Assembly (NCBI GenBank): GCA_038087875.1
Contig: CM075988.1
Span: 22,942,001-23,006,000 of the forward strand
Direction of reading: 5' to 3'
Length of the DNA: 64,000 bases
From: Malacoraja senta
Lineage: Eukaryota
Below the pieces are notes generated by a model. The model searched no databases. It was not told the origin of the DNA and saw nothing but the letters and a program-made list of their open reading frames with translations. Shown here one piece after another: positions 1 through 64,000 of the stretch. The translations under genes were made by a program, and so were the position numbers. How positions within the stretch are numbered: the stretch's first letter is position 1; the number at the start of each line of letters is the position of its first letter.

Positions 1-41
1 GTGATCTGGAACTTGTTGCTTTAACCGACCTCTGGTCTAAT

Positions 42-345
42 CGACAATAGGCAATTGGTGCAGGAGTAGGCTGTTCGGCCCTTCAAGCCAGCACCGCCAT
101 TCAATGTGATCCTGGCTGATCATCCATAATCAGTACCCCGTTCCTGCTCCCCATATCCCCTGACTACGCTATCTTCAAGAGCCCTATCTAGATCTCCCTT
201 GAAAGTTTCCAGAGAACCGACCTCCACCACCCTCTGAGGCAGAGAATTCTACAGACTCACAACTCTCTGTGTGAAAAAGTGTTTCCTCATCTCTGTTCTA
301 AATGGCTTGCCCCTTATTCTTAAACTGTGGCCCCTGGTTCTGGCC
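42..345 (-). mobile_element. CR1/HER1 LINE 3' fragment (duplicated at ~7671..7973)
   Basis: Reverse strand reads as the CR1 ORF2 C-terminus (RGHSLRIRG...RVV.LWNSLP type) with a gacaata-type tail. Confidence 0.85.
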
Positions 346-519
346 TCTGTCACAATATGACCTGACCAAAAATGTTGTTTAATAGCACTGTTGTATAGTT
401 TATTGTGTTAAGTTAATAATTTTATTAAATGTTTTTGTGAGGTTGGATGTGGAAAAACTAAGGCCAAGGATGAGAGTTCAAAAATAAGGGGTTGTCCAGA
501 GAAGCCAGAGAGTGGAATG

Positions 520-876
520 AAATGGAAGTTTACAAAATCATGAGAGGAATAGATCGGGTAGATGCACAGAGTCTATTGCACAGATTAGGGGAATCGAGGA
601 CCAGAGGACATAGGTTAAAGATGAAGGGGAAAAGATTTAATAGGAATCCGAAGGATGGTGGGTGTACGGAACAAGCTGTCGGAGGAGGTAGTTGAGGCTG
701 GGACTATCCCATCGTTTAAAAGACAGTTGGACAGGTACATGGATAGGACAGGTTGGGAGGGATATGGACCAAGCGCAGGTAAGTGGGACTAGTGTAGCTG
801 GGACATTGTTGGCCGGTGTTTGCAAGTTGGACCGAAGGGCCTGTTTCCACACTGTATCACACTACGACTCTATGAC
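520..876 (+). mobile_element. CR1/HER1 LINE 3' fragment (duplicated at ~8149..8505)
   Basis: EVYKIMRGIDRVD...SRTRGHRLK motif and ccgaagggcctgtttcc 3' stem-loop followed by a gactctat tail. Confidence 0.9.
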
Positions 877-1236
877 TCCAGGAGGAGCGATATCTTCTCT
901 CAGTGTCCTGAATCACACTTGCGCAAAGGATGATGGATATTTAAAGTTATTGAGTATTTTTAGGGTAACAATTCCTGCATAAAAGTTGTGAAAAGTTATT
1001 TAGGAGGCTGTGAAGGCTTTGGAGAAGGTGCAGAAGAGGTTTAACAGAAGGCTGACACAAAATGCTGGAGAAACTCAGCGGGTGAGGCAGCATCTATGGA
1101 GAGAAGGAATTGGCGACGTTTCGGGTCAAGGCCCATCCTGGATTAGAGAGTAATCTAATGAGGAGAGCTTGGGCCAACATGGATTGGTTTCTCTGGATCT
1201 ACGGAGGCTGAGGGGAGCTGATAAAATTATATAAAA

Positions 1237-1620
1237 CTAGATCAAGTGGGACCCATTGGGTCCAGTCCCCTCAATGATTGGTTACAGAGGGGGGGGGTGG
1301 GGGGGGGCGGCGTCACACACACGCACACACGCACACACGCACACACGCACACACGCACACACGCACACGCACACACGCACACACGCACACACGCACACAC
1401 GCACACACACACACGCACACACACTAACCACCACGCACACACACTAACCACCCCCACACACACACACACACACACGCACACACGCACACACGCACACACG
1501 CACACACGCACACGCGCACACGCGCACACACACACACTAACCACCCCCCACACACATGCGCACGCGCACACACACACACACACTAACCACCCACCCCCCA
1601 CCACACAAGCACACACAGGA
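1237..1620 (-). mobile_element. Putative non-autonomous Helitron 3' end with CA-rich compound minisatellite (expanded copy at ~8866..9790)
   Basis: On the minus strand a GGACCC-aat-GGGTCC hairpin lies ~8 nt before a terminal CTAG followed by T; the element interrupts an old CR1 fragment; no 5' TC terminus found. Confidence 0.55.
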
Positions 1621-2313
1621 GGGGCAAAGATTAAAGGGGCAAGGTCTTTACACAGAGTGGTGTGTGTCTGGAATGCACTGCAAGGGTGATTGTGGGAGAT
1701 ATTATTATTATTATAGTTATTATTATTGATATGATATTGATGTATAAGAGGCTTTTAGATAGGCACATGAACGAATGTGCAGGAACCGCAGGGATATGGA
1801 TCACATGTAGGCAGAGGAGATTAGTTGAACTTGGCATCCTGTTCAAAGCACACATTTTGGGCCAAAGGGCCTGTTCCTGCACTGTTGCATTGTTCTATGT
1901 TCCCCTTGAACCATTTCATATGTTACTTTAAATAAATAAATAAATAAATTGGTGGAATGTGATGTTCATAACAAGGCTGACTGGGTAGCACGCAACAAAA
2001 GCTTTCCACTGTACCTCGGTACACGTGACAATAAACTAAACTGAACTGAACTGGGGAACTGCAGGCTGTGGCACGACTATTTTGGGGCCCTATCATGTGC
2101 CAATTGTGACCACTTTTTAAACAGAGTGCACTTGAAATATATTCTATTTATTGATTTTCAAGTTCCTTGGGCTATCCTACGGTTGTGAAAGATGATAACG
2201 ATAAACATTGCTTAATGTATAAGAAGTGATTTTCAGGATCAAACTGTTAGGGGAATTCAGACTGGTTGAGAATCCAGAAGGGTTTGTATAGAAGCCTAAA
2301 CACTGGTTTGAAT

Positions 2314-2631
2314 GGGCGGCACGGTGGCGCAGCAGTAGAGTTGCTGCTTTACAGCACCAGAGACCCAGGTTCGATCCTGACTATGGATGTTGTACGTACT
2401 TTGTACGTGCTCTCCGTGACCTGCGTGGGTTTTCTTTGGGTGCTCTGATTTCATCCCACATTCCAAAAATGTACAGGTGTTTGGGCGCTTCGTCATTTTA
2501 TTTAAGACGCTTGGTCGATTTAATTGCAAATCGTCCCTGGTGGGTGTGGGATAGTGTTGGTGTATGGGGATCGCTGGTTGGCCTGTGGGCCGAAGTGCCT
2601 GTTTCCATGCTGTATAACTCAACTAAACTAA
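2314..2631 (+). mobile_element. HE1/V-SINE (tRNA-derived; duplicated at ~10482..10799)
   Basis: A box ggtggcgcagcagtag, B box ggttcgatcc, V-domain core, CR1-type tail and (aaact)n. Confidence 0.9.
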
Positions 2632-2688
2632 GGCGTGTTTGTATGTCCTTTCTTAATGTTTACCTCATTGTCTTTTAACCCTCTGAAG

Positions 2689-2968
2689 ATGGAAGCTAAT
2701 GGGTCGTGGCTACATTTGGAGAGAATTTGTCTATCTCACGATCCCTTTTCGGGGGTTGGCATATGAACTGATGTCAAATCACACCGCTGGGCAACACATT
2801 AGTAACACGCTTGATGTGCTCAAATCAATATTGGTTTCTGTTGGTAAAGACCTGCATGAAGAACTTGGCAGTGAAGCCTACGCCAAAATACATGATGAGC
2901 TGGTGTCAATCCACAAAAACATTAAACAGTACCGCCGCCGTGATGAGACCCGGCACCCCCACCTTTAA
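2689..2968 (+). CDS. Terminal coding exon (exon 4) of apolipoprotein-like gene copy A; upstream exons lie left of the window
   Basis: Pyrimidine tract + AG ending at 2688; phase-2 entry matches the exon-3 donor phase; encodes WKLMGRGYIWREF...ISNTLDVLKSILVSVGKDLHEELGSEAYAKIHDELVSIHKNIKQY with amphipathic helical periodicity; ATTAAA at 3167 and 3239. Confidence 0.72.
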
Positions 2969-3276
2969 CCACCCAATCGCGGTCAACACCAAGAAAATTG
3001 AAGAAAGGGCGAGGAGAGATGCTCTTTGCGGAGACCCTACGAGAAATATACGAGCTGCTGTTATTGATGAACTGTTTCTCCACAGGGTGGGGGTGGGGGA
3101 GTTTTGGGTTGAGACCCTTCTTCAGACATTATGCCTTGTAGAACTTTATTCTAATTGAAAATTACTATTAAACAATGCGTGTTTGATCTAAACTCTGTAT
3201 TGTCTTTTCCATATTTCATCAATTCAAAATTAATTTTCATTAAAAATGTTACTAATGATGGTTCAGCTTCTACTGC

Positions 3277-3329
3277 GGGTGGGAGATTGCATCCTTCATG
3301 TGGTCTACCCTGTTTCAACTAATGCAATC
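3277..3329 (+). ncRNA. Minimal HDV/CPEB3-like ribozyme fold (this copy probably degenerate)
   Basis: P1 GGGTGG 3277-3282 / CTACCC(T) 3305-3311; P2 GATTGCA 3285-3291 / TGCAATC 3323-3329 (7 bp perfect); P3 TCC/GGT; L3 TTCATGT (CPEB3 L3 is UUCACGU); J4/2 CTAA with putative catalytic C3319. Confidence 0.7.
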
Positions 3330-3410
3330 AACCCGACGTCCACAAACAAGATCAAATAGAACAAGTTGAACTACAACTTTAGGCTGTGTACGCCATACAC
3401 AAGAAGAAGA
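3278..3410 (+). mobile_element. 133-bp non-autonomous retroelement with (AAG)n tail, probably Vingi/Ingi-dependent
   Basis: Exact 10-bp TSD ttctactgcg at 3268..3277 and 3411..3420; 3' end catacacaagaagaaga resembles cattcgcaagaagaag of the Vingi-like fragments in this window. Confidence 0.8.
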
Positions 3411-3501
3411 TTCTACTGCGATCTAGGAGCAATTTCCATTTTAGTTCACGCCTGATAAAATGTTTTTGAAGGTGGATTTGGTTTCCGATCTCCCTAGTTT
3501 G

Positions 3502-3811
3502 GGTGGCTCGGTGGTGTAGCGGTAGAGTTGCTGCCTTACTGCACTGGCAGCACCAGAGACTGTGTTCGATCCCGAGCTGTCTGCACGGAGTTTGCATGTT
3601 CGCCCCGTGACCGCATGGGTTTTCTCTGAGATCTTCGGTTTCCTGCCCCCACTCCAAAATACAGGTTTGCAGGTTAATTGGCTTGGGAGAAGTGTAAATT
3701 GGCCCTAGTGTGTGTAGGATGGTGTTAATGTGCGGGGATCGCTGGTCGTAGTGGCCTGGGTGGGCCGAAGGGCCTGTTTCTGCGCTGTACCTCTAATCTA
3801 AACTAAACTAA
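3502..3811 (+). mobile_element. HE1/V-SINE
   Basis: tRNA-like head, V-domain core, gggccgaagggcctgtttc tail. Confidence 0.88.
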
Positions 3812-4073
3812 TCTATTCAGACTGCTGCTGTGCTGGGTAATGGAGGTGATGTTGGACACTAGAGCTCTACAGAGGTACATGTATGCTGGAGCTGTGTGGA
3901 CAGGGCTCCTCAAGGCATCATGCCTAATAACAGGGAATGGCATCAAAAGAAAATGTCGCTGGTGTTGACCCAATGACTTCTAGGCAGATCAATAAAAACA
4001 TCAAGCTCGACACAAACAGCTGGAGTAACTCATCGCCTCAGGTAGCATCTCTGGAGAAATGGAATAGGTGATG

Positions 4074-4660
4074 TCACAGTGGCACAGCTGTAGAGTTGCT
4101 GGCCAAGACCCGGTTCGATCCTGACTACGGGTGCATTTGATTTAGTTTTAGAGATACAGCGCGGAAACAGGCCATTTGGCTCACCGGGTTTGTGCCGACC
4201 ACCGATCCCCGCACATTAACACCATCCTACACACACTAGGGATAATTTACCTACAAACCTGTACGTCTTTGGAGTGTCGGAAGCAACCGAAGATCTCGGA
4301 GAAAACCCACGCAAATGACGGGGAGAAGATACAAACTCCGTACAGACAGCACCCGTAGTCAGGATTGAAACCTGGTCTCTGCCGCTGCAAGCGCTGTAAG
4401 GCAGCAACTCTATCTGAATGCCACCGTGTGGACTGTCGGCAAGGAGTTTGGACATTTTCCCTGTGACCGTGTGGGTTTTCTCCGGGTGCTCGTGTTTCAT
4501 CCCAAACTCCAAACACGTTCAGATTTGTAGGCTAATTGGCTTTGGTAAAATTGTCCCTCGTGTGTGTAGGATAGTGTTAGTGTGGGGGTGTCGCTGGTCG
4601 GCGTGGACTCGGTGGGCTGAAGGGCCTTTTTTAGTACTGTATCTCGAAACGTAAAAACTA
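4074..4660. mobile_element. Cluster of HE1/V-SINE copies (minus copy ~4140..4427 between plus-strand pieces)
   Basis: HE1 consensus blocks in both orientations. Confidence 0.8.
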
Positions 4661-4992
4661 AAAAAGGTTTCGCGTTGAGACCCTTCTTCAGACGGAAAAA
4701 AAACTGTCATGTTGACAAAAAATACGAAAGGCAACATTTCCTGCTCTTGAAATTGAAATGTTACTTTAGTTTATAGTTGTCACGTGTACTGAGCTAAGGT
4801 TACAGTGAAAAGCTTTGTTTTGTACAAGATTTCATGTACAAGCAACTTTTGGATCAGTTGTGAACTAGAGTCTGGAGACTGGAGGTGTGGCAACAGTTGT
4901 ACTCAAGTCTAGGAATGGATCTTAGGTGTATCTGAGTCCTGGAATGTTGAAGATACAATTGAGACACAGAATGACCATCTCACTGTTACAAA

Positions 4993-5423
4993 CATGCTTT
5001 GACCTTTTGTGTGTGTTCCACAAGACCAGAGATTAGAACATGACCAGGCATTTTACAAAGTAGGGTTTCGTCAAAATTGACATTTATTCCTTGCTTATAT
5101 TACTTGGAAAACTGTAAAATCAGGTGGGGGAATTCAACTGTGTAGGAAGGAACGGCAGATGCTGGTTTAAACCAAAGTTAGACAAAAAAAGCTGGAGTAA
5201 GTCAGCGGCTCGGAGAGAAGGAATGGGTGACGTTTCGGGTCAAGACCTTTCTTCAGACTGAGTTACGCCAACTTTTTGTGACAATTTTCCGCAAATGTTT
5301 GCTGGACACAAACACTGAAAAATGTTTATCCTTGACTCCAGCCTGACGCACGCTAGGAAAGATGGAATTTGCACTGGTTGGCCATCTCTTATCAGATGTG
5401 GGAGATAACGTCCAGCTATTAAA
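4993..5423 (+). promoter_or_regulatory. Putative liver/gut-type promoter of apolipoprotein-like copy B (duplicated at ~11118..11548)
   Basis: TATTAAA 5417..5423; GATA sites CTTATC 5388 and AGATAA 5403; forkhead-like TGTTTGC 5296 and TGTTTAT 5323; HNF4/DR1-like CATGCTTTGACCT 4993..5005. Confidence 0.55.
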
Positions 5424-5446
5424 CAGCTGGGATCTGAGCCCCAGAC

Positions 5447-5477
5447 ACAAGACCGGCAGAGAGTCAATAGCAAGCAG
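5447..5477 (+). other. Putative short non-coding exon 1 of apolipoprotein-like copy B (copy C equivalent ends at 11602)
   Basis: Starts ~30 nt after the TATA-like box (start approximate) and ends at the strong donor CAG|GTAAGA, as expected for the ApoA-I-family 5'UTR exon. Confidence 0.6.
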
Positions 5478-5495
5478 GTAAGAGGGTTTTTTCTA

Positions 5496-5625
5496 CTGAA
5501 GAAGGGTTTCGGCCCGAAACGTTGCCTATTTCCTTCGCTCCATAGATGCTGCTGCACCCGCTGAGTTTCTCCAGCACTTTTGTCTACCTTCGATTTTCCA
5601 GCATCTGCATTTCCTTCTTAAACAA
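5496..5625 (+). mobile_element. Penelope-derived pLTR fragment with minimal hammerhead motif (duplicated at 11621..11750)
   Basis: CTGAAGA-aGGGTttcgGCCC-GAAAC-GTT core followed by the family body ctccatagatgctgc...tccagcatctgca. Confidence 0.75.
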
Positions 5626-6868
5626 AGTTTTGTTTCTGCTTGAGGCTGCACGGGAAGAAGACTGGTAAAGTAGGAACTTTTTGTTCAGTGATATTTCTGA
5701 TATTCAGCACCCCAAATGTCCTGATTACCAGAATATTTCTCAAACTGAGTGTGCTGGGTGTCACCAGGTCACATTGACCGGGACACACTGGGACCAGTCC
5801 CAGACAAGGTTGAGTCAGTTCGTCCAAGTGGGTGCAATGATAAGGACTCTTCTAACATCGTCAACAACTCTGAGAAAGATAGAGAACACACAGAGGTTTT
5901 CCATTCCTGGCTGTTGCAAAGATCCCGAGGTCTGATAAGTTTGCAGATCCTGAAGCTAATGTTGAAGATACTGGGAAGGCACAGTGGCAAAGCGACTGCC
6001 TTACAGCGCCCGACACCCTGGTTCAGGTGACTATGGGTGCTGTCTGTACGGAGTTTGTACGTTCTCCCTGTGACCGTGTGGGTTTTTTCCGGGTGTTCCG
6101 GTTTCCAAAGACGTGCGAGGTTGTATGTTAATTGGCTTCGGTAAATTGTCGCTAATGTGGAGGATAGAACTAGTGTTTGGGTGATTGTTGGTGAGCACGG
6201 ACTCCGTGTGCCGAAAGGTCTGTTTTGCACATGCCGACTAAGATGTCCCATCTACACTAGTCCCACCAGCCTGCCTTTGCCCCATATCCCTCTAAACCTT
6301 TCCTATCCATGTAACTGTCTAAATGTTGTTAAAGTACCTGCTTCAACTACCTCCTCTGGCTGTTCATTCCATAAACCTACCTCCTTTAATGTAAAAAATG
6401 ATGCCCTTCTGCTTTCTAGTAAATGTTCCCGTCTCACCTTAAACCTATGTCCTCTGGTTCTTCATTCCCCTAACCTGGATAAAAGGCTTTGCATTTACGC
6501 TATCTATTCCCCTCATGATGAAGGACAAAGGCTGAGTTTTTAAAGACAGGTATTAGGAAGATTGAAGGGAAAGGTTGTCGAAGCTTCAATGTGTTGAGAA
6601 ATCAATATGGGATAAGTTAAAAGGTGAGTGGTAAAGAGAACATTAAAAATGATAATATGAGGAAATGAACCCAAGGAAAGTGGAAAAAATGGTTTATTGT
6701 TTGTGCAAGTCTTAGAGCATCGCTAATTACTCGCGCTCGACTCCAGAAATAAACTTCAAGATTTAAATATCAACCTTTTTGGTAATGAATTGTGTACTCA
6801 ATGAACGGTAATGTTTATATCCATTGATTTCTGCAGCCTTTACAGAGAGTTGAGGACCTGACACCATC

Positions 6869-6911
6869 ATGAAGATATTCACTGTTGCTTTGGTGCTCTT
6901 GCTGGTTACAG
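6869..6911 (+). CDS. Apolipoprotein-like copy B exon 2 (signal peptide MKIFTVALVLLLVT-G)
   Basis: Acceptor at ctgcag|6837 or ttacag|6846; Kozak-like accatcATG; exactly 43 coding nt ending in phase 1 at G|GTACAG, the same layout as the ApoA-I signal-peptide exon (MKAAVLTLAVLFLT-G). Confidence 0.85.
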
Positions 6912-7462
6912 GTACAGAAGACAAACTCTTCAAACTAACCTAAACACAATCATGAAAAAGCACACGGAAAAATGTGAACGCACTAAATCGCCAGTATTGG
7001 TTGCCCTCATTGTCTTTCAATTTGTAGCATCTATTGATGAAGGGAGCAGTTTAGTTTAGTTTAGAGATACAGCGCGGAAACAGGGCCTTCAGCCCACCTT
7101 GTCCGCACCGACTAGCGATCCCCGCACATTAATACTATCCTACACACATCAGGGACAATTTTACATTCGTTCCAAGCGAATTAACAATTGGTGGCACATC
7201 AAGGTGCGGGGGGGCAGGGAACTGCTCATCTGATGGTGAGAGAGAGAGAGAGCTCAAGTATTGCCTGAGCAACAGGAAGAACTGCCTTGTTTTCTTCAGA
7301 CCCTCCTTGGTCTTCTTCACAACCTCCTTGTTCTTCTACAGAACAGGGGCAAGGGACATTCCGTACCCACCTGAAGACACAAGGTTTTTCTTCTCTTCCA
7401 AAAGACTATAGCAACAGCCTGGATTCTCGTGCCTCTCAGTGTTTTCCAATGTTTCTCCACAG

Positions 7463-7616
7463 GATCGCAGGGTGCAGCCATCCCTGCAGATGAGAGTCTG
7501 GGGGAAGATTCAACGGAATGGCTGACACCTTTTTGGGATTTGCAAAAGATCGGGACTGAAATTTTGGTCGTTTCCTGGGAAAAATTATCCAGTTTCCCTT
7601 TGTTCACAGAATTTTC
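7463..7616 (+). CDS. Apolipoprotein-like copy B exon 3 (GSQGAAIPADESLGEDSTEWLTPFWDLQKIGTEILVVSWEKLSSFPLFTEFS)
   Basis: Acceptor gtttctccacag and donor TC|GTAAGT; 154 nt, phase 1 to phase 2, open frame; TGSQG matches the ApoA-I signal-peptide end TGSQA. Confidence 0.85.
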
Positions 7617-7629
7617 GTAAGTATTCAAA

Positions 7630-13458
<5,829 letters not shown>

Positions 13459-13658
13459 NNNNNNNNNNNNNNNNNNNNNNNNNNNNNNNNNNNNNNNNNN
13501 NNNNNNNNNNNNNNNNNNNNNNNNNNNNNNNNNNNNNNNNNNNNNNNNNNNNNNNNNNNNNNNNNNNNNNNNNNNNNNNNNNNNNNNNNNNNNNNNNNNN
13601 NNNNNNNNNNNNNNNNNNNNNNNNNNNNNNNNNNNNNNNNNNNNNNNNNNNNNNNNNN
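13459..13658. other. Assembly gap (200 N)
   Basis: Run of N. Confidence 1.
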
Positions 13659-13771
13659 AGATAGTCCAAGGGTCACCAATCAGGTAGACAGTAGTTCAGC
13701 ACTGCTCTCTGCTTGTGTCATTTGCTCACAAACTCGGCATCCCATCTGTTCCTGAGCTCAGCTTCTTTGCC

Positions 13772-14288
13772 CCGGCACAGTGATGCAGCACTAGAGTTGC
13801 TACTTTACAGCGCCAGAGGCCCAATTCATAAGATCATAATATCATGTGATAGAAGTAGGAATCGGCCATTTGGCCCATCAATTCTACTCTGCCATTCAAT
13901 GATGGCTGATGTATCTCTCCCTCCAAACCCCATTCTTCTGCCTTCTCCCCATAACCTCTGACACCACAAGAATTTATCTATCTCTGCCTTAAATATATCC
14001 ATGGACTTGGCCTTCACAGCCTTCTGTGGTAAAGAATTCCACAGATTCACCACCCTCCATTCGATCCAGACTGCCGTCCGTATGGAGTTTGTACGTTCTC
14101 CCTGTGACCGCATGGGTTTTCTCCGGGATCTCCGGTTTCCTACCACACTCCAAAGACGTACAGGTTTGCAGGTTAATTGGCTTGGTATAATTGTAAATTG
14201 TCCCAAGTGCGTGTAGGATAGTGCAGGTGTGCGAGGATCGCTTGTCGGCGCGGACTCGGTGGGCCGATGGGGCTGTTTCCGCGCTGTA
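13772..14288. mobile_element. HE1 SINE (+) interrupted by a CR1 3' fragment (-, ~13827..14058)
   Basis: SINE head at 13772, remainder resumes at ttcgatcc ~14060; intervening sequence reads RVVNLWNSLPQKAV on the minus strand. Confidence 0.8.
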
Positions 14289-14540
14289 ATTTGGCTACGA
14301 TATTCGGCTGTGGGAAGGGATTTGCCGGCTCCGGACAGGCTGGAGTTCCAGAGTCCCGGCCGCTGGCGGCAAATTCGACCCGCCGATCGGCGAGGAAGTC
14401 CCGATGAGGTCAAGATCGGCCGCCTTGCCCGGCCTAGGCACCACGTTTTCAGGGGGACTTCCGGGGGGGATTTCAAGTACGCTCTCGTAATTTTGTCCAA
14501 TTAAGGAGAGGTGCCGGACCACCAGTTGGTGGTGGACCTG
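14289..14540. mobile_element. GC-rich partial MITE-like fragment (possibly Tc1/mariner-Tigger derived)
   Basis: CpG-rich segment ending ggtggtggacctg, a CAG-starting TIR-like end on the minus strand; opposite TIR not found. Confidence 0.35.
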
Positions 14541-14772
14541 CACCATTATAACGTAAAGGTTAAAACAGACTTCTCAGCTAAAATATGCTCATCTTACTCA
14601 TCGAGCAAGAAGCCCCATTTGGAAAAAGAATAATGTGCTCAGGAAAATAATTTTGCTCACTTGAAAGAGCATGTAAATCATGAGGTCTCAGTTTGTACAG
14701 CCTCAAGGACTAAAGTGGTGAGACAAGACAAACTTGTCTTCCCACAGACATCCGAGATTTAGCTCAATGTCA

Positions 14773-15085
14773 GGGTGGCACAGTGGCTCGGCAGTAGAGT
14801 TGCTGCCTCACAGCGCCAGAGACCTGGGTTCGATCCTGATTACGGGTGCTGTCTGTACGAAGTTTGTACGTTCTCCCTGTGACCGTGTGAGGTTTCTCCG
14901 GGTGCTCCAGTTTCCCCACACACTCCAAAGACGTGCGGGTTAGGAGGTTAGTTGGCTTTGGCAAGTTGTAAAAGATTGTCCCTAGTGTGCGTGGGTTAGT
15001 GTGCTGGGTGATTGCTGGTCAGCACAGACTCTTTGGGCCGAAGGGTCTGTTCCCACGCTGTAATTCTAGAGTCTAAAGTAAAGTC
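14773..15085 (+). mobile_element. HE1/V-SINE
   Basis: Full head-core-tail structure. Confidence 0.88.
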
Positions 15086-15465
15086 CAACTAGCCTCTGCT
15101 TCAATACCTAGTTTAAGAAAACAAAGTTGCCCGTTGTTTGTAGATTAGGGACGTAGTGGCAGTAGAGTTGCTGCCTTACAGTGCCAGAGACCTGGGTTCG
15201 ATCCTGATTACAGGCGCTGCTTCGTCAGTCAGCACCTGCGAGAAGGAACACTTCTGAACACCAGGCATCCTCATGAACTTTGGAACCGATGGTTTGGGCA
15301 GATGAGGTGATTAAAAATGATTGCATTATTTTAAAGCATGGCAAATATATTTAGCTTAATAATTTACAGTGCCAATAAGAAATAACATTTCAACTGGCAC
15401 AAATATAACAAAACCCATTGTTTGCAAGAGGAAATAGTTTCAAAAATAATTCTACCTATGAACAC

Positions 15466-16918
15466 AATGGACAATAGACAATAGGTGCAGGAGTAGGCCA
15501 TTCGGCCCTTCGAGCCAGCACCGCCATTCAATGTGAACATGGCTGATCATCCCCAATCGTCAAGTTCAAGTGAGTTTATTGTCATGTGTCCCTGATAGGA
15601 CAATGAAATTCTTGCTTTGCTTCAGCACAACAGAACATAGTAGGCATTGACTACAAGGCATTCTATAAATATATACACACATGAATCAATATACTGATCA
15701 AGTGCAAATAACAGTTAATTGGCCAATAAAGTTCAGTGTTTTGTCCGAGCCAGGTTTAGCAGCCTGATGGCTGTGGGGAAGTAGCTATTCCTGAACCTGG
15801 TCGTTGCAGTCTTCAGGCTCCTGTACCTTCTACCTGAAGGTAGTGGGGAGATGAGTGTGTGGCCAGGATGGTGTGGGTCCTTGATGATACTGCCAGCCTT
15901 TTTGAGGCAGCGACTGTGATAGATCCCCTCGATGGAAGGGAGGTCAGAGCCGATGATGGACTGGGCAGTGTTTACTACGTTTTGTAGTCTTTTCCTCTCC
16001 AGGGCGCTCAAGTTGCCGAACCAAGCCACGATGCAACGGTCAGCATGCTCTCTACTGTGCACCTGTAGAAGTTAGAGAGAGTCCTCCTTGACAAACCGAC
16101 TCTCTGTAATCTTCTCAGGAAGTAGAGGCGCTGATGAGCTTTCTTAATAATGGCATCAGTGTTCTCGGACCAGGAAAGATCTTCAGAGATGTGCACGCCC
16201 AGGAATTTGAAGCTCTTGACCCTTTCAACCATCGACCCGTTGATATAAACGGGACTGTGGGTCCCCATCCTACTCCTTCCAAAGTCCACAATCAGTTCCT
16301 TGGTTTTGCTGGTGTTGAGGGCCAGGTTATTGTGCTGGCACCATATGGACAGTTGCTTGATCTCTCTTCTATACTCTGACTCATCCCCATCCGTGATACG
16401 TCCCACAACAGTGGTGTCAGTACTCCGTTCCTGCCTTCTCCCCATATCCCTGACTCTGCTATTTTTAAGAGCCCTATCTAGCTCTCTCTTGAAAGCATCC
16501 AGAGAACCTGCCTCCACCGCCCTCTGAGGCAGAGAATTCCACACTCACCACTCTCTGTGAGAAAAAGTGTTTCCTCGTCTCCGTTCTAAATGGCTTACTC
16601 CTTATTCTTAAACTGTGGCCCCTGGTTCTGGACTCCCCCCACATCGGGAACATGTTTCCTGCCTCTAGCGTGTCCAAACCCTTAACAATCTTATATGTTT
16701 CAATGAGATAACCTCTCATCCTTCTAAACTCCAGAATGTACAAGCCCAGCTGCTCCATTCTCTCAGCATATGACTGTCCCGCCATCCCGGGAATTAACCT
16801 TGTAAACCTACGCTGCACTCCCTCAATAGCAAGAATGTCCTTCCTCAAATTAGGGGACCAAAACTGCACACAATACTCCAGGTGTGGTCTCACTAGGGCT
16901 CTGTACAACTGCAGAAGG
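15466..16918 (-). mobile_element. CR1/HER1 3' fragment with nested Rex1 insertion
   Basis: LYRALVRPHLEYCVQFWSP...IEGVQRRFTRLIPG (16474..16929); the tail (gacaata)n at 15466..15557 is split from the body by the Rex1 element. Confidence 0.9.
15559..16418 (-). mobile_element. Rex1/Babar-type LINE 3' fragment (RT C-terminus)
   Basis: DTTVVGRITDGDESEYRRE...NNLALNTSKTKELIVDF...HQRLYFLRRL...PSGRRYRSLK...RFRNSYFPTAIRLLN. Confidence 0.88.
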
Positions 16919-17284
16919 ACACCTTTCAACTGCAGCTCGATGCCCTGGTTAGCTGCATGTGCAGGTGTTAGGATTTAACACAAAGTTCTGGAGTAATTCA
17001 GCATCAGGCAGCATCTATGGACAGGTCGGGATCTGAAGAAGAAGAGTCTCGATCCAAAACCTTGCCTGACCATTTCCTCCACAGATGCTGCCTGGCCCGC
17101 TGAGTGACTCCAGCACTTTGTGATTTGCTCAAGATTCCAGCATCTGCAGTTCCTTGTGTCCTCTTGTTATATTATGTTGTGTTATAGAACCAGCACATTG
17201 ATGTTAAATAGTGTGAATGGAAAACATGCCTGAGCCCACACTATGGCAAACCTCGATAATCTGGCATGTTTAGTTTGGCACGTT

Positions 17285-17593
17285 GGTTTAGTTTTATTTA
17301 GTTGAGTTTAGAGATGCAGAGCAGAAATAGGCCCTTCGGCCCACTGAGTCCATGCCGTCCAGTGATCCCATTATGCTGGCACCATCCTACACATTTGGGA
17401 CAATTTACCAAAGCCAATTAACCTACAAACCTGTACATCTTTGGAGTGTGGGAGGAAACCGGAGCACCCGGAGAACCACCCACACGGTCACGGGGAGAAG
17501 GTACAAACTCTGTACAGACAGCACCCATGGTCGGGATCGAACCTTGGTCTCTGGCACTGTGAGGCAGTAATTCTACCGCTATGCCACCGTGCC
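17285..17593 (-). mobile_element. HE1/V-SINE
   Basis: Reverse complement of HE1 consensus. Confidence 0.85.
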
Positions 17594-17852
17594 ACTCGAT
17601 GATGATTAGATGGTGATGCCTGTGTAAGCTTTACATGACCACCAGATGTTAATTTCTATTAATACCAACATGTACCTTTAATTCACTTGTTTTGGAGGTA
17701 ACATATCATTGTAATAGGTTTTCCACGGGACCTGGTAAGAAAGGGAGCACTGGAATTAGGGTCCCAGTAAGTTGGGAGGGAATACAAGAAGCATTTGTAC
17801 ATTATCCCCATAGCTGATGCCAAACCATCAGGATTTCAGAATAGCCAGATAG

Positions 17853-18200
17853 GAGTTATCAGGCTTGGATAGAGTGGATGTGGAAAGGATATTTCCACTA
17901 GTGGGAGAGTCTAGGACTAGAGGCCATAGCCTCAGAATTAAAGGACGTTTCTCTAGGAAGAAGATGAGGAGGAATTTCTTTAGTCAGAGGGTAGTGAATC
18001 TGTGGAATTCTGTGAAGGCTGTGGAGGCCAAGTCAATAGATATTTTCAAGGCAAAGACTGATATATGCTTGATTAGGATGGGTGTCAGAGGCTATGGGGA
18101 GAAGGCAGGAGAATGGGGTTGAGAGGGAAAGATAGATCAGCCATGATTTAATGGCAGAGTAGACTTGATGGGCTGAATGGCTTAATTCCGCTATCATTTA
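17853..18200 (+). mobile_element. CR1/HER1 3' fragment
   Basis: DRVDVERIFPLVGESRTRGHSLRIKG...RVVNLWNS. Confidence 0.88.
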
Positions 18201-18229
18201 TGAGCATGAGCTTATCAATGACAGAGAGG

Positions 18230-18767
18230 CAGTCAGCACCTGCGAGAAGGAACACTTCTGAACACCAGGCATCCTCATGAACTTTGGAACCGATGGTTTG
18301 GGCAGATGAGGTGTTTAAAAATGATTGCATTATTTTAAAGCATGGCAAATATATTTAGCTTAATCATTTACAGTGCCAATAAGAAATAACATTTCAACTG
18401 GCACAAATATAACAAAACCCATTGTTTGCAAGAGGAAATAGTTTCAAAAATAATTCTACCTATGAACACCTTTCAACTGCAGCTCGAGGCCCCGGTTAGC
18501 TGCATGTGCAGGTGTTAGGATTTAACACAAAGTTCTGGAGTAACTCAGCAAGTCAGGCAGCATCTGTGGACAGGTGAAGTTCCTGGTCGGGACCTGAAGA
18601 AGAAGAAGTCTCGATCCAAAACCTTACTTGACCATTCCCTCCACAGATGCTGCCTGGCCCGCTGAGTGACTCCAGCACTTTGTGTTTTGCTCAAGATTCC
18701 AGCATCTGCAGTTCCTTGTGTCTTCTTGTTATATTATGTTGTGTTATAGAACCAGCCCATTGATGTT
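18230..18767. repeat. Local ~540-bp direct duplication of 15226..15465 + 16919..17205
   Basis: Colinear high identity; the upstream copy is split by the CR1/Rex1 insertion. Confidence 0.92.
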
Positions 18768-19674
18768 GAGTTTGTGTTGAGTTTAGTTTATTCTCAGTGA
18801 AGAGCTTTTGTTGCGTGCTAACCAGTCAGTGGATAGACAATACATGATTACAATTGAGCTGTCCACAGTGTACAGATACATGATAATGGGAATAGCATGA
18901 ATAACGTATAGTGCAAGATAAAGTCCAGTAAAGCCCAATCAAAGATAGTCCGAGGGTCTCCAATGAAGTAGTTAGTAGTTCGGAACTGCTCTCTGGTTGT
19001 GGTAGGATGGTTCAGTTGCCTGATAATCAGTTGCCAGTATAAACCGTCCCTGAATCTGGAGGTGTGCGTTTTCATACTTCTGTACCTTTTGCCCGATGGG
19101 AGAGAAAGATTAGAAGAATGAAGAGTGTCCTTATTGAAATGTGTAAGGTGCAAAAGGAGCAAGTCACAAAATGCTGGAGTAACTCAGCGGGTCAGACAGC
19201 ATCTCAGGAGGAAAGGAATAGGTGACGTTTGTGGGTCGAGCCCCTTCTTCAGACTAAAGGAGCATGTCAGGGTGGATGTGAGTGGAACAGTCATGCTACC
19301 CATGTTCCAATCCTGACCTTGGATTCTGACTATGTGGAGTTTGCACGTTCTCCCTGTGACCACATGGATTTATCTGATTATTCCAGTTCCCTCCCAAAGA
19401 CGTGTGGGTTGATTGGTTACTCAAACATTGTAAATAGTGGATCGGTGTGTGGTAGAAACTGGGGAGAGTGTGGGGAGAATAATAAGCAAAGGGATTGATG
19501 TAGGATTAGTGTATATGGGTGGTTGGTCGTTGGCATGGACCTAATGGGCTGAATGGCCTGTAACTGTGCTGTATCTCTCTATGGCTCACGAAAAATATTT
19601 CATGGAAATATAAACCAGATATTAAAACCCAAAACACCATTGTGTGCTTGAGATTGTATAATGTGAAATGCTGA

Positions 19675-20545
<871 letters not shown>

Positions 20546-22171
20546 TTAGTATTCGGGTTGTAAGCACGTTGCCATTTATTGTCAAGGGAACAAAAAAAAA
20601 GAATATCATGTTTCTTAAAATGCTTCATTGCCAAGCGCGTCATTGCCAATTATGCAGATTTGAAGTTGAGGATTGGAACCTTATAGCACGGGTGGTACGG
20701 TGGTGCAGCGGTATAGTTCCTGCCTTACAGCGCTTGCAGCGCCGGAGACCCGGGTTCGATACCGACCACGGCTGCTGCCTGTACGGAGTTTGTACGTTCT
20801 TCTCGTGACTGCGTGGGTTTTCTCCGAGATCTTTGGTTTCCTCCCACACTCCAAAGCCGTATGGGTTTGTAGGTTAAATGGCTTGGTAAATGTAAAATAA
20901 AATAGTTCCTAGTATGACAATAGACAAAAGACAATAGACAATAGGTGCAGTACGAGAGTAGGCCATTCGGCCCTTCGAGCCAGCACCACCATTCAATGTG
21001 ATCATGGCTGATCATCCACAATCAATACCCCGTTCCTGCCTTCTCCCCATATTCCTTGACTCCCTTGAGTGAAGGATTGTGTTAATATGCGGGGATCATT
21101 GGTCGGTGCGGGCTTGGTGGGCCGAAGGGCCTGTTTCCGCGCTGCATCTCTAAACAGAACGAAACACAATGAACAAAACTGTAATCCACTATATTCCTTA
21201 CCTAGTTTTACCAAATGTGTGATTTTCTACCACATCAAAGAACCTCACGTTGAATTAGACACAAAATGCTGGAGGAACTCAGCGGGACAGGCAGCATCTG
21301 AAATGCCACCAATTCCTTCTCTCCAGAGATGCTGCCTGTCCCTTTGAGTTACTCCAGCATTTTGTGTCTTTCTTCAGTTTAAACCAGCATCTGCAGTTCC
21401 TTCCCTCACATTGAATTAGTACCTCCACCAATGTAAAGCACTTTGGCCAACGAGAGTTGTTTTTTAAATGTGCTATAGAAATAAAAGTGACTTGACTTGA
21501 CTTGAATTAATTACTTTCAATTGCAATGCAGTTAATAAGTCATTTATCTTTCTTTGGAGCTGGAAACCTCTGCTGAGAACACAATCATTTAATAATTTAG
21601 AAAAAGAACTAATGAGTTTATTTTGTTTTATCCCACAACAGATTCAGGAGACAGACTTCATTGTGTGAATCAATTTTATTGAGAAATAGGTCTAAAGTTT
21701 ATGGAGCTTTAAATGACATGAATTATTTTAACACACCTTTCTTTGAACAATAAACAGCGCACAATAACAAAAGAGACGGCATGAATGCTCAGACATCTGT
21801 AAAAGGCTCACCTGGTGAATTAACCTCATCATTGCACATATTACACCGCATCACAAGAGGTTATGGTCCTTCCAGTAATGGGAGAGTCCAGAACCAGAGG
21901 GCACAGCCTCAGAATGAAAGGACGTAGCTTTAGAATGGAGGAGAGAAGGAATTATTTTAGCCAGAGGCTGGTGAATCTGTGGAATTTCTTGCCACAGACG
22001 GCTGTGGAGGCCAAGTGATTGGGTATTTTTTAAACGGAGATTGAACACACATTGAACTTTTATTTCTCGTTTATCACATTGTTTACAGTGTACTATGTTT
22101 ACATATTCTGTTCTGCTGCTGCAAGTATGAATTTCATTGTTCTATCTGGGACATATGACAATAAAACACGC

Positions 22172-22398
22172 TTGGAGAAACTCAGCGGATGAGGCAGCAT
22201 CTATGGAGAGAAGGAATAGGTGACGTTTCGGGTCGAGACCCTTCTTCAGATTGGCTCAGGCTCATCAGTCTGAAGAAGGGTCTCGACCCGAAACGTCACC
22301 TATTCCTTCGCTCCATAGATGCTGCCTCACCCTCTGAGTTTCTCCAGCATTTTTGTCTACCTTCAATTTTTCCAGCATCTGCAGTTCCTTCTTAAACA
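22172..22398. mobile_element. Inverted pair of Penelope-derived pLTR fragments with minimal hammerhead motifs on both strands
   Basis: Plus-strand cagt-CTGAAGA-aGGGTCtcGACCC-GAAAC-GTC-acc at 22266..22300, mirrored by its reverse complement at ~22219..22250. Confidence 0.8.
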
Positions 22399-22577
22399 TA
22401 AAACACTCTTGACTCTCTTGACTCTTGATAGGTTCTTGATTAGAAAAGGCGTCAAAGGTTACAGGGAGCATTCAGGAGGATGGAGTTGAGGAGGAAAAAT
22501 AGATCAGCTATGATTGATCGGCGAAGTAGACTGGATGTGCTGAGTGGGCTCATTCTATTCCTATGTCTTATGGTCTG

Positions 22578-22938
22578 ATAGAAACATAGAAACATAGAAA
22601 CATAGAAAATAGGTGCAGGAGTAGGCCATTCGGCCCTTCGAGCCTGCACCGCCATTCAATATGATCATGGCTGATCATCCAACTCAGTATCCTGTACCTG
22701 CCTTCTCTCCATACCCCCTGATCCCTTTAGCCACAAGGGCCACATCTAACTCCCTCTTAAATATAGCCAATGAACTGGCCTCAACTACCTTCTGTGGCAG
22801 AGAATTCCACAGATTCACCACTCTCTGTGTGAACAAAAAAAAAATCTCATCTCGGTCCTAAAAGACTTCCCCCTTATCCTTAAACTGTGACCCCTTGTTC
22901 TGGACTTCCCCAACATCGGGAACAATCTTCTTGCATCT
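22578..22938 (-). mobile_element. CR1/HER1 3' fragment with (tttctatg)n tail
   Basis: CR1 3' consensus on the minus strand. Confidence 0.87.
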
Positions 22939-23661
22939 GATGGTCTGATGGTCGTATATACTGTAGTTCAGTTCAGGATGGCTGGGACCATCCCCTTAGG
23001 TATGTTCAGGACCACACTGACATCCCAGATTTGGGTGTACCTAGGTCTAGGGGGGTTGGAAGTTAAAGCTGATTAACATTTGTCAGATGTGGTTCTGACC
23101 CATCAAAATCAGTTGTGGAATTGTTTGGAACTTGTGCGATCGTCTTGGTTGATCCTGCAGCGTGGAGAATGTGACCTCCTTTGGCTGAGTGGTGAACAAG
23201 GGCAGTGTGTGAACACGATGACTTTTGATTACATAGCTATTTAAAGGGATTAGACACAAACACACTGTGATAAACCAGCAGACAAAACCTCACATGTAGG
23301 TCCCTAATACATATTTATTTAACCATATCCATTCATTCAACAATACAAAAAAACCAACCTCAGTTGGGGATGCATTAACTCATCCCGTGATATATCACAT
23401 TAGGCAAATGATTGAAACTATTTAGTGTGGTAGGGCAGCTGTATTTACTACAAAGCAAACTTTAAAAGGTCTATCATCCAGAATTATTTGTTCCTTTGGG
23501 CACTAGAGCCATGAACACTCTAGTGTCCATTATGTGGCACTAATCAAACTCGGGACCAGGCAAGAGAATCAAAGTTATGTAGAACTTATACCACTGAGAG
23601 GTTGAAGTAAATCACAATTAAAACACAAAGTACTTGTGCTATAAACTCCAGGATAAGCACT

Positions 23662-23743
23662 GGAGACAACAACCTGGCTGCTCAACACCCGGCTTGAGAT
23701 CTAACTATTCCTTTGGTTTATGTTTCATTCGCAAGAAGAAGAA
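23662..23743 (+). mobile_element. Vingi/Ingi-like LINE extreme 3' fragment
   Basis: ETTTWLLNTRLEI* followed by ttcattcgcaagaagaagaag; same family as 30209 and 55101. Confidence 0.65.
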
Positions 23744-23838
23744 GGATAAGCGCTCAACTAAGAAAACCAAGCCCAAAGCCAAAGTTTCATCTAACTATCT
23801 AACTGAATATGCCAACTCATACTAAGGACAATAAAGAA

Positions 23839-24686
23839 AGGGGCTGTCCCACTGCAGGGACCTAATCTGCGACTTTAGAAGAGTTTGCCCTCGACTCAAA
23901 CTCGCAGCATGGTCGACACGTGGTCCTAGGAGGTCCTATGAGGTCACTGGAACTCCCCTTCATGCTCGAGGGAATGTTCCCGCATACCCGCGGCCTCAGT
24001 TTGGTCGAGGAAAAATTTTCAGCATGTTGAAAAAATTTCCGCGAGTAAAAATTGGTCGGCATTGTTCTTTTGAACTCGTAGTGCAGTGGAGTGGGATTGC
24101 TACATAGTTACAGGCAGTCGAGGGCAGCCGTAGGCAATCTCCTTCGCTGACCAGGCATTTTAATTGGCTCTTTGGAGTTTTCAGGACCAAGGAAAACCGA
24201 CCGGTAAGTTAAATGCCCGTTAAACTTTATTATAAGTTGTCTGGCTTCTTAAAAGTGTCTCCACTCCTTCTCCCCCCTTCTGCACTCCTTCTCTCCCCTT
24301 CTCTCCCCTTCTCCCCCCTTTTCCCCCCTTCTCTCCCCTTATCTACCCTTCTCTCCCCTTCTCTCCCCTTCTCTTCCCTTCTCTCCCCCTCTCTCCCCCT
24401 CTCTCCCCACCCACCCCCCCCCTCCGCGCTCTCTAAAGGACTTACCGTACACTGTGCAGCCATCTTTAACTTCCTCTTCATCGCGGGTGTGAATTTCAGA
24501 CAGTTCTCCCCCGCTTTCCCTGGCCCCCGCCTTTGCGATGTGTGTGTGTGTGTGTGTGTGGTCGGTCGTTCCAGCTCGCGGTTTCATCGCTGATGGTCGA
24601 TCCAGCTCGAGGTTTTCCAGGCGAGTGCCCTCAAGCTTGAAGGTCGAAGGCACTCGCTGAAAGGTCGCGTCAGTGGGACAGGCCCT
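23839..24686. mobile_element. Second copy of the Harbinger-like MITE, inverted relative to 19675..20545
   Basis: Same TIRs (AGGGGCTGTCCCACTG) and same internal sequence in reverse complement; followed by TAA. Confidence 0.82.
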
Positions 24687-26176
24687 TAACTCTGCCGGCA
24701 AGAAAACCGTTACCTACATGTTAACCAGCTCTTAAAAAAAACTAATCATATAGATGGAAGTATTACGGAACTTATGGGCCGACCAGCTGAGAACGTGAGT
24801 GGAAAGGGAAAGGAGATTAATGTCTAGGAAGGAACTGCAGATGCTGGTTTAAACCGGAGATGGGTACAACATGCTGGAGTCACTCAGTGGGTCAGACAGC
24901 ATCTCTGGAGAAAAGGAATAGATTGAAATAGATTGACGGTTTGGGTCAAGACAACTTCTTCAGATGATGGGTTAGGATGAAGGTGCATCAATTCCTGCAC
25001 TGTTCTTTGTGTCGAATCATCTGCTTTTCAAATTATGCATTCTGCGGAATTGTTCGTGATCATTGTTATTCTTCTCAGCATAAAGTGACATCCCGGCTAT
25101 GCTTATTGATCACTGTTTGGCGAATAGAACTTCACAACTGAACACCAGTACATTATAAATATAGACTAAGAAAGCCAATGATAAAAAAAAATGACTTACA
25201 GAAAGCCCCTCACAATGTCCAACTGGCTGCTCCGTAACTGAAGACATTCTTTTGCTGACACAAAGAACTGCAGACGCTGGTAAATGAAAAAGGTGCTGGA
25301 GGAACTCAACGGGTCAGGCAGCATCTCTAGAGAATGGGACGCTTCTTCAGAAACTGACAAGTTCAATTTTCACCAGCGTGCAGCTGAATCCCATGTCCTA
25401 CTCCAATTGTTTTCCTTCAAGCTTTGGATTTATCTCTTTACGTGTCTTCGTACCTTACACATTTAATGTTCTCTCTGCCTAATGTTGCCCTGTATCCATC
25501 ATCTTCGGGAATGCTCCTCTTTGTCTCATTCCTAAGATCAAATAAGTCACTGCGATTAACATAACCAGAAATATATTACACCGAATGTAAATGTCATGCT
25601 TCTGACAGACTTTTTAAATTGCAAAATCCTTAATCTCTTCACACCTGCATCCTTCAAGTATTCTATCTCATTGGTTGGAGTCAGTGGATACGGTCTGATT
25701 AGTATAATCTTCTCACGGTTTGCTGAAACTTGAATTGCCTTTAGCAAGTTTTTTCTTACTTGTTGGAGTGCATAAGCAACCAATTCCTTTTACAAACTAA
25801 TTAACGTGCAAAGATAACGTGTCTGCCTTCTGCTCAGAGAGGTGGGAAAAGGCCATTCAATCCCTCCAGTGGCCTGCCATTCAAGGTGATTGTGCCTGAT
25901 CTGTTTTCTGACTCCATTTACTTGGCCTTTGCCAGGAATGCCAAATGCCTTGGGTTAACCAACTTCGACGAAGCTCAAATAGAAATGTGACAATTATCGT
26001 CACATACTGTACTCAATTTCAACTCAAATAACGGAAATAATACTTACTATGACATTCTTTTCAATTGAATCTGTCTGTATGATCCAAAACATCAATCTAT
26101 ACATGCTCATCAACTGTAATATTGCCCTTATATTCAATTCACAATCTCCAAACCTAATATTTAACTAATGTCCTAC

Positions 26177-26464
26177 TTTAGTTTAGTTTAGAGATACAGT
26201 GCAGACCAGCACCAGGTCCATGCCGCCCAGCCATCCCCGTACACTATACTACACACTAGGGGCCATTTACAATCTTTGCCGAGGCCAATTATCCTACAAT
26301 CCTGTACGTCTTTGGAGTGTGGGAGGAAACCAGAGATCTTGGAGAAAACCCACGCAGGTCACAAGGAGAACGTACAAACTCCGTACAGACAGCACCTGCA
26401 GTCAGGATCGAACCCGGGCCTCTGGTGCTGTAAGACAGCAACTCTACCGCTGTGCCACCGTGCT
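26177..26464 (-). mobile_element. HE1/V-SINE
   Basis: Reverse complement of HE1 consensus. Confidence 0.87.
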
Positions 26465-28186
26465 GTCTTATGAAGCTCCTATGCAGCTACCGAATATTGG
26501 AAGCCACCTGTGGAACCTTTCATCCCCAACTCTGCCGAAGACGAGTGGGCACAGCTTTAAAGTCAGAGGGGGGAAAGTTTAGAGGAGATGTGCTGGATAA
26601 GCTTTTTACACAGAGGATTCTGGGTGCCTGGAACGCACTGCCAGTGGTGGTGGTGGTGGAAGCAGTTAAAACAGTCGCATTGTAGTAGGCTTTTAGATAG
26701 GCTCATGGATGGGCAGGAAATGGAGGGTTTTGCATCACATGCAGGCAGAACGGATTAATTTGTCATTGCATTTGGCACAGGCATTTGTTCTATATTCTAA
26801 GTTCTTTTCATAGTATTGGAACCTGAGGGGAAATTTATTTTCACACAGAGGTTGGTGGGTATATGGAATGAGCTGCCAGAGGAGGTAGTTGAGGCAGTTA
26901 CGTGGATTGGAAAGAGGGATATAGGCCAAAAGCAGGTATTGGGGACTAGTGTAGATGGGGGATCTTAGCTGGCATGGGCAAGTTAGGCTAAAGGGCCTGT
27001 TTCCGTGCTATATGATTACATGACTGTTGAAAAACATAACAAGTAATGCTACAAAAGGTCACAAAAAACATGACGAGTGATGCTTTGGAAATGTCACAAA
27101 GTGCTGGAGTAATTCAGCATCTCTGGAGAACAAGGCTGAGTGGCGTTTTGGGTCGAGACCCTTCTTCCGTCTGATGCCTTGTGTCGTATATTAACCAGAT
27201 CTGCAGTTCCTTGTTTCTACTTGATGTTTTACAAAATCTTGGCTCTTCTGATCTTTTTGGGAGCCACGTGAGTGTTTGGAGTTGGATGTAACCCTTCTTG
27301 GGATATGGCACATTAGTAATGTTAACAGCGCTAATCGGTGTAATAAAAGTGGGGAGGTTTAGTAGGTATACCAATTAAACAAGGAAAATAATTTTACAAG
27401 CTAGTCATCAGCAATTAGCGTGGAAATCTTTCATTTCCAAGTTTTATTTAATGTTGTTTTGCCTCTGGAAAGATATCGTTAAAATGATGATGGCTGAGCA
27501 AATGGTTTCACAATCTCTATGTCTGCTGGGAGTGTTTCATCTGCTGGCTGTGACACCTGGAGTTTTATCAAATGTTGTTGAATTAAACGTGTTCTGCAAC
27601 TGTGGCACCTCCTGCTTGTCAGCACAATAAACAATTAGAACCGGCCTCTCTTTATCTGGCATCGAACCGAAAGCCACAAATGCAGGAAATCTGCAATAAA
27701 AACAGTATCAGACAGGTACTCGAAATTTCAAAACACTCGCCTGACAGTTGAACAGACATACATTAATTGATATAAAATTTTTAATGGCACACATCATTTT
27801 GCTCATTACATTTACCGGGATGTTTAAATACATCATCTGTTTTTATTGATGATTGCTTAAAAAAATATACACATCTCAGTGTAATTCATCCACTTTGTTA
27901 CTGTGTACATTGTCATTCGTTGCACACAAAGGTGTTTTGAGCAGTATGGGTTGCAGCCAAACGGCATGCAATTTGTACCGAAGCCTCGAGCTCCCAGTCC
28001 AACAGTTAACATTTTATTGTCTAGGGTCCTTATGAGTTTCGCCCCGCAGCGGTTACATCACAGAGCGCTCTGTAATCTATGGGCTGTTCCCCAGGAAGCT
28101 GCAACTGCTGCCGCAAATCATTAACTCGGTGAAATGTGAACTTTCTTCGCTGCTTAAAGAAATTCGGCATGTCACCGAATATTAGA

Positions 28187-28480
28187 CGGCGCGGTGGCGC
28201 AGCAGCGGTAGAGTTGCTGCCCTGCAGCGCCAGAGACCCAGGTTCGATCCTGACTACAGGTGCCGTCTGTATGGAGTTTGTACGTTCTCCCTGTGACCGC
28301 GTGGATTTTCACCAGGGGAAGAAGGTATAGGACGTACAGGTTTTGTAGGTTAATTGGCTTGGTATAAATGTACATTGTCCCCAGTGAGTCTGTGTAGGAT
28401 AGCGTTGGTGCGCAGGGATCGTTGGTCGGCACGGATTCGGTGGGCCGAAAGGCCCGTTTCCGTGCTGTATCTCTAAACTA
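28187..28480 (+). mobile_element. HE1/V-SINE inserted in a degraded Rex1-type fragment (~28135..29050, +)
   Basis: Rex1-type reading FLRCLKKFGMSP resumes after the SINE (aacttctacagatgcactgtagagaat, NFYRCTVE). Confidence 0.8.
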
Positions 28481-30208
28481 CTCTAACAAACTTCTACAGA
28501 TGCACTGTAGAGAATATCCTGACTGGTTGCACCATGGCCTGGTACGCCACTTCCATTAGACAGGAATTCAACAGACTGAAGAGAGTGCCCGGTCCATCAC
28601 TGCCACAGACCACCCTGCATCAAATGTATCTACACCAGGCTCTGCCTTAAGAAGACGTCATTTATCATCAAGGATTCCCACCATCCGGCCCTCTTTCTCA
28701 CCGCTACCATCAGGCAAGAGGCACGGAAGCCTGAAGTCCCACACCATCAGTTCAGGAACAGTGGCGTTCCTCCAACTATCAGGAACTATGATCCGACCTG
28801 CACACCTCTGATCCCACTTTGACAACTGAACACTACAGACTACCCCTTACACTTCCATGAACTTGTTTTCTAATTATATATATTTTCAATAATATCTCGG
28901 GATTTTTTTTTTGCCCAGTCATTTTCTTTTCACTCTCTTCTAGAATTTATGTGTAATTTATGTGTTTTGTGTGTTGCCTGAATGTATGTGCCTGTTGCTG
29001 CTGCTGCAGGCAAGATTTTCCTTGTACCTGTAACTCATCGTACTTTTAGAGTCGATAGTGTTTAATTGTTATATGTACTGACAATAATGAATCAATGAAA
29101 TTCTTACTCCAGCAGGTCTGTAAACGCAATATACATAGATAACACAAAAAACGCGCTAGAAACAATAAATTAATAACTCCAATACTAATGCAACCAAAAA
29201 CAGTCCATAGTTCATGGTTGAGATTGGGTGACATGGTGGCGCAGCGGTAGAGTTGCTGCCTCACAGCGCCAGAGACCCGGGTTCGACCCTGACTACGGGT
29301 GCTGACTGCACGGAGTTTGTACGTTCTCCCTGGGACCGCGTGGGTTTTCTCCAGCTGCTCCTTCCAACATTCCAACATTCCAAAGACGTACAGGTTTGTA
29401 AATTGTAAGTTGGCCCTAGTGCGTAGGATAGTGCTAGTGTAAGGGGTGATCACTGGTTAGTTTGCAGGTTAATTGGGTTCTTTAAGTCATCCCTAGTGTG
29501 TAGGATAGAACTAGTGTACTGGTGATCATTGATTATCGCGGACTCGGTGGGCTGAAGGGCCTGTTTTCACGCTGTATCTCTAAACTAAACCAAACTAAAC
29601 TAAATTAAACTAGTGATAGATACAAAATGCTGGAGTAACTCCACGGGACAGGCAGCATCTCTGGAGGAAAGGAATCGGTGACGTTTCGGGTCGAGACCCT
29701 TCTTCAGACTGAAGTAAAGTTCAGTCTAAACTGATGTTAAGCAGTGTTCAAGAACCTGGTGGCCACAATTTTCAGACTCCTATACCTTCTTCCCGATGGT
29801 GGGAGTCAAATGAGAACATAGACAGGATGATGTGGGTCTTTGTTGATACAGGCAGCTTTTTTGAGGCAGCGTCTCCTGTCGAGAGAGCCCTTTGATGGTG
29901 GGGTGGGAGGTCAGTATCGATGATGGACCAGGCAGTGTTTACCACTTCTGTATTCTCCTTTCTTCCTGGGCGTTTGAGTTGCCAAACTAGGCTGTAAAGC
30001 AACCAGTCTGAAGAAGGGTCTCGACCCGAAACATCACCCATTCCTTTTCTCCAGAGATGCTGCCTTTCCCGCTGAGTTACTCCAGTATTTTGTGTCTATC
30101 TTCAGTCAGTGTGTATGCTCTCTACCTGTAGAAGTTCAAGAGGGTATAATTGCGCATATGGCAATAAACTCGGCTTCACTTGGCATTTATGTGCCCAAAC
30201 CCTGTTGA

Positions 30209-30345
30209 TCTTCTTCTTCTTGCGAATGAAACATGAACCAAAGGAATAGTTAGATCTCAAGCCGGGTGTTGAGCAGCCAGGTTGTTGTCTCTGCGTCAAT
30301 GTCTGCCAGGCCCTGAGCTCCATTTGGTGGATGGTAGAGCGGGCG
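30209..30345 (-). mobile_element. Vingi/Ingi-like LINE 3' fragment
   Basis: Minus strand PLYHPPNGAQGLADIDAETTTWLLNTRLEI* then (GAA)n tail. Confidence 0.7.
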
Positions 30346-30529
30346 TGGGGTTTCTCCGGGAGCTCCAGTTTCCTCCCACACTCTAAAGACGTACATGTTT
30401 GTAAAAGTGAAATAGCTTGGTAAAATTGTAAATTGACCCTAGTGTGTGCAGGATAGTGTTAGCGTGCAGGGATCGCTGGTCGGCATGAATTCGGTGGGCC
30501 GAAGGGCCTGTTTCCGTGCTGTCTCTCCT

Positions 30530-30592
30530 AACTAAACTAAAAACTAAACTAAACTAAACTAAACTAAACTAAACTAAACTAAACTAAACTAA
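30530..30592 (+). repeat. (AAACT)n microsatellite expanded from an HE1 SINE tail
   Basis: Direct observation. Confidence 0.95.
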
Positions 30593-32892
30593 ATAGCTTC
30601 TTTCCAACAACCATCAGGCTCTTGAACAAGCTAAACACCAACTAAACTATGAACTAAGAACTACAAACTGTCTCGCTTGCACTAAGGACTTCAGGCTTTT
30701 TGCACTATTATCGTCTTTTATTCATTTATTTAACTTTTTATTTTTTATCTATAATGAGCACAGAGCTGTTATGTTGCTGCAAGCTTGAATTCCATTGTTC
30801 TGTTTTGTGGTACATATGGCAATTTATCTCCCTTAACTCTTGACAAACTTGATATATTTTATGAATGAAGTTTATTTTTGAAATTAAGAAAAATACTGTT
30901 GGTAGAGTGCAACTTATCTAGTAGCTGGCTAATCTACTCTGAGGGCAAAAGAAGCTGCAGAAGCTGGAAGCCTGAGCAAAGGTTGAGTAACTCAATGGGT
31001 CGGGCAGCATTTGCGGAGGGAATGGATAGGTGCGTTTCAAGTCGGGACCCATCCTCAGTCATTGTCGTGGGGGTAGTGGGGGGGGGGGGGTGGATGGGAG
31101 AGGTGGAGGGGAGAGAACACCTTGAAATTAACTTCTAATTGTGTCAGAAATTCCTGGGATATCACGCACAACCTGAGTTTTGAAAGGTTATTGAGGTCGC
31201 ATTGCCTGTGCTGAATCTTTGTTTGAATGGTCAATTGAATTTGTTTGGATGGTCAGCCATGATCACATTGAATGGCAGTGCTGGCTCGAAGGGCTGAATG
31301 GCCTACTCCTGCACCTATTGTCTATTGTCTATTGTCTATTGAACTAGTGGGAGAGTCGAGGACCAGAGGGCACAGCTTCAGAATAAAGGGACGCACCTTT
31401 AGAATGGAGATGAGGAGGAATTTCTTTAGTCAGAGGGTGGTGAATACATGGAACTCGTTGCCACAGACGGCTGCAGAGGTCAAGTCTTTGGGTAGACACA
31501 AAATGCTGGAGTAACTGAGCGGGGCAGGCAGCATCTCTGGAGAGAAGGAATGGGTGATGTTTCGGCTCATGACCCTTCTTCAGACTGATGCTGCCTGCCC
31601 CGGTGAGTTACTCCAGCATTTTGTGTCGACCTTCGATTTAAACCAGCATCTGCAGTTCTTTCCTACACATCAAGCCTTTGGGTATTTTTAAAGTGGAGAT
31701 TGACAGGTTCTTGATTAGTACGGGTGTCAAAGGTTATGGGGAGAAGGCAGGAGAATGGGGTTGAGAGGGAAAGATAGATCAGCCATAACTGTATGGTGGA
31801 GTCGACCCGAATGGCCTAATTCTTCTGCCATGACATGAATGTGAAAGGGCTTGTAAGTCTCAATGCTTCTGCTCAGAATGGGGATGGATCTGACTATAAG
31901 ACATTTAATGGGGCCTTTGGCAACACAGGGGGGGGGGGGGCGTTCCTGAGATAGGCCCATGGGATTAACACCTAGGGTCTACTTGCAGGACACCTCGCTG
32001 TACACACCAAGGTAAACTATGCATGGCACTCTCAGCTGCAGCTCCTCCAGCCTGCAGGTCTTCGGAGTGTGGGAGGAAACCGGAGCACCCGGGGAAAAGC
32101 CATGTGGTCGTAGGGAGAACATGCAAACCCCGTACGGATGGCACTCGTAGTCAGGATAGAGCCAAGGTCTCTGGCGCTGTAAGGCAGCAACTGCCACTGC
32201 ACCACTGTGCCGCCATCTCAGTACCCTTTAATTGGGAACCTGTGAATAGCCTTTTTCACACAGAGGTAGTTGAGGCAGGTACTACAGCTACATTTAGAAG
32301 ATATTTGGACAAGTACAAGGACAGGAAAGGTTTAGAGGGATATGTGGCATACACAGGCAGGTGGGACTAGTTTAGATGTGGCATCTAGGTCGGCACGGGC
32401 AAGTTGGGCCAAAGGGCCTGTTTCCTTGCTGTATGACTATGACTCTGTGATTCTAAGGCACTTCCCCAAATTCGCACAATCATCTTGACATTAATGCAAG
32501 ACAGAAACAAGTCATTTTTATCAAGTTATTGAAACAAATGGAGTTCGTACATTCTCCCCATGACCGCGTGGGTTTTCTCCGAGACCTTCGGTTTCCTCTC
32601 ACACTCAAAAGAAGTACAGGTTTGTAGGTTAATTGGCTTGGTCTAAATGCTAAGGCCTTTGTTGGTGGCAAGCAGTCAAAAGGAGATCAGGGCATTGTGG
32701 CAGGGCTTCAGAATCCATTCGCTGAGGCCGAATTGGAACGCTCCACTTCACGAGAAGGCTCAGAATGGCAGGAGTGGCATGAGTAGTGAGGATGAGGAGA
32801 GTTGGCCCAAGAGGACAAAGCATTGTTGAGGAAATCGGAAACATTTCTAGCTGGAGAGGTGGAGGTCTAGAAAACAAGATGGCGGCAGAGAT

Positions 32893-33185
32893 GGGTGGCA
32901 CGGTGGCGCAGCGGTAGAGTTGCTTCCTTACGGCGCCAGAGACCTGGGTTCAACCCTGACTACAGGTGCTGTCTGTACGGAGTTTGTACATTCACCCCGT
33001 GATTGCATGGGTTTTTCCGAGATCTTTAGTCCCCTCCCACACTCCAAAGACGTACAGGTTTGCGGGATAATTGGCTTGGTATGAATGTAAAATTGTCCCT
33101 AGTGTTAATGTGCGGGGATCGCCGGTCGGCGTAGACTCGGTGGGTCGAAGGGCCTGTTTCTGCGCTGTATGTCTAAACTAAAGTA
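32893..33185 (+). mobile_element. HE1/V-SINE
   Basis: Full head-core-tail structure. Confidence 0.88.
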
Positions 33186-33682
33186 AACAAACACCCTCCT
33201 CCACCTACCTCTCTCTCTCTTGATCTCGCTCTCTGCCCACAAACAGGTGACTGTGCCAAAGGTGCAGAGCAGGTACACATTAACATGTAAATAAATGTTA
33301 GCACCTGGCCAGGATCTGAAGTTTCTATGCAGCATTTGCCCTGAACTGGCCTTCAGTTCCCTGGCTTAGCAAGCGATAAACATTCCAACGTTCCCTCTCC
33401 TGCTTGTCTTCTCATTACCCTTCACTGAAAAATAAGAATAAATTTAATCTGAGTTGCGCTGATCACAACGACATATATTGTCCCTTCTCCAAATAAATTT
33501 GCTCCTATATTTGTATGTGTGCATTACATTTGCTTAGATCTTTGTTAATGTTTAAATGCTCAATGCCACTCACAGCCAGTGCCATTCAGTGTAGGATTCA
33601 AGAGGGGAAGGGCTCTCGATCATCAAGGCGTTGAACCATTTCAGATTTCCACTTTTCTGTTTTATTTTTTACAATTTAACAG

Positions 33683-33795
33683 TTCCATCGGATCATTCGA
33701 GACGCGTTTATCAGGGAGTTCGTGTCAAGCATACCGTTAAAGATTTGCTGGCAGAGAAAAGGTCACTGCAGACTAACGGCCCCTTCAAGTACAAT
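33683..33795 (+). CDS. POU2AF2: POU class 2 homeobox associating factor 2 (OCA-T1/C11orf53), OCA-peptide exon
   Basis: Acceptor tttaacag and donor AAT|GTAAGT; 113 nt, phase 1 to 0; (V)PSDHSRRVYQGVRVKHTVKDLLAEKRSLQTNGPFKYN matches OCA-T1 VPGDYSKRVYQGVRVKHTVKDLLAEKRS; KHTVKDLLAEKR distinguishes it from POU2AF1 and POU2AF3. Confidence 0.95.
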
Positions 33796-34098
33796 GTAAG
33801 TATGAGAATGGATGCACTTTGTCTCTTTGTACGGTAATGTTTGGGTGAAATCTTTCCGCAAATCTCCTGCTAGCTGCCTGGTTCATTTCAGTCTCGTATC
33901 TGGGTGCGTCTAGATGTTAAAACTGGAAGAACACAAAAAGTTAAAACCATAGGTACACAAAAATGCTGGAGAAACTCAGCGGGTGCAGCAGCATCTATGG
34001 AGCGAAGGAAATAGGCAACGTTTCGGGCCGAAACCCTTCTTCAGACCAAAACCATCGTCTTAATTTATGAATCCTTAACCTGAAAACTTTTGGAGTAA

Positions 34099-34429
34099 AA
34101 GCCCTGTCCCACGGTACGAGTACAATCCAAGAGTTCTCCCGAGTTTGCCCTGATTCGAACTAGGAGATTTACGGTAATGGCCACTCGTCGGTACTTGGGG
34201 CTCTCGTGGACATTTTTCAACATGTTGAAAAATCTTCACGAGTCTTCCCGTGCTTATCTGCCGTTAGCGAGTCTTCCCGAGTACCTGCCGTTAGCGTTAC
34301 GAGCCGCTAAGAGACGTCCCCGAGCTCCAACGTACCCGCTACGTTCATTCTCCATGCTTACCACGGAGATTGATTTTTTTTAAACTCGGGAGAGCTCTTG
34401 GAATGAACTCGTACCGTGGGACAGGGCTA
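34099..34429. mobile_element. Harbinger-like MITE (331 bp)
   Basis: Long TIRs AGCCCTGTCCCACGGTACGAGT.../...ACTCGTACCGTGGGACAGGGCT; TAA on both flanks (3-bp TSD). Confidence 0.85.
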
Positions 34430-36552
34430 TAAGTCAGCGGGACAGGCAGCATCTCTGGAGAGAAGGAATGGCTGGCATCTTGGGTCAAGACACTTCTTCA
34501 GGCCTCCAGAGATGCTGCATGCCCCGCAGAGTTACTCCAGCATTTTGTGTCTATCTTCAGTGTTAACTAATCCCTTCCTCCACCTGAAAACTATTGATCT
34601 CTTTGCTTTATTTCATTTCTGAAGAGTTGAATTTGAGATTACAATCCTGAAGGTGTTTCAAAGTGTTTGTCAGTGTTTCATGAGAGCAGTTAACTCATTC
34701 GGAGAGTTGTAGAATTGGTCTGGAGAGAACAGAGATCGTTCAGCCCATCGAGTCCATGCTGATTCCTCATAGTAGGTCAGCTAGTATCCCACCATCTCTC
34801 CCTGTGCTCCTTTATCTCACAAATAACCCGCCCGATACCCTTTCTAAAGGTACGATTGATTCTGTTTCCACTACTTCACACAGTCATTTTCACACCTTGA
34901 CTTTTTTCAACATTAAACAAAGAACCCTCATTCCTCCTCATCTATTTTGCATCAAATGAAAAATCAATTAAAGATTAAATAGTTATAAATCCAAAAATAA
35001 GGAGTGAAAGAATGACTTTCAACTAATTTACAAAATACACATTAAATTATAATTCGTATTAAATGTGAGCTAAAATATGGTTTAAGTCATAAGATCATAA
35101 GTAATAGGAGCAGAATTAGGCCATTCGGCCCATCAGGTCTACTCTGCCATTCACTCATGGCTGATCTATCTCTCGTTACTAACCCCATTCTCCTGCCTTC
35201 TCCCCATAACCCCCGACACCTATCATATCATAGATAAACTGAAATTTTTAATTGATAAATTAATAATATAATTGGATTGGAAAGGGTGAATAATTATTTT
35301 ATTTGACCTGCGCAATAGTAGGTTAGAGATGATCGGGTAGGTCATAACCAAAGAGTTGAGGGACTGTAACTTGAGGTGAAAGTCTCTTTAAAAAAACGCC
35401 TCAACGTCAGAGCATTTAAGCAGTTGGAAGGTTTTATCTAGCTTCATCTTCTGAGTTCAAGCTTTTGATGAATTAATTTTCATATTTGTCACAGCGAGCC
35501 TGTGATGCATGCAGTCCTTGTACGAGGAAGCCGAGCTTCTCGCAAATGACATTCAAATTTCTCCGTGAAATTTGTTTGTCCCCTCCCAAAGGCTAGTTTA
35601 CTGGATCCAGATACAGGGTTTGATATGCAAACTTCACGATGATTACACAGACAAGAAGGTCAAAATGTTGCCCCAAGGAAGTTATATCTCGGGGTCTCTT
35701 GCCAAGGTTTTATTTTCAAGAGCACGTGGAAATACAGGTTGTTCATGGCACTGGTGAATGTCCTCCAACTGTTACAACTACCATTCCTTGGGGTACAGCC
35801 GGATGGTGATACTGTATTCCTTCAACCCAGGTTGGTGGGTGTATGGAACGAGCTGGTACTATCGCAACGTTTAAAAGGCATTTGTACAGGTACATAGATA
35901 GGAACGATTTAGAGTGATACAATATGTGCCAAACGCAGGCGGGTGGGGCTAGTGTAAATGTGGCATCTTGGTGAGCATGGGCAAGTTGGGCCGAAGGGCC
36001 TGTTTCCGTGCTGTATTACTCTATCATTCTATGACGTAAGGCACTTCCCCAAATTCACACAGCAGTTTTGCCATTAATGCAATATAGAAACAAGTCATTT
36101 TCATCAAGTCATTGAAATATTTAGACAGGTACATGGATAGGACAGGTTTAGAGGGATATGGGGCAAACGCAGGCACCTGGGACTAGTGTAGACAGGACAT
36201 GTTGCCTGGTGTGGGCAAGTTGGGCCGAAGGGCCTGTTTCCACGCTGTAAGACTCTATGATGCTATGACAGTCATTTAGCTGAAGAAACAGCGGAGAAAA
36301 ACTTCCATTTCAATCATGACTTTAGGATGCCTCAGAGTGCATCACACCCATTAAACGAGCTATTCACGTTGGTCCCTTTATCATCTATCTGTACCTGTGG
36401 ATGGTTGTGTTGTAATCATGTTTTGTCTTTCTACTGACTGGTTAGCACGCAACAAAAGCGTTTCACTGTAACGTGGCAATAAACCAACTAAACTAAACTA
36501 AACTAAACTAAACTAAACTAAACTAAACTAAACTAAACTAAACTAAACTAAA

Positions 36553-36773
36553 GGTAGACAAAATGCTGGAGAAACTCAGCGGGTGAGGGAGCATCTATGG
36601 AGAGAAGGAAATAGGCAACGTTTTGGGCCGAAACCCTTCTTCAGACTGAAGAAGGGTTTTGGCCCGAAACGTTGCCTATTTCCTTCACTCTATAGATGCT
36701 GCCTCACCCGCTGAGTTTCTCCAGCATTTTGGTCTACCTTCGATTTTCCAGCATCTGCAGTTCCTTCTTAAAC
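36553..36773. mobile_element. Palindromic Penelope-derived pLTR pair with hammerhead motifs, preceded by (AAACT)n at ~36488..36552
   Basis: ~90-bp arms centred on cttcttcag-a-ctgaagaag at ~36645. Confidence 0.82.
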
Positions 36774-39092
36774 ACCTAGATGGTGGGTGCCTCTAAACTT
36801 CAAAAGGGGTTGAAAGCTGAATCACTTTGAAAGAAAGTAAGTTTTAGATTTCTACAGCTGCATTTAGGCCATCCCAGAATGCTTTACAACCAATAAATTA
36901 CTTCTGAAGAATGGTCACTGTTGTAGAGTATGTTGCTATGCCAGATGACTTGTTGTGGAGACAATCACTGTACATAATAAGGCAACTGGTTTGCACACAA
37001 ACAACTGTCACAAACCTCCAAATCCACACATTTTTGGGCTGTGGGAAGAAACCACAGCAGAGACGTGAGGGTTTTAGGTTGATTGGCCCTAATATGTCCC
37101 TAATATGTTGGGAGTGTTTGAAAAAGTGGGCTAACGTAGAATAACACAGGTTTATGTTGTGTGTTATGGTTTCCTCCCACAGTCTGAGAGTGTGCAGGTT
37201 TGTTGGTTAATTGGCCCTCTGTAAATAGCCCTGAGTGTGTAGGGAGTGAATGAGAAAGTGGGATAATATAGAACTAGTGTGAATGGGTGATCGATGGCTG
37301 CCGTGGACTCGGAGGGTCGAAGGTCCTGTTTTCATGCTGTCTCTCTAAACAAAACTAAACTAAGCTTCCTACTTGCTCAATATATTCTTAATGAGGTCAA
37401 ACCTGCTTTACTGCCTTGGGTGAATGCAAACAGGATCATGGCGACGGTGGTCAACTGGATAAATGTTGAGTAGTGACCAACATTCATCTCGTTGAAACAG
37501 CATTGCAACAAAAATGGTGACATTGAGGTTGATGACAGTTTGTGGTGTAAATCAATTGCCATATTTGGTACATTGATTGAGATAGCAAGAGTTGGTATGG
37601 TAATGGAGAAAGGCCGAGGAGGGTGTATGTGGGGAAGGTGTGGTGGTTGTGTTCACATGGCGTGTCCAAGGATGTGCGTGTGCATGTACAAGTGTGCATA
37701 AACTTTGGTCTCCAATTTTCTTGGACTTCCTTGCCATAGTTTTTACCACCTGTCTCTGTCAAGACCATCTGATTGCTTGTATACAACAATTGTGAGTGGT
37801 GGGTATACGGAACGAGTTGCTAAAGGAGGTAGTTGAGGCAGGTACTAAAACAGCATTGAAAAGACACTTTGGGCAGGTATATGGATGCGGAAAAGGATTA
37901 CAGGCATGTGGGCCAAAAGTGGGCAAATCGGACCAGCTCAGATGGAAGATATACGCAAAAAGCTGGAGTAACTCAGCGGGTCAGACAGCATCACTGGAGA
38001 CAAGGAAGAGGTGAGGTTTTGTGTTGAGACCCTTCTTAGATGGGCTTCTTTGGCGGGATGGACAAGTTGGGCCGAAGGGCCTGTTTACATCGTATATGAC
38101 TATGACAATCAGTCTATGTTAAAATAATTCATGTGCAGGTATCTTCCACTGCTTAAAATACTGGAGAGGAAACAACTTATCCTCAAACATTGAGGGTCTG
38201 GACAAGGAGAAAGGGTATAAGTTGAGGACGTCAGTCCTGACAATATTTGCAAGGGCACCTCACATCTGATCACACAGAAGTTTACCAGAATACAGCCTCA
38301 ATTAGAGGGCATTAGCTAGAAGAAGACTTTGGACAAATTTGGATTGTTGTTTCCTGGGACATCGCAGACTCAAGGGAGACCTGATAGAGGTATAAAAAAT
38401 TATGAGAGGCATAGACAGGGTAGACACTCAGAACCTTTTTGCCAGGGTGGAAATGTCAAAGGCTAGAGAACATATCTTTAGGTGGAGATGGGGGAAATTT
38501 AAAGGAGATTTGAGGGGGAACATTTTTTATACCTCGAGTTATGGGTCCCAAGAACACGCTGCCAGGAGTGGTGGTGGAGGCATATAAGACAGTGGTGTGT
38601 GAGAGGCTTTTTCACAGGCATATCCATATGATGGGAATGGAGGTATATAGATTATGTCCCGGCAGAGCAAATTAGTTTAACTTGCCATTTTGTTTGTGCC
38701 AAAGGCTTGTTGTGTGCTGTACTACATTCTATGAAGATTTGCAAACTAATTTAGTTTAGTTTAGGGATACAGAGCGGAAACCGGCCCTTCGGCCCACCGA
38801 GTCCGCACCGACCAGCGATCCCCACACATTGACACAAGCCTATACCCACTAGAGTCAATTTTACACTTATACCAAGTACACAAATGATTATCATTGTTTC
38901 ACCACTAGTGGTTCCAACTCCTGCTGTGGCTATTCATCCATTTGCACCTCTTTTTATCCAGCTTTTGTTCAATTTTGCCTGACAAAGTTTCTGAAAGTAA
39001 TGATTTTGTTGTGTTAAAGATGCTTTGTAACAATTTTATTTGGTTATAGAAACAGATGCCATATAATAATTTTATTTGATTAAAGATTATAC

Positions 39093-39412
39093 AGGCAGCA
39101 CGGTGGCGCAGCGGGATAGTTGCTGCCCCACAGCGCCAGAGACCCGGGTTTGATCCTAACCACGGGTGTTGTCTGTATGGAGTTTGTACATTCTCCCCGT
39201 GATCGCGTAGGTTTTCTCCGGGTGCGTCGGTTTCCTCCCACACTCCAAAGACGTAGAGGTTTGTAGGTTAATTGGCTTCAGTAAAAATTGTAAATTGTCC
39301 CAAGTGTGTGTAGGACAGTGTTAGTGTACAGGGATTGCTGGTCGGCACGGACTCGGTGGGCCGAAGAGCCTGTTTCCACGCTCTTTATCTAAATTAAACT
39401 AAGCTAAACTAG
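39093..39412 (+). mobile_element. HE1/V-SINE
   Basis: Full head-core-tail structure. Confidence 0.9.
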
Positions 39413-40389
39413 AAATACAAACAATTCTCAAATAATTATCTTCATCATAAAGATCAACAGCTTCATACTTCATTTAGTAAATTCAGAGACTCGCTGTGTT
39501 GATCTTGTGTTTTGCATATCACCACGAAACTGAGAGCTGCCTTTTTCCAGGTAAACCTAGTCACCATCTTGTTGTTTTCTTATTTTGTAACTTAATTTTG
39601 TAACCAACTTTCCCTGCCACCTCCTCGTTAATTAACCTCCTTTATTAAGAATGTCACACAAGTACGTTGTTGTTTGTTTGTGTCTGGGCAGTGAAGGAGG
39701 AAATGCAAGAGATTTTCCAAGTAGCCATTGGACTCCAGGGTGCATAGTTCTAAACATTGGTGTCACTGCTGGGCAATTCCTGTGAAATGTTTGGATAATC
39801 AAAAAAAATCATCAGGGCATATTAGAACAGAGGACATAGAACAGCACAGTACAGTACTGGGATGGGCCCGCAATGTTTGTGCCGAACATGATGCCAAGTT
39901 AAACTGATCTCATCTGCCTGTGTATGATCCATATCTCTCTATTCCCTGCATTTCCATGTGCTTATCTAAAAGCCTCTTAAAAACCACTAACACATCTGCC
40001 TCCACCACCACCCTTGGCAATGCGTTCCAGGCACCCATTACTCTCTCTGGACAAAACTTGCCCCACTCATCTCCATTAAACTTTCCGCCTCATAGCTCTA
40101 AAGTTGGACATTTCCACCTTGGGAAAAAGGTTCTGACTCTGTTCCATATCTATGCCTCTCATAATTTTATATATAGAGCTGCTTCATGACTGCCGGACCC
40201 TTGTATTCAATGCCCCTAGCAATGAAATGAAGCATACCATACACCTTCTTTACCACCTGTCTAATACCTCAATATAGCTGTGAATTGACCAATTTATTAT
40301 ATTCATCCTTATGTGGTTACCAAAGTAAAATACCCCAAGAAACTTCACACCGGCTTACCAAAGAAAACTTCACACATAAGAAAATATGA

Positions 40390-40619
40390 GGTAGACAAAA
40401 ATGCTGGAGAAACTCAGCGGGTGCAGCAGCATCTATGGAGCGAAGGAAATAGGTAACGTTTCGGGCCGAAACCCTTCTTCAGACTGATAGGGGGTGGGGA
40501 GAAGAAAGGAAAAAAGGAAAAAGGCGGAGGAGGAGCCCGAGGGCTGGGGGAGGGGAGGAGACAACCAGATGGCTGATGAAGGGGAGGGGACAGCAAGGGC
40601 TAGCAGAATTGGGAGAATT
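40390..40619 (-). mobile_element. Penelope-like element 3' end: ORF stop, pyrimidine-rich UTR, hammerhead pLTR
   Basis: Minus strand aattctcccaattctgctag (FSQFC*), CT-rich tract, then atcagtCTGAAGAagggtttcggcccGAAACGTTacc. Confidence 0.7.
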
Positions 40620-41054
40620 AAGAAAATATGAGGACAGGTGATCAGAAACTTGGTCAAATATTGGAGGGTATGGTGTATGGGGGGAGACTTCAATGACTTG
40701 ATGTGATACCATATTGATAACAGCAGATTGTCCACACAAAGTTCTTGTAACACACTAAACATTACCCTTCGGGTGTAGGGAGAAACTGCAGATGCTGGTT
40801 TATAGCAAAGATGGTGGGTCTTATAGATTGTAGGTTTATGTTAGTCGGTCAGGCAGCATCTCTGGAGAAAAGGAATAGGTGACGTTCCGTGGTGGAACGT
40901 TTCCCGTCTGAACAAGGGTTCCGACCCAAAACGCCACCTCGTGCCGTCCTGGTGTTGGCTGGGGGAGATGCAGGTGGGCCATGTTTAATATTGAGTTCTC
41001 ATTGTATTCTGGCCGACACCAGCCGCCATCCTCGTCTTTCCCACGAGGTTGAGA

Positions 41055-41204
41055 GAGCAAAGGGTCTGAGCAGCACCCATCTCTCTCGTCAGTATCCAAC
41101 AGGTTAGGTGGCAGGCAGCATGGATTCCAAGGAATAGGTGCCGGCTGCCATCTAACCTGTTGGATACTGATGAGAGAGATGGGTGCTGCTCAGACCCTTT
41201 GCTC
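41055..41204. repeat. 60-bp inverted repeat with 30-nt spacer
   Basis: 41055..41114 is the reverse complement of 41145..41204 except for two positions. Confidence 0.95.
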
Positions 41205-41389
41205 GCAACCTTCTCGAATTTCCTGCTACTAGTATCCATTGTTCTCACCAGTACGGTGAGCAGTATCAGCAAGATGGCACTAGAGTGTGTCGCCTCTTTG
41301 CGTGCTGTTCCCAGAGTAAGACCCATCGTCCGATACAATCGCTCCACTTTTTTGAATATCTTTTCTACCTGTAAATCCAGCACCATTTC

Positions 41390-41762
41390 AATAGACAATA
41401 GACAATAGGTGCAGGAGTAGGCCATTTGGCCCTTCGAGCCAGCACCGCCATTCACTGTGATCATGGCTGATCATCCCCAATCAGTACCCCGTTCCTGCCT
41501 TCTCCTCATATCCCCTGACTCTGCTATTTTGATGAGCCCTATCTAGCTCTCTCTTGAAAGCACCTTGAAGACAACCTGCCTCCACCGCCCTCTGAGGCAG
41601 AGAATTCCACAGACTCACCACTCTCTGTGAGAAAAAGTGTTTCCTCGTCTCTGTTCTAAATGGCTTACTCCTTATTCTTAAACTGTGGCCCCTGGTTCTG
41701 GACTCCCCCAACATCGGGAACATGTTTCCTGCCTCTAGTGTGTCCAAGCCCTTAACAATCTT
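41390..41762 (-). mobile_element. CR1/HER1 3' fragment
   Basis: DTLEAGNMFPMLGESRTRGHSLRIRSKPFRTE; (gacaata)n tail. Confidence 0.9.
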
Positions 41763-42184
41763 ACATTTCCATGTGTTCTAATTATATTCTCACTCTGTAG
41801 CTTCCCCTTTCACTCTACCTATTGCACTTGAGTTTGACTTGATTGTATTTATGTATAGTATTATCTGATCTGATTGATAGCATGCAAAATAAAGTATTTC
41901 CCTGTACCTCGGTACATGTGACAATAATGAATCTAAACCTAAATAATGTGCAAAATATTTTTTGCTCCCATCAGACTGATCAGATAAAACGACTCTATTT
42001 TGTCAATAGTTAATGTCTGTTTATTTTTGTAGAATATGCTGTTTGGTTGCCTGGCTGTCCCTATCTTCCTCTGCCATTCCTTTTCTATTTGGTTCTTAGC
42101 CAAGTCTTCAAACCAAATAATCAGTATTTTTAATCTTAAGCTTTTTCATTCCATACTCTTCCATTGTCCTTAATATTTTCCTAT

Positions 42185-42636
42185 TAACAAACTCATCAGG
42201 AAGGCTGGCTCCGTCCTGGGGGGCGGAGTTGGATTCACGGGAGGTTGGTCTTGGAGGGGAGGATGCTCCTCAAACTGCGGAGCACCCTGGACAATACAGC
42301 TCACCCCCTCCATGACACGCTGGTCAACCTGAGGAGCACCTTCAGCAATAGACTGGTTCCACCAAGATGCAGCACAGAACGCCACAGGATATCCTTCTTC
42401 CCTGTGGCTATCAAACTGTACGACTCCTCTCCATCTTATGTCGTGGGGTAGACTGAGACTGACTCCCCTCCCCGCCCCCCCTCCCCTCCCCCCTACCCCC
42501 ACCCTAATCTTTGCACATCCCCAATCCTTTCCACTCGTCACTTTAATTTCATGATTGATGTATTTTGTGTTTATATGACTGTTGGCAGATCAATTTCCCC
42601 CCTGGGATAAATAAAGTTACATCGTATCGCATCGTT
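42185..42636 (+). mobile_element. Rex1-type LINE 3' fragment
   Basis: LDNTAHPLHDTL...RCSTERHRISFFPVAIKLY; ggataaataaag + (atcgt)n tail. Confidence 0.8.
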
Positions 42637-42680
42637 TCCATTTTCTAAATACTACCTTACGTAGTCTGAAGAAGGGTTCT

Positions 42681-43658
42681 TTTTTATTTTTTTATTTTTA
42701 TTAGAAGTAAGTACAATGCATATTATGTACAGCTTCTTATTTTTATAATAAAGGAGAAAAAGAAAAAGAAGTTAGATAATGAAAAATAGAAAAATGTGAG
42801 ATATATAGTGTGTGAAAAAGGAAAATAGAGAGTGAAAGAAGAAAGTTAAGAAATAGAAAATAGAAAAAAAGAAAATAAAAGAAGAGAAAGAAAGAGAAAG
42901 AAAAAAAGAAGTAAGGAGATCGTATTTATAATCTTGACCATCCCTCGTCCAGTCACGAGTTAACTTTTACAATTGTGTTGCACCACATGATTCCAAAAAG
43001 ACGACAAATGGAGACCAACTCGTTGTGAATTTGTCAAATTTATCTATTAGGCGGAATCGCATTTCCTCAAGATGTGCGGTGTCCAACATACTTGCAATCC
43101 ACATTTTAAGCGTTGGTATTGGTGTATTTTTCCAAAATTTCAATAATAATTTTTTAGCTATTATTAAACCATAATTAAAAAATAATTTTTGAGATGGATT
43201 CAGTTTATTCCCATCTTCCATTACCCCAAATATAATCAATTCATTATTAGGTTCCATTTTTATCTTAAATAATTTTGTGAATATTTCAAAAATATCACTC
43301 CAAAATCTATGAAGTTTTATACAGGAAACAAAAGAGTGTGTTATAGTTGCATCTTGGGTTAAACATTTATCGCAAGTTGGGGATATATTTGGGTAAAATT
43401 TATTTAATCTTATTTTTGAGTAATACAATCTATGTAAAATTTTAAATTGAATTAGATTATGTCTTACATTAATCGAACATTTGTGAATATATGTCAAATA
43501 CTTTTCCCATGTAACCTTCGTAATTTTTATCGTTAATTCCCGTTCCCACTCTTCTCTAATTACCTCAGTCGCAGGTAAATCTATATTTAAAATACTATTA
43601 TATAAATATGTTATTAATTTTTGTGTATCAGCTTTAATATTCATTACTTCTTCCAATA
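42681..43658 (-). mobile_element. 5'-truncated L1 (ORF2 C-terminal zinc-knuckle region, 3'UTR, polyA)
   Basis: HNLIQFKILHRLYY...CDKC...THSFVSC; 12-bp TSD aagaagggttct at 42669..42680 and 43659..43670. Confidence 0.93.
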
Positions 43659-43920
43659 AAGAAGGGTTCTGAAAATGGCACCGAAATGGCACCCCTTCTT
43701 TTTCTCCAGAGATCTGCCTGACCCACTGAGTTACTCTTGCATTTTATGTCCATGCCACCTTACATATATATATATTTTGCGTATGAGCGACACTCAAATG
43801 TAATTCACTAATGCAACCCTGTCGCTACCCAGCAGAAAAATGTAGAGATTGGAAGTATTTGTAAGCAGGAACATGAAGAGAAACACTTTGCATTTATATA
43901 GCACCTTTATCAAAGTAAAG

Positions 43921-44247
43921 GTCGGCATGGTGGCGCAGCGGTATACTTACTGCCTTACAGCACCAGAGATCCACTTTCAATCCTGACTACGGGTGCTGTC
44001 TGGAGCCGCATACATATGCAGTTTGTACGTTCTCCCCGTGATCTGCGTGGGTTTTCCCCAAGATATTCAGTTTCTTCCCACACTCCAAAGACGTAAAGGT
44101 TTGTAGGTTAAGTGGCTTGGTATAAATGTACAATTGTTCCTAGTGTGTGTAGGGCAGTGTTAATGTATGGGGATCACTGGTCAGTGTGGACTCTGTGGGT
44201 TGAAGGACGTGTTTCCACGCTGTATCTCTAAACTAAACTAAACTAAA
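43921..44247 (+). mobile_element. HE1/V-SINE inserted in an old L2-type tail
   Basis: HE1 consensus; left flank catttatatagcacctt is an L2-type 3' end on the minus strand. Confidence 0.82.
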
Positions 44248-44279
44248 GTGCCCCAAAAACCTTTTAAAAAAACTTTTTA

Positions 44280-45905
44280 AAAATATTTTAATTTTATTAG
44301 AAGTAAGTACAATCATATAGCACCAAAGTGCCTAATATATATTGACGTAATACATTTTATGTGCAGCTTCTTTTTTTTTTAAATTATAATAAAGAAGAAA
44401 AAGAAAAAGAGAATAGATAATAGAAGATAGAAAAACGTGAGATATATAGTGTGTGAAAAAGAAAAAAAAGAGTGAAAGAAGAAAAGTGAAGAAAAGAAGA
44501 TAGAAAGAAAGAGAGTAGAAAATAAAAAAAGAAAAATAAGGAGATCATTATTTATAATCTTGACCATCCCCCACCCAGTTCTGGAACAGTTAACTTCTAC
44601 AATTGTGTTGCACCATATGCTTCCAAAAAGACGACAAATGGAGACCAACTCGTTAAGAATTGGTCTGATTTATCTATTAGGAGGAATCGCATTTCCTCAA
44701 GATGTGCGGTGTCCAACATGCTTGAAATCCACATTTTAAGCGTTGGTAATGGTGTATTTTTCCAGAATTTAAGTATTAGTTTTTTTGCTATTATTAAACC
44801 ATAATTAAAAAATAAATTTTGAGATGAGTTCAATTTATTCCCATCTTCCATTACTCCAAATATCATCATTTCAGTATTAGGTTCCATTTTTATCTTGAAT
44901 AACTTTGTAAATATTTCAAAAATATCACTCCAAAATTTATAAAATTGTATGCAGGAAACAAAAGAGTGTTATAGTTGTGTTTTGGGATAGACATTTATCA
45001 CAAATGGGGGATATATTTGGATAAAATTTATTCAATCAAGTTTTTGAATAATGTAATCTATGTAAAATTTTAAATTGAATTAAATTATGTCTTGCATTAA
45101 TCGAACATTTGTGTATATATATCAAATACTTTTCCCATGTAACCTTTGTAATTTTTATCATTTATTCCCGTTCCCACTCTTCTCTAAGTACCTCTGTCGA
45201 TGGTAGGTCTATATTTAAAATACTATTATATAAATATGATATTAATTTCTGTGAGTCAGCCTTAATATTCATTTCTTCTTCCAGTAAATCAAAAGTTATG
45301 TTTTGATATCCTTGTATGTATTTCTTCATGAAATCGCAAATCTGAAGATATTTAAAATATTGGTTATTTTTCAGTTTAAATTTTAATTGTAATTGTTGGA
45401 ATGGTAACAGGTTTCCCATTTCATACATATCACCGATCCTTTTAATTCCCATTCTTTCCCATTGGTTATATGTTTTATCAATAAGAGATGGTTTAAATGA
45501 AGGATTATTCACTATTGGCATTAACAATGATAGATTTCTTAATTTTAGAGATAATTTTATTTGTTTCCAAATTCTTATTGTATCATGTATAATTGGGTTC
45601 TTCTTATATATTGTGTTGTTCAGTTTTTTCGGGGAGAAGAGGATCGCTCCTATATTACAAGGAAAACAATCCTCTTTCTCCATTCTTATCCATTCTGTCT
45701 GTTGGGTAGAACTGTCCAACCAGTAAATTATATTCTTAACATGCACTGCCCAATAGTAATACAAAAGTTCGGGAGTGAAAGTCCCCTGACCTCTTTTAGT
45801 TTACATAAGTGTTTTTCTTTTAATTCTGTGTGATCTATAATCCCAAATAAAATTAGTAATATTAGAGTCTAATTAAAAAAAAAAAAATTGGGTATATAGA
45901 TAGAT
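44280..45905 (-). mobile_element. 5'-truncated, frameshifted L1 (same subfamily as 42681..43658)
   Basis: ORF pieces 45162..45764 and 44597..44887 are homologous to the C-terminal part of the L1 ORF2 at 51797..54079. Confidence 0.92.
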
Positions 45906-46960
45906 ATTTATTTGTTGTCATTTGAACCTGTTCAAACGAAATTCTGTTTCTGCAGTCATACAAACAAGTAAAAAGAACCAAGACACAACACAATTTACAC
46001 AAACATCCATCACAGTGAATCTCCTCCTCGCTGTGATGGAAGGCAAAGTCTTATCTCTCCCCTGCACTCCACATTCTCCTCCCGATGTCAAAGTCAAAGT
46101 CCCCGGCGGGCGATTGTAGATATAATAATAATAATAATGGATGGGATTTATATAGCGCCTTTCTAATACTCAAGGCGCTTTACATCGCATTATTCATTCA
46201 CTCCTCAGTCACACTCGGTGGTGGTGAGCTACTTCTGTAGCCACAGCTGCCCTGGGGCAGACTGACGGAAGCGTGGCTGCTAATCTGCGCCTACGGCCCC
46301 TCCGACCACCACCAATCACTCACACACATTCACACACATTCACACACATTCACACGCAGGCAAAGGTGGGTGAAGTGACTTGCCCAAGGACACAACGACA
46401 TTATGCACTCCAAGCGGGATTCGAACCGGCTACCTTCCGGTTGCCAGCCGAACACTTAGCCCATTGCGCCATCTGTCGTCCTGCGATATGTCCCGCGGCC
46501 ATTAAAGCCGCGCCGGGCGATGCAAGGCCACGCTCCGGGTCTTGATGTTGTAGCCCCCGGTAGCGCCAGCAAGTCCCACGGCCACCAATGCCGCGCCGGG
46601 CGATGCCAGACCCCGCTCCAGGTCATCCTCAACCCCGCAACTCGGGCGGGAGTAGCTGCCGTTGCGGGAGCCCCGAAAAGCGGTCTCCCACCATGGACCC
46701 GCGAGCTCCCGATGTTACCATCCACCAGACCTGTGGCTGAAGCCTCCGAATCTCCGGGGTCGGGTAGCAGCAGCGCGCCACCACAGCTCCTCCCGCTCCG
46801 AACTCGGCCAGCTCCACGATGGTGAGTAGTCCGCAGGCTCCGCGACTGGAGCCCCAGGTCGTTCCAGTTGGAGGCCGCTCCACGGTGCTAGGCCCCAACG
46901 ACAACGGAGACCCGACAGAGAAAGGTCGGGTCTCCCGTGCAGGGAAAAGATTTTAAAAGG
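45906..46960. mobile_element. Unclassified GC/CpG-rich interspersed repeat, split by a SINE
   Basis: Abrupt CpG-rich segment with internal repeat gccgcgccgggcgatgc (two copies) inside a nested TE stack. Confidence 0.4.
46122..46481 (-). mobile_element. AFC-like tRNA/CORE SINE with L2-type tail
   Basis: Minus strand: tggcgcaatgg A box, ggttcgaatccc B box, gtcgttgtgtccttgggcaagtcacttcaccc core, gccccagggcagctgtggctac block, tgtaaagcgccttgag...aaggcgctatataaat tail, (att)n. Confidence 0.85.
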
Positions 46961-49793
46961 TTATTAAACAAAACTTCACACATAAGAATGTACCAGGGCA
47001 GGCGATCAAAAACGTTGTCAAAGTGCAATTACTGTACAGCATCTTCATGAGGGGTGTAGAGTCTTGTATGGAAATTGTATGAGATTCCACATAAACAATG
47101 GCCATTTGATCTAATATACGCTTTTTAAAATGATTTAATGATTGGGTTGCAATGGTTTTTTACAGAGAACAAACAGTGTGAAGAATAAAACTTGGCCTCA
47201 ACGCAGTTAAATCATTTTGTTTAAACCAAGAATAGCCAGAACATTCTTGGTGAGGTTCCTGTTTGTTAAACTAATGCAAGCAAACTTGTAGCGTACTTTG
47301 GCACGTACATAGAACATAGGACAATTCACACAGGAACAGGCCCTTCAGCCCATAATATCTGCATCGAACATGATGCCAAGACCATCTCTTATCTGCCCGC
47401 ACAATCCATATCCCACCATTCCCTGCATATCCATAGGCCTATCCAAAAGCCTCTTGGATAATACTCTAATTTGTTGCCCGTAACAAGGCACTTTCTGCAG
47501 TAATCAACATGAAGCAAATCTCATTTCATGCGTTTATGCCAACTGTATTCTATTTCTATAAGATGTGTTCTATTCTGTATTCAACTTAGACATAGAATCT
47601 TACAGCTGGGAACAGACCCTTTGGCCCAATTTATCCACACTGACCAAGATGCCACATTTATGCTGCAGGAAGGAGCTGCAGATGCTGGTTTAAACCGGAT
47701 AGAGACAAAAAGCTGGAGTAACTCAACGGGACAGGCAGCATCTCTGGATCGAAGGAATGGGTGACGTTTTGGGTCGAGACCCTTCTAAGGTCTGCCCCGC
47801 TGAGTTACTCCAGCTTTTTGTGTCGATCTTCAGCTACATTAATGCTGGTCCCATTTAGTTGTGTTTGGCCCAAATCCCTCAAAAGCCCACCGGGTCGGCC
47901 CACCGAGCTCGTGCCGACCAGCGATCCCCGCATGTTAACACCACACTACACACAATAGTCAAGTCAAGTCAAGTCACATTTATTTATATAGCACATTTTA
48001 AAAAACAACTCTCGTTGGCCAAAGTGCTTTACATTTGTTATAAGAATAGCATAAACAATACAAACTACATACATATATACATGTAGCCCTCACTCAGAGG
48101 ACGTCAGGGACAATAGGGACAATTTTACATTTATACAAAGCCAATTAACCTACAAACCTGTATGTCTTTGGGGTGTGGGAGGAAACCGAAGATCTCGGAG
48201 AAAACCCACGCAGGTCACGGGGAGAACGCACAAGCTCTGTACAGACAAGCACCCGTGGTCAGGTTCGAAACCGGGTGTCTGGCGCTGTGAGGCAGCAACT
48301 CTACCTCCGTGCCACCGTGTCTTTTGTACCTTTATCGTACCCACTTCCTCTGACAGCTCATTCCTTGTACCCACCACCCTTTGCGAGAACCAACCTCCTC
48401 TGGGTTGTGGCATCAACTCTGAAGATGTCCACATTGAGAGGGTCTAACTTTGACACTGCTCGCGTTACCCCAGTGACTACATTGTGGAAGTTGCTTCATT
48501 TGCTGTAAAGGGCTTTGGGGCGTACTCACAGGAACATAAGAGGTGCTATCGAAATGCAAATCTTTATTTGTTTTGTTACCAGATTAAAAGTTTAGATACT
48601 TAAGTTGAATGAAGGGATGGTATCATCAGTCTGTACTCCCTTTGGAGACCAACTTTGCAACCTGCTGTATTTTTTGGCTAAGTGGCACTTTGCAATCTGC
48701 TTTTCTTTTCTTTTTCCAGCAGCACTTGTGAGCACTAATCTTCTTCTAAATGGACTGCACACATAAGGATGTGTTTTTCTCTACAAGACTGGAACACTTG
48801 CAATGTGATCAGAGCAAATTCAAAGCACATCCAGGTCGGGGGCAGCAGCAATCCCCACTCTGGTGCATCAGCCCCAGCTCCGCAACCCTTCCTATCACTC
48901 TGGCTCACCTGAATGCCCACTAACTCAATAGGTGCTGGAGTAGGCCATTTAGTCCTTGAGGCAACTCACGGAGATTTACACTGGCTGCCCAGGTCCACCT
49001 TCCTCATGGTGCGTGATTCCTCCCCAACTTAAATATAAGGTCATAAGGTCATAAGTGATAGGAGTAGAATTAGGCCATTCAGCCCATCAAGTCTACTCCA
49101 CCATTCAATCATAGCTGATCTATCTCTCCCTCCTAACCCCATTCTCCTGCCTTCTCCCCATAACCTCTGACACCCAAACTAATCAAGAATCTATCTATCT
49201 CTGCCTTAAATATATTCACTGACTTGGCCTCCACAGCCTTCTGTATATGTATCCGTATATGTATATGTATCCAAGTGCTTATGTCTAGTGATACTTGTAC
49301 TGAACTGTGTACACAGATTAATTTCACTGTACATATGACAATTAAAGTACCATACCATACCTACTTCAGCTCAACTGTTGCTGAAATTCTCTTCCCATCT
49401 TTGTTATTTTGAGTCTCAACCACTGCAACATGCTCTCACCTAGTCTCCCCCATTCTATGGCGCATACGACTGGGGTATCCCACCCCCAGGCTGGCCACAC
49501 TGGCTCCTTGCAAAGCTCCCAAGGACTCTTCGATTAATTGTAAGAAACAGCATGGAAATAGACCCTTTAGCCCAATGAAGGTAGACACAAAATGCTGGAG
49601 TAACTCAGCGGGACACGCAGCATCTCTGGAGAGAAGGAATGGGGCTCCAGCATTTTGTGTCTACCTTCGATTTAAACCAGCATCTGCAGTTCTTTCCTAC
49701 ACACTTTAGCCCAACGGGTCCTTGCTGACCATCAATCATCCATTCACACTAGTTCCACATTATCCCACTTTTGCAATTTAAAGTCTTTAAAAC

Positions 49794-50357
49794 CAAGCCT
49801 GTCCCACTTGGGTGACCTAATCCGCGAAGTCTGGCGAGTTTGCCCTCGACTCATACCCGCAGCATGGTCGACACGAGGTCGTAGGAGGTCTTTGTAACTC
49901 TCCTTCATGCTCGAGAGTGGTCTCCGCGTACTCGAGGCCTCAGCTAGGTTGCGGTGTTTTTTTCAATATGTTAAAAAATGCCCGCGAGTAAAAAAAGGTC
50001 GCCATGGAAAAAATCGATACTTTTTTTACTCGTAGGTTTAGTCGTAGTAGGTCGGCATGTTAGTCGTAGGTAATCGAGGGTAGTCGAAGGTAGTCGAAGG
50101 AAGTCGTAGATAGTCTTCATCATTATTTGAAGGGAGGTCGAAGGGAGGTCGAAGGAGATCGAAGGAGGTCGTCTTCACTCTCCACTATTCGGTGTCCAAT
50201 TTTCCCGAAGTTAGTCGTAGTTAGTCGAAGCTGGTCTTCAACATAGTCGAAGGAGGTCGAAGGAGGTCTTCTACATAGTCGAAGGAGGTCTTCAACATGT
50301 CATTTTTTCAAACTCTTCTAAACTCGCCAATTAGGTCGCCCAAGTGGGACAGCCCCT
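49794..50357. mobile_element. Harbinger-like MITE with internal gtcgaagg(a/t)ag tandem repeats
   Basis: TIRs CTGTCCCACTTGGG(T/C)GACCTAAT at both ends, related to the 19675 family; followed by TAA. Confidence 0.8.
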
Positions 50358-50748
50358 TAATATTGTACTAATATTGTACTGAGCCTTCCAAGACTCAGCA
50401 TCCGTGTTTGTTTGATGGCGCTCCTGTGCCCTGTGATATTCTGATGATGGTGTTAAAGGAGCTATATCAATGGAAGCAGATGTTGCTGTTGTAGGGACAA
50501 GATATGCTGCCATACTCCTTGCATTACTGTCGCCCCTAGTTACTTTGAATGTGCTGCTTGTCTCATTTGGAAGGAATAACGATACTGGATTCAAACTTTG
50601 TTGTTAAGGACTAAATTCTAGTAGTTATCTACAGTGTTCTCATCAATAAACCTCTCCGGAGCATTTTGTTATCGAGTTGGGAGACGATCATTAAAAGCTG
50701 AAAATCAAAAATAACTGCAGATGCTGGCGATTCTTAAATTAAAAACCG

Positions 50749-51441
50749 AAGTTTGTGGGGTTTGTCCCCGAATTCGAAGTGTTCTTGTTTTGTGATTTGA
50801 AATAATGTTATAACTTTCTCTGACAGTAATTTATTTAACTGAAATTTCAGTAGTAGTATTTTATTATGTTTATCCATAGTTGGGTCTTTAGCATTATCTA
50901 TATCTAACTGTTTTATTTGATCTTCTAAGTGTCTTTGTTCATTCTTATTCTTTTTATTTTGATAAGCTTGAAATGAAATAATGACTCCTCTTATAAATGC
51001 TTTGAAGGATTCCCATAATAACGTGGGGGATATCTCTGGTGTATCATTTAACTCAAAAAATAGATCCATCTGTTTTTTTAGATAGATACTCCCTTGAGGG
51101 TCTTTTAAAATTTGTGAGTTAAACCTCCAGAACGGTTTATTCATAGACATTCCTTCTAGTTTTAGAACAAAAGTTAACGGAGAATGATCTGAGATCGCAT
51201 TAATATGATATTTAGGATTCAGAGATTGCGAAATTAATTTTGTATCCACAAGAAAATAGTCTATCCGTGAATATGTTTTATGCACCATTGAATAAAACGA
51301 GTAATCCCTTCCCGTCGGGTTTGCAATCCTCCATACATCTGTTATATTTGTGTTTTCCATATATGTGTGTAAGAGTTCACTGGTTTTAGATTTCGTCTGA
51401 CCTTTTTGTTTTTGCATCGATTTATCTGAATAAGGATCTAT
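50749..51441 (-). pseudogene. Inverted L1 ORF2 apurinic-type endonuclease C-terminal half and linker
   Basis: DVWR..P..YSFYS..YSRIDY..ISDHSP..WRFN..LWESFKA..RG..EFGDKPHKL. Confidence 0.9.
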
Positions 51442-54400
51442 AGCACGACAACTTAAAAAACGGGAAAAAGAGAATGCAATATTAAAGATTAAATCAGATA
51501 GAGGGGAAGTATTAACACTACCCAAGGATATTAATAAAAGATTTGCTCAATTTTACCAGAATCTATACACATCTAAAACGTCAATAGACAATAATAAAAT
51601 CTCAGAATTTTTAGATAATTGTAATCTACCACAATTAGAACGCAGGGAACAAGAGGAACTGGGAGCACAAATTACTTCTAAGGAGATAGAAGACACAATA
51701 AAAACACTAAAAAATGGAAAAACACCAGGACCAGACGGATTCAGTAATGAATTTTATAAATCTTTTTATGATATAGTTACTCCACGATTACAAAAAATGT
51801 ATACATATGCTTATAAAGAGCAAAACCTACCTGAAACACTAGCGGAATCAACGATCATATTAATACTTAAAAAAGATAAAAATATAGAAGAACCAGGATC
51901 ATATAGAGCTATTGCTTTGTTAAATACGGATCAGAAAATAATAGCAAAAACATTAGCCAATAGATTAAGCAAGTATGTTAGTAGACTAATACATGAGGAT
52001 CAAACAGGATTTATACCTAAGAGACACTCATTTAATAATTTGAGACGTTTGCTTAACATAATGCATTCACATAAATCTGATGACCAAGAGTTAGCTATCA
52101 TCTCACTGGACGCAGAAAAAGCGTTTGATCAAGTAGAATGGGACTATATGATCAAAGTATTGCAAAAATTCCAATTGGGAGAAAACTTTATTGCATGGAT
52201 AAAACTACTATATAACAAACCTACGGCTAGAATACTAACTAATAATATATTATCTTCAAAATTCGAATTATCTAGGGGCAACAGACAAGGATGTTCACTA
52301 TCACCGCTGTTATTTGCTTTGGTAATTGAACCCCTTGCTGAAAAAATAAGAACACACTCGAATATTCACGGTTATAACACAAAATATTCAAACAACAAAC
52401 TATCCCTATATGCTGATGATGTACTACTGTACATCACAAAACCACAAATTAGTATACCAAATATATTAAACTTAATTGAGGACTTTGGATCCTTTTCAGG
52501 ATATAGAATAAATTGGAACAAAAGTGAAATTATGTCGATTAAACCAAAAGACTCAACACATCTCAGGAAATTCCCTTTTAAAATAGCTATGGAAAAATTC
52601 AAATATTTAGGAATTGAGATTACTAGAAATTACCATGATATGTTTAAAGCTAATTATAATCCCCTACTTAAGAAATTAAATAATCTGATTAAATTTTGGA
52701 AAACACTTCCGATGTCCTTAATAGGTAGGATAAATGCTATAAAAATGATTTTCTTGCCACAAATCCTTTACCTATTTCAATCAATACCTATATATCTCCC
52801 AAAAAAGTTTTTCAAAAAACTGGACTCAGACATTACAAATTTTATATGGGATTACAAATCCCACAGAATACAAAGAACACACCTTAACAAACGAAAAGAG
52901 TTGGGGGGTCTAGCGCTCCCTAACTTTATGTATTATAACTGGGCAGTAAATATTAAAAATATGATTCACCTGCTGGACAATTCTGCCCAGCAGGTGGACT
53001 GGATTATAATGGAAAAAGGGGATTGCTCCCCGAATAATATAGGAGCGATTATTCTCTCTCCAATAAATTTGAATAATAAAAATTATAATAAAAATCCAAT
53101 TATATATAGCACTATTAGAACATGGAAGCAAATAAAACAGAATCTAAAATTAAGAAACCTATCTCTCTTAATACCAATAGTCAATAACCCATCGTTTAAA
53201 CCTTCAATCATAGATAAAGCATTTATACAATGGGAAAGAATGGGAATTAAAACGCTCGAAGATCTGTATGAATTAGAAAAATTACTATCATTCCAACAAC
53301 TACAACTGAAATATAATTTGAAAAATAATCAATATTTTAAATATCTACAAATCTGTGACTATTTGAAAACACACACAAAAGATTATTATAATATGCCTTC
53401 CGACTTACTAGATGAAGCAATGAAGACAAAGGCGGAATCAGTTAATTTAATATCATACTTATATAATATCATCTTAAATATAGAAATACCCACAACAGAT
53501 GGAATTAGAAGAGATTGGGAACAAGATCTAGGTATAAAAATTTCAAAAGAGAGTTGGGATAATCATTTATTACAGGTGCATAAATGCTCGATCAACGTAC
53601 GACATACGCTTATCCAATTTAAAACATTACATAGATTATATTATTCAAAAACCAAACTAAATAAAATCTTTCCTAACGTCTCACCAATCTGTGATAAATG
53701 TATATGTCAAGAAGCTACCATAGCACATTCTTTTGTTTTTTGTACAAAAATCCAAAAATTCTGGTTTGAAATATTTGATATTTTTTCAAAATTAATCAAA
53801 ATAAAACTGGTACCAAAACCAGAATGGATTATTTTTGGAATATCGGAAGGTATTCCTGAATTAAACGTGTATCAGAAGAATTTACTCAATTATGGGCTAA
53901 TAATGGGAAAAAAGCTTATACTTAAATTCTGGAAAAATGCGCCCACACCAACAATAAAAATGTGGACATCAAATATGTTGGAAACATTACATCTGGAAGA
54001 GATGAGATTCCTCCTAGTAGGCAAAGTAGATCAATTTCAAAAGACGTGGTCTACGTTTTTGGACCTATTACAAGCATGAGGTGCAATAGTAATTTAGAAA
54101 AACAAATAAATAAATAAAAGGTATCTGGACCTGGTAATGGGAGGTAAAATAAAAACAGACTTGGTTGGTAGTTCCTTCTCTATGAAGTATGGTATAAGAA
54201 GTATAATAGAGCGATTGTTCCTTCTTTCTTTCTCTTTTTTTTTCTAGGGTCTATTTTCTAACTTTACTTCCTTCTCTAACTTCTTTTCTAAGGGGCTTTC
54301 TTTTCCCAACACTCTTTTGCACTTCACAACCTTTGTGCACTTTCTTCACTTTTCTTACTTCTTTCTTTTTCTTTCTTAAAGATTAAAAAAGTGAAGCGGT

Positions 54401-54498
54401 ACAAAAAATGTATTAATATATACGTGTTGTACATTACTGTAATCTACCGTACTTCTAAAAAATAAAAAAAATTAAAAAAAAATAAATAAATAAAAAAA
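50754..54498 (+). mobile_element. Young 5'-truncated, 5'-inverted L1 (twin-priming structure)
   Basis: Inverted endonuclease segment ~50754..51441 (-), forward ORF2 51443..54079, 3'UTR and polyA; 18-bp TSD aaattaaaaaccgaagtt at 50736..50753 and 54499..54516. Confidence 0.95.
51443..54079 (+). CDS. L1 ORF2 reverse transcriptase + C-terminal zinc knuckle (N-terminally truncated, no stops)
   Basis: KTPGPDGF, SLDAEKAFD, RQGCSLSPLLF, YADD, CDKC...HSFVFC motifs; frame open from 51443. Confidence 0.92.
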   Translation, partial: ARQLKKREKENAILKIKSDRGEVLTLPKDINKRFAQFYQNLYTSKTSIDNNKISEFLDNCNLPQLERREQEELGAQITSKEIEDTIKTLKNGKTPGPDGFSNEFYKSFYDIVTPRLQKMYTYAYKEQNLPETLAESTIILILKKDKNIEEPGSYRAIALLNTDQKIIAKTLANRLSKYVSRLIHEDQTGFIPKRHSFNNLRRLLNIMHSHKSDDQELAIISLDAEKAFDQVEWDYMIKVLQKFQLGENFIAWIKLLYNKPTARILTNNILSSKFELSRGNRQGCSLSPLLFALVIEPLAEKIRTHSNIHGYNTKYSNNKLSLYADDVLLYITKPQISIPNILNLIEDFGSFSGYRINWNKSEIMSIKPKDSTHLRKFPFKIAMEKFKYLGIEITRNYHDMFKANYNPLLKKLNNLIKFWKTLPMSLIGRINAIKMIFLPQILYLFQSIPIYLPKKFFKKLDSDITNFIWDYKSHRIQRTHLNKRKELGGLALPNFMYYNWAVNIKNMIHLLDNSAQQVDWIIMEKGDCSPNNIGAIILSPINLNNKNYNKNPIIYSTIRTWKQIKQNLKLRNLSLLIPIVNNPSFKPSIIDKAFIQWERMGIKTLEDLYELEKLLSFQQLQLKYNLKNNQYFKYLQICDYLKTHTKDYYNMPSDLLDEAMKTKAESVNLISYLYNIILNIEIPTTDGIRRDWEQDLGIKISKESWDNHLLQVHKCSINVRHTLIQFKTLHRLYYSKTKLNKIFPNVSPICDKCICQEATIAHSFVFCTKIQKFWFEIFDIFSKLIKIKLVPKPEWIIFGISEGIPELNVYQKNLLNYGLIMGKKLILKFWKNAPTPTIKMWTSNMLETLHLEEMRFLLVGKVDQFQKTWSTFLDLLQA

Positions 54499-55100
54499 AA
54501 ATTAAAAACCGAAGTTGCTCACTAACCCTGGCACCTTCCGTGGAAGGAGAAACTGTTAATGTTTCAGCTCAATCAGCTTTCGTCAGAGGTGGGGCTGTTC
54601 CCAAACCCGTGCTGTGATGCATCTTAATAAAATGCTTTTTATAGCGCATCTGTAGAAGTCGGTGAGAGTTCTTGGGGACATTTCAAACTTCCTAAGCCTT
54701 CTAAGGTGTTGGCGTGCTTTTATGGCCATTGCTTCAATGTGGCTAATCCAGGACATCTAGCTGGTGATATTTATTCCTCAGAACTTGAAGCTTTCAACAA
54801 TCTATACTTTGGCACCCTCAATGTATATCAGAGTGTGTGCACTACTTCGCTTCCGGAAGTCAATCACAATATCCTTTGTCTTGCAGAAGAAGGGTCTTGA
54901 CCCGAAATGTCACCTATTCCTTCACTACATAGATGCTGCCTCACCCGCTGAGTTTCTCCAGCATTTTTGTCTACCTTTAAAGGGAGTGTTATCTTGGCAC
55001 TATGTTACGAGGTTCTCAATCTCCTTCTTGTACTGAAATGTTGTGAGGACCAAATAATGTTTGATCTTGCAGAGGATATTGTGGATAGAAGGTTGTGAAT

Positions 55101-55327
55101 CTTCTTCTTCTTGCGAATGAAACATAAACAAACCAAAGGAATAGTTAGATCTCAAGCCGGGTGTTGAGCAGCCAGGTTGTTATCTCTGTTGGCGTCAATG
55201 TCTGCCAGGCCCTGACAGAGCTCCATTTGGTGGGTGGTAGAGCGGGCACCCAGAGATGACATGGTTGGCTGTCTGTTGTTCTGCTCCGCATTCACAGGCT
55301 GGGCTCTGGCGGAGCCCCCATCTCCGG
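55101..55327 (-). mobile_element. Vingi/Ingi-like LINE 3' fragment with CCHC knuckle
   Basis: Minus strand RWGLRQSPACECGAEQQTANHVISGCPLYHPPNG...TWLLNTRLEI* and (GAA)n tail. Confidence 0.75.
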
Positions 55328-55789
55328 TTGCGAATGAGAACCATGTACTGTAATCAGAAGCCTTTACTGGATGCTGTTACCCTGTTACAACAGGTGAACT
55401 GTGGACATTGAGTAAGTTGGTATTTAAAATGGCACCTAACGCACAGGAATTACGCAGCGGTCAAATTACTGTTCTAACTGGACTAACAATTGAATGGCCT
55501 AAGTTCAAATCCCACTACGACATGCAACAGTTTGTAACAGTGAATTTGAGGGGAACAGAAAAACTGATCTTAATAATCTTGACCATAGTAACTACCAGGT
55601 GGTTGTACAATGAATCTGATTCTCCGGCATATTTCAGCAGAGGACTAATCCATCGGCATTAGTCTTGTGTGCCTGCAGTCCCACCCTGTGTACTTGGCCC
55701 TTAACATGCCCACTGAATTGGCCAAACAATCATTCATTTGTAAGTGGGCAATCACTGCCTTCTAAATAAAAGATAAGAGCATGATGTGT

Positions 55790-56115
55790 TTTTTAGTTGA
55801 GATTAGTAATACAACATGGAACCAGGCCCATCAGCCCACCGAGTCCACGCTAACCATCAATCATCCATTCTCACTCATTTCACGTTATCCCACTTTCTCA
55901 TCCACTCCCTACACACTAGGGACAATTTGCAGTCACCAATTAACCTACAAACCCGCAGGTCTTTGTGGTGTGGGAGGAAACCGGAGCACCCAGATGAAGC
56001 CTACGCTGCCACAGGGAGAACGTGCAAACTCCACACTAACAATACTGGAGCCAGTACTGAAACTGGGTCTCTGGCGCTGTGGGGAAGCAGATCTACCAGC
56101 TGCACCACCGTGCCA
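55790..56115 (-). mobile_element. HE1/V-SINE, older subfamily
   Basis: Diverged reverse-complement HE1. Confidence 0.8.
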
Positions 56116-57749
56116 ACCTACTGCGCCACTGCATTGCCCTATTTGTGATGGTATTTTCATGAGCCATTTCATATCTTTGCAAGTACGATGTGAACTTGGA
56201 TGTGTGCACGCTCACTCTGAACAGAAGAGTTTCAGCCCCATCAGTGAGTGTGTTCCTATCCATGGAACTGCAGGACAGGATGGGAATTGCATTTATGGTT
56301 TTGCCTTCAGGATGGGCCAGAAGCATCCTGTATGTAGTCAATGTTACTTCTCCAGTGTGCAGTCACTTTCAAGGTGTTGACAATTCAACCTAAATCCCAG
56401 AGGCAGGAAATTATACAAAGTCGTGCTTCCATTGTCATTGATATCGCCCAGACTTGTATTGTTTTCTCTGGAACGCCAGAGGTGGAGGGGAAAACTGCTA
56501 GAAATGTCCAAAATCACGAGAGGCATACAGTAGATAGGGTAGACAGTCAGAACTTTTTTCGCAGGATGGAAAAAGCAACTACTAAAATCTAAAACTAGAG
56601 GGTATAGGTTTAAAATGAGGGAATGATTTCAAAAGGATCTGAGAGGTATGTTTTTCACATGATGGGTGGTGGATATATGGAAGGAGGTGCCAGGGGAGGT
56701 GGTAGAGGCAGGAATATTTGTGCTCAATAATAATTTCAACATGTACGTGGATGGGAAAGATGTAGAGGGATAAGGGTGAAATATCGGCAAATGGGTTTAA
56801 TGTGGATAGGTATCTTGGTCGGCATGGACAAATTTGGCCGAAGTACTTGTTTCCGTGCTGCCTAACTATAAATCTATAAACAAGGCAGCACAGTGGCTCA
56901 ACAATTACTGCTGCTGCCTCAGTTCCAGTGAACTGGGTTCAATCCTGACCTTGAGTGTTGTCCATGTGGAGTTTGCATGTCCTCCCACTGACTCTGTGGG
57001 CTTCTGCCGGCACCTCCGGTTTTCACCCCGCATCCCAAAGAAGAGCTAGTCGGTTAATTATTCCACAGTGACAAAAGTTGATGGTCATTTGAGACATGTA
57101 GAGTCATGAAGTCATACAGCGTGGAAACAGGCCCTTCAGCCCATCTTGCCCACGGTGCCCAACATGAGACAGAATGAATTGTAGGTCTACAGGGATAGAT
57201 GAAGGGGGAGTGATGGGAGCTGGCTTGGACCAAAAGGGTTGAATGGCCTTTATCTGTGTAATAGTTATTCAATGTAACAACAATTTGCATTTGTAAGGTA
57301 CTTTTTATCATAGTACCACTGGAGTTGACGCTATTCATTTGGAACACTATATCGATGTTCTTGGATGGATGTAGAAAATCCCTCGGCAATATTTAATGGA
57401 ATGAATACAAGGCTCCTGGCAGTGAGATGCCCTGCCAGAGTGATGTCTTTGTCTGGGGAGCAGGCAGTGTGTGACTTTGATGCCATGTTAAGGCATTACC
57501 ACTGTGACTACTCTTCGAAACCCGCTCTCCGTTGCTTGAAGACCAACGTAACATTGTGAACAGCACCATATCAACACAGAGCTCTCTTTCTTTCAATACA
57601 GGGGCGCCATGAGCCAAAATATGACACCAACCCGCATAAGGAGATATTAGAACAAATTACCAAAAGCTTTGTCAAAGAGGTAGGTTTTAAAGTGCGTCTT
57701 AGATGAGGTGAGAAGCAACTTGGTCCTAAATGATCCTAATTCCAGATCC

Positions 57750-58380
57750 TTAGAGTCATAGAGTCATACAGCATGGAAACAGGCCCTTCTGCCCAACTTG
57801 CCAATGCCAACCAACATACCTCATCTACATTAGTCCCACGTCTGCATTTGGCCCATATCCCACTAAACCTATCCTATCCATATACCCGTCCAAATGTTTC
57901 TTGAACATTGTGATAGTACCTGCCTTAACTACCTCCTCTGGCAGTTTGTTCCATACAACCACCACCCTTTGTATAAAATGGTTGCCCCTCAGGTTCCTTT
58001 TATATCTTTCCCCCTCACCCTAAACTTATGTTCGCTGGTTCTTGATTCGCCTACTTTGGGTTAAAGACTGTGCATTTACTCTATCTATTTGACTCATGAT
58101 TTTATACACTTCTATAAGATCATCCCTCATCCTCCTGCGCTCCAAGGAATAGAGTCCTAGCCTGCTCAACCTCTCCCTGCAGCTCAGGCTCTAGAAGTCT
58201 GACAACATCCTTGTAAATCTTCACTGCATCCTTTCCAGCTTAAGAACATCTTTCTTGAAACAGGTTGACCAAAACTGAACTCTAAATACTCTGTGTGGCC
58301 TCACCAATGTCTTGTACAACTGTCACATACATGATCTGCCAACGTCTATACTCAATACTCTGACTAATGAAGGCCAATCC
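57750..58380 (-). mobile_element. CR1/HER1 3' fragment
   Basis: CR1 ORF2 end and (tatgactc)n tail on the minus strand. Confidence 0.85.
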
Positions 58381-59019
58381 TTTTCCCATCGATTTCTGGG
58401 ATCTGGGATAGTACTTCATCAATCAAGAAATGTTGACAGAAATGGGGGAAAAAGGAGACATACGGTAGTAGTTCCAACACAATTTCCGGGATAGTGGAGA
58501 GGGTTTAAGGGACCACATAGCCTTTCCGTGTTTCTACACTTTTCTCACTTTTTGTTTGTGGATTAGAACTTGGAGGTGTGATCTGAGAATGTAGACGGTG
58601 GCAACACATCTCCAATGGCGGTGGTGAAAATCAGAACTAGGCAAAACAGCGTCAATAAGTTTAGAATTCGTAGTTAACTGAAATCTATTGGGCCATTGAT
58701 GAATTCAGTGGATACAAAAATGTCCCAAAACATTGTCCATCTATTTCCCTCGACAGACGCCCCCTGACCCACTGAGTTCTTCCCGCAGTGTGTTTTTTGG
58801 ACTATTTTATATCCAGCAGGTGATTTACTCTGCCACTTTCCCCATCCAGATAGTGGTTGTGTGTGTATTAGAGTCAGCCATGTGAGTGTTTGCTCCAGTT
58901 TGTGTTGAGATCTCGGTTTAGGTTTAGTGTAATTTATGATTGTCACATTTACTGAGGTACAGTGAAAAGCTATTGTTGCATGCTATCCAGTCAAAGAGAA
59001 GACTACATTCTTAAGGGCT

Positions 59020-59395
59020 TAAAGATTGTTAAGGGCTTGGACACGCTAGAGGCAGGAAACATGTTCCCGATGTTGGGGGAGTCCGGAACCAGGGGCCACA
59101 GTTTAAGAATAAGGAGTAAGCCATTTAGAACGGAGACGAGGAAACACTTTTTCTCACAGAGAGTGGTGAGTCTGTGGAATTCTCTGCCTCAGAGGGCGGT
59201 GGAGGCAGGCTCTCTGGATGCTTTCAAGAGAGAGCTAGATAGGGTTCTTGAAAATAGTGTAGTCAGGGGATATGGGGAGAAGGCAGGAACGGGGTACTGA
59301 TTGGGGATGATCAGCCATGATCACATTGAATGGCGGTGCTGGCACGAAGGGCCGAATGGCCTACTCCTGCACCTATTGTCTATTGTCTATTGTCT
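59020..59395 (+). mobile_element. CR1/HER1 3' fragment inserted in a Rex1-type tail
   Basis: KIVKGLDTLEAGNMFPMLGESGTRGHSLRIRSK; (tattgtc)n tail. Confidence 0.9.
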
Positions 59396-60116
59396 ATATG
59401 ATTACAATCAAACCACCCACAGTGTACAGATAAAGGATAATGGGTAAAACACTTCGTGATAAAGTCCGATAAAGCCCGATTAAAGATAGTTTAAACATGT
59501 TGAAGGAAGTAGATGGGAGGTCTATACCACACTCTAGCTGGTGAGAGGATGGTTCAGTTGCCTGATAACAGCTGGGATGAAACTGGGAAGGGCTGGAATG
59601 ATTACAGCTGGATACAAGTACCACAGGAAATTAGTCATTCAGACAGTCTGTGTAAAATGGAATGATTCAATGATTCAAAGATACTTTATTGTCACATATA
59701 CCTAGGTACAGTGAAATAATTTATTTTGCATACAACCCTGTAAAATTATACCGCAGACCTCACCTGGGCACTAAACGAGTCACCACATTTCTAGTGCCGA
59801 CAAAGTTACAAAAAGTTCATCGAACAGTTTTATCTTCTGCCTGCCGCCTGTACCGAGGTACTTTGCAAAACATTTGCACTGTTCCTCAGTACATGTGACA
59901 ATAATAAACTGCACTAAACCACTCCAAATTGAACAGTCCTATCACATTTCTGAGATCCTCACCCCATAACATTTCCTTCACTTCCAACAACAACAATTTT
60001 TATTTATCTAGTTTCTTTAACATCACAAAAATGGTCGTTTGCACTTCAGAAAAATATCATCAAACCTAAATTATTGTACTTATTATCTTCCAAAATCAAT
60101 CTTTCATTGGTTACAT

Positions 60117-60432
60117 TAGTTTAGTTTAGTTTAGTTTAGATATACAACGCAGAAACAGGCCCTTCGGTCACCCGAGTCCGCGCCGGCCAGCGATCCCCAC
60201 TCACTAACACTGTCCTATACGCACTGGGGACAATTTACAATTATACCAAGCCAATTAACCTACAAACCTGTACGTCTTTGGAGTGTGAGAGGAAACCAGA
60301 GATCCTGGAGAAAACCCACGCAGGTCATGGGGAGAATGTACAAACTCTGTACATACAGCACCCGTAGTCAGGATCGAACCTGGGTCCCTGGTGCTGAAGC
60401 AGCAACTCTACCGCTGCGCCACTCTGCCGCCC
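60117..60432 (-). mobile_element. HE1/V-SINE
   Basis: Reverse complement of HE1 consensus. Confidence 0.88.
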
Positions 60433-60909
60433 ATGGTTGGAGTTTATTTTGTTTAATGTTAATATTTCTAAACATGTCCTCAATCTATTCTCTCTTAAAT
60501 GCATTTAGAGATTAAAAATGGGATAATAAAGCATTCACGCTAATCCAGGAAATGGAGGTTCAGGAATGGAGTGTCTTATCCTGAGGGAATCTAGCAAAGA
60601 TCCTGTGACTGCTTCACCCTGGCTGGTGTTGACACTTAGTGGATGGTCTCTCCCCTAGCCCCTGCCCATAGTCCATGGAACTCTCCTGGTGATTCCAACA
60701 TTAGCCGGGCTCTGGTTTCGTTTTGTTCAGGAGAGAAGAACACGAGGCAAATAACTGGCCAGCGTTCCCGGAGCATGCAAATTCTGAAGTACGTTTGCAT
60801 AAGAATTATTCCGGAGGAGGAAGGGGTAGAGTTCACCTTATAGGGGGTGAGTAAGATGTCATTGAGGCCAACTCCTGCATTTCATCTCTTATTTCTCATT
60901 TTGTGGAGA

Positions 60910-61270
60910 AGTGTATAAAATCATGAGAGGAATAGATCGGGTAGATTGCACAGAATCTCTTGCCCAGAGTGGGGGAATCGAAGACCAGAGGACATAGGTT
61001 CAAGGTGAAGGGGAAAAGATTTAATAGGAATCTGAGGGGTAATTTTTTCACACAAAGGGTGGTTGGTGTTTGGAACGAGCTGCCAGAGGAGGTGGTTGAG
61101 GCTGGGACTATCCCAACGTTTAAGAAACAGTTAGACAGGTACATGGATAGGACAAGTTTAGAGGGATATGGACCAAACACAGGCAGGTGGGACTAGTATA
61201 GCTGGGATATGTTGGCTGGTGTGGGCAAGTTGGGCCGAAGGGCCTGTTTCCACACTGTGTCACTCTATGG
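60910..61270 (+). mobile_element. CR1/HER1 3' fragment
   Basis: PRVGESKTRGHRFKVKG...RVVGVWNELPEEVVEA. Confidence 0.9.
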
Positions 61271-61528
61271 CCCTAAGAGCGATCATCAAGAGGAAAGTGT
61301 ACAGTAAACAGCAGGACCTTTAATAAAGATTTTGGGGGGCAAATCCATAAGTCCTTGAAAGTGGCAACACAAGAGGACAGAGTGGTAAAATAAATCCACC
61401 GAAGATAGACACAAAGTCAGCGGGTCAGGCAGCATCTCTGGAGAAAAAGAATGGGTGACGCTTCGGGTCGGAACCCTTATTGTTTGTTGCTTGCTTGTTT
61501 GTAGCGGTCTGGGCATGGGTTTAAAAAT

Positions 61529-61741
61529 GGCTCACCATTGTAGTGAGACCAGGCAGGTTGAGCGAAATGTTTTTTGTTCACAAAACACAAACAAAAGCTC
61601 GTAATACCGCGTACTTAGTCTAACTAACGGATACAGCTCCTGTCGATGGGAGGAGCGTTAATTACTAACTAAAAGCCCGTGACAGTGCCGACCAATGACG
61701 AGGGTTCTGACTTCCCAGCCCCACCACTAGGTGCCGCTACA
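61529..61741 (-). mobile_element. Possible short LTR (~200 bp) with PBS-like TGG
   Basis: Minus strand TGTAG...CTACA (61741..61539) followed by aTGGTGAGCC; no TSD seen. Confidence 0.4.
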
Positions 61742-62864
61742 CCAAATTGTATCAGATTTGTATCAAACTTTGACAAGACCACTCATGGAGTATTATGCGC
61801 ATTTCTGGTCACCCTACTACGGGAAGGATGTGGAAGCTTTGGAAAAAGTGCGGAAGCGATCCTAGATTGGAGTCTATTAGGTATAAGGAGATTTTGGACA
61901 AACGTGGATTGTTTTCTTTGGCGAGTCAGAGGCTGAGGAGAGACTTGATGGAAGTATATCGAATTAAGAGAGGCACGGATAGTGTTGGTGTTTTTTTCCA
62001 GGGTGCAAATGTCAAATACCAGAGCAAAGAATTTCACTGTGACTTGTCACATGTGACAATGAAGTGTTCATGCATTCATTCCGAGGTCATTGGTTTCAGG
62101 TGAGAGAGGGAAAGATTAAAGGAGACATGCGGGGCAAATTTTTACACAGAGAATGTGCTGTCAGGGTAAGTGCTGGAAGTGGATATGATGGCAATGTCTA
62201 AAAAATATGTGAACTGACACAGGGACAGGCAGGGAATGGAGGGATGTGGACCATTTGCGGGTAGATGGGATGACTTCAGATTGGCACCATGATCAGTGCA
62301 GACATGGTGGGCAGAAGGGAAGCAAATCCCAGGCCTTTTTTTTAATCATATTTGCTTGCCTTTGCTTTTTGCAGAATTTCCAACTTTGGTCAAATGAGAA
62401 CTGTCTCGTTTAAAAGAATGAGGAGTTCAGAAGTGTTGCTGAGGTGAAAATTGATGCAGTGCAAGACTACCAGTTTGATGCCTTGCTCTATATTTTACAT
62501 GGAAACATAGAAACATAGAAAATAGGTGCAGGAGGAAGCCATTCGGCCCTTCGATCAGCCCATTCATTGTGATCATGGCTGATCGTCCCCAATCAATTAC
62601 CCGTGCCTGCCATATCCCTTGATTATTGATCAATTAGTTGAGGCAGGTTCGGTAATAACATTTAAAAGACACTTGGACAGGTACATGGATAGGGAAGGTT
62701 TGGGGGGACATGTGTCAAATGCAGGCAAGTGGGACTAAATTAGTTGGGCCAAAGGGCTTGTTTCCATGTCCTATGACTCAATTAACTGCAAGAATGTGCC
62801 ATTGATTGCATTATAATGTCTCATTATGTTTGCATAATAAACTTTTCATCTCCTTCCTCTTCAG

Positions 62865-62910
62865 ACAGGAACCAACTCTTCTCAACCATCACCTTATGTC
62901 CAAATGTCTG
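62865..62910 (+). CDS. POU2AF2: POU2AF2 next coding exon (46 nt)
   Basis: Strong acceptor ttttcatctccttcctcttcag and donor G|GTAAGT; phase 0 to 1, compatible with the 33795 donor; TGTNSSQPSPYVQMS(G) aligns with mammalian GSVSSSQSPFVQMP(G). Confidence 0.88.
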
Positions 62911-64000
62911 GTAAGTGGAATTTTCTGCCAAATATTTGCAAAGTGCTAAAAAGGATGTAAGGATGTTTAGAATATGGTTTGGGGTCTTTCTTCTTGCTTC
63001 CCTCATGAGGTTGTCTTTACCGTTACACAAACTAACAATAACCATTCACAAAGTACAAGGCAGTGTTTAGTTTCGTTTTTAGTTTACAGCGCTGTATTTA
63101 GAGATACAGCGCAGAAACAGGCCCTTCGGCCCACCAAGTCCGCACTGACCAGTGATCCCTGCACATTAGCACTACCCTACACACACGAGGGACAATTTTA
63201 CAGTTACACCAATCCAATTAACCTACAAACCTGTACGTCGTTGGATAGTTCAGTTACCTGTAACAGCTTCAGTAACTTGGTCTCACCCTGACCCCCAGTG
63301 TGTGTGTGTGGAGTTTGCACGCTCTTCCTGCGACCATATGGGATTTCTTTGGGTGCTCCAGATTCCACCCACATTACAAGGATATGCAGGTCGGTAGGTT
63401 AATTGGCTTTTGTAAATTGCCCTCAGCGTGTAGAATGTAAACGTTGGATAACATAGAACTAGTGTGAATGGTTAATCGATGGTCGGAGTGGACTCGGTGG
63501 GCCGAAGGGCCTGTTTCCATGCTGTTTCTCGAAACTAAACTAAAACAGAATCTTGAATTCTCTACAATGCCTCAAACGAAATGTAGGAAAACAATGATAT
63601 TTGGAAATAATAATAATAATAATAATAATCATTTTATTTACTGGCGCCTTTCTAAAACCCAAGGACACCTTACAATGCATAGAATCACAACAAAACAAAA
63701 AAACACATAATCGGAATAAATTAAATATAAAAACACCACAGTACACAAATCAAGGACAGAATTCAATTTCAAGAGCACCAAAAGAAAATAAGAAACACAA
63801 TAAGAAATGGATTGAGTCCTTTGGTTCAATGATTTCTAAAGCCAATGATTGAATTCTATTACCAGTGATGGTCCCGTAAACTGCAGCATTGTGTGATGGT
63901 AATTAATGATGAGTTTCATCGCTGGTTGTAGTGAGTGCTAACACATTTCATATCTATTTGTATAGGTGCCCATGTTATACCCAGCTACTATGGTGTAAGA

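What the first reader, a model, noticed from the sequence alone, without database searches (positions are those of the whole stretch)
3268..3420. Tiny retroelement headed by a minimal HDV/CPEB3-like ribozyme, probably a non-autonomous Vingi partner
Seen: a 133-bp insert bounded by an exact 10-bp TSD and ending in (AAG)n. Its first ~53 nt fit every element of the nested double pseudoknot in order: P1, a perfect 7-bp P2, P3, L3 TTCATGT, one G for P1.1, an almost absent P4, and J4/2 CTAA. The insert begins within 1-2 nt of the predicted cleavage site. Known: Ingi/L1Tc and their short derivatives (RIME, NARTc, SIDER), as well as R2 and RTE elements, use 5' HDV-like ribozymes, and CPEB3 has L3 UUCACGU. 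Inference: this is a SINE-like family with no Pol III head that cuts itself out of host transcripts and borrows the RT of the Vingi-like LINE seen elsewhere in the window. This copy has a P3 mismatch and lacks G1, so it may be dead.
Basis: partly seen in the sequence, partly recalled or inferred. Interest (0 to 1): 0.88.

Follow-up and report, generated by a model that had tools for sequence, protein, structure and literature searches.

The report
Ribozyme-headed mini retroelement, CPEB3/Vingi type
The 133-bp insert is a slightly damaged copy of a 135-bp jumping element, present in several thousand copies, whose first 54 bases are built like the self-cutting CPEB3/hepatitis-delta ribozyme, so the element probably cuts its own RNA start out of host transcripts.

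Summary
Window 3278-3410 is a retro-insert with an exact 10-bp target duplication and an (AAG)n tail. It belongs to a dispersed family of about 135 bp. The largest single exact-pattern count was 3,357.

The sequence is not single-copy. The family consensus restores P3, P1 and G1 with a G1-U wobble. Family 5' ends cluster at the first base of P1.

The strongest evidence is cross-family. The same genome holds heads that score over Rfam's CPEB3-ribozyme threshold (39 places). One such family, H1, has the same architecture as this head. Unpaired core bases are 18/21 identical, while 5 of 7 P2 pairs and 2 of 3 P3 pairs are changed on both sides and still pair. Published Vingi LINE 5' ends (Kojima 2018 supplement) show the same motif.

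The likely helper is a compact (AAG)n-tailed LINE (endonuclease + RT, no RNase H hit). A 226-bp 3' fragment lies at window 55100-55325. Its 5' end and its clade were not determined.

Self-cleavage is inferred, not shown. This is a new variant of a known kind.

The parts
3268..3277 (.). left target-site duplication, TTCTACTGCG
   Evidence: exact 10-bp repeat of 3411-3420
3278..3410 (+). one copy (family positions 3-135) of the ~135-bp non-autonomous retroelement; 5' truncated by 1-2 nt
   Evidence: 93-95% identical dispersed copies, each with its own flanks; 7 of 11 have an exact TSD of 9-11 bp
3278..3282 (+). P1 5' strand (family positions 3-7 of GGGGTGG; G1 and G2 missing here)
   Evidence: pairs with 3305-3311; G1-U36 present in 9 of 11 aligned copies
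3285..3291 (+). P2 5' strand, GATTGCA
   Evidence: 7 pairs, 100% of cells paired with 3323-3329; covaries with family H1
3292..3294 (+). P3 5' strand (family ACC; TCC here, so T-T mismatch with 3304)
   Evidence: A-U in 10 of 11 copies; the window copy is the exception
3295..3301 (+). L3 (family TTCACGT; TTCATGT here)
   Evidence: identical to L3 of the Rfam-CPEB3-positive heads and of Vingi-2_Gav
3302..3304 (+). P3 3' strand, GGT
3305..3311 (+). P1 3' strand (family CCACCCT or, in the major subfamily, CCGCCCT; CTACCCT here)
   Evidence: the window's T at 3306 keeps a G-U pair
3312..3312 (+). G for P1.1 (proposed partner: C22 of L3)
   Evidence: C-G in 11 of 11 copies; the pairing itself is inferred
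3313..3318 (+). 6-nt stand-in for P4 (family TTTCGA; TTTCAA here)
   Evidence: family H1 has TTTCCA at the same place
3319..3322 (+). J4/2, CTAA; C3319 is the candidate catalytic cytosine
   Evidence: C-N-A-A, with N variable (T, G or A) across copies; aligned to GCUAAG of RF02682
3323..3329 (+). P2 3' strand, TGCAATC
3330..3399 (+). non-coding body; a predicted 8-bp stem (family positions 62-69 with 110-117, window 3337-3344 with 3385-3392) closes a 3' domain
   Evidence: MFE prediction only, z-score -0.09, so without statistical support
3400..3410 (+). 3' end, C(AAG)n tail; the major subfamily ends CATACGC(AAG)n
   Evidence: tail length varies between copies
3411..3420 (.). right target-site duplication
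55100..55325 (-). 5'-truncated 3' fragment of the candidate helper LINE: end of the ORF with a CCHC motif, short 3' UTR, CATTCGC(AAG)n tail
   Evidence: longer copies carry the PF14529 endonuclease and PF00078 RT domains

Best explanation
The insert is a dead, slightly truncated copy of a ~135-bp bipartite non-autonomous non-LTR retroelement. It behaves like a SINE but has no Pol III head.

Its first 54 nt form a minimal HDV-like ribozyme of the CPEB3/Vingi type. The parts are: P1 of 7 bp opening with a G1-U wobble, a 2-nt J1/2, P2 of 7 bp, P3 of 3 bp, L3 TTCACGT, one G for P1.1, a 6-nt loop in place of P4, and J4/2 C-N-A-A.

Inferred mechanism. Master copies are transcribed as part of longer transcripts. 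The head cleaves just 5' of G1 and so sets the element's RNA 5' end. The 3' end, CAT-A-CGC(AAG)n, is used in trans by the reverse transcriptase of an (AAG)n-tailed LINE for target-primed reverse transcription. This gives 9-11-bp target duplications.

Shown: the family, its ends, the fold with cross-family covariation, and the presence of the candidate LINE. Inferred: catalysis, the transcription mode and the identity of the helper.
For: Family and ends. Dispersed copies are 93-95% identical to the window copy. Exact TSDs of 9-11 bp occur in 7 of 11 copies. Exact-pattern counts were 1,211, 2,564 and 3,357, each with 0 matches in the reversed control. GG precedes GGTGGG in 83 of the first 100 listed copies (of 2,564 matches), and the sequence upstream varies. 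Contigs of four coded organisms show the same boundaries.

Fold. 98% of 198 pair cells are paired, against 21-44% when partners are slid. The descriptor hits only these heads in 720,894 nt and 2 times per 10 Mb of random sequence. A consensus-like copy has an HDV ribozyme model as its best Rfam match, full length and starting exactly at G1: RF02682, 17.5 bits, E=0.29.

Homology and covariation. The genome has 51 matches to Rfam CPEB3_ribozyme, 39 of them over the 35-bit cut-off, the best at 64.2 bits. Their conserved sequence starts at the GGGG of P1, with variable upstream flanks, in 26 of 26 listed heads.

Family H1 has segment lengths equal to this head except for a P1 one bp shorter. Compared by hand, unpaired positions are 18/21 identical. 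P2 (GGAAAGA/TCTTTCC against GATTGCA/TGCAATC) differs on both sides in 5 of 7 pairs, and P3 in 2 of 3; all still pair.

The same holds against the Repbase Vingi-2_Gav 5' end. It is colinear over nt 1-38, L3 is 7/7 identical, and 10 of 17 pairs are changed on both sides.

The only variants at >=10% within the head fit the fold. They are A/G at position 32 opposite U5, the loop position 42, and the N of C-N-A-A.

Helper. The LINE's 3' end is CATTCGC(AAG)n in 26 of 30 copies. The element's is CATACGC(AAG)n in 89 of the first 100 listed (of 3,357 matches).
Against: No cleavage or RNA 5'-end data exist.

The head scores below every Rfam gathering threshold (17.5 against 44 bits), and the window copy matches nothing.

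Within-family covariation is not significant. There is one double change, and 46 of 500 shuffles reach it.

P4 is reduced to 6 nt and P1.1 to one clear pair, so activity could be weak or lost.

The cross-family comparison was made by eye on printed strings, not with R-scape.

Helper link. No longer element shares the head's last 25 nt with a different continuation. There were 39 matches, nearly all point or indel variants. None of the 40 listed 5'-probe places of the LINE lies within 3 kb of an H-type head. No element-type head was listed near the three LINE copies on C1 that fall within the listed ranges. The LINE's own 5' end was not reached.
Confidence: 0.8

Rival explanations
1. The head is a homologue of CPEB3/Vingi-type ribozymes that no longer cuts. 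It would survive as a stable 5' pseudoknot that protects the RNA end, is recognised by the LINE protein, or doubles as an internal promoter, as Pr77 does in L1Tc. The 5' end would then be set by transcription initiation.
For: P4 is reduced to 6 nt and P1.1 to one clear pair. The head lies below Rfam thresholds. The L1Tc/NARTc head is described as both promoter and ribozyme (abstract of PMC3383444, seen in the listing). A review states that the R2 ribozyme fold gives cap-like protection against 5' exonucleases (PMC13708176, passage).
Against: Every catalytic-core feature is kept in the consensus: the G1-U wobble, L3 TTCACGT, and C-N-A-A with only N variable. Family H1 has the same 6-nt P4 stand-in and still passes the Rfam CPEB3 cut-off. 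The family's 5' end lies exactly at the cleavage site. From recall, P4 is dispensable in HDV-type ribozymes.
Confidence: 0.12
2. Chance complementarity: an ordinary short retroposon whose 5' end merely looks like an HDV fold.
For: Copies within the family barely vary, so the family alone gives no significant covariation. The pseudoknot-free folding energy is unremarkable, z = -0.09.
Against: The descriptor background is 2 per 10 Mb, and it found no other hit in 720,894 nt of real sequence. The architecture is colinear with H1 and with Vingi heads, with conserved loops and covarying helices. H1 and H2 pass Rfam's CPEB3 cut-off.
Confidence: 0.03
3. The element is mobilised by a LINE other than the (AAG)n LINE sampled here, for example the unknown elements that carry H1 or H2 heads.
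For: No head was found on the sampled LINE. One H1 copy with an internal deletion runs straight into ..GGCACAAGAA, so H1 elements probably have (AAG)n tails too. Apart from CAT-N-CGC(AAG)n, the two 3' regions are unlike.
Against: The shared CAT-N-CGC(AAG)n terminus. The LINE is young (96-98% identity) and abundant, with 1,388 candidates for its 3' end.
Confidence: 0.35

Closest known systems
NARTc, RIME and SIDER, the short non-autonomous partners of L1Tc/ingi in trypanosomatids, whose shared 77-nt 5' head (Pr77) is an HDV-like ribozyme (PMC3383444, PMC4035085, PMC8190864: abstracts seen in the listings)
   Same: A short, ORF-less derivative of an APE-type LINE with an HDV-like ribozyme at the extreme 5' end. 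The ribozyme is thought to release the element RNA from co-transcripts. Ingi is the sister clade of Vingi (Kojima 2018, passage).
   Different: The host here is an animal genome. The head is 54 nt, of CPEB3 sequence type, with P4 reduced to 6 nt. The tail is (AAG)n. Copy number is in the thousands. No promoter function has been shown.
5' ends of Repbase Vingi LINEs (Vingi-2_Gav, Vingi-4_Crp, Vingi-1_BF, Vingi-2_SPur) and the Vingi-derived part of SINE2-1_AMi, as printed in the supplement of Kojima 2018 (PMC5786205)
   Same: They start with GGGG and are colinear over nt 1-38. L3 is TTCACGT, followed by CCCTGT after P1, and J4/2 is C-N-A-A-T. P1, P2 and P3 are complementary in each.
   Different: Those heads have a real P4 (for example CAGGTA...TACCTG) and different helix sequences. 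[quoted passage not shown]
CPEB3 ribozyme (Rfam RF00622)
   Same: The same L3 and core layout. In this genome, 39 places pass the model's cut-off, and one of those families (H1) shares this head's architecture.
   Different: The mammalian CPEB3 ribozyme is a single-copy intronic element (PMC8256844, passage). This head does not itself reach any Rfam cut-off and sits at a retroelement 5' end.
R2 non-autonomous derivatives (SIDEs) and bipartite non-autonomous RTE and Vingi elements (PMC3414825, abstract seen in the listing; Kojima 2018, passages)
   Same: A 5' end plus 3' end architecture without an ORF. The R2 derivatives keep the 5' ribozyme.
   Different: Insertion is not site-specific. The element is much shorter. 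Derivation from its LINE by internal deletion has not been shown here.
Minimal HDV-like ribozymes without P4 (microbiome and phage 'theta' ribozymes; abstract of 10.1101/2023.06.13.544163 and title of PMC10879173, seen in the listing)
   Same: The core double pseudoknot, with P4 nearly absent.
   Different: Those are bacterial or phage ribozymes, many next to tRNAs. This one heads a eukaryotic retroelement and is a sequence relative of CPEB3-type heads.

Membership tests
HDV-like self-cleaving ribozymes | Nested double pseudoknot with strands in the order P1-P2-P3-L3-P3'-P1'-P1.1-P4-J4/2-P2' | tested here: met
   The descriptor hits 8 of 10 dispersed copies at their first base. 98% of pair cells are paired, against 21-44% when slid.
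HDV-like self-cleaving ribozymes | G1 at the cleavage site forming a G-U wobble that closes P1 (feature recalled) | tested here: met
   G-U in 9 of 11 aligned copies. GGGG starts the element in 83 of the first 100 listed copies (of 2,564 matches). It is absent from the window copy.
HDV-like self-cleaving ribozymes | Catalytic cytosine at the start of J4/2, followed by N-A-A (feature recalled) | tested here: met
   CTAA is invariant in 11 of 11 copies. Across runs only the second base varies. It aligns to GCUAAG of RF02682.
HDV-like self-cleaving ribozymes | P4 helix | tested here: not met
   Only 6 nt (TTTCGA) lie between P1.1 and J4/2. From recall, P4 is dispensable. H1 heads with the same 6-nt stand-in still pass RF00622.
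HDV-like self-cleaving ribozymes | Score over an Rfam gathering threshold | tested here: not met
   The best is RF02682 at 17.5 bits against 44, E=0.29, on L023. The window copy gives none.
HDV-like self-cleaving ribozymes | Mg-dependent self-scission giving a 5'-OH at G1 | not testable with these tools
   No listed run was on record as RNA, and all were kept as contigs, which cannot show RNA starts.
CPEB3-type / Vingi-type heads | Homology shown by conserved loops together with covarying helices | tested here: met
   By hand against H1: unpaired positions 18/21 identical, P2 5/7 and P3 2/3 pairs changed on both sides. Against Vingi-2_Gav: 10 of 17 pairs. No formal statistic was computed.
Non-autonomous non-LTR retroelement (bipartite LINE derivative, SINE-like) | Dispersed copies with individual TSDs, a variable 3' microsatellite tail, no ORF and no Pol III head | tested here: met
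   7 of 11 exact TSDs of 9-11 bp; no tRNA; no small-RNA family.
Non-autonomous non-LTR retroelement (bipartite LINE derivative, SINE-like) | 5' and 3' parts derived from the partner LINE | tested here: inconclusive
   The 3' terminus CAT-N-CGC(AAG)n is shared. The LINE 5' end was not reached, and no longer element with the same head was found.
Vingi clade (for the candidate helper LINE) | A single compact ORF with APE and RT, and no RNase H domain | tested here: inconclusive
   PF14529 and PF00078 were found, and no Pfam hit in 221 aa downstream of the RT. The copy is 5' truncated and carries frame breaks. Full length is estimated at ~3.3 kb.
Vingi clade (for the candidate helper LINE) | RT phylogeny placing it beside Ingi, with Repbase Vingi references | not tested

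The most novel reading that the evidence does not exclude
CPEB3-type ribozymes are the ancestral 5' heads of Vingi-type retroelements across deuterostomes. Evidence comes from crocodilian, lancelet and sea-urchin Vingi consensus sequences, and from at least three head families in this genome, one of them this several-thousand-copy mini-element. On this reading the single-copy mammalian CPEB3 intron ribozyme is a domesticated relic of such a head. In the papers I could search, Vingi is not listed among ribozyme-bearing LINE clades.
Probability: 0.4. Interest if true: 0.85.

Novelty: new variant of a known kind. Interest (0 to 1): 0.68.

Why it matters
If the head cleaves, it shows that a 54-nt P4-less CPEB3-type ribozyme suffices to launch a very successful retroelement without any Pol III promoter. 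That would extend the 'ribozyme-headed short partner' design, known from trypanosomatid L1Tc/ingi, to an animal genome.

It ties the CPEB3 ribozyme type to Vingi-like retroelement heads. That makes the origin of the mammalian CPEB3 ribozyme testable by phylogeny.

[quoted passage not shown] If that UTR starts with a self-cleaving ribozyme, anything placed upstream of it would be cut off.

Tried and rejected
Rfam. The whole window at gathering thresholds and 3200-3480 at E<=10 gave nothing. Only a consensus-like copy gave a weak HDV hit.

Within-family covariation. Too little variation: one double change, in L027, and 46 of 500 shuffles reach it. The pseudoknot-free MFE z-score of -0.09 is uninformative for a pseudoknot.

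RNA evidence. No RNA holder was listed. All 23 runs are kept as contigs, and none is on record as RNA. Laying four of them showed no molecule starts.

Finding the LINE 5' end.
- Walking from the window fragment first led into L091. This is a composite, 98%-repeated block in which the RT ORF (PF00078 + PF09004) belongs to a different, CR1/L2-like LINE. That route was dropped.
- L062 plus L092 gave endonuclease + RT, but the copy is truncated inside the endonuclease.

Search for a longer element with the same head or tail.
- The head's last 25 nt followed by a non-element base gave 39 matches. There was no recurrent alternative.
- The 3' anchor test only uncovered the larger T/G subfamily of the same element.
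- The classical Vingi head pattern gave 1 match.
- H1, H2 and H3 heads are not within 3 kb of the 40 listed LINE 5'-probe places. The one head 2.5 kb upstream of a LINE 3' fragment on C9 is unconnected to it.

The window's large RT ORF at 51434-54079 is an A-rich-tailed, L1-like element, not the partner.

Earlier findings of this scan gave nothing on this genome or sequence.

Kojima 2011 and Ruminski 2011 are not held. What I say of them comes from citations in Kojima 2018.

Full report
WHAT IS THERE.

Window 3278-3410 is a 133-bp insert. It lies between exact 10-bp direct repeats, TTCTACTGCG at 3268-3277 and 3411-3420, and ends in CAAGAAGAAGA. No tRNA gene and no Rfam family matches it.

The window comes from a 1.94-Gb animal assembly, as contig C12:22942001-23006000. 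I did not try to name the organism.

THE FAMILY.

A search of the assembly gave 3,635 first-look candidates. All 40 that were scored matched at 93-100% identity, and 38 of the 40 matched over the full 1-133.
- Twenty of the 40 are near-identical copies spaced about 9.5 kb apart on two unplaced contigs. This is a tandem duplication of the window's own locus. One more is the window itself.
- The other 19 are dispersed. I fetched ten of these (L021-L030).
- Each of the ten has its own flanks. Counting the window copy as well, 7 of 11 have an exact target duplication of 9-11 bp.

Exact-pattern counts over the whole assembly:
- 1,211 for a 32-nt head core.
- 2,564 for the first 23 nt with a three-quarters sampling letter upstream.
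- 3,357 for the 3' end of a larger subfamily.
- The reversed controls gave 0 matches in each case.

So the family has several thousand copies. Tail length varies between copies. Contigs of runs labelled with four different coded organisms hold the element with the same two boundaries.

(a) Single copy? No.

(b) Does the consensus restore the pairings and G1? Yes.
- The family begins GGGGTGG. The window copy lacks the first one or two G.
- P1 is GGGGTGG/CCACCCT, with G1 opposite U.
- P3 is ACC/GGT. The window has T at 3292, which gives a T-T mismatch.
- L3 is TTCACGT.
- On the 11-copy alignment, 98% of 198 pair cells are standard pairs, against 21-44% when the partners are slid.

(c) Do 5' ends cluster at the predicted cut? 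Yes.
- In 83 of the first 100 listed copies (of 2,564 matches), GG stands directly before GGTGGG. The ten bases further upstream differ from copy to copy.
- In contigs, loose ends begin at L023 1498/1499, that is, at G1.

It exists only because of the same A-to-T change that breaks P3.

IS THE FOLD MORE THAN CHANCE?

I wrote a strict descriptor with these requirements:
- G1, and a 7-bp P1.
- A P2 of 6-8 bp.
- A 3-bp P3.
- An L3 of 6-8 nt that contains a C.
- A G directly after P1.
- C-N-A-A directly before the P2 3' strand.

It hit 8 of the 10 dispersed copies, each at its first base. It hit nothing else in 720,894 nt, counting both strands of the window and 91 loci. It hit twice in 10 Mb of first-order Markov sequence.

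A consensus-like copy (L023) has an HDV ribozyme model as its best Rfam match. The match covers the full model length and starts exactly at G1. However, at 17.5 bits against a threshold of 44 (E=0.29) it does not pass as a member by that test.

THE DECISIVE EVIDENCE IS CROSS-FAMILY.

Copies of one family decay neutrally, so the family alone shows almost no covariation. It has one double change, and 46 of 500 shuffles reach that.

The same genome, however, holds other heads.
- A generic pattern that excludes the element's own letters found 97 matches, against 27 in the reversed control. They include two dispersed families, H1 and H2.
- Rfam's CPEB3_ribozyme model finds 51 places, 39 of them over its 35-bit cut-off, the best at 64.2 bits. 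These are the H2 heads (about 84-nt hits) and the H1 heads (61-65-nt hits).
- In 26 of 26 listed H2 and H1b heads the conserved sequence starts at the GGGG of P1, and the upstream flank is variable. So these too are retroelement 5' ends.

H1 reads GGGGTC-AA-GGAAAGA-GCG-TTCACGT-CGC-GGCCCC-T-G-TTTCCA-CCAA-TCTTTCC. Its segment lengths equal the element head's, except for a P1 that is one bp shorter. That includes the 6-nt stand-in for P4, TTTCCA against TTTCGA.

Compared by hand, H1 against the element head:
- The non-helical positions are 18/21 identical.
- P2 differs on both sides in 5 of 7 pairs.
- P3 differs on both sides in 2 of 3 pairs.
- All of these pairs remain complementary.

H2 differs from H1 in P1 by G-C to A-U and U-G to U-A.

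Within the element family, three positions in the head vary at >=10% frequency. They are A/G at position 32 opposite U5 (both pair), loop position 42, and the N of C-N-A-A.

Conserved loops with covarying helices are what a shared functional fold predicts. I did not compute a formal statistic, because these strings were not stored sequences that I could pass to the alignment tools.

THE VINGI LINK.

The supplement of Kojima 2018 (PMC5786205; passages of file 1 seen) prints the 5' ends of four Repbase Vingi LINEs: Vingi-2_Gav, Vingi-4_Crp, Vingi-1_BF and Vingi-2_SPur. It also prints the Vingi-derived part of SINE2-1_AMi.

These read as the same ribozyme type:
- A GGGG start.
- P2 TAGCAGAA/TTCTGCTA in the gharial, with AGGA/TCCT in the lancelet and the sea urchin.
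- P3 GCG/CGC.
- L3 TTCACGT.
- CCCTGT after P1.
- A real P4.
- J4/2 CGAAT.

The element head is colinear with Vingi-2_Gav over nt 1-38. L3 is identical. Ten of 17 pairs are changed on both sides, and none is broken in the element.

[quoted passage not shown] It lists RTE, Ingi, Vingi and R2 as the makers of bipartite ORF-less derivatives.

A search for 'Vingi' together with 'ribozyme' found 6 papers. I read passages of three of them, and none of those passages says that Vingi heads are ribozymes. The other three I saw only as listed titles on alpha-synuclein. A review does say that CPEB3-related sequences were found by structure searches in sea urchin, lamprey and lancelet (PMC8256844, passage). 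The ribozymes themselves are therefore not new. The clade assignment may be.

THE CANDIDATE HELPER.

On the minus strand at window 55100-55325 lies a 5'-truncated LINE 3' end. It carries the end of an ORF with a CCHC motif, a short UTR and CATTCGC(AAG)n.
- The family is young and abundant. There are 1,388 candidates for the 3' end at 96-98% identity, with variable 5' truncation.
- Only 74 candidates exist for its 5'-most known part.
- The longest copy I could read (L062 + L092) has an endonuclease (PF14529), an RT (PF00078) and a 221-aa stretch after the RT with no Pfam hit, hence no detected RNase H.
- That copy is truncated inside the endonuclease. A full-length element would be about 3.3 kb by my estimate. 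Kojima 2018's Table 2 gives 3,128 bp for Vingi-2_Gav.
- The LINE ends CATTCGC(AAG)n in 26 of 30 copies. The element's major subfamily ends CATACGC(AAG)n in 89 of the first 100 listed (of 3,357 matches). Otherwise the 3' regions differ.

Evidence against a simple deletion-derivative origin:
- No longer element continues differently after the head's last 25 nt (39 matches, no recurrent alternative).
- H-type heads do not lie near the LINE's 5' probes (0 of 40).
- I never saw the LINE's 5' end.

The partnership and the clade name therefore stay as inference. I put the sampled LINE being the helper at about 0.55.

MECHANISM, WITH SHOWN AND INFERRED STEPS MARKED.

Shown:
- A several-thousand-copy ORF-less retroelement with TSDs and a microsatellite tail.
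- A 5' end that coincides with the first base of an HDV/CPEB3-type fold.
- Homology of that fold to heads that pass the CPEB3 model.
- An (AAG)n-tailed endonuclease/RT LINE in the same genome.

Inferred:
- Master copies are transcribed within longer transcripts.
- The head cleaves 5' of G1.
- The LINE's RT primes on the (AAG)n end.

The window copy is almost certainly inactive as a ribozyme, which is normal for an inserted copy.

VERDICT.

Against the known kinds (L1Tc/NARTc and relatives, R2 and RTE heads, bipartite Vingi derivatives, P4-less minimal HDV-like ribozymes) this is a new variant. It is a 54-nt P4-less CPEB3-type head on a very short, very abundant animal retroelement.

Noticed in passing
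window ~3000-3700 and beyond; G000 contigs C3286 and C1649: The window's copy, together with its flanks, recurs 20 times at 97.7-100% identity, about 9.5 kb apart, on two unplaced contigs. This is a tandem macro-repeat or segmental duplication of this locus.
   Followed up: no
G000 C1, places listed: About 11 of the first 100 listed element copies share the same upstream flank, CA[AC]TGGGACA, directly before G1. Some lie 1-1.5 kb apart. Probably one element copy was amplified as part of a larger repeat.
   Followed up: no
G000, places listed: The base just before G1 is T in 40 of 83 element copies and in 10 of 16 H1b heads. This could be a target preference, or an untemplated A added to the cDNA at the RNA's 5' end. 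It is unexplained.
   Followed up: no
G000, places listed: At least two dispersed retroelement head families (H1 with H1b, and H2) score over Rfam's CPEB3-ribozyme cut-off. A decayed third, H3, has about 30 near-identical copies on unplaced contigs. What these heads are attached to is unknown. One H1 copy with an internal deletion runs into ..GGCACAAGAA, which hints at an (AAG)n tail.
   Followed up: partly
G000 C7:20245722-20245796: The only match to the 35-place classical Vingi-type pattern (GCG/TGC P3, GGTCCCT P1 3' strand). It scores 39.9 bits with RF00622.
   Followed up: no
L027:1499-1535: In one element copy the second P1 pair is changed on both sides, G-C to U-G, and still pairs. It is a single case and could be chance.
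   Followed up: no
L091 1000-7745 (G000 C5519): A composite block repeated at 92-99% identity on many unplaced contigs. It holds fragments of a CR1/L2-like LINE (RVT_1 plus PF09004, ORF ending ..FFPAAVTLLNSAPR) and an internal inverted repeat of about 380 bp. A truncated (AAG)n LINE copy sits at its 3' side.
   Followed up: partly
window 51434-54505 (+): A separate LINE with an 881-aa RT ORF (RVT_1, E=1.3e-41) and an A-rich tail. It is AT-rich and unrelated to the (AAG)n LINE.
   Followed up: no
window 3500-3700 (+): Just downstream of the insert lies what looks, from recall of such repeats, like a tRNA-derived SINE. Similar sequence flanks several fetched copies.
   Followed up: no
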